Virus genome (UHGV): UHGV-1699724
DNA from: a virus
Length of the DNA stretch: 17,225 nucleotides
Direction: 5' to 3' (one strand)
Shown here: in pieces, positions 1 to 17,225 of the stretch
How positions within the stretch are numbered: position 1 is the first letter of the stretch
Layout of the letters: each line of letters starts with the position of its first letter
The notes under the pieces: model-generated
What the model saw: only the letters and a program-made list of their open reading frames with translations
Database searches by the model: none
Told to the model about the DNA's origin: nothing
Position numbers and translations under genes: made by a program

Positions 1-344
1 GAAGGCCACGGAACAGGTACGCCAACGGGTAATGCTGAGCCTTCTCCCAAACCAAGGTTTTCAAGAGCCGTTTTCACCGTGCCATCCGATTTGATATCGC
101 CAAACGGATTATTGCGGCTTAACAGCAGCGCACGAAGCGCGGTAAGCAGCTGGTCGTGCCGAGTCTTCTCAAGACTGGCACCGGATGCCTCCACCACGCT
201 GCAAAGCTCCTCCTGCAACATGTCAAAGTAGTCATCATCCAGATCGGTGGCAGGTGTGCCGGTCTGGGGGTTACCACGGGTAAAACCGTTCTTACCCGCG
301 CCGAACTTATCCTTCTGCGCGGTTTTAGTGTCTATGCGATGCAT
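1..344 (-). CDS. Tail fiber protein, N-terminal part only; the gene starts at 344 and runs off the window at position 1
   Basis: Reverse-complement translation from the ATG at 344..342 is open to the window edge ([60 protein letters not shown]...). A GGAG motif lies 6 nt upstream and the start is 3 nt after the stop of the gp48-like gene. I recognise the conserved N-terminal domain of enterobacterial side tail fibers from memory, and the position after the gp47/gp48 baseplate genes fits Mu S. Not in the ORF track because there is no stop in the window. Confidence 0.75.
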
Positions 345-347
345 GGA

Positions 348-932
348 TTACTCCGGATATTTAAAAATTACGTAGGTATGCGACGGGCAGAGTTTGTTAA
401 GCACACACTCGACAACGGTGTCGCCCCATATACGCAGCGCGGAATCACAGGGATCGCCACATGTCATCCAGGTGGTGTTGGTGGTGGCTGGCATGTTGAC
501 CTGCCAGTAATACCGCCATTCAGGCGCATTCACCGCGTCAGTACAGGCCGATGAGCAGGTGAACGTGCTTTTGTCGTATCGCGTGATGGTGGCATCTGGT
601 CTGCCCAGGGCAGCAAGCTGTGCAAGATAAAAATCCTCGTTGATGCCGCCCGCCAGGTTAACCTTCGCATCCAGCCGTTGCTGACGCTGGCGAAGGGTCT
701 GCGTTCCCGCCGGAATACATTCATCCGGCAGACCGCACAGACGCTCCCAGCGGTTTATCAGTTCGGTGGTGGTGCGCGGATCCAGCTCCCGCATCAGGGC
801 ATCCGCACGCTGATGAACACGGGTTAATGACGGTGCCGCACCGGCAATCGCCGGCTCGCTGGCTGACCACGCCGGACCGGGCGGCAACAGTGCCGATAAC
901 AGGCGGATGTAATCATCGTTTGTCACGTCCAT
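348..932 (-). CDS. Mu gp48-like tail/baseplate protein (DUF2313, YmfQ-like)
   Basis: 194-aa ORF whose start overlaps the stop of the upstream J-like gene. Position directly after the baseplate J-like gene and before the tail fiber matches Mu gp48 and e14 YmfQ. Family call is from memory. Confidence 0.65.
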
Positions 933-1981
933 GAAATCGTCCCCAGAACCGCCAGTTCATTTTTTGCAATGGAGATATTGTCCGCCGGTGCAAGCAACTG
1001 ATGGCTGTATTCCCCGTTCGCACCGGAAATCGCTTCACTGATACGCGACACCTTCAGTTCTCCCTGCGGATAACCCTCACGCAGCAGGAACGAACGCAAC
1101 TCCGCAGTAATGGCGGCTCGTATTTCTGGTGTGTCCGGCGTCACGCGGATATGAAAATCCACTGTATGTGCCACCGGCCTGAATACATACAAATCAGAGC
1201 CTGCCACCGGGGCCAGTGGCCCGATATGTTGTCTTGCTGCCGTTTCCGTTGATTCTTCCGGAATGGGATTAATCAGGTCACTGCTGGCAATCATCACACC
1301 GACAGTTCCCGTTCCCATCCAGTGACGGTATGTCCATGCGCGGGTAATGCCGGGCACTTCTTTAGCCCAGACGACATAGTCCCCGTCAGCCCCGCCCTGA
1401 GGTGTCCAGTAATACCGCTCAATGACGCGGGCGCGCCACGTTTCCAGCTCTTCAGTATCAAATCCACCTGTCAGGGTATCTGCCACGCCGGAAGACGGCA
1501 GACCATTCACCGGCGTGACCAGGATTAATGACGTACCGTCGTCAGCGTTACCGACCGCGCCTGCACTTGAGCAGGCGATCGGCACGCGCAGGACACCACC
1601 GGAGCTGGTTGCATCGGCAGTTGCCGTGTACTGAACCAGGTCATCGCGCTGAATAACACTCCCGGCAGTCACCTTCAGGCCATCACTGACACCTTCCCAG
1701 CGCATATACCCGCTGGCAGCCGTGGCCCCCTTGCGCGGACACCGTTTCATCGCAGCATGTCGCGCCAGCCAGGACTCATCGCACAAGTCAGGCAGCATGT
1801 TCATTGCCAGATAATCGATGTACCCGTAAACCGTATGCAGCGCCGCCGCATACACCTTTGCCCGCACGTCTTCATCCATGCGCCGGAGCGTGTCGCTGAC
1901 GTCCAGCCTGGCGAATAAATCGTTACGGAGCATACTGATATTTTCTGCCAGCGTCGGGCGCTGAAATTCACTGTCCGCCAT
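923..1981 (-). CDS. Baseplate J-like protein (Mu gp47 / P2 gpJ family)
   Basis: 352-aa ORF with typical size and position for baseplate J proteins; overlaps both neighbours, consistent with translational coupling. Confidence 0.8.
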
Positions 1982-2396
1982 GCGTTATCGCACTCCACAG
2001 ATCATCAAAAGAAATCATTACCGGTCCGTCACGACGCCAGAGGGTGATACTGTTACCCAGTTCATTAATCCCGGTGCGGCGGATATCCAGATCAATACGG
2101 GACACCACGCCGTCATCAATCATCCATTGCAGGCATTCACGGATATACCCCCTTACCGTCTGCACCAGCTGATTGGTCAGTTTGCTGCGCTGAAGCAGCC
2201 ACAGTCGGGAGCCGTAACGGTCATTCTGTACCGCAGGCCAGGTATCCCCCCACCATCCCATCGGGACGTCGGCGTTGTCATCAGGCTCCGCCCGCCGCCA
2301 GGTAAACAGGGAAATCACCACGGCGCGGGTCAGCGGATCCAGCGGTGCGCTGGCGCAGGTGCGTTTACCGTTCACCGTCAGCCACAGTTCCATCAT
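1968..2396 (-). CDS. Mu gp46-like baseplate protein
   Basis: 142-aa ORF between the spike (V-like) and J-like genes; its start forms an ATGA overlap with the stop of the upstream gene. Size and order match Mu gp46. Confidence 0.7.
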   Translation of the reverse strand: MMELWLTVNGKRTCASAPLDPLTRAVVISLFTWRRAEPDDNADVPMGWWGDTWPAVQNDRYGSRLWLLQRSKLTNQLVQTVRGYIRECLQWMIDDGVVSRIDLDIRRTGINELGNSITLWRRDGPVMISFDDLWSAITHGGQ

Positions 2397-2941
2397 GCCT
2401 CCATCGCTTTATCAGGTTTGTCGGTGTTACTGCCCTGACCGTTCTCTCTGTGACAATGACCGTTATAGGCAAGCCGCATCGCTGACATGGTGGTGCCGCC
2501 GGAGTCGCACAGGTCTTTCACCTGTCCGGTCACTTCAAGGTCCATTTCAAAACGTGCTTCAGGTGCATTGCGAAACGTGATCGTTTTACCTGCACCGTCC
2601 ACCACGATCCCCTCCCGGGTCAGCGTCACGGACTGCCCCTGATCGTCATAGACAGCCACCTCACCCGTCTGCAGCCCTTTCAGGCGGTAGCGCCGGTCCG
2701 ACACCGTAACAACCACCGCATGAGAACGGTCGCCATCCGGAAACAACACCACCGCTTCCGCACCGCTGTTTGCCCTTGCGGTAAAACCGTAGGGTTCAAG
2801 ATGTTCAACCCCGGCTTTGGGTTCACCGGCAATCAGGGACACATCCACGGTCTGACATTTCGTGGCGGCACTGATGCTTTTCACCACGGCCCGCCCAATC
2901 AGGCCGAGGAGTTGTCGCTGCATGGCTTCAATCGTCCTCAT
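2393..2941 (-). CDS. Baseplate assembly protein V / central spike (Mu gp45-like)
   Basis: 182-aa ORF immediately after the hub gene (TGATG 1-nt overlap at 2941). Size and position match gpV-family spike proteins. Confidence 0.75.
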   Translation of the reverse strand: MRTIEAMQRQLLGLIGRAVVKSISAATKCQTVDVSLIAGEPKAGVEHLEPYGFTARANSGAEAVVLFPDGDRSHAVVVTVSDRRYRLKGLQTGEVAVYDDQGQSVTLTREGIVVDGAGKTITFRNAPEARFEMDLEVTGQVKDLCDSGGTTMSAMRLAYNGHCHRENGQGSNTDKPDKAMEA

Positions 2942-4020
2942 CAGAACGGGTCCTCCTGTACTCTGGCTTTTTTCTTTTTCCGCGCGCCGGGGGCTTCTGG
3001 TTCAGGCAGATAAGCATCAGGTGGGCCGACACGGATTTCCGTCAGGGTGCCGTTCTGGTCCTGAGTAAACGTGACTTCCGAGACAAGCAGTTCGGTATTG
3101 TCGAAACCACAGACCGGATCGAAGACAATCACCCGCTGGTTGGGCTGCCACAGCGTACCGTTACCCTGTCGCCAGCCCTGCACCACATAGGTGGTTTCAT
3201 CCGTCCGCGCCGCCCGTTGCCGGGCTTCAAAGTCAGCACGCGCAATACAGCCTGCCCCCGTGGCCTGCCCTGTCTGCCTGATATACATCGGACGGTAACG
3301 GGCAATAAATGCGTCCTCTGTGCGGGCCCGCAGCGCGGTGGTGGTGGCCTCACCGAAATCATCGTCGTTTCCGGCACGCTGCCCCGCCACCTGGTAAACT
3401 GAAAACCGCTCCCGGATACTCTTCTCCGTATCACAGGAAAGGATGTTTTCCCCAAGTACCAGCGCGGTATGTGCCCGCGTTGAGCCAATACCGCCAATCA
3501 CCAGCCTGCCGTGCGGGTCGTCATAAGCCAGCGCCTGCTGCTGACCGAGTATTTTGTTGATCACCTCGATCACCGTTTCACCGTGATCAGGCTGGACATC
3601 AGGAATAACACCCGACGGCGCATCGCTGTTCACCACCTCAATGCCGAAAGGCGCAGCAAGCGCCTGCGCAATCTGTACCAGCGATCGTCCGTTAAACTGT
3701 GTCGGTTCGGCTGTACAGTCAATCAGGTCAGCAGTCAGACTACGTCCGGCAATACCGGTGCTGACCGAACGGGCATCGTAACGAACGGGGGTCGCCTCCA
3801 CCCAGCCGGTGATCACCAGCTCATCACCAATTAGCACTTCCACTTTTGAACCATTTTTAATGCGCGGCTGAAGCGTGGTGATACCCTCATCTCCCGGCCA
3901 CTGGCGGGTGATCTCCACGTTGAAATCCCGCGCCAGCCGTTCAATACCGGCACCGATGCGCACCGATGTCCAGCCATTCCACTCCCGGCCATTTACCCGT
4001 AGCGTGACGTTATCGTTCAT
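2941..4020 (-). CDS. Baseplate hub protein (Mu P / P2 gpD-like)
   Basis: 359-aa ORF with ATGA overlap to the upstream DNA-circularization gene at 4017-4020. Size and position match Mu gp44 / P2 gpD-type hub proteins. Confidence 0.8.
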   Translation of the reverse strand: MNDNVTLRVNGREWNGWTSVRIGAGIERLARDFNVEITRQWPGDEGITTLQPRIKNGSKVEVLIGDELVITGWVEATPVRYDARSVSTGIAGRSLTADLIDCTAEPTQFNGRSLVQIAQALAAPFGIEVVNSDAPSGVIPDVQPDHGETVIEVINKILGQQQALAYDDPHGRLVIGGIGSTRAHTALVLGENILSCDTEKSIRERFSVYQVAGQRAGNDDDFGEATTTALRARTEDAFIARYRPMYIRQTGQATGAGCIARADFEARQRAARTDETTYVVQGWRQGNGTLWQPNQRVIVFDPVCGFDNTELLVSEVTFTQDQNGTLTEIRVGPPDAYLPEPEAPGARKKKKARVQEDPF

Positions 4021-5345
4021 TGCACTGGCACCTTCAGAGGGTTCACCGGCACAAAGCCGGGATGCGTAATGGCATTACGCCGGATAATGTCCGCGTCACG
4101 CGCCGCGTTATCAAACCAGGTCGCCGCCAGCACCAGCGCGGGTAAAACCTCATCCGGTGTGCGATGAATGATCCGTGCAGACTGTTCAAGGCGCGTGTTG
4201 ATATCCGCATTCAGATCTGCTTTCACCCGGCGCAGCGCCAGAAACAGCGCATCACTGGTTGTACGGGACAACTCCTTATCAATTGCCGTATTCAGTGTGT
4301 CGCGAATGTCGGTCAGTTCTTCCCACGTTGGCAGGTCAACCGTGTTTTTCACCGCAGGTGCATTGTTCAGTGCCGGATGCGTGACGGAAGGCCAGCCAGT
4401 GCTCTGCGCGGGTGTTGTTGACTGCCCCACTGTGGCATTCTGCATCACCGCGGAAGTTGTGGGCGCAGGCAATCGTGTGACGGCATACGCCGCTTCGCTG
4501 ATTGCGGTCGTACGAAGGGTGCTGGCAACCACGTTACGCTGCTGCGTAGCCGTGGCGGTGGTTTTACTGTCCGTTTTCCAGATGCCGCGGGGTTGCAGAT
4601 TGCTGCCGAGACTGACCCTGGAAAACGTTTTGATCATGGTGACCAGGTCGCTGGCGTTACCATAAAGGCGTTTCCCGGTACGCCACATTTTCTGCACCTG
4701 CTCAACGAAATTTTTGCCTGACGATGGCGGCGACAGAAGTACCGAGATATCCCCCTGCAATAGCCTGGCGGCATCCGATACGGCAGAATCCACCACTTTC
4801 ATCGCATCAGAAACATACCCAAGCATTGTGCTGGCATTACCGACGACGTCGTTCTGCACAAAATCTGCCACGCCATCGATACTGAAACTACTGAAACTGT
4901 CACTGATGCAGTCATCCAGTGCAGAACAGGATGACATCAGCGTCTGCGCCGTCGCCGCACCTGATGTGGGGTAAGAGAGTTCTCCCGCTTCGACAAACTT
5001 CAGGTCAAAGCGGACAATACGCCCTTCACTCTTCGATGTGCTGACCCGAACCTCTCCGTCAACACAGACTTTCAGCTCACCGTAAGTCGGATGGACAAGC
5101 GTGCCGGGACCGGGTTTATTCAGCGCGTCAATCAGGCGATCGCGCTGGTCAAAGCAGTCATCTCCCACCACATAAGCCGTGATGGACGGGCGGAAAGTGA
5201 TTTTCCCCAGGTCTTCGGTATAGGGTTTGTCGCGGTTCGGGTATTCGTGCGTTTCCACACGACGACCGGTTCCCGCAATTTCTTCTTCAACCTTAAACGG
5301 CACACCGCGAAATGACGCGTCCTGAAGTCTGTCTTTCCACGTCAT
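4017..5345 (-). CDS. DNA circularization protein (Mu N / gp43-like)
   Basis: N-terminal region (MTWKDRLQDASFRGVPFKVEEE...HEYPNRDKPYTEDLG) resembles Mu N-family proteins as I recall them. The track ORF starts at 5387, but its first 14 codons overlap a terminator hairpin and T-tract; the ATG at 5345 has a GGAG motif 6 nt upstream and is the more likely start. Confidence 0.75.
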   Translation of the reverse strand: MTWKDRLQDASFRGVPFKVEEEIAGTGRRVETHEYPNRDKPYTEDLGKITFRPSITAYVVGDDCFDQRDRLIDALNKPGPGTLVHPTYGELKVCVDGEVRVSTSKSEGRIVRFDLKFVEAGELSYPTSGAATAQTLMSSCSALDDCISDSFSSFSIDGVADFVQNDVVGNASTMLGYVSDAMKVVDSAVSDAARLLQGDISVLLSPPSSGKNFVEQVQKMWRTGKRLYGNASDLVTMIKTFSRVSLGSNLQPRGIWKTDSKTTATATQQRNVVASTLRTTAISEAAYAVTRLPAPTTSAVMQNATVGQSTTPAQSTGWPSVTHPALNNAPAVKNTVDLPTWEELTDIRDTLNTAIDKELSRTTSDALFLALRRVKADLNADINTRLEQSARIIHRTPDEVLPALVLAATWFDNAARDADIIRRNAITHPGFVPVNPLKVPVQ

Positions 5346-5357
5346 ATAAACTCCGTA

Positions 5358-5385
5358 CATAAAAAATCCCACCGGAGTGGGACTC
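5358..5385 (-). terminator. Rho-independent terminator-like hairpin between the tape measure and DNA-circularization genes
   Basis: On the transcribed strand: TCCCAC-tccg-GTGGGA (6-bp stem, 4-nt loop; plus-strand 5367-5382) followed directly by TTTTTT (plus-strand A-run 5361-5366). It lies about 25 nt after the tape measure stop at 5406. Confidence 0.5.
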
Positions 5386-5405
5386 ATTAACAGATTAATT
5401 TTTCA

Positions 5406-7241
5406 TTACCTGCCAAAGCGCGTATAGCCAACATCATGGCTGACATCAAAACCGCTGGATCGCGTTTCCATAACCCGCATACCCGGAGGCGAATTCACAA
5501 AAGAGACCTTGATCTCACCATCAACTTTTGGCGCAGAAGCTTTGTTAATCATGAAGGGATTCGGGCCTGTGGCATCGGAGGCGTTGTTTGACTGAGCCAG
5601 ATCTACCGCCGGATAAGGTGTGTATCCCCGTGCCGGTATTCCCGTCCCATAAGCATCATAAGCACCCGCGCCCCACTGCGCAGAGTTAATGGCATCGACC
5701 GTGTCACCGGAACTGTCGGTAAACCACTCAATAATTGGCTTCAGCTTGTCCCACATATCCTGAAACCACTTAACAACCGGTCCCCAGTTATTGATCACCA
5801 TCCCCAGCGGCGACCAGGCAAAAACCTTCTTAAGAAGTTCCCGGCCAGTCTCAAAATGAGGACCAATGGTTTCCCAGAGCTTCTTGAAATAAGGTCCGAC
5901 AACATCCCAGTTAGTGATAATTAATCCCGCAGCCAGGGCTATCGCCGTCGCAATCATGCCAATCGGCGTCATCGACATGATCCTGCTGACAATGCTGATG
6001 GCACTGCCCACGCCCATCAATCCCAGTTTCAGAATCGCAAGACCGGCAGCAAGCCCGACGACGCCGCGAATAACCCGGGGATTTTCATCCACAAACTTCG
6101 TGAATTTCTCCCCCAACTCCCCCAGCCACTGCGTGATGTTCTTAGCGTCACCAGAAAATGCGCCGCCAATAGCCGCAAGGCCGTTAGTTGCGGTCCCCGT
6201 CATTGCCTCCCACAGGTTGGACAGCGTACCAAGCTGAGCCTGAACACGTTTATTCAGGCTGGCCTGTTTATTCATCTTCTGCTGGATCTGATCGTAGCCA
6301 TCCTTTCCTTTATCGATCAGGGCATTGACCACCTGAAGGGTTTCGGCATCATCACCAAATATTGCCTTAAGTACGCCTGTTCGCTTAACGTCGGTCAGTT
6401 TTCGCAACTTTGCCAGTTGCCTGAACATGTTATCAAGACCGCCAAAACTCCCTTTGCCGTCAGTAAAATCGAGCTGTACCCCGAGTTTCTGGCGAGCCAT
6501 AACTTTATTGACGTCCCTGATTTTCTTAACGCTTAATCCGGACTGGATAACTTTTCGCAGGGCATTACCTGCCGACTCCCCGTTCATCCCCATCTGATCC
6601 ATCATGACGCTGATGGGGGCAAGGCTCTGTGCAGCCTGAAGACCGTCCTTGTTCACCATCTTCAGAACAGAACTGGTTTTAGTGAAGAAGGACAACATGT
6701 TGGTATCGTCAACGCCCAGATAAAACGCCTTCTGGATAGTGTCGAACAGCCCCATCATGTCTTCTGACGCCGTTCCGGTAGCATCCTGCATTTTTGCGGC
6801 AAACTCAGCAGCCGCTTCCGGTGTTTTTTTCAGTTGTACCGCAAGATATGCAGTCGCTTTACCCACACCGCCAAGAATGTTTTCTGCCGGGATCCCCTGA
6901 CGCACCAGCATCTGCATCATGTTCTGAAAATCAGCCGTTGTACCGGGTAGCTGGTTACCCAGGCCAATAGCCAGTTTATTGATGTCCTGAAAGCTCTTTC
7001 CAACCTCGCCGTTCGCATCCATCATGGCGACTTTCAGCCCGGTGGCGGCGTTTTCCTGATCGGCATAAGATTTCAGGGAAAGCGTCAGACCCGCTGCCAG
7101 TCCGCCCCCAAGCGCCAGCCCACCCTGTGACGCTTCTTCCGCCTGGCGTTTAAATCCCCGGATTTTCTTTTGCATTTTCGACAGCGCGGGAGAAAGCCTG
7201 TCGACACCGGTGATCAACGCCTTAAGCTCAAATTCAGCCAT
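5406..7241 (-). CDS. Tail tape measure protein
   Basis: 611-aa ORF directly after the chaperone pair. Ala/Gly/Leu/Gln-rich helical N-terminal two-thirds and a long hydrophobic segment (VIRGVVGLAAGLAILKLGLMGVGSAISIVSRIMSMTPIGMIATAIALAAGLIITNW) are typical of tape measure proteins. AGGAGA lies 9 nt upstream of the ATG. Confidence 0.85.
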   Translation of the reverse strand: MAEFELKALITGVDRLSPALSKMQKKIRGFKRQAEEASQGGLALGGGLAAGLTLSLKSYADQENAATGLKVAMMDANGEVGKSFQDINKLAIGLGNQLPGTTADFQNMMQMLVRQGIPAENILGGVGKATAYLAVQLKKTPEAAAEFAAKMQDATGTASEDMMGLFDTIQKAFYLGVDDTNMLSFFTKTSSVLKMVNKDGLQAAQSLAPISVMMDQMGMNGESAGNALRKVIQSGLSVKKIRDVNKVMARQKLGVQLDFTDGKGSFGGLDNMFRQLAKLRKLTDVKRTGVLKAIFGDDAETLQVVNALIDKGKDGYDQIQQKMNKQASLNKRVQAQLGTLSNLWEAMTGTATNGLAAIGGAFSGDAKNITQWLGELGEKFTKFVDENPRVIRGVVGLAAGLAILKLGLMGVGSAISIVSRIMSMTPIGMIATAIALAAGLIITNWDVVGPYFKKLWETIGPHFETGRELLKKVFAWSPLGMVINNWGPVVKWFQDMWDKLKPIIEWFTDSSGDTVDAINSAQWGAGAYDAYGTGIPARGYTPYPAVDLAQSNNASDATGPNPFMINKASAPKVDGEIKVSFVNSPPGMRVMETRSSGFDVSHDVGYTRFGR

Positions 7242-7652
7242 GTGTGCGTTTCTCCTGCTCTATCCTGTTTGCCTGACTGACCAGCAAGGGAATTTCACTG
7301 ATCGGCATATTCAGCAATTCGAAGGGATTAATGCGCCAGTAGCTGGCGCAGTCAAAGAAGCGATCAGTGAGGTATTCAGCCGTCAGGCCTGGAGGAAAAA
7401 ACCAGCCACAAGCCACGCCGCTGCATTCAGGTCTGCCGGAGACATCTGGTCGACAGAGCTTTGCGGCACTTTCGCCAGCCGCACAATGTATTTCGACACC
7501 ACATGCGCCAGAAGTCTGACGGACTCATCCTGATTCATCTGGTAAGGATACCCCAGCTCGCGGACATCCTTCCCGGTGGGTTCATCAAACTCCAGTACGG
7601 AGAGTGTCTCACCATGAGCGATAATCGGTTTCTTTAACTCAAGCTCTTTCAT
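7234..7652 (-). CDS. Tail assembly chaperone, predicted -1 frameshift fusion product (G-T-like, about 139 aa)
   Basis: The -1 frame is open from the slippery site to a TGA at 7234-7236, which overlaps the tape measure start. Fusion would read ...WLVAGFF then PPGLTAEYLTDRFFDCASYWRINPFELLNMPISEIPLLVSQANRIEQEKRTHG. The track's 60-aa ORF 7234..7416 is this extension called with an internal GTG start. Confidence 0.55.
7383..7652 (-). CDS. Tail assembly chaperone (Mu gp41 / lambda gpG-like), frame-0 product
   Basis: 89-aa acidic ORF between the tail tube and tape measure genes, with a TAATG overlap to the tube gene. This is the canonical position of the frameshifting chaperone. Confidence 0.75.
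   Translation of the reverse strand: MKELELKKPIIAHGETLSVLEFDEPTGKDVRELGYPYQMNQDESVRLLAHVVSKYIVRLAKVPQSSVDQMSPADLNAAAWLVAGFFLQA
7395..7401 (-). promoter_or_regulatory. Candidate -1 programmed ribosomal frameshift slippery heptamer T_TTT_TTC
   Basis: Plus strand GAAAAAA at 7395-7401 is TTTTTTC on the coding strand, in the X_XXY_YYZ register of the chaperone frame (GGT TTT TTC), 6 codons before its stop. Confidence 0.55.
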
Positions 7653-8008
7653 TACTGGTAATCCCCTTCTTCACCGTGGAACTCAAGATCAACCGTGCCT
7701 TCTTCGGCATTATGGTTCGCTTCTCCGTGCAGCCAGGCGGACGACAGTACATAGACCTGACCGTTCGCCAGCTCGGCAGTGATGGTCATCTCATCAGACG
7801 AGGTGATTTTGCTTACCGGAAAATTCTTCGGCACCTTGAAGGTCCCTTTGACATAAGGCGCACGGTGAGTTTCCTTGCGGTCCACTGAACCGTCCAGGCC
7901 GATGATGTCATCATTGACCGTCCTGTTCATGGGCACCTCAATGCCGCCGGTCAGCGATAGCTGCTGACCGTCAATTTTGAAATAACAGGTTCCCCCGATA
8001 CGGGCCAT
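7652..8008 (-). CDS. Tail tube protein (Mu M / gp40-like)
   Basis: 118-aa ORF directly after the sheath gene (1-nt stop/start overlap at 8008), with GAGGAG upstream. Size and position are as expected for a myovirus tube protein. Confidence 0.8.
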   Translation of the reverse strand: MARIGGTCYFKIDGQQLSLTGGIEVPMNRTVNDDIIGLDGSVDRKETHRAPYVKGTFKVPKNFPVSKITSSDEMTITAELANGQVYVLSSAWLHGEANHNAEEGTVDLEFHGEEGDYQ

Positions 8009-9504
8009 TATGCAGACTCCTCTGAATACTGAAGACGGAACTGGTTAACCACGGCAAAGACACGCAACTGGTTAACATAGTCAGGCGGGAACAGCGTGTT
8101 CAGACGGTTCGGATCGCTGGCATCACGCTCCACAACCAGGTACTGCTTAAACAGTTCGTAGTTTTCCACGATCCCCGCACGCTCAAGCTGACGGTAGGTT
8201 GCCAGCAGTTCCCCTTTGATCACCGCCGGGGTGACAATCGCCTGACCGGGACCAAAGCGGGTACCGTCACTGGCAAGCTTGTGACGCCCGTACTTACTGG
8301 TAATGACGGATTTCAGTTTGCGCAGTACATACGCGCTGGTATGCAGCGTCTCGCTGTCGAGGTAGCTGTTATCCGCAACACCGTAAGCGTTTTTCCTGTA
8401 CGTGGTGACATCACGCTGAATGCGCAGCACCCCGCTTTCGACATACGCCGTTGCCACGCCATGAGACAGCAGGGTCTGTTGTTCGGTCATCGTGAACCGT
8501 TTCCCCTTCGGCGCAGGCAGCATACCCACCAGCTCACCGGTCTGCGTGGGACGTGCCGGATCGTTGCGAATAAACACCGCTGCGCGGGCGGTACGGCTTG
8601 CCGCCAGCTCGTCGGCAGGCGTCTGGGTCTCTTTTTCGTATCCCGCCAGGGTAATGTGCTGCTGGTTAAACTGGTCACCTGCGGTCACCAGTTCTGACAG
8701 CGTGCCGATCTTTGCCGTATACACATGACCATACAGCTGACGCGCATAGCTCCAGCGACCGCTGGTATCGTTCATCTCTGTCACCAGCGTGTTAACGGAG
8801 GCCGTGTCGTTGAACGGCAGGCCAATATAATCAAACGGCTCATCCGCCATTGCAGTCACCGCGCCGGTGAGAACCGGAGCGCCCGTTCCGGCGCTCCCCG
8901 TCGCCACAGCAATCTGTACGCCCGCTGGCAGCACTTCGCCCCCACCAAAGCCGTAGTAATTGAGGCTGACAGGAATTTCATTCCCGCAAAGCCCCTTATG
9001 ACGCGCGGTCAGCGTGACCACGCCTGCCGAAGATGAGGCCGTAAACGGCAGGGCCGGAACGGCATTAATGGCATCTTTGATACTGCCGGCAATCGTCGTG
9101 ACGTTATCGCCGTTGGTCACCGGTGCCTGCACGCGGGTACGTCCCACATACACATTCACCGTGCCGGTTTCGGTTGCCGCCCCGGTCACCGTCAGCGTAA
9201 CCGTTGCCGCCGCGCCTGTGGCTTCCGGAACGGCAATCACATACAGCTCGCCAAACGGGTCAGTCTGGCGATAAGCCTCGACCATACGCGCCAGCTGACT
9301 TCCCGCACCACAAATCTGGCGTGCATAGTCTGCCGACGGCATCAGCACCAGACTGTTGGCAACAATCTCTGCACCGTTATTGGCATGACCAATCAGCAGC
9401 GATGCTCCGCTGTCCTGTGCAGTATTCGCCGCCGAGTTATCCATTTCCGCATAAAACAACGGAACCAGCGTATTCGACGGAATGGTGTTAAAGCTTATCG
9501 TCAT
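8008..9504 (-). CDS. Contractile tail sheath protein (Mu L / gp39-like)
   Basis: 498-aa ORF; N-terminus MTISFNTIPSNTLVPLFYAEMDNS... resembles Mu-type sheath proteins as I recall them. Followed by tube, chaperone and tape measure in canonical order. Confidence 0.85.
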   Translation of the reverse strand: MTISFNTIPSNTLVPLFYAEMDNSAANTAQDSGASLLIGHANNGAEIVANSLVLMPSADYARQICGAGSQLARMVEAYRQTDPFGELYVIAVPEATGAAATVTLTVTGAATETGTVNVYVGRTRVQAPVTNGDNVTTIAGSIKDAINAVPALPFTASSSAGVVTLTARHKGLCGNEIPVSLNYYGFGGGEVLPAGVQIAVATGSAGTGAPVLTGAVTAMADEPFDYIGLPFNDTASVNTLVTEMNDTSGRWSYARQLYGHVYTAKIGTLSELVTAGDQFNQQHITLAGYEKETQTPADELAASRTARAAVFIRNDPARPTQTGELVGMLPAPKGKRFTMTEQQTLLSHGVATAYVESGVLRIQRDVTTYRKNAYGVADNSYLDSETLHTSAYVLRKLKSVITSKYGRHKLASDGTRFGPGQAIVTPAVIKGELLATYRQLERAGIVENYELFKQYLVVERDASDPNRLNTLFPPDYVNQLRVFAVVNQFRLQYSEESA

Positions 9505-9658
9505 CGGTATTCACCTTTTTATTCACGCGCCGGATATCACCCGCTGCTTCACGGCGCAGCCAGTAGTTGTTCTCGTCAACATTTCGCCCTTCGGCGGGCA
9601 AAAGGTCGCCGCGGGCAGGGTCAGGCACTGACCGCCCTTTAACAGGTTTGACAAACAT
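9488..9658 (-). CDS. Small conserved phage protein (Mu gp38-like / DUF2635-like), 56 aa; not in the ORF track
   Basis: Hand translation of the 160-nt gap gives MFVKPVKGRSVPDPARGDLLPAEGRNVDENNYWLRREAAGDIRRVNKKVNTDDDKL. GAGGA lies 5 nt upstream of the ATG at 9658, and the stop (TAA, 9488-9490) overlaps the sheath start by 17 nt. Sequence and position between the gp37-like and sheath genes match Mu gp38 from memory. Missed by the track because it is under 60 aa. Confidence 0.55.
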   Translation of the reverse strand: MFVKPVKGRSVPDPARGDLLPAEGRNVDENNYWLRREAAGDIRRVNKKVNTDDDKL

Positions 9659-9666
9659 GAGGATCC

Positions 9667-10227
9667 TCAGGAAGGAAGGGTTATTTCGGTGTGATGTTCG
9701 ATATCGCCGTCAGGCCCGTTACCGGGCTCGAGATAATCAACATCAATCGCCAGCGTTTGCAGTTCATCCAGACTGTTCAGATCATCCTGCTGGCGGGTAT
9801 CGTCTTCAGTCAGCTCGCTGATGACCGAAAAATCGAACTGATAAATCAGCTCATGACGATTCAGATCCAGCAGCGTGCCGCCGTCATAGGTAATCGGGTT
9901 ACCGCACGCCTCCGGGTTCCAGCCCAGCAGAGCCTTAAAGAGCATCTGCCGGACATCGTCCACCACATCATACGAGGCAAACTGACCGCGCTCATCACGC
10001 CCGTTACTCAGTATGACAACCACGGAGAAACCCTCTTTCAGCTCCTGCCAGTAGTCGGTCTGGCTTTTGTTTTCTCCCGGAGAATCATCACCCGGTACAA
10101 CATATGCCGCCGGGAGTTTCAGCTTTCCGACCTCCGGCAGATTTTTGAACTGGGCCGCGCCTGCAACCCGGTTTTCAAAATACGGGCAGCGGGCACGCAG
10201 CGCAGCAATAACAGGCGTCAGTTTCAT
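9667..10227 (-). CDS. Tail-proximal structural protein, putative tail terminator/completion protein (Mu gp37 / DUF1834-like)
   Basis: 186-aa ORF with ATGA overlap to the upstream gene at 10224-10227; sits between the head-tail joining genes and the sheath. The family assignment is from memory and is tentative. Confidence 0.45.
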   Translation of the reverse strand: MKLTPVIAALRARCPYFENRVAGAAQFKNLPEVGKLKLPAAYVVPGDDSPGENKSQTDYWQELKEGFSVVVILSNGRDERGQFASYDVVDDVRQMLFKALLGWNPEACGNPITYDGGTLLDLNRHELIYQFDFSVISELTEDDTRQQDDLNSLDELQTLAIDVDYLEPGNGPDGDIEHHTEITLPS

Positions 10228-10730
10228 CTGTGTCGTCGCTCCGGCTTCAGTGATTTACGCAATTCCCGTGCCAGAAAATAGCGTGTCCAGCTGCGGTTCT
10301 TTTCAAGCGTTTCCACCATGAAGTTATTACGTGGAGCCAGTCGCCAGCCGCTGCCACCGGATGCACCACGATGATGACTACGACGACGTTTTGCTCCTCC
10401 CCGGACACCAAAAAACAGAAACGCCGGATAGAAGTCACCAGAGATCATCCGGTTCCCCTTCCCGTTGCGCTGGTTAGGGGCAATGCGTGTCATAAAACCG
10501 GCTCGCTTTTTACTGGCTCTCGGCACCATATAACCAATCGAACGAGCCAGGCGTCCGGTCTGATAACCGGGGTTTTCACCCGGTGCCGACCGCGCACGGC
10601 GCATCACCAGCCGACGGGCATCACGCATATGACGCTGCCCAATCGTGACAAACGCCCGCCGGACACGGGCGCGGTTAAAGCGCATCTCGGCGGGCTGCTG
10701 AACATCAACGTGAAAAAAGGGAGTCTCCAT
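10224..10730 (-). CDS. HK97 gp10-family phage protein (head-tail joining / tail completion)
   Basis: 168-aa basic ORF with motifs GRLARSIGY, DFYPAFLFFGVRGG and RNNFMVETLE that resemble the HK97 gp10 family pattern. GGAGG lies 5 nt upstream of the ATG. Confidence 0.65.
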   Translation of the reverse strand: METPFFHVDVQQPAEMRFNRARVRRAFVTIGQRHMRDARRLVMRRARSAPGENPGYQTGRLARSIGYMVPRASKKRAGFMTRIAPNQRNGKGNRMISGDFYPAFLFFGVRGGAKRRRSHHRGASGGSGWRLAPRNNFMVETLEKNRSWTRYFLARELRKSLKPERRHR

Positions 10731-11115
10731 TGCTGCCTCCGTGACTCTGCCTACATTCGCCCAGCTCCGTACACTCCAGCAGCAGAAAGCGCCGCGCCCC
10801 GTTCAGATCACGCTGACGTTTCACCCGGTACACACTGTCATCACAGACCACCTCATAATCAGCAGTGATCCCCCGGCGGTAACGAATGGTGATGTAATGG
10901 GTGATGGCGTCCCCGGTCTGCGCGGTTTCCTGCCAGGTGGTGGCACTGGTCTGGATAACCTTCGCCCATGTCCGGAACGTAACCGGGTATTGAGGCTCCA
11001 CGCCAAAGTTATCCGCGGGCATATCCACCCGCTGGCGGATCAGGACGCGTTTATTCAGTTCACCGGGGTCCGGCAGAATGTAGGTTGCGCTGGTCTGCGC
11101 CTGACGAATTTTCAT
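10705..11115 (-). CDS. Head-tail adaptor / head closure protein (HK97 gp7-like, Phage_H_T_join-like)
   Basis: 136-aa ORF; the region ITHYITIRYRRGITADYEVVCDDSVYRVKRQRDLNGARRFLLLECTEL fits the head-tail joining family pattern. ATGA overlap with the connector gene at 11112-11115. Confidence 0.7.
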   Translation of the reverse strand: MKIRQAQTSATYILPDPGELNKRVLIRQRVDMPADNFGVEPQYPVTFRTWAKVIQTSATTWQETAQTGDAITHYITIRYRRGITADYEVVCDDSVYRVKRQRDLNGARRFLLLECTELGECRQSHGGSNGDSLFSR

Positions 11116-11435
11116 TGCGGAAAGTACCTGTACGGGCCGACAAGCCAGCCAAAACTCTGCGGCATGTCGAGTTTCTCCACTTCCGTAACCGACGAGCGGT
11201 TTTCGTAAAAATGGCTGATAAGCATCAGCATCCCCAGACGAATATCATCCGGCAGGTGCAGCCCGTCAGGATCGCTGTCCGGAATGGTTTCATCCGGTGC
11301 ATAGAGCTTCCGGTTCAGATACGTTTCCGTCCGCTTTTGTGCCGCACAGGCCAGCAGTTGCAGATGGCGGTCATCAGCATCGAAATCCTCATCCAGCCGG
11401 AGTTGGGCTTTAATCTCTTCCATTGTCAGAAGCAT
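11112..11435 (-). CDS. Head-tail connector protein (HK97 gp6-like)
   Basis: 107-aa acidic ORF beginning MLLTMEEIKAQLRLDEDFDADD..., typical of gp6-like connector proteins, in the expected position after the capsid gene. Confidence 0.7.
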   Translation of the reverse strand: MLLTMEEIKAQLRLDEDFDADDRHLQLLACAAQKRTETYLNRKLYAPDETIPDSDPDGLHLPDDIRLGMLMLISHFYENRSSVTEVEKLDMPQSFGWLVGPYRYFPQ

Positions 11436-11437
11436 AC

Positions 11438-11638
11438 TCAGCCCTCTTTACTGGTCGTGGCTTTTTTCTCTTTTGTTGCTTTACTGCTTTTTGCACTGGT
11501 TCCGCGCTCTGCTAACCCGGTCTGAAGTGCAATCTCCTGCACCCGGGCAGGAAGCGCCCCGTCGTCATACTCACCGGCCCGAATGACCTCAACACGCATA
11601 CCGTCCGGTGACCATTTCAGATCTTGTTTCAGGATCAT
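11438..11638 (-). CDS. Small hypothetical protein (66 aa, Lys/Ser/Thr-rich C-terminal tail)
   Basis: ORF MILKQDLKWSPDGMRVEVIRAGEYDDGALPARVQEIALQTGLAERGTSAKSSKATKEKKATTSKEG. Its stop is 2 nt before the connector start and it lies between the capsid and connector genes. No family recognised. Confidence 0.45.
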   Translation of the reverse strand: MILKQDLKWSPDGMRVEVIRAGEYDDGALPARVQEIALQTGLAERGTSAKSSKATKEKKATTSKEG

Positions 11639-11658
11639 GATTCTTCACCCGTCAGAAC

Positions 11659-11680
11659 AGGGGCGCGGTTCCGCGCCCCT
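11659..11680 (-). other. GC-rich perfect hairpin 7 nt after the major capsid stop codon (no U-tract)
   Basis: AGGGGCGCGG-tt-CCGCGCCCCT: 10-nt perfect inverted repeat arms, with the capsid stop TAA at 11687-11689. On the mRNA the following bases are GTTCTGACGGG, so it is not a canonical intrinsic terminator. Confidence 0.5.
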
Positions 11681-11686
11681 GAGTGA

Positions 11687-12892
11687 TTACGCCACTGCAA
11701 TCTTCAGCAGTTTGATGGCCTGCGAATCGACCAGCATGCCGCCGGTGCGTTTGGTGGTATAAAAACCGACAAACGGTTTATTGGTGTACGGGTCACGCAG
11801 AATGCGGGTGCCGATACGGTCAACGATGGTGTAACCCCGTTTGAAGTTACCAAATGCAATGGCTTTCGCATCAGCGGCGATATCCGGCATCTGTTCGTTT
11901 TCAGCGATACCGTAACCCGCCAGAGAGGACGGCTGCCCCAGCTCCAGCCCCGGACGCCACAGATAGTTACCCTCGCTGTCTTTCAGCAGACGGATGGCAA
12001 ACAGGCTATTGTTGTTCATCATGAACTTCGCGCCGGTGCGGTGTGCCTTACGCAGCGTGTAAATCAGTTTGATAATGGCGTCTGCGGTCACCGCCGTCGC
12101 GTCGCCGGATACAATATGCTGAAGTTTGCCGAACGCCCGGACCTTATCGGTTTCATCCGTGGATTCATACGCCAGGAACCCTTTCGGCTTCTTGGTACCA
12201 TCGCCGGTGGTAAAGGCAATTTCTTCCTGTTCGGCAAATTCGGTTGCCAGCTCGCTGTTGATCCATGCTTCCACGTTGAAAAAGGCATCATCCAGCATTT
12301 TCTGGGTGGCCTGCGGGTTACCGTAGATTTCCCCCATGAAAGGTTCAATCAGGCCCAGTTTTGAGGTGGCAGTCTGGGAGCGCGCGTCAGTCTCGCCAAC
12401 CCATCCGGAAGCCGTGCCGCCCAGATTCACCAGTTTTTTGTAGTCGGAACCACCAACGGTGATCACCGTGGCTTCCTGGCGCATCACCACTTCATCTTTC
12501 AGCAGGGTGAGAATGTTGCGATCCAGTGCTTCCGGCACGGCATAGCCGCCGTCTTCATCGGTGCCCACCTGTAATGCCTTGCGCTCCAGATCGCGCAGAC
12601 CATCTTCACGGCCTTTACGCAGGAAGCCCACAAACGCTTCTTTATGCTCGGTGGCCAGTTTATTTTGCGCACCACCTGCCGGACGTTTCAGCTCAAGCAG
12701 CTCTTTTTCAAGATCGCTTTTGAGGTTTTCCAGCTCGCTGAGTTTCCCGTTCAGGGTTTCCACCTGCCCGGCAAGCTTGCCTTTTTCCTGCTCAATCGCA
12801 TCCACGCGCTTGTCGTTCTTTGCTTTGAAGTCGTCAAACTTCTGCTGCAGCTCCTGCGCGACCTGTTCGACATCTTTAATATCTACCGCCAT
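11687..12892 (-). CDS. Major capsid protein, HK97 fold with N-terminal coiled-coil delta/scaffold domain
   Basis: 401-aa ORF. The first ~100 residues are heptad-like and charged (KLAGQVETLNGKLSELENLKSDLEKELLELK), followed by a capsid body. AGGAGA lies 6 nt upstream of the ATG, directly after the protease gene. Confidence 0.9.
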   Translation of the reverse strand: MAVDIKDVEQVAQELQQKFDDFKAKNDKRVDAIEQEKGKLAGQVETLNGKLSELENLKSDLEKELLELKRPAGGAQNKLATEHKEAFVGFLRKGREDGLRDLERKALQVGTDEDGGYAVPEALDRNILTLLKDEVVMRQEATVITVGGSDYKKLVNLGGTASGWVGETDARSQTATSKLGLIEPFMGEIYGNPQATQKMLDDAFFNVEAWINSELATEFAEQEEIAFTTGDGTKKPKGFLAYESTDETDKVRAFGKLQHIVSGDATAVTADAIIKLIYTLRKAHRTGAKFMMNNNSLFAIRLLKDSEGNYLWRPGLELGQPSSLAGYGIAENEQMPDIAADAKAIAFGNFKRGYTIVDRIGTRILRDPYTNKPFVGFYTTKRTGGMLVDSQAIKLLKIAVA

Positions 12893-12906
12893 CGTATTTC
12901 TCCTGA

Positions 12907-13557
12907 TTAGAAGTTCAGATTTTTCAGTGCATTCAGTGCAGAGCTCACATCCTCAGCGTCGCGCAGGGACAGTGCGCCATAGCCCCCGGCCATGAATGCT
13001 TTGGCCTGGGTACGGGAGAGTCCGACATCACGCAGGACTCTTTCGATTTTTTTCTGTTCGGGGATTTCCCCGCGGGCCAGCGCGTTCTTGACGTCGCTGA
13101 TCCGCGCCTCGTCGTTAGACGGGAACGTCACCAGACTGACTTCCCAGAGGTCGATTTCTTTCAGCAGAAAGGCTTCTTTCGTCCGGTCGTATTCCCAGTC
13201 TTTCAGGACGTACCCAATAGAAAGGCCGGTTAACGAACCGGCCTTCATGTGTGCATGTGCGCGTTTTGCGAGGGGATCATCATCAATAAGCAACCGTCCC
13301 CTGACGTAAAGCCCGACATCGTCTTCCTTCATTTCGGTGTAAACACCGATGGGTTCATCCATGCGGTGCTGCCAGAGCAGCGCAGGTAACGCTTTTCTGT
13401 CACTCCACGCCCGCAGGGAAGCGGCAAATGCCCCTGACATCACCACATCATCGTGGCTGTCCTTTACACCAAAGACGGAGCCATACCCTTCAAACTCACC
13501 GGAGTCACTGACAGATTTCAGACTCAGCGGTACATCAAGACGTTGTTTCGTCTGCAT
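12907..13557 (-). CDS. Prohead maturation protease (HK97 gp4-like)
   Basis: N-terminal region with ...FEGYGSVFGVKDSHDDVV... in the position between portal and capsid. The track starts at 13593, where no Shine-Dalgarno is visible; the ATG at 13557 (MQTKQR...) has AAGGA upstream and is preferred. Either start overlaps the portal 3' end. Confidence 0.8.
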   Translation of the reverse strand: MQTKQRLDVPLSLKSVSDSGEFEGYGSVFGVKDSHDDVVMSGAFAASLRAWSDRKALPALLWQHRMDEPIGVYTEMKEDDVGLYVRGRLLIDDDPLAKRAHAHMKAGSLTGLSIGYVLKDWEYDRTKEAFLLKEIDLWEVSLVTFPSNDEARISDVKNALARGEIPEQKKIERVLRDVGLSRTQAKAFMAGGYGALSLRDAEDVSSALNALKNLNF

Positions 13558-14776
13558 TGGCGTTATCCTTCTGCTTACCGGCTTTACTGCCATCGGAGGG
13601 TTTCGTGGTCATGTTCATCGGTGTGAGATAGACATCACCACCGGGACGCGGATTCATATCTTCCAGGTCGCGGCAGTCATTGGGAGAGTAAATTCCCCAA
13701 TTGATCCCGGTAGCGTAGGCTTCAAAACGGGACTTCATATCCCCGCGCAGTAAGGCCCCGGCGTTAAATTTGGCGTAATAAACGCCCTGCTTACTTTTTC
13801 GTACCAGTCCGGTGTTGATCCGCTGCTCAATGCGGGTCAGATACGGCACCAGTGAATAGTTGATAAATCCCAGCCCCAGCTCTTCGATATTGTTGAAGGT
13901 GGCGCGATCGGTGTTCTGCACCATGTGCAATGGCACCCGGAACAGACGACAGATTTCTTCAAGCTGAAACTTGCGGGTTTCCAGGAACTGGCTGTCCTCG
14001 GCGTTCAGCGCCATCGACTTCCAGTCCAGCCCCATCTCAAGGATCATCGGGCGGTGAGCATTGCCAAGCCCGGTGTGACGCTCCTCAAAATCTTTCTTCA
14101 GGCGCTCATAAGCCTGATCTGACAGCGTCTGCTCTGTACGCAACACACCCGACGTCACCGCGCCATTGCTGAACAGTCTGGCCCCGTGCTCTTCGGTCGC
14201 TGCCGCCAGCGATATTGCCTCGCGGGCATAGGCGATGGGATTCAGCCCCACCAGTCCGTCCAGCGTCAGCGTGCGCACATGCCAGATATCTTCCTGGCTC
14301 AGTACATCCGTGGAGCCATCCGGGAATGTGACCTGATAGACCGGCTCCCAGCTACTGTTAAGCTTCGGTACCACACAGCCGGGATCGACGGGCAGCAGTT
14401 CAGCCACTTCGCCAAATGCTTTCACTTTGTAGGCGTAAAAGTTTCCCCGCAGGCACAGACAGGTGACCACCAGCTCCCAGAACTCCTGCGGCGTCATATA
14501 GCCATTGGGATGCGTGGAGATCAGCTTATGCAGACGTTCGCCAGTGGCTCTCTGCTTCAGGCTGCCGTTCAGGTGATACAGGTTGCAGGGCAACATCCCG
14601 ACCGACTCCGCCAGCACCCTGACACAGGAAAAAACCGCCGTCAGTCGCATGGCCCGCTGGCTGCTGATCTGCTTTCCGGTATAGGTGTCGTAGGACAACC
14701 CGATAGCATCCGCCAGCTCTGCTGGCGTGGTCACCGGTGCGTCACTTTTTCGTTGAAATAATCCCGAAAAGAACAC
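13535..14776 (-). CDS. Portal protein (HK97 family)
   Basis: 413-aa ORF placed after the large terminase and before the protease. GTG start with GGAGGT 5 nt upstream; the start overlaps the stop of the small membrane ORF (TAGTG). Confidence 0.85.
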   Translation of the reverse strand: MFFSGLFQRKSDAPVTTPAELADAIGLSYDTYTGKQISSQRAMRLTAVFSCVRVLAESVGMLPCNLYHLNGSLKQRATGERLHKLISTHPNGYMTPQEFWELVVTCLCLRGNFYAYKVKAFGEVAELLPVDPGCVVPKLNSSWEPVYQVTFPDGSTDVLSQEDIWHVRTLTLDGLVGLNPIAYAREAISLAAATEEHGARLFSNGAVTSGVLRTEQTLSDQAYERLKKDFEERHTGLGNAHRPMILEMGLDWKSMALNAEDSQFLETRKFQLEEICRLFRVPLHMVQNTDRATFNNIEELGLGFINYSLVPYLTRIEQRINTGLVRKSKQGVYYAKFNAGALLRGDMKSRFEAYATGINWGIYSPNDCRDLEDMNPRPGGDVYLTPMNMTTKPSDGSKAGKQKDNANADETTS

Positions 14777-14958
14777 TATTTACCTCCGCCGACAGACGAC
14801 TGTGTACGGTCGAGATATCGCGCCACCAGCCACGACCAGAACAGGCACAACGCCCCGGCAACAACAAACCCCGCCGGGGGATAAATCAGCCAGGCACCAT
14901 ACGCCAGCAAAAGCACCCCCAGCACGCCCACCAGAGGCGCGAGAATCAGCATGATCAT
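14776..14958 (-). CDS. Small hydrophobic protein, two predicted transmembrane helices (60 aa; possibly e14 YmfR-like)
   Basis: [60 protein letters not shown] has two hydrophobic stretches separated by PPAG. GAGGT lies upstream of the ATG, 11 nt after the terminase stop, and the stop overlaps the portal start. E. coli e14 carries a 60-aa ORF (ymfR) between its terminase and portal remnants; I recall the position, not the sequence. Confidence 0.55.
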
Positions 14959-14969
14959 AATTACCTCAG

Positions 14970-16703
14970 TTAAAGCGAGCGGATCCCGTAGGACTCAATG
15001 TGGTCGGACAGCGTGTCTTCTTTCTCATACAGCATGGCTCTGCCAACCGCCATAATCAGCGCAACTGCACCATCGATTTTGTTTTCCGCCTGCTCTTTGA
15101 CGGGCTTCACCACATCATCGTTACCCGGAATGGTTTTGCCGACCACGTTGCCGATACACCAGGTCATGATGGGATTGCCATCATGATGAAAGCGCCCCGA
15201 TTCAATTGCCGCTTCCAGCTCTTTCATCGGGTCGGACATGTTGGTGTAGTTCTGAATGATGGTGATGGGATTCAGGTCTTCATCAGCAAGGTCATGTGAC
15301 AGCCCGGTAGCCCCGAAGGGGTCGATGGGTGACTCGCTGACCGGGCTGATTTTGTTCGCCGCTTTGGCCTCTTCGAGGATGTAGCGATAATCCACCTCTG
15401 CACCATCGGTAACGGTCAGGACGCCCATTTCCACCCATTTCTGAAAGCGTTCGGCTGTCCGGCGATCTTCATTTTTCTCGACGCTGTACACCGTGTCATA
15501 CGGTACCCAGAAACGCGGGGCCACACTGTAGTAATGCGTTTTACCGTCAATCTCGCGGGTATAAAGTCGCGCCATGCTGTTCATATCCAGCTTACGGGCC
15601 AGGTCAAAGGCCAGAATGCACGGCTGCCCCTCGAACTGCTCAAGGGTCAGTGATTTATCCTCGCAGCTCTGCCAGCTCACCAGGTTGAAATACGCCGAAC
15701 GCGCCGACACCCAGATATTGAGGTGTTTTGTTTTAAAGACGTTTGCCAGACGGGCGTTATTTTTCGCACGCTGCTGCTGACTTAACAAAAATTCGCGATA
15801 AACCGACACGCCAATATTCGGGTTAGCTTTTTCCAGCACCTGCGGGTCGGTCCAGTCATCGCCTTCGTCAACGGTATAGATGATCCCGAACAGTTCATCG
15901 TTGGGTACCGACCCGTTGAGCATCTCGATAACTTCCCGTCGCTTGTCGTAGCACGGCCCCTCAATGTTGTACCCGGCAGTAGTAATGGCCCACATCAGTG
16001 GCTGACGTCGCGCCCCCATCCCGGTAAGCATCGTGGTGTAAAGCGCATCGGTGGCGTGCTCGTGATATTCATCCACCACCGCACAGTGGGGTGATGAACC
16101 ATCACCGGGGTTACCGATCAGCGGTTCAAACCGCGCGCCATCCTCCGGACGATTCATGTTTGAGGCGTTAACCTCAATCCCGAACGCTTCCGTCAGCATG
16201 GGTGTGCGTTTACACATCAGTCGCGCCGGGCGAAAGACTTCCCACGCCTGTTTCTCTGTCGTGGCACCGGAATACACTTCCGCGCCAAACTCGTTATCAC
16301 AGGCAAAACAATACAGGGCAACACCGGCAGAGATTGCCGATTTGCCGTTCTTACGGGGGATTTCGGTATACACCTCCCGGAAGCGGCGCAGCCGGGACCC
16401 TTTATTGACCCAGCCAAACGCACAGCAGACCACAAATAGCTGCCATGGCTCCAGCGTGATGGGCATCCTCTTGAATGCCCACTCACCCTTGGTGTGCGGC
16501 AACAGCTGAATAAATTTGGCGGCCCGTTCAGCCAGGTCCTTGTCGAAGCGGTAACGAAACGACTTACTTTTTTCCGCCATCAGGTCATCAAGATGGCGCT
16601 GGCAGGCCTGAATCACAAACTGGCAGGCCACAATCTTTCCGCGCACAACATCACGGGCATACTGATTGGCAGCATTTACGTTGGGGTAAGATTTCCGGCT
16701 CAT
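14970..16703 (-). CDS. Terminase large subunit (HK97-type)
   Basis: 577-aa ORF with a P-loop-like motif [16 protein letters not shown] near the N-terminus and acidic nuclease-like motifs in the C-terminal half. ATGA overlap with the small terminase stop at 16700-16703. Confidence 0.9.
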
Positions 16704-17194
16704 GACTCGATGATTTTCAGAAACGGGTTAGTGGCTTTCTTCTGCCCCGCCAGGCCAATCAGACGCTGGCGGCTGCTGGGGTCGAGTCCGAGCATTGCCC
16801 CCGTGCTGCTCATCTCGGACTCCTGTTCTTTTTTGGCGGTCAGCTCCGGATTTTTGACCCTGCCGCCCATTGCACCGGTGATGGTGTTGCCCTGTATGGC
16901 AATATTTTTCACGGCACGTCGCCAGAACTCATAGGCCACGCACCACCGCTCAAGCACCGCGAGGTCAGTCACGCACAACAGGCCCTGACCGCAGAGTTCT
17001 TTGGTTGTCAGTTGCCACATGATCGTGGCGAGAGGGAGATTTTCTTCTGCGAACCACTCCGGTGGCTCAACACCTTTGATGGGCGTAAAAACAGGTTCAT
17101 CTTTATTCAGGGCTCGCTTGCCGGGGTTTCCGGCCAGCGCCTTGCGCGCCGTTGGCTTGGGGCGACGCCCGGAACGCCCCGCCGTTCCAGCCAT
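16700..17194 (-). CDS. Terminase small subunit (P27-family-like)
   Basis: N-terminus [30 protein letters not shown] matches the basic GRPPKP...GNPGKR pattern of P27-type small terminases, directly upstream of and overlapping the large terminase. The track's extension to 17215 (MYKRQPH...) starts from a GTG inside adapter sequence and is rejected; the true ATG is at 17194. Confidence 0.8.
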
Positions 17195-17200
17195 ATGCGG

Positions 17201-17225
17201 CTGTCTCTTATACACATCTCCGAGC
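17201..17225. other. Non-biological sequence: Tn5 mosaic end / Nextera adapter at the window edge
   Basis: 17201-17225 reads CTGTCTCTTATACACATCTCCGAGC, which is the 19-nt Tn5 mosaic end followed by the first 6 nt of the Nextera adapter tail (CCGAGCCCACGAGAC). The reverse complement of the mosaic end, GTGTATAAGAGACAG, encodes the familiar 'MYKRQ' artefact start. Confidence 0.9.

What the first reader, a model, noticed from the sequence alone, without database searches (positions are those of the whole stretch)
7234..7652. Programmed -1 frameshift in the tail assembly chaperone, upstream of the tape measure gene
The chaperone frame contains GGT TTT TTC, giving the slippery heptamer T_TTT_TTC six codons before its stop. 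The -1 frame is open from that point for 53 codons and ends in a TGA that overlaps the tape measure start. This is the conserved G/GT-type arrangement of tailed phages and predicts a fusion protein of about 139 aa that a simple ORF caller splits into an 89-aa gene plus a GTG-initiated fragment. A GCGCCAG-cta-CTGGCGC hairpin sits about 40 nt downstream, further than the usual 5-9 nt spacer, so the stimulatory element is unclear.
Basis: partly seen in the sequence, partly recalled or inferred. Interest (0 to 1): 0.5.

Follow-up and report, generated by a model that had tools for sequence, protein, structure and literature searches.

The report
Tail chaperone programmed -1 frameshift site
This is a well-supported but ordinary example of the programmed ribosomal slip that long-tailed phages use to make two tail-assembly chaperones from one gene; gene callers miss it in this prophage family, and a conserved RNA hairpin downstream of it is unexplained.

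Summary
All the features lie on the minus strand. An 89-aa tail assembly chaperone gene (7652->7383, Pfam PF10109) sits between the tail tube gene and the tape measure gene of an SfV/SfII-like E. coli/Shigella prophage. It carries GGT TTT TTC, an in-phase T_TTT_TTC heptamer (7401->7395), three sense codons before its TGA. The -1 frame then stays open for 53 codons. It ends in a TGA (7236-7234) that overlaps the tape measure ATG (7241) as ATGGCTGA, giving a 139-aa fusion.

The in-phase T-rich heptamer is kept in nearly all of about 200 related loci, down to 33-38% protein identity, and phage P2 has it at the same Pfam profile position. The -1 extension is under purifying selection (dN/dS about 0.10). 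The other two frames are full of stops, and many homologues have no start codon in the -1 ORF.

This is the known P2 E/E+E' and lambda G/GT type of recoding. It is not annotated in the SfV, SfII or SfI records or by PGAP, and the fragment is filed as phrog_32181, "unknown function".

The hairpin is real and frozen at synonymous sites. At 44 nt from the heptamer it is too far away to be a canonical stimulator, and its role is open.

The parts
7383..7652 (-). Tail assembly chaperone gene, zero frame (89 aa plus TGA); counterpart of P2 gpE and lambda gpG
   Evidence: ORF list and translation. Pfam PF10109 Phage_TAC_7, E = 6.8e-15, 55.3 bits against a cut-off of 25, residues 4-86. PGAP names it 'phage tail assembly protein'.
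7395..7401 (-). Slippery heptamer T_TTT_TTC in X_XXY_YYZ phase (zero-frame codons GGT TTT TTC)
   Evidence: Sequence. It is the only in-phase heptamer in the window followed by a long -1 ORF. It is conserved in phase in homologues.
7234..7395 (-). -1 frame extension (E'-like segment): 53 codons PPGLTAE...EKRTHG plus TGA. Fusion CDS = join(7652..7395, 7395..7234) on the minus strand, 139 aa
   Evidence: Translation. dN/dS about 0.10 in this frame, with stops in the other two frames. Matches phrog_32181, E = 4e-40.
7414..7416 (-). GTG that ORF callers use to start the 60-aa fragment; probably not a real start
   Evidence: It is not conserved and has no Shine-Dalgarno sequence. Many homologues have no start codon upstream of the conserved peptide, and two have none at all.
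7332..7350 (-). Conserved RNA hairpin UGCGCCAG-CUA-CUGGCGCA (8 bp, extendable to 7328-7355), 44 nt downstream of the heptamer, coding C-A-S-Y-W-R of the extension
   Evidence: Fold and inverted repeat. The stem codons are frozen at synonymous sites while the loop and flanks vary. The stem is perfect in 59 of 61 distinct homologous sequences, and the two changes give G-U pairs.
5406..7241 (-). Tape measure protein gene (611 aa); its ATG lies inside the last codons of the -1 ORF, and its Shine-Dalgarno GGAG is at 7252-7255
   Evidence: Pfam PF10145, annotation of identical prophages, coordinates.
7652..8008 (-). Tail tube gene immediately upstream (context)
   Evidence: Pfam PF10618, E = 2.4e-33.
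8008..9504 (-). Tail sheath gene (context: contractile, Mu-like tail module)
   Evidence: Pfam PF04984, PF17482 and PF17481. The SfV record notes 'similar to phage Mu GpL'.

Best explanation
The tail assembly chaperone mRNA of this SfV/SfII-like prophage carries a programmed -1 ribosomal frameshift site.

Most ribosomes read GGU UUU UUC CUC CAG GCC UGA and release the 89-aa chaperone. A minority slip back one base while the two tRNA-Phe occupy UUU and UUC. Both re-pair with UUU. These ribosomes then read CCU CCA GGC..., add a conserved 53-aa domain, and terminate at a UGA that overlaps the tape measure AUG. The result is a 139-aa fusion made in a fixed low ratio to the short form.

By analogy with lambda gpG/gpGT and P2 gpE/gpE+E', the shared N-terminal part would coat the tape measure protein. 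The extension would recruit the tube protein, so that the tube polymerises to the length the tape measure sets. Neither chaperone would end up in the virion.

Shown here: the anatomy, its deep conservation, purifying selection on the -1 frame, and the absence of an independent start. Inferred: that the slip is ribosomal, its efficiency, and the assembly role.
For: Anatomy and context:
- Sequence and phase are as described.
- The gene sits between the tube and tape measure genes.

Conservation of the heptamer:
- In-phase GGTTTTTT[C/T] is present in all 20 genome loci from more than 12 genera, including Derxia at 38% identity.
- It is in 80 of 80 near-identical viral loci and 79 of 80 loci of an Enterobacter-type clade.
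- In 19 environmental loci at 33-46% identity that have complete 3' ends, 16 carry T_TTT_TTY, and their -1 extensions are 46-65 aa.
- SfIV has a different chaperone but carries T_TTT_TTT and a homologous 52-aa extension.

The -1 frame is coding:
- In the stretch past the zero-frame stop, dN/dS is about 0.10. The -1 frame has no stops in 11 sequences, against 26 and 47 in the other two frames.

No independent start:
- Most homologues have no ATG, GTG or TTG upstream of the conserved peptide. L015 and L023 have none anywhere in the -1 ORF.

Comparison with P2:
- The P2 record annotates E+E' as a -1 frameshift at GGT TTT TTG, with a 57-aa extension and the same 8-nt overlap with gene T.
- PF10109 ends at profile position 78/79 exactly at the slip site in both P2 and the window protein.

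Literature:
- U_UUU_UUC is a measured -1 shifter in E. coli: 0.12% alone and 7.6% with the IS3 pseudoknot (PMC4066793 supplement).
- The class is described in PMC5009743 and PMC3091744.
Against: - There is no direct protein or reporter evidence for this family.
- The bare heptamer gives only about 0.1% in a reporter, and no canonical stimulator was found. No structure is conserved at 5-9 nt, and no Shine-Dalgarno-like element is conserved upstream. The efficiency therefore cannot be predicted.
- The extension does not match the P2 E' Pfam family PF06528.
- One natural variant (L165) has GGG instead of GGT, which weakens the heptamer.
Confidence: 0.9

Rival explanations
1. Transcriptional slippage. 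RNA polymerase adds one extra U in the T6 run, so a subpopulation of mRNAs encodes the fusion in a single frame. The protein product (…GFFPPGL…) would be identical.
For: The site is a homopolymeric T6 run, and T7 in some homologues. The bare heptamer is a weak ribosomal shifter in reporters. Nothing computed here can separate the two routes at the protein level.
Against: Productive slippage in bacteria typically needs runs of about 9 or more A/T (own knowledge). Here the run is 6-7 nt and has not lengthened in any lineage. Its codon phase (X_XXY_YYZ) is kept in nearly all of about 200 loci, including P2. Phase matters for tRNA re-pairing but not for polymerase slippage. The P2 record annotates its event as translational.
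Confidence: 0.06
2. The -1 ORF is an independent small gene (60 aa, starting at GTG 7416), as some annotations and phrog_32181 treat it.
For: ORF callers report it. One phage record annotates it as a CDS. PHROGs holds it as its own family.
Against: The GTG is not conserved and has no Shine-Dalgarno sequence. In most homologues no start codon precedes the conserved peptide, and two have none in the whole -1 ORF. The upstream limit of the open -1 frame varies from 7 to 44 codons, while the heptamer position is fixed.
Confidence: 0.02
3. There is no functional recoding. The heptamer simply encodes a conserved Gly-Phe-Phe, and the downstream open frame is a chance or vestigial feature.
For: G-F-F is conserved at the protein level, so part of the nucleotide conservation is explained by coding.
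Against: Gly is GGT in essentially all loci despite four-fold degeneracy. The stretch between the zero-frame stop and the tape measure start is under strong purifying selection in the -1 frame only. It encodes a domain recognisable in a different chaperone lineage, SfIV.
Confidence: 0.02

Closest known systems
Phage P2 gpE / gpE+E' -1 frameshift (FETUD tail operon; Christie et al. 2002, as cited in PMC3091744)
   Same: Both belong to contractile-tail phages. The N-terminal Pfam family is the same (PF10109), with the slip at the same profile position. The GGT TTT TTN context is the same. The zero-frame stop follows within a few codons. The -1 extension is 53-57 aa, and its stop overlaps the tape measure ATG by 8 nt.
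   Different: The last base of the heptamer is C, not G. The extension is not a detectable member of PF06528: there was no hmmscan hit, hhalign probability was 4%, and BLASTP E = 0.65. The surrounding tail module is Mu-like rather than P2-like. P2 lacks the window family's hairpin and has a different distal stem.
Phage lambda gpG / gpGT (Levin et al. 1993; Xu et al. 2004, 2013, 2014, as summarised in PMC5009743)
   Same: The chaperone gene has the same position upstream of the tape measure gene. [quoted passage not shown]
   Different: Lambda uses G_GGA_AAG and has a non-contractile tail. No sequence similarity was detected.
Phage Mu gp41
   Same: Both sit in a Mu-like tail module (sheath, tube, chaperone, tape measure). 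Mu gp41 also matches PF10109, though weakly.
   Different: Mu gp41 is 144 aa, belongs mainly to PF23746, and has no in-phase T-run at the equivalent place. Xu et al. are reported to propose a -2 shift for Mu (PMC2628397).
Stimulated bacterial -1 frameshift sites (dnaX, IS911, IS3)
   Same: Tandem tRNA slippage on an X_XXY_YYZ heptamer. U_UUU_UUC is used by some IS elements (PMC4066793).
   Different: Those sites have an upstream Shine-Dalgarno-like element and/or a hairpin or pseudoknot 5-9 nt downstream. Here the only conserved structure lies 44 nt downstream.

Membership tests
Tail assembly chaperone -1 programmed frameshift (lambda G/GT and P2 E/E+E' class, Xu et al. 2004) | Two overlapping ORFs located between the major tail/tube gene and the tape measure gene | tested here: met
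   Tube gene 7652-8008, chaperone 7383-7652, -1 ORF 7234-7395, tape measure 5406-7241.
Tail assembly chaperone -1 programmed frameshift (lambda G/GT and P2 E/E+E' class, Xu et al. 2004) | [quoted passage not shown] | tested here: met
   T_TTT_TTC at 7401->7395, three codons before the stop.
Tail assembly chaperone -1 programmed frameshift (lambda G/GT and P2 E/E+E' class, Xu et al. 2004) | Slip site and open -1 frame conserved in homologues despite sequence divergence | tested here: met
   About 200 loci down to 33-38% identity. One exception, L165, has GGG.
Tail assembly chaperone -1 programmed frameshift (lambda G/GT and P2 E/E+E' class, Xu et al. 2004) | Downstream ORF is coding but lacks its own translation start | tested here: met
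   dN/dS about 0.10. No conserved start codon, and none at all in L015 and L023.
Tail assembly chaperone -1 programmed frameshift (lambda G/GT and P2 E/E+E' class, Xu et al. 2004) | Fusion protein actually made at a low fixed ratio, and both products needed for tail assembly | not testable with these tools
   Needs proteomics, a reporter or genetics. No paper in the held library reports this for SfV-like phages.
Pfam PF10109 Phage_TAC_7 (P2 E, Mu gp41 type chaperone domain) | Score above the gathering threshold | tested here: met
   55.3 bits against a cut-off of 25, E = 6.8e-15.
Pfam PF06528 Phage_P2_GpE (the E' extension of P2) | Match of the -1 extension to the family profile | tested here: not met
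   No hit at E <= 10 for three extensions. P2 E+E' scores 76 bits. hhalign of the extension alignment against P2 E' gives probability 4%.
Canonical stimulated bacterial -1 frameshift cassette (dnaX / IS3-family type) | Stimulatory hairpin or pseudoknot 5-9 nt downstream and/or a Shine-Dalgarno-like element upstream | tested here: not met
   The conserved hairpin starts 44 nt downstream. Structures nearer the site differ between homologues. Upstream codons vary at synonymous sites and show no conserved Shine-Dalgarno-like motif.
Transcriptional slippage sites | Long homopolymeric A/T run, typically about 9 or more | tested here: not met
   The run is 6 T in the window and 6-7 in homologues.

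The most novel reading that the evidence does not exclude
The hairpin 44 nt downstream of the slip site is frozen at synonymous sites. Possibly together with the different 10-bp stem that begins about 51 nt downstream in P2-like phages, it could be an unrecognised functional RNA part of the E/E+E'-type recoding cassette.

Candidate roles:
- It modulates frameshifting at a distance.
- It protects the rarely translated spacer before the tape measure gene from Rho or RNases.
- It gates tape measure initiation. The CUCC right after the heptamer is complementary to the tape measure Shine-Dalgarno sequence.

Published descriptions of P2-type sites report no downstream structure, although at least one of those screens covered only 60 nt.
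Probability: 0.15. Interest if true: 0.55.

Novelty: new member of a known kind. Interest (0 to 1): 0.27.

Why it matters
The practical value is for annotation. This prophage family matches 1063 of the 5426 complete E. coli genomes searched. The SfV, SfII and SfI records and PGAP annotate only the 89-aa gene and leave about 140 nt unassigned. Where the fragment is called at all, it is a "hypothetical protein" (phrog_32181, unknown function). No correct 139-aa fusion appeared among the listed hits of a 5.8-billion-protein search. Joining the two pieces gives that orphan family a function.

Biologically, it extends the P2-type GGT-TTT-TTN site to Mu-like tail modules and to distant environmental phages. 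It also sharpens an open point. The bare heptamer is a poor shifter in reporters, yet no canonical stimulator is present, and the only conserved RNA element lies 44 nt away.

Tried and rejected
1. The full-length 'fusion' proteins P0001-P0006 from the protein search looked like natural in-frame fusions. They are singletons from error-ridden assemblies with several indels, so they are not evidence.
2. Pfam, NCBIfam and PDB sequence searches of the extension gave nothing meaningful. The PDB hits to light-harvesting proteins are spurious.
3. Rfam and the promoter/terminator scans of 7000-7800 found nothing.
4. I considered a large nested RNA structure as a stimulator starting 6 nt after the heptamer.
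   - The window has perfect inverted repeats of 10 nt (7295-7304/7361-7370) and 7 nt (7271-7277/7382-7388).
   - The minimum-free-energy fold is not better than shuffles (z = -0.95).
   - Covariation on 10 sequences was marginal.
   - With 61 distinct sequences many pairs are broken, for example 26% and 69% paired at two positions.
   - I rejected it as a conserved element.
5. I considered a ribosome-collision model for the distal hairpin. By my own arithmetic on footprint spacing, the trailing ribosome lands several nucleotides past the slip site in the window family and farther past it in P2. I did not adopt it.
6. The test of the P2 distal stem stalled. The 80 viral loci are 99-100% identical and too uniform to show constraint.
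7. The primary papers (Christie 2002, Xu 2004) are not held, and the PRFect supplement does not list the Xu phages. I could not check whether SfV itself was already listed in Xu et al.
8. The first viral-contig scan returned only 100%-identical loci. I obtained diversity by querying with divergent homologues instead.
Full report
**What the window is.** The region matches the late operon of the SfV/SfII/SfI group of Shigella and E. coli temperate phages at 98.5-99.5% DNA identity. It is 100% identical over 551 nt to a prophage in E. coli SC476, and related sequence occurs in 1063 of 5426 complete E. coli genomes. All genes run on the minus strand. In order they are terminase, portal, protease and capsid, then tail terminator, sheath (8008-9504), tube (7652-8008), an 89-aa 'phage tail assembly protein' (7383-7652), the tape measure gene (5406-7241) and the baseplate genes.

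**Checking the observation.** The minus strand reads ...GCT GGT TTT TTC CTC CAG GCC TGA.
- The heptamer T_TTT_TTC lies at 7401->7395 in exact X_XXY_YYZ phase.
- The zero-frame stop is at 7385-7383.
- After a -1 slip the frame reads PPGLTAEYLTDRFFDCASYWRINPFELLNMPISEIPLLVSQANRIEQEKRTHG (53 codons). It stops at 7236-7234, 2 nt past the tape measure ATG (7241-7239), as ATGGCTGA.
- The fusion is 139 aa.
- Mechanical ORF calling gives the 89-aa gene plus a 60-aa GTG fragment.
- TTTTTTC as a string is frequent in the window (8 hits). Among 5420 codons of the window's genes there are only six in-phase X_XXY_YYZ heptamers, and this is the only one followed by a long open -1 frame. That frame is 53 codons, against a background median of 10; 6% of positions reach 53.

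**Is the -1 frame really used?** I collected homologous loci from one genome per species (20 loci) and from viral contigs.
- GGTTTTTT[C/T] is in phase in every genome locus, from Shigella through Citrobacter, Kluyvera, Edwardsiella, Erwinia, Pantoea and Kosakonia to the betaproteobacterium Derxia at 38% identity.
- It is present in 80 of 80 near-identical viral loci and in 79 of 80 loci of an Enterobacter-type clade.
- Environmental relatives at 33-46% identity mostly keep T_TTT_TTY encoding Phe-Phe, followed by a 46-65 codon -1 extension.
- In the family sampled the extension is 50-54 aa and conserved (F-D-C-A-x-Y-W-R-I-N-P...Q-A-N-R-I). It ends within a few bases of the tape measure start.
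- SfIV carries an unrelated-looking chaperone, yet it has T_TTT_TTT and a homologous 52-aa extension.
- In the stretch beyond the zero-frame stop, where only the -1 frame could be coding, dN/dS is about 0.10 at dS about 1.1. That frame has no stops in 11 sequences, against 26 and 47 in the other two.
- The -1 ORF has no conserved start. The window's GTG at 7416 is absent from most relatives, and L015 and L023 have no ATG, GTG or TTG anywhere in it.

The conserved peptide can therefore only be reached from the chaperone frame.

**Comparison with known cases.**
- The P2 record annotates E+E' as a -1 frameshift. Its site is GGT TTT TTG, six codons before the E stop, with a 57-aa extension whose stop overlaps gene T by 8 nt. 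That is the same layout.
- Pfam PF10109 matches both N-terminal parts and ends at profile position 78/79 exactly at the slip site in each.
- The extension differs. P2 E' is PF06528, and the window's extension does not match it. It is instead phrog_32181, 'unknown function'.
- Mu gp41 has no such site. Xu et al. are reported to propose a -2 shift there (PMC2628397).
- The class as a whole is textbook: lambda G/GT at about 30:1, and P2 two- to three-fold more efficient (PMC5009743; PMC3091744).
- None of the SfV, SfII, SfI, SfIV or PGAP annotations joins the two pieces. No clean 139-aa fusion appears among the listed hits of a search of 5.8 billion proteins.
- I found no paper in the held library describing the site in this phage group. 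I could not read Xu et al. 2004 to see whether SfV is in their list.

**Mechanism.** The best-supported reading is tandem -1 slippage of the two tRNA-Phe on U_UUU_UUC.
- In E. coli reporters this heptamer gives 0.12% alone, 0.89% with the IS911 signals and 7.6% with the IS3 pseudoknot. P2's U_UUU_UUG gives 0.12% alone (PMC4066793 supplement).
- P2 is nevertheless reported to shift at several percent, so context must matter there, and probably here too.
- I found no conserved Shine-Dalgarno-like element upstream. The codons before GGT vary freely at synonymous sites.
- No structure is conserved 5-9 nt downstream. Different homologues fold differently there.
- Transcriptional slippage on T6 would give the same protein and cannot be excluded. 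The short run and the strict conservation of codon phase argue for the ribosomal route.

**The hairpin.** UGCGCCAG-CUA-CUGGCGCA (7350->7332) is real and can be extended by four more pairs. It starts 44 nt after the heptamer.
- It codes Cys-Ala-Ser-Tyr-Trp-Arg in the most conserved part of the extension.
- In 10 diverged sequences the four degenerate stem codons (TGC, GCC, TAC, CGC) never vary. The loop codon (AGC/AGT/AGA) and the neighbouring codons do vary.
- By my own hypergeometric estimate on the data, all four stem codons falling among the six frozen codons out of 19 eligible has p of about 0.004.
- In 61 distinct sequences the stem is perfect in 59. The two changes (TAC->TAT, CGC->TGC) give G-U pairs on the mRNA strand.
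- The hairpin recurs in a second sub-clade (L022, L023, L017) and partly in L189 at 46% identity. It is absent from L018, L021, SfIV and Derxia.

So it appears to be under nucleotide-level selection. Its distance rules out the usual mechanism, in which the structure sits at the ribosome's mRNA entrance.

**Other structures around the hairpin.**
- P2, PSP3, Kp4882-2 and a Yersinia phage share a different 10-bp stem starting about 51 nt downstream of their site. The P2 sample I could fetch was too uniform to test this.
- Larger nested helices predicted in the window are not conserved.
- CUCC directly after the heptamer is complementary to the tape measure Shine-Dalgarno GGAG (7255-7252), and this is conserved. 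Both sides are constrained by other functions, so it proves nothing.

**Verdict.** This is a new, unannotated member of a well-known kind of recoding site. It is valuable for annotation but not surprising to a specialist. The one open thread is the conserved distal hairpin.

Noticed in passing
window 7332-7350 (minus strand): The 8-bp hairpin has stem codons frozen at synonymous sites across 61 distinct homologous sequences. The only two stem changes give G-U pairs. It lies 44 nt from the slip site and its function is unknown.
   Followed up: partly
window 7295-7304 / 7361-7370 and 7271-7277 / 7382-7388: Two further perfect inverted repeats (10 nt and 7 nt) are nested around the hairpin, giving a large predicted structure that starts 6 nt after the heptamer. 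They are not conserved in homologues and the fold is no better than shuffles.
   Followed up: yes
window 7391-7394 and 7252-7255 (minus strand): CUCC immediately after the heptamer is complementary to the tape measure Shine-Dalgarno GGAG about 140 nt downstream, and this is conserved in 58-61 of 61 sequences. It could couple tape measure initiation to chaperone translation, but both sites are constrained by other functions.
   Followed up: partly
L105 (phage P2) about 51-93 nt after its TTTTTTG; also L288, L289, L290: P2-like phages share a 10-bp stem CUGAUGGCGG / CCGCC(A/G)UCAG enclosing a smaller hairpin, in the part of E' coding ADVAVIFHWPPSE. Published notes say P2-type sites have no downstream structure; at least one such screen covered only 60 nt.
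   Followed up: partly
L165 (IMG/VR viral contig), heptamer position: One natural variant has GGG instead of GGT before TTT TTC, leaving G_TTT_TTC. It is the only heptamer change seen among the closely related loci; it could mark a decaying prophage or a tolerated weaker site.
   Followed up: no
L004 (E. coli SC476 prophage) 3808-5014, compared with window 11687-12892: In the otherwise near-identical SC476 prophage, PGAP marks the major capsid gene as a frameshifted pseudogene. The window has an intact 401-aa ORF there.
   Followed up: no
phrog_32181; ON470584.1 CDS URC08943.1 (L002 2185-2367): The -1 fragment exists in databases as a free-standing 'hypothetical protein' family of unknown function. 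It is most likely an annotation artefact of the unjoined frameshift.
   Followed up: yes
window, both strands: TTTTTTC occurs 8 times against 2.7 expected from shuffles (2 of 200 shuffles reach 8). The two other copies on the coding strand (10712-10718, 14628-14634) are out of phase for -1 slippage.
   Followed up: partly
L190, L191, L204 and L295 (distant relatives): A few distant chaperones use other motifs at the equivalent place: G_TTT_TTT, G_GGT_TTT, and G_GGA_AAG in Mannheimia P2-like phages. The site is therefore kept while the heptamer can change.
   Followed up: no

What the first reader, a model, noticed from the sequence alone, without database searches (positions are those of the whole stretch)
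9488..9658. Unlisted 56-aa gene (Mu gp38-like) in the apparent gap before the sheath gene
The 160-nt 'intergenic' region between the gp37-like and sheath genes encodes MFVKPVKGRSVPDPARGDLLPAEGRNVDENNYWLRREAAGDIRRVNKKVNTDDDKL, with GAGGA 5 nt upstream of its ATG and a stop overlapping the sheath start. It falls below the 60-aa cutoff of the ORF track. Its position and sequence resemble the small protein encoded between K and L in Mu-like tail modules, whose function is, as far as I know, uncharacterised.
Basis: partly seen in the sequence, partly recalled or inferred. Interest (0 to 1): 0.45.

Follow-up and report, generated by a model that had tools for sequence, protein, structure and literature searches.

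The report
Known small tail gene (DUF2635/Mu gp38)
The "gap" before the tail-sheath gene holds a real, already catalogued 56-residue phage gene (SfV orf10, a relative of Mu gp38, Pfam DUF2635) whose role is still untested but which looks like a small docking protein of Mu-type contractile tails.

Summary
ORF 9488-9658 (minus strand) encodes the quoted 56 aa. GAGGA lies 5 nt upstream of its ATG, and the ORF overlaps the sheath gene by 17 nt.

It is not new. It is 100% identical to SfV orf10, which was annotated "similar to phage Mu GP38". It matches Pfam DUF2635 (E 1e-16), and RefSeq labels it in about 1,078 of 5,426 complete E. coli genomes. It was "unlisted" only because of the 60-aa ORF cutoff.

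It is a functional gene:
- dN/dS is 0.06-0.30.
- The order terminator, DUF2635, sheath holds in 18 of the 19 stand-alone loci examined.
- Headless Pseudomonas tailocin clusters keep it.
- Published tailocin proteomics detect the ortholog at 93% coverage.

Function is unproven. Leads found here:
- The 46-aa core is as conserved as the sheath and more conserved than the terminator or tube.
- The same domain forms the N-terminus of tail-fibre proteins in some prophages.
- Mu gp38 was not resolved in 3.3-3.5 Å virion maps.

Best guess: a tail-binding (probably sheath-binding) adaptor or assembly protein. Novelty: already known. Interest: low to moderate.

The parts
9488..9658 (-). Complete CDS of the 56-aa DUF2635 protein (identical to SfV orf10; Mu gp38 orthologue), stop codon included
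9521..9658 (-). Codons 1-46: the conserved globular core (short beta strands, one helix at residues 31-38, final strand at 42-45). Carries the family motif M.VKP..G..V.DP.RG..LP.EGR.V....YW.RR..GD
   Evidence: Pfam match covers residues 3-47. AF2 pLDDT is above 90 over roughly residues 1-40, mean 84. Conserved columns are. dN/dS is 0.06-0.30.
9491..9520 (-). Codons 47-56: charged C-terminal tail (NKKVNTDDDKL region), predicted disordered. Its length and sequence vary freely across the family. It overlaps the sheath gene's start.
   Evidence: pLDDT below 50 for residues 48-56; alignments
9664..9668 (-). Shine-Dalgarno GAGGA, 5 nt upstream of the ATG, overlapping the TGA stop (9667-9669) of the tail terminator gene. 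This is a translational-coupling layout.
   Evidence: read directly
9667..10227 (-). Upstream neighbour: tail terminator gene (186 aa; functional equivalent of Mu gp37/K)
   Evidence: PF23840 Phage_tail_terminator, E 3.7e-26
8008..9504 (-). Downstream neighbour: Mu-type tail sheath gene (498 aa). Its first 17 nt overlap the end of the DUF2635 CDS, and its AAGGTG (9512-9517) lies inside that CDS.
   Evidence: Pfam sheath domains; PDB 9khy sheath, E 3.7e-80; sequence

Best explanation
Shown: the ORF is a genuine protein-coding gene under purifying selection. It is the SfV orf10 / Mu gp38 orthologue and a member of DUF2635. It is part of the Mu-type contractile-tail module rather than the head or head-joining genes. 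Its tailocin orthologue is translated and abundant. Inferred mechanism: the gene is positioned for translational coupling between the terminator and sheath genes. Its 46-residue alpha/beta core acts as a protein-docking module that recognises a conserved site on the Mu-type tail, most likely on the sheath protein. A short, variable, disordered tail hangs off the core. As a stand-alone protein it would act while the sheath polymerises and is capped, and it may stay only loosely or sub-stoichiometrically attached afterwards. In some phages the same module has been placed at the N-terminus of accessory tail fibres, where it would tether them to the particle. Neither the binding partner nor retention in the finished particle has been shown.
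For: Gene reality: Pfam and PHROG matches and dN/dS of 0.06-0.30. There are 2,040 clusters at 50% identity with E<=1e-3. Tail-intrinsic role: the order terminator, DUF2635, sheath, tube, chaperone, tape measure is kept in Mu, SfV, ST64B, phiP27, phiNP, PG1, BZS1, PBb002, EPP-1, YeP2, AH07, 689R6, two Roseomonas prophages and several metagenome contigs, even though their head modules differ. The headless R-tailocin cluster of P. fluorescens Q8r1-96 keeps Orf10, a DUF2635 protein (E 6e-22) 60% identical to this one, directly before its sheath gene. The orthogroup is present in all 12 strains with Rp4 clusters (PMC8319346 Table S3). Translation and abundance: in the Pse04 tailocin preparation the orthologue has 93.3% coverage, 69 spectra and NSAF 0.026, against 0.051 for the sheath and 0.018 for the terminator. 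It is also listed for Pse05 and Pse06. Link to the sheath: in distant phages, core identity to the window protein is 38-51%. That tracks the sheath (37-48%), not the terminator (20-29%) or the tube (20-35%). Docking role: the domain is the N-terminal ~48 aa of long fibre-class proteins. P0255 is 756 aa; its residues 295-754 match phrog_4201 'tail fiber protein' at E 1.7e-79, it carries a SASA esterase domain, and it is encoded after the baseplate genes. P0193 is 737 aa. P0167 carries an fn3 domain. P0191 sits next to a Laminin_G_3 protein. The Roseomonas rosea prophage encodes both the stand-alone copy and the fibre-fused copy. Structure: a confident small alpha/beta core plus a disordered tail.
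Against: Mu gp38 was not resolved in 3.3-3.5 Å cryo-EM maps of extended and contracted Mu. In those maps the C-terminal hairpin of gp37 caps the last sheath ring (PMC11915804). No PDB chain matches the DUF2635 profile, although the Mu sheath is deposited. A stoichiometric, ordered virion component is therefore unlikely, at least in Mu. The tailocin preparation was only a 30% ammonium-sulfate cut containing hundreds of host proteins, and the tail assembly chaperone was abundant in it too. Co-precipitation therefore does not prove particle association. The sheath-rate conservation argument rests on 13 loci that share phylogeny. No interaction was tested. One stand-alone member (L026) lies in a phage-like region with no recognisable sheath gene within 4 kb.
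Confidence: 0.5

Rival explanations
1. Pure assembly chaperone. The protein binds unpolymerised sheath (or terminator) subunits in the cytoplasm. It prevents premature or aberrant polymerisation such as polysheath, or it times capping. It is released and is not part of the finished tail, as with the tail assembly chaperone.
For: gp38 is absent from the Mu virion maps, alongside the chaperone gp41, and from the PDB. The gene sits immediately before, and is coupled to, the most abundant tail protein. The core is conserved at the sheath's rate. It is retained in tailocins. The known chaperone was also abundant in the crude tailocin preparation, so detection there is compatible with a non-structural role.
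Against: This does not explain why the same domain is the N-terminal module of fibre-class proteins with esterase, fn3 or lectin-type distal domains. Those proteins are only useful if tethered to a particle. No chaperone of this kind is known for other contractile sheaths (background knowledge).
Confidence: 0.3
2. Sheath terminator, as the current Mu GenBank record labels Mu_38. Six copies would cap the last sheath ring at the neck end and lock the extended state.
For: AF083977.1 annotates Mu_38 as 'putative sheath terminator protein'. The gene lies between the terminator and sheath genes. It is retained in tailocins.
Against: [quoted passage not shown] The GenBank label carries no reference.
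Confidence: 0.1
3. The ORF matters mainly as a translational-coupling leader that delivers ribosomes to the sheath start, and the peptide itself is dispensable. Alternatively, the L9-N-like basic domain binds RNA to regulate late translation.
Against: Strong purifying selection acts on the amino-acid sequence. Sixteen columns are invariant among close relatives, and a conserved motif persists across 2,040 clusters. The overlap geometry is not conserved: 17 nt here, 4 nt in Mu, none in PBb002. The protein accumulates to high level. The fibre fusions do not fit this reading. The fold hits are not significant.
Confidence: 0.04

Closest known systems
SfV orf10 (AAL89419.1) and its copies in SfI, SfII, SfIV and E. 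coli SfV-like prophages
   Same: 100% identical over 56 aa, with the same neighbours and the same 17-nt overlap with the sheath gene
   Different: Nothing. This is the same gene in an E. coli prophage copy. The region is 100% identical to NZ_LR778151.1.
Phage Mu gp38 (Mu_38, AAF01116.1) and the FluMu gp38 family: Pfam PF10948 DUF2635, PHROG 208
   Same: Same family. The Pfam score is 60.9 bits. Identity to Mu gp38 is 42% over residues 3-54. Both sit between the terminator (K/gp37) and sheath (L/gp39) genes. Both have a short variable tail after a ~46-aa core.
   Different: Mu gp38 is 67 aa with a longer tail. It overlaps gp37 by 14 nt and the sheath gene by 4 nt. The flanking terminator is only about 29% identical. 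Function has not been tested in either phage.
Orf10 / PFL_1215 / OG0000019 of SfV-like (Rp4) Pseudomonas R-tailocins
   Same: DUF2635 member, 60% identical over the core, immediately upstream of the sheath gene. It has been detected by MS.
   Different: It is encoded in a domesticated, headless killing particle rather than a phage. Its N-terminus carries 4 extra residues.
N-terminal attachment domains of phage tail fibres (here: DUF2635-fused fibres P0255, P0193, P0167, P0191)
   Same: The same Pfam domain at 49-58 bits, occupying the N-terminal position where fibres carry their particle-attachment domain
   Different: The window protein has no fibre shaft or distal domain, only a 10-residue tail. 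Its gene lies at the terminator-sheath junction, not in the fibre cluster.
Tail assembly chaperones (lambda gpG/GT, Mu gp41; window 7383-7652)
   Same: Small, abundant, tail-module-encoded proteins that were not resolved in the Mu virion
   Different: No sequence or Pfam relationship. No frameshift product. The chaperone acts on the tape measure and tube, not the sheath.

Membership tests
Pfam PF10948 (DUF2635) / PHROG 208 | Profile match above the curated gathering score, covering the whole domain | tested here: met
   60.9 bits against a cutoff of 26.6; residues 3-47 match profile positions 1-45 of 46. phrog_208 gives E 3.6e-26.
Pfam PF10948 (DUF2635) / PHROG 208 | Family motif residues (P5, D13-P14, L20-P21, G24-R25, V27, Y32-W33, R35-R36, G40-D41) | tested here: met
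   All are present in the window protein. They are invariant or nearly invariant in the 28-sequence alignment, and mostly kept in the 38-sequence distant alignment.
Mu gp38 orthologue (positional and sequence) | Detectable sequence similarity to Mu gp38 | tested here: met
   tblastn hit to AF083977 21498-21653, 42.3% identity, E 9e-7. The feature under the match is Mu_38.
Mu gp38 orthologue (positional and sequence) | Encoded between the tail terminator and a Mu-type sheath gene, followed by tube, chaperone and tape measure genes | tested here: met
   Window order: 9667-10227 terminator, 9488-9658, 8008-9504 sheath, 7652-8008 tube, 7383-7652 chaperone, 5406-7241 tape measure. The order is the same in 18 of the 19 stand-alone loci examined. 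The exception is L026.
Sheath terminator (functional class; label on Mu_38 in AF083977.1) | Sits on the last sheath ring of the assembled tail and caps it | not testable with these tools
   Published Mu cryo-EM assigns this contact to the gp37 C-terminal hairpin and could not resolve gp38 (PMC11915804). No PDB chain matches the family. I do not file it here.
Virion or tailocin structural protein | Present in purified particles | tested here: inconclusive
   The orthologue is abundant in 30% ammonium-sulfate tailocin preparations (93% coverage). Those preparations are crude and also contain the assembly chaperone. It was not seen in the Mu structure.
Tail-fibre N-terminal anchor domain | The domain is followed by a fibre shaft and a distal receptor-binding or enzymatic domain | tested here: not met
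   The window protein ends 10 residues after the domain. Only some homologues (P0255, P0193, P0167, P0191) have the fibre part.

The most novel reading that the evidence does not exclude
DUF2635 is a universal 'socket-binding' adaptor of Mu-type contractile tails. The stand-alone protein binds a conserved site on the sheath (or the sheath-terminator junction) in many copies. Phages exploit the same site by fusing the 46-aa module to the N-terminus of accessory fibres and esterases. That would make it a previously unrecognised attachment system for extra receptor-binding proteins on Mu-like phages and Rp4 tailocins.
Probability: 0.3. Interest if true: 0.5.

Novelty: already known. Interest (0 to 1): 0.25.

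Why it matters
The gene itself is not news. It has been annotated in SfV since the original record (as orf10, 'similar to phage Mu GP38'), it has a Pfam family, and it is labelled in about a fifth of complete E. coli genomes.

What remains open is its function. It is one of the last unassigned genes in the tail module of phage Mu, a model system. The family is large (about 2,000 clusters at 50% identity). Domesticated Pseudomonas tailocins, which are being developed as precision antibacterials, also keep it.

If the small domain is a tail-binding socket adaptor, it would offer a 46-residue tag for hanging new receptor-binding or enzymatic domains on Mu-type phages and Rp4 tailocins. If it is instead a sheath chaperone, it would be the first known for a contractile sheath.

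Tried and rejected
1. Solved structures. phmmer with the protein and hmmsearch with a 38-sequence profile found nothing in the PDB at E<=10.

2. Fold searches with the confident AF2 model.
- Foldseek against the PDB: best hit YqbF (2hjq), E about 1.
- BFVD: no hit at E<=0.001.
- All are too weak to carry a functional inference. I only say the fold is L9-N/YqbF-N-like.

3. NCBIfam has no model for the protein.

4. Literature.
- 'DUF2635' returns 0 papers and 'Mup38' nothing relevant.
- The SuMu proteomics paper does not mention the gene.
- Hockett 2015 does not discuss it individually.

- The search for related loci with the alignment failed because no stretch was usable for back-translation.
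I used the single genome-contig scan instead.

6. Co-folding. I considered co-folding the protein with the sheath or terminator by concatenation.

7. Rejected readings.
- Chance ORF: ruled out by dN/dS and the profile scores.
- Head-tail joining factor: ruled out by retention in headless tailocins.
- Fusion proteins as assembly artefacts: the same 756-aa protein occurs in an NCBI genome and in an independent run, and a diverged 737-aa relative has the same architecture.

8. Cultured phages (tblastn with a fibre-type N-domain) carry only stand-alone copies.

Full report
**1. Observation**

The window carries, on its minus strand, the late morphogenesis module of an SfV-like prophage. In order it holds terminase, portal, protease, major capsid, connectors, tail terminator, sheath, tube, chaperone, tape measure and a Mu-type baseplate.

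Between the terminator gene (9667-10227) and the sheath gene (8008-9504), the ORF listing reports an ATG-initiated 56-codon ORF at 9488-9658.

Reading the minus strand directly:
- GAGGA lies at 9668-9664, 5 nt before the ATG at 9658-9656.
- That GAGGA overlaps the terminator gene's TGA stop (9669-9667).
- The small ORF's TAA (9490-9488) lies 14 nt past the sheath ATG (9504-9502), giving a 17-nt overlap.
- An AAGGTG for the sheath (9517-9512) sits inside the small ORF.

Only the overlap needs restating: it is longer than a stop codon touching a start codon.

**2. Identity**

- The protein matches Pfam PF10948 (DUF2635) at 60.9 bits against a gathering score of 26.6, across the whole 46-position model.
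- It matches PHROG 208, 'unknown function', at E 3.6e-26.
- It is 100% identical to orf10 of Shigella phage SfV, whose GenBank record already notes 'similar to phage Mu GP38'. It is also identical to the copies in SfI, SfII and SfIV.
- It is 42% identical to Mu gp38.
- A 601-nt query around it is found at 95% identity or better in 1,078 of 5,426 complete E. coli genomes. In the RefSeq records listed it is labelled 'DUF2635 domain-containing protein'.

It was 'unlisted' only because the first-stage ORF track stops at 60 aa. The same omission exists in a few public records: phiP27, SfIV and VIT_AJPSC show no annotated feature of their own for this gene.

**3. Is it a functional gene?**

Selection. 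Across the window, ST64B, EPP-1, phiP27, 689R6, YeP2 and AH07, codons 1-46 give dN/dS of 0.06-0.30, with dS around 1 or higher for all but the window/689R6 pair (dS 0.06).

Family size. A profile search of 1.84 billion representative proteins finds 2,040 clusters at E<=1e-3. They share the motif M.VKP..G..V.DP.RG..LP.EGR.V....YW.RR..DGDV, followed by a low-complexity tail of very variable length.

Synteny. The order terminator, DUF2635, sheath, tube, chaperone, tape measure holds in 18 of the 19 loci with a stand-alone copy that I examined. These loci have HK97-type, lambda-type or Mu-type head modules. The gene therefore travels with the Mu-type contractile tail. The exception is L026.

Tailocins. 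The headless R-tailocin cluster of P. fluorescens Q8r1-96 has no capsid, portal or connector genes. It still starts its structural block with a terminator-like Orf9, then Orf10, then the sheath. Orf10 is a DUF2635 protein (E 6e-22) and is 60% identical to the window protein.

Proteomics. In Carim et al. 2021 (PMC8319346) this orthogroup, OG0000019, is present in all 12 strains that carry an SfV-like Rp4 cluster. Their MudPIT data for the Pse04 tailocin preparation are:

| Protein (Pse04) | Coverage | Spectra | NSAF |
|---|---|---|---|
| DUF2635 orthologue (Pseudo4_contig_3_1015) | 93.3% | 69 | 0.026 |
| Sheath | 68.1% | 1115 | 0.051 |
| Terminator-like protein | 79.4% | 152 | 0.018 |
| Tube | 56.5% | 40 | 0.008 |

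The Pse05 and Pse06 orthologues are also in the proteomics table. I inferred this from occurrence counts, which I validated against genes that are absent from the table. So an orthologue is translated and abundant.

**4. What does it do?**

No experiment addresses this, and four lines of evidence bear on it.

(b) Evolutionary rate. In distant relatives the core keeps 38-51% identity to the window protein. That is like the sheath (37-48%) and unlike the terminator (20-29%) or the tube (20-35%). This points to a conserved partner surface such as the sheath. The sample is small and phylogenetically linked.

(c) Domain architecture. A few family members carry the domain as the N-terminal ~48 residues of long proteins.
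- P0255 (756 aa) matches phrog_4201 'tail fiber protein' over residues 295-754 (E 1.7e-79) and carries a SASA carbohydrate-esterase domain. It is encoded after the Mu-type baseplate genes and a first fibre.
- P0193 (737 aa) has the same layout.
- P0167 (402 aa, with fn3) lies among neck genes.
- P0191 (171 aa) lies next to a Laminin_G_3 protein.
- After the domain, these proteins have alanine-rich stretches that, from background knowledge, resemble fibre shafts.
- The Roseomonas rosea prophage encodes both a canonical stand-alone copy before its sheath gene and the fibre-fused copy.

The N-terminus is where fibres carry their particle-attachment domain (background knowledge). This argues that DUF2635 is a docking module for a site on the tail.

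(d) Against a stable structural role. The 3.3-3.5 Å cryo-EM study of Mu modelled gp37, gp39 and the other tail proteins, but 'could not resolve' gp35, gp38 and gp41. It shows the gp37 C-terminal hairpin capping the last sheath ring (PMC11915804). The Mu sheath is in the PDB (9khy and related entries), yet no PDB chain matches the DUF2635 profile. The tailocin preparation was a crude 30% ammonium-sulfate cut in which the assembly chaperone was also abundant. Co-precipitation is therefore suggestive only.

**5. Synthesis**

The reading that fits most of the evidence is a tail-binding adaptor, probably sheath-binding. It would be made with the sheath through translational coupling and would act during sheath polymerisation and capping. 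It would stay only loosely or partially attached in phages like Mu. The module has also been reused to tether accessory fibres. I put this at about 0.5.

Rival readings:
- A pure sheath or terminator chaperone that leaves the particle, about 0.3. It fits the Mu structure best but does not explain the fibre fusions.
- The 'sheath terminator' label in the current Mu GenBank record, about 0.1. The Mu structure disfavours it.
- A leader-only or RNA-binding role, under 0.05. Purifying selection, the variable overlap geometry and the fibre fusions all argue against it.

**6. Novelty and interest**

The feature is already known as a gene and as a family, so the first-stage finding is a correct rediscovery.

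The leads assembled here are the retention and MS detection in tailocins, the sheath-like conservation and the fibre-N-terminal fusions. I did not find them discussed in the searchable literature: 'DUF2635' returns no papers. They make a simple knockout or binding experiment worthwhile, but they are inferences.

Interest is low to moderate at 0.25. If the socket-adaptor reading proved true, interest would rise to about 0.5.

Noticed in passing
window 7395-7401 (minus strand), with ORF 7234-7416: The tail assembly chaperone gene (7383-7652) contains a canonical -1 slippery heptamer T TTT TTC in the correct phase (codons GGT TTT TTC), 9 nt before its stop. The -1 frame stays open to 7234. This looks like a G/GT-type programmed frameshift product of roughly 140 aa. 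Phage 689R6 annotates the overlapping ORF separately.
   Followed up: partly
L004 (phiP27 NC_003356) 2501-2662; SfIV KC814930/NC_022749 and VIT_AJPSC OR799564 at 7619-7786: The same DUF2635 gene is intact but has no CDS feature of its own in these public phage records. At most the overlapping sheath gene appears under the match. The 'gap before the sheath gene' is a recurring annotation omission.
   Followed up: partly
L016 (Roseomonas rosea DSM 14916, NZ_FQZF01000018.1) 5448-5624 and 16361-18631: One prophage encodes two DUF2635 domains. One is a 58-aa stand-alone copy before the sheath gene, with a degraded YW.RR motif (HWTRIV). The other is the N-terminus of a 756-aa esterase-type tail fibre, which keeps the consensus motif. 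The related R. xinghualingensis locus (L017) showed only the stand-alone copy, but that locus runs to the end of its contig.
   Followed up: partly
L026 4001-4171 (JGI 3300025735 contig, 248 kb): A 56-aa DUF2635 gene sits in a run of small phage-like genes of unknown function. No recognisable sheath, tube or terminator gene lies within 4 kb. It is the only non-canonical stand-alone context seen.
   Followed up: partly
window 9667-10227; RefSeq NC_000929 (Mu gp37) and NC_013594 (D108 gp37): PHROG 209 is labelled 'portal protein', and RefSeq calls Mu and D108 gp37 'portal protein'. However, the protein matches Pfam Phage_tail_terminator (E 3.7e-26), and the Mu structure shows gp37 is the tail terminator. 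This looks like a propagating mis-annotation.
   Followed up: partly
PMC8319346 Tables S2-S4 (Pse04: Pseudo4_contig_3_1005 and _1018): The unrelated Rp3 (VP882/phiHAP-1-like) tailocin cluster also has a small gene of about 210 nt (OG0000010) directly upstream of its sheath gene. It was not detected by MS. The Rp4 chaperone-like protein (OG0000022) was as abundant by NSAF (0.054) as the sheath, which is unexpected for a protein thought to be absent from finished tails.
   Followed up: no
window 11438-11638 and 14776-14958 (minus strand): Two more small ORFs (66 aa and 60 aa) fill inter-gene spaces, one after the capsid gene and one between the terminase and portal genes. Neither has a Pfam match. 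The first corresponds in position and size to ST64B sb7, a 'hypothetical protein'.
   Followed up: partly

Follow-up and report, generated by a model that had tools for sequence, protein, structure and literature searches.

The results showed that ymfR, a small gene of an SfV/e14-like prophage and part of its late head/packaging operon, makes up a conserved unit of two genes together with the HK97-type portal gene that follows it. The gene itself was already known (ymfR, PHROG 502, IPR020297); what is new here is that, in at least four phyla, it travels end to start with the portal gene, the two being joined by a termination-reinitiation junction that is likewise conserved. Going by gene order and coupling alone, we tentatively infer that YmfR could be a membrane-anchored accessory which acts together with the portal and not on the host or on rival phages, and we would give this reading a probability of roughly 0.35. 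A conserved head-module accessory is more likely than a stray host-acting moron. The window, i.e., the whole stretch of DNA that was analyzed, is 17,225 nucleotides long, and the features used in the analysis were as follows:

14970..16703, minus strand: terminase large subunit (TerL) gene, 577 aa, upstream neighbor of ymfR (Pfam PF03354 and PF20441, TerL_ATPase and TerL_nuclease)
14959..14969, minus strand: TerL-ymfR spacer of 11 nt (ctgaggtaatt) with a GAGG Shine-Dalgarno motif at 14967..14964 (read directly from the sequence)
14776..14958, minus strand: ymfR coding sequence, 60 aa plus TAG (ORF list, identity to K-12 YmfR, PHROG 502, PGAP)
14884..14955, minus strand: predicted transmembrane helix 1, residues 2-25 (hydropathy, AlphaFold2, conservation in 132 members)
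14854..14898, minus strand: family signature, residues 21-35, covering the end of helix 1, the tight turn and the start of helix 2 (conservation in 132 members and synonymous third-position variation across lineages)
14821..14868, minus strand: predicted transmembrane helix 2, residues 31-46, followed by the conserved R/K47 (hydropathy, conservation, AlphaFold2)
14774..14787, minus strand: coupling junction, with the portal Shine-Dalgarno motif and the overlap of ymfR stop and portal start (sequence; overlap type found in 35 of 45 loci across phyla)
13535..14776, minus strand: HK97-family portal gene, 413 aa, the conserved partner of ymfR (Pfam PF04860, E 4.4e-108)
11112..11435: HK97-type adaptor, with the C terminus ...GPYRYFPQ

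A preliminary description of this DNA had placed a real 60-codon ORF with its own Shine-Dalgarno motif 11 nt after the terminase stop, and had its stop overlapping the portal start, all of which agreed with the sequence. The TerL gene ends with TAA at 14972..14970, the spacer (14969..14959) carries GAGG 5 nt before the ymfR start codon (ATG, 14958..14956), and the ymfR stop codon (TAG, 14778..14776) has one base in common with the portal start codon (GTG, 14776..14774), which gives TAGTG. The Shine-Dalgarno motif of the portal (GGAGG, 14787..14783) is embedded in ymfR codons 57-59 (GGGK), 6 nt upstream of the portal GTG. Because the portal start overlaps the ymfR stop and its Shine-Dalgarno motif lies in the last ymfR codons, ribosomes that finish YmfR can reinitiate on the portal, and the short spacer, the overlap and the embedded motif together confirmed the coupling to TerL and portal that had been described. 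PGAP, applied to the identical DNA, called the same three genes with the same boundaries and named the small ORF 'protein YmfR'.

ORFs of 40 aa or more are frequent here, with 42 of them overlapping these 5.7 kb, so that the length of the ORF is by itself no evidence of a gene, and ymfR was counted as one because of its conservation, as seen in PHROG 502, the family clusters, the pN/pS comparison and the third-position variation. The product matched the PHROG 502 profile with an E value of 3.6e-28, with residues 1-55 aligned to profile positions 3-57 of 58, and it was identical to E. coli K-12 YmfR (b1150) at 59 of 60 positions, in agreement with the equivalence to e14 YmfR suggested earlier. 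In comparison to other enterobacterial copies, pN was ~0.15 to 0.19 and pS was 0.44 to 0.70, and codon third positions were found to vary freely across lineages at the invariant residues, demonstrating that ymfR is a genuine protein-coding gene under purifying selection. In the e14 element of K-12, YmfR ('IPR020297 domain-containing protein YmfR') has the terminase remnant ymfN/aaaE upstream and the portal remnant beeE downstream, with the same overlap as here; the flanking genes have decayed in e14, whereas in the window both are intact (577 aa for TerL, 413 aa for portal), so that ymfR here sits in a seemingly functional head module.

The ymfR locus was present in 1561 of 5426 complete E. 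coli genomes (~29%), and the YmfR family comprised 468 clusters at 50% identity (E<=1e-3) among 1.8 billion representatives, nearly all of 45 to 110 aa, distributed over Proteobacteria, Firmicutes, Actinobacteria and Chloroflexi. The gene is very common, and it constantly accompanies the HK97-type portal gene instead of being a lineage-specific extra. The second suggestion of the preliminary description, a conserved small protein with no assigned function, was thus the one that held, with a conservation far wider than the SfV-like phages. The distant homologues from other phyla all matched PHROG 502, which is named 'membrane protein' in the category 'moron, auxiliary metabolic gene and host takeover' and whose members include phiKO2 gp3, phiE125 gp3, ST64B Sb3, Azospirillum phage Cd gp30 and those of phiP27, SfI, SfII and SfIV; in the phage members the gene likewise sits between TerL and portal. 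At E<=1 the PHROG scan of YmfR returned solely PHROG 502 and three unnamed families. No family was obtained for YmfR in the Pfam, NCBIfam and PADLOC scans or for eight distant homologues in the Pfam scan, and PADLOC at E<=1 gave 0 families for YmfR and for a Reyranella homologue. Among the matches listed (150 of 468 and 120 of 265), the longest of which was 122 aa, there were no fusions to the portal or to other domains, no Pfam domains and no informative names. In the literature we found no functional study of ymfR or its homologues, or of any small membrane protein encoded in the TerL-portal interval, the mentions of ymfR being confined to e14 deletion lists and one expression (differential-abundance) table. 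The earlier statement that sequence by itself gives YmfR no function was correct.

The linkage to the portal gene was compared across loci. A PF04860-type portal gene was located directly downstream of ymfR in 45 of the 48 loci found by peptide pattern, and in five out of five divergent members found by HMM alone. Among the pattern-found loci, L024 ends at a contig edge, and L033 and L041 hold a family member with no adjacent portal. The stop and start codons overlap by 1 nt (TGATG, TAATG or TAGTG) in 35 of the 45 loci and as ATGA in 2, and the gap was larger than 10 nt in one locus only; the same slot and the same portal overlap were seen from E. coli to Reyranella, Ruminococcaceae, Micromonospora and Dehalococcoidia. 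Inserted genes (Usp plus Fic, HicB genes, or an unknown ORF) fall between TerL and ymfR and never between ymfR and portal, and in the Serratia loci YmfR and portal have stayed together (66% and 89% identity, respectively) through an exchange of TerL (37%). The partial correlation of divergence was 0.66 for YmfR and portal given TerL, in comparison to 0.21 for YmfR and TerL given portal. The gene was present in all close relatives examined. It was absent only in distant lineages, represented by HK97, Xop411, Acidovorax Aval and Streptococcus Javan102, the last of which has a portal 39% identical to the portal here and yet carries no ymfR, and ymfR is thus not essential for an HK97-type portal; in HK97 the TerL stop overlaps the portal start directly. 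As a separate observation, which counts against a portal partner, such tight linkage could partly be mechanical, as the overlap leaves no intergenic space for recombination.

Residues 1-46 of YmfR are hydrophobic with a dip at YPPAG (GRAVY 1.26), and the AlphaFold2 model showed a helix at residues 2-25, a break, and a helix at residues 27-56, with pLDDT of ~80-86 over the helices; at the level of prediction, the two-helix membrane hairpin described earlier was retained. Helix 1 presents a face of glycine and small residues (G11, G14, G21, and in the wider family also A15 and S19). Among 132 family members, conservation was 100% for G35, 98% for G14 and G21, 88% for P28 and G30, 81% for A29, 78% for W23, and 73% for G11 and Y26. 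The family core is G14, G21, W23, Y26, xPAG(F/Y) and G35, and all signature residues are present here (G14, G21, W23, Y26, P28-A29-G30-F/Y31, G35 and R/K47). The mean number of lysines plus arginines over the 132 members was 1.96 at the N end, 0.18 in the turn and 2.31 in the C tail, and basic residues at both ends with nearly none at the turn point to an N-in/C-in orientation, the turn lying on the outer side of the cytoplasmic membrane. YmfR is predicted to be a helical hairpin of ~60 aa with two hydrophobic helices, a tight Y-x-P-A-G turn, and both ends inside. Tandem-duplicated family members also occur (P0153, P0166 and P0174), and together with the glycine/small-residue faces they suggest that the hairpins may pack together as oligomers. 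When the AlphaFold2 model was searched by Foldseek against BFVD and PDB, nothing was found at E<=0.001 and only uncharacterized small phage hairpins were returned, and the PDB sequence search gave only a marginal likeness between helix 1 and the transmembrane dimerization helix of glycophorin A (E 0.45). Two further observations on the predicted topology speak against a portal partner: conservation of YmfR is lowest at the ends exposed to the cytoplasm, where contact with the portal would have to be made, and highest in a motif that is predicted to point away from the cytoplasmic side.

In the role we propose, YmfR and portal would be made together by translation termination-reinitiation, the hairpin would insert in the cytoplasmic membrane with N-in/C-in topology, possibly as an oligomer, and it would place or hold the new portal, the nascent prohead or the packaging vertex at that membrane, a role which may be functionally analogous to that of the membrane-bound, gp40-dependent gp20 portal initiator of T4. 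YmfR would be helpful and dispensable in this role, given that some phages with a portal of this type, HK97 among them, do without ymfR. In T4, gp40 helps the portal initiator to assemble on the inner membrane (PMC9958956). The comparison with T4 gp40/gp20, where a phage factor enables the portal to initiate heads at the cytoplasmic membrane, is proposed as an analogy only, and at E<=1 the PHROG scan gave YmfR no match to a gp40 PHROG. Genes 40 and 20 are not neighbors in T4, and HK97-type heads are not known to have a membrane-bound assembly step. A broader proposal, possible and on the unlikely side in our judgment, is that YmfR-like hairpins might constitute a pan-bacterial class of head-morphogenesis factors that had so far been overlooked. 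The hairpins would form an oligomer anchored in the membrane, perhaps a ring that fits the 12-fold portal; reinitiating ribosomes would produce it immediately ahead of each portal subunit, and it would dock or nucleate the HK97-type portal at the cytoplasmic membrane. If true, membrane-initiated prohead assembly, so far a peculiarity of T4, would be widespread in the commonest head type of temperate phages. The proposed membrane-anchored portal partner also bears on how HK97-like heads, which have no separate scaffold, recruit exactly one portal.

The preliminary description had preferred a moron that acts on the membrane, for superinfection exclusion or as a class II holin or antiholin, and this role was not supported, given that ymfR has no promoter or terminator of its own and a GC3 like that of its neighbors, is not patchy among the close relatives examined, keeps a fixed overlap with the portal, and is separate from the lysis cassette. 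In the lysis version, YmfR would be a pinholin, a holin/antiholin-like protein or a viroporin, whose hairpin oligomers make small lesions or modulate the true holin, with its output tied to the portal so that lysis is timed to head production. YmfR resembles class II holins and pinholins (phage 21 S68) in its size of ~60 aa, two transmembrane helices, predicted N-in/C-in topology and glycine-rich faces; these faces and the tandem-duplicated members hint at oligomers in the membrane, and the weak resemblance of helix 1 to the glycophorin A helix is a further point for the lysis version. We nevertheless consider the lysis version unlikely, as neither YmfR nor its distant homologues matched a holin family in Pfam or PHROGs at the thresholds applied, the charge cluster of the short C tail is weak in comparison to class II holins, and the gene is outside the lysis cassette. 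The prophage already has a complete cassette elsewhere, with a lambda-family holin, a GH104 endolysin and Rz/Rz1-like genes ~4 kb upstream, before HNH and TerS, and no endolysin adjoins ymfR in any of ~50 loci. A dual-start (Met1/Met3) holin/antiholin motif was also considered and rejected, as the Met1/Met3 pair is not conserved in homologues.

In the exclusion version, YmfR would sit in the inner membrane and keep the DNA of incoming phages from entering, in the manner of HK97 gp15 or T4 Imm. HK97 gp15 is a small inner-membrane superinfection exclusion moron within the late morphogenetic operon, which illustrates that small inner-membrane proteins embedded in late operons can act in this way; PHROG 502 is placed in the moron/host takeover category, and all ymfR carriers seen appear to be temperate phages or prophages. 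The version is improbable in our view, since HK97 gp15 and T4 Imm are lineage-restricted and prophage- or early-expressed, whereas YmfR is pan-phylum and translationally coupled to the portal, and a fixed position with portal overlap in at least four phyla, including Gram-positives, is unexpected for a host- or phage-specific exclusion factor. YmfR also had no PADLOC match at E<=1. The promoter scan of 3.8 kb gave 2 sites in comparison to 2.3 expected, with none near ymfR, and no ymfR terminator was found above the shuffled expectation, the terminator-like matches within the ORF being by-products of the codons. One of these, a possible intrinsic terminator or RNA hairpin at 14882..14868, was rejected, as its stem consists of the PPAG codons, whose third positions vary freely across lineages with no compensation. 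The composition of ymfR matches its flanks (GC3 of 0.70 in comparison to 0.65 to 0.68 in TerL and portal), and its higher overall GC is due to Gly/Ala/Leu/Val/Pro codons. In e14, ymfR was induced alongside other e14 genes under SOS-inducing treatment, rising with the lytic genes and not standing out as lysogen-expressed (PMC10012262). The moron category of PHROG 502 is not supported by the context of ymfR, which behaves as a fixed part of the portal unit.

It was also considered that YmfR is a virion-borne, infection-stage protein, a few copies of which would be taken up at the portal vertex and would leave together with the DNA, aiding its passage across the cytoplasmic membrane of the next host. 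The gene sits in the head module and is co-expressed with the portal across tail types (the SfV-like myovirus here, the siphoviruses phiKO2 and phiE125), and the cytoplasmic membrane is the sole envelope layer common to all carrier hosts. However, a hydrophobic hairpin of 46 residues would be hard to keep soluble in a capsid, the basic ends are as expected for a protein inserted from the cytoplasm of the cell that makes it, and we found no virion-proteome report of YmfR, which leaves this explanation quite doubtful.

Very improbable is a functionless peptide, whose ORF would serve only to bring ribosomes to the start of the portal gene. No features of the locus are more regular than the stop/start overlap and the portal Shine-Dalgarno motif within ymfR, and HK97 manages with no such ORF through the direct TerL-portal overlap; amino acids that are conserved while third positions vary, pN well below pS, and three glycines that are 98% to 100% invariant across phyla argue against it.

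The weakest explanation, a head-tail joining protein equivalent to lambda gpW, is effectively refuted by the hhalign probability of 2.85%, with just four residues (PAGF) aligned, and by the predicted topology. Lambda gpW (68 aa; PDB 1HYW, 8K38) is similar to YmfR in length and slot, W being located between terminase A and portal B, and the tetrapeptide PAGF is shared with the C-arm of gpW, which binds the portal by beta-sheet augmentation (PMC10721106). However, gpW is a soluble alpha/beta protein of two helices plus a beta-hairpin with a portal-binding C-arm and YmfR a hydrophobic hairpin, the PAGF of YmfR lies at the predicted outer-face turn and not at a free C terminus, and genes for an HK97-type adaptor and for a head closure protein are already present in the prophage; no match of YmfR to the gpW family was found in Pfam or PHROGs. 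Mimicry of the C-arm of the adaptor was likewise rejected, as the end of the prophage's own adaptor (...GPYRYFPQ) is unlike the YmfR motif. The gpW label carried by ymfR in ON470603, ON470584, ON470580 and PQ793804 is a positional mis-annotation. The name 'head-tail joining protein W', which some pipelines give to ymfR, and the classification as a moron in PHROGs are both probably misleading and are spreading in new phage annotations.

The ymfR gene, whose product YmfR is 60 aa long, is enclosed between the TerL gene and the gene for an HK97-type portal protein, with the following boundaries.

14970..16703, minus strand: TerL ORF, 577 aa, with the Pfam domains TerL_ATPase and TerL_nuclease; TAA at 14972..14970
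11-nt spacer, minus strand: ctGAGGtaatt, read from the sequence, between the TerL TAA and the ymfR ATG
14776..14958, minus strand: ymfR, 60 codons, ATG at 14958, TAG at 14778..14776
13535..14776, minus strand: portal gene, 413 aa, Pfam Phage_portal, E 4e-108

The ymfR TAG and the portal GTG share one G, last in the stop and first in the start, and the GGAGG of the portal gene lies inside ymfR codons 57-59. The preliminary description had reported an ORF with its own Shine-Dalgarno motif, starting 11 nt past the TerL stop and ending over the portal start; all of these elements were found again in the sequence, and on identical DNA the PGAP boundaries match for all three genes, with the small gene named ymfR. 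The window is a piece of an SfV/e14-like prophage. In strain muskdeer13-4, an identical copy of this prophage has an integration site adjoining tRNA-Thr and proA, and carries a lambda-type lysis cassette, an HNH endonuclease, a P27-type TerS, TerL, ymfR and the portal, along with a protease and a capsid of HK97 type and a contractile tail that is Mu-like.

A 60-codon ORF alone is no evidence of a gene, since 42 ORFs of 40 aa or more overlap the same 5.7-kb stretch. The comparisons nevertheless demonstrated that ymfR is a conserved gene under selection, encoding a small predicted membrane hairpin. The window protein is identical at 59 of 60 residues to E. coli K-12 YmfR (b1150, from the cryptic prophage e14), the equivalent which had been suggested earlier, and it matches PHROG 502 with E 3.6e-28. 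Among 5426 complete E. coli genomes, 1561 carry the locus. When 1.84 billion cluster representatives were searched with a profile, 468 clusters matched at E<=1e-3, and nearly all of the 150 matches listed are 45-110 aa in length. For the window ymfR against other enterobacterial copies, pN was 0.15 to 0.19 in comparison to a pS of 0.44 to 0.70, and in the codons of invariant residues every synonymous third position is in use across lineages. A pattern scan also reported two terminator-like hairpins inside ymfR on the minus strand, at 14868-14882 and 14913-14940. The first, CCCCCGGCGGGG then TTTGTTGTT, encodes PPAGFVV; in other lineages its third positions change freely and no compensating changes accompany them. 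A terminator or attenuator at 14868-14882 was therefore rejected and the hairpin regarded as a by-product of the Pro-Pro-Ala-Gly-Phe codons.

The two-transmembrane hairpin proposed earlier was also predicted by both methods used here. Hydropathy gave a hydrophobic stretch over residues 1-46 which dips at YPPAG, and AlphaFold2, run on a 132-sequence alignment, gave a helix at 2-25, a break at 26 and a helix at 27-56 (pLDDT 80-86 for the helices, 58 for the tail). Among 132 diverse members, G35 is invariant, followed by G14 and G21 (98%), P28 and G30 (88% each), A29 (81%), W23 (78%), R/K47 (75%), and Y26 and G11 (73% each). The position preceding the conserved proline is variable and often charged (E, R, K, H, Q), which fits a solvent-exposed turn. 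In these members the mean number of Lys+Arg was 1.96 for the N end and 2.31 for the C tail, but 0.18 for the turn; the positive-inside rule would thus put both ends in the cytoplasm, and the W...Y-x-P-A-G aromatic turn is predicted to lie at the outer interface of the membrane. Both helices carry a small residue every three to four positions, and three family members (P0153, P0166 and P0174) are head-to-tail duplicated hairpins with four predicted transmembrane helices, a tandem duplicate at locus L134:64-399 still being directly upstream of a portal gene. The spacing and the duplicates fit tight helix packing and oligomerisation, and the duplicates hint at a working unit of at least two hairpins. 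For the C-terminal GG(E/D/K), semi-conserved in the family (window 14779-14790, ymfR codons 57-60), the best explanation lies in the DNA: its codons form the portal gene's purine-rich Shine-Dalgarno, and its conservation is probably imposed by that translation signal and not by YmfR function.

The relationship with the portal gene was analysed in a locus scan seeded with the YPPAG motif, with one genome per species, which yielded 48 loci. The sources were Enterobacterales, Pseudaeromonas, Burkholderiales and many Alphaproteobacteria (including Reyranella, Rhizobium, Shinella, Sulfitobacter and Sphingopyxis), together with Ruminococcaceae, Yanshouia, Micromonospora and one Dehalococcoidia MAG. 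An HK97-type portal gene lies directly downstream on the same strand in 45 of the 48 loci, and one further contig (L024) ends too early to be scored. As the scan was seeded with YPPAG, five divergent members recovered by HMM only were examined in addition, and all five, including a tandem duplicate and members without YPP, have a PF04860 portal directly downstream. The junctions, listed below, are strikingly uniform.

Table. Junction between ymfR and the portal gene in 45 loci
TGATG, TAATG or TAGTG (1-nt overlap): 35
ATGA-type 4-nt overlap, including one GTGA: 2
23-nt overlap: 3
Gap of 3 nt: 2
Gap of 7 nt: 1
Gap of 136 nt: 1
Unscored by the script (L044, frameshifted portal; the printed sequence reads TGATG): 1

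In Proteobacteria, Firmicutes, Actinobacteria and Chloroflexi alike, a junction of the termination-reinitiation type binds ymfR to the portal gene. The upstream neighbour is usually, not always, TerL: opposite-strand Usp and Fic/DOC genes stand between TerL and ymfR in Reyranella (L038, 1815-3868), two HicB-like antitoxin genes and a TerS-like ORF in Yanshouia hominis (L047, 1217-3917), and an unknown ORF precedes ymfR in locus L138, while no gene was found inserted between ymfR and the portal gene in the loci compared. Insertion and module exchange concentrate at the TerL-ymfR boundary and not at the ymfR-portal boundary. In Serratia loci TerL has been exchanged (37% identity to the type in locus L016), while YmfR (66%) and the portal (89%) remain together; with TerL controlled, YmfR and portal divergence had a partial correlation of 0.66 across 33 loci, in comparison to 0.21 for YmfR and TerL with the portal controlled. 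Two alphaproteobacterial members (L033:489-749 and L041:922-1257) have no downstream portal gene. Behind the former come two unknown ORFs, then genes for an S78 prohead protease and a tape-measure-like protein; this may be a decayed prophage or a satellite-like element.

The gene is not universal with this portal type. No family member was found in Xop411, Acidovorax Aval or Streptococcus Javan102, the last of which has a portal 39% identical to that of the window, and in HK97 the TerL stop overlaps the portal start directly. Three overlapping tblastn searches found ymfR in 26, 54 and 2 cultured-phage records, against 2216 with the same portal type, and these carrier counts are lower bounds since the very divergent member of Vibrio phage K339 was missed by BLAST. 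Carriers include phiKO2 (gp3), phiE125 (gp3), PY54, phiP27, SfI, SfII, SfIV, ST64B and Azospirillum phage Cd, that is, both myoviruses and siphoviruses, which places ymfR in the head module.

What the carriers have in common is the portal and the cytoplasmic membrane. The most economical model, to which we would give a probability of roughly one in three, is that YmfR may act as a membrane anchor or chaperone which would keep freshly synthesised portal, or else the nascent prohead or the packaging vertex, in place at the membrane. The one documented parallel is the T4 portal initiator gp20, which assembles on the inner membrane aided by gp40 (PMC9958956). Four points count against this model: conservation is poor in the tails exposed to the cytoplasm, the motif conserved best is predicted to face outward, several phages with the same portal type have no ymfR, and part of the linkage could have arisen mechanically from the overlap. 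A function like that of a pinholin or viroporin, as a membrane lesion or in lysis timing, would fit the size, topology and glycine faces of YmfR but seems unlikely given that YmfR has no holin family match and that a full lysis cassette is present elsewhere in the prophage. A superinfection-exclusion moron appears somewhat more doubtful still: PADLOC gave no match, no promoter or terminator of its own was found for ymfR, its composition matches that of the neighbouring genes, e14 ymfR is co-induced with the remaining e14 genes under SOS-inducing treatment, and its retention beside the portal gene in hosts with differing envelopes makes a host-specific receptor or a rival phage an unlikely target. 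While the YmfR equivalence and the coupling put forward in the preliminary description held, its emphasis on moron, holin or exclusion functions did not. We would rate a virion-borne DNA-entry helper slightly lower again, and a pure ribosome-delivery ORF, contradicted by the amino-acid conservation, as very improbable; the remaining share belongs to some explanation not yet thought of.

A gpW-type head-tail joining protein is the least probable reading of all. [quoted passage not shown] However, profile comparison, for which the gpW sequence was checked against PDB 1HYW beforehand, aligned only these four residues (probability 2.85%) and a relationship was rejected; the YmfR motif is a predicted intramembrane or outer-face turn whereas that of gpW is a free C terminus, and the prophage encodes its own HK97-type adaptor, whose C terminus is unrelated. 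The resemblance was treated as coincidence, and the label "head-tail joining protein W" on the ymfR homologues of ON470603.1, ON470584.1, ON470580.1 and PQ793804.1, which is probably being spread by annotation pipelines, as positional mis-annotation.

The entity itself is already known as ymfR, a member of PHROG 502 with an IPR020297 tag in the K-12 record. There is no Pfam or NCBIfam model for it, no informative family name appeared from any source among the matches listed in two large protein searches, membership was found in none of the holin, defence or gpW families tested, and the full-text literature searched yielded no functional study. What may be new is the pan-phylum pairing of ymfR with the HK97-type portal gene, of which earlier mention beyond the literature searched is possible; if true, the "moron" category of PHROG 502 is probably wrong. 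ymfR is a very common, already annotated prophage gene, and a widespread and experimentally tractable candidate portal partner.

Several records deserve a separate remark. YmfR copies 94-98% identical to the E. coli type were found in a "Bacillota bacterium" MAG (L003), in Edwardsiella hoshinae NBRC 105699 (L006) and in the 1764-bp OR844959.1 ("Enterococcus phage Efm 3-10"); in the first two the neighbouring head genes are also E. coli-type-like, and contamination or misbinning is more likely for all three than true host range. In E. coli NZ_CP128596.1 (L001:18449-20181), PGAP marks TerL as frameshifted although this record and the window are 100% identical over the ymfR region; in the window TerL is an intact 577-aa ORF, so that either the TerL sequences differ or that assembly carries an indel error. 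Directly 3' of the major capsid gene, a hydrophilic 66-aa ORF (11438-11638, minus strand), annotated as a hypothetical protein on related DNA (L001 23513-23713), is another small conserved head-module gene. The last 25 bases of the window (17201-17225, CTGTCTCTTATACACATCTCCGAGC) are Illumina Nextera/Tn5 mosaic-end adapter read-through, which makes that end an assembly artefact. The first codons (MYKRQPH) of the TerS ORF listed at 16700..17215 (GTG start, 171 aa) come from this adapter, and the true TerS start is the ATG at 17196 (MAGTAGRSG...), matching PGAP on identical DNA.
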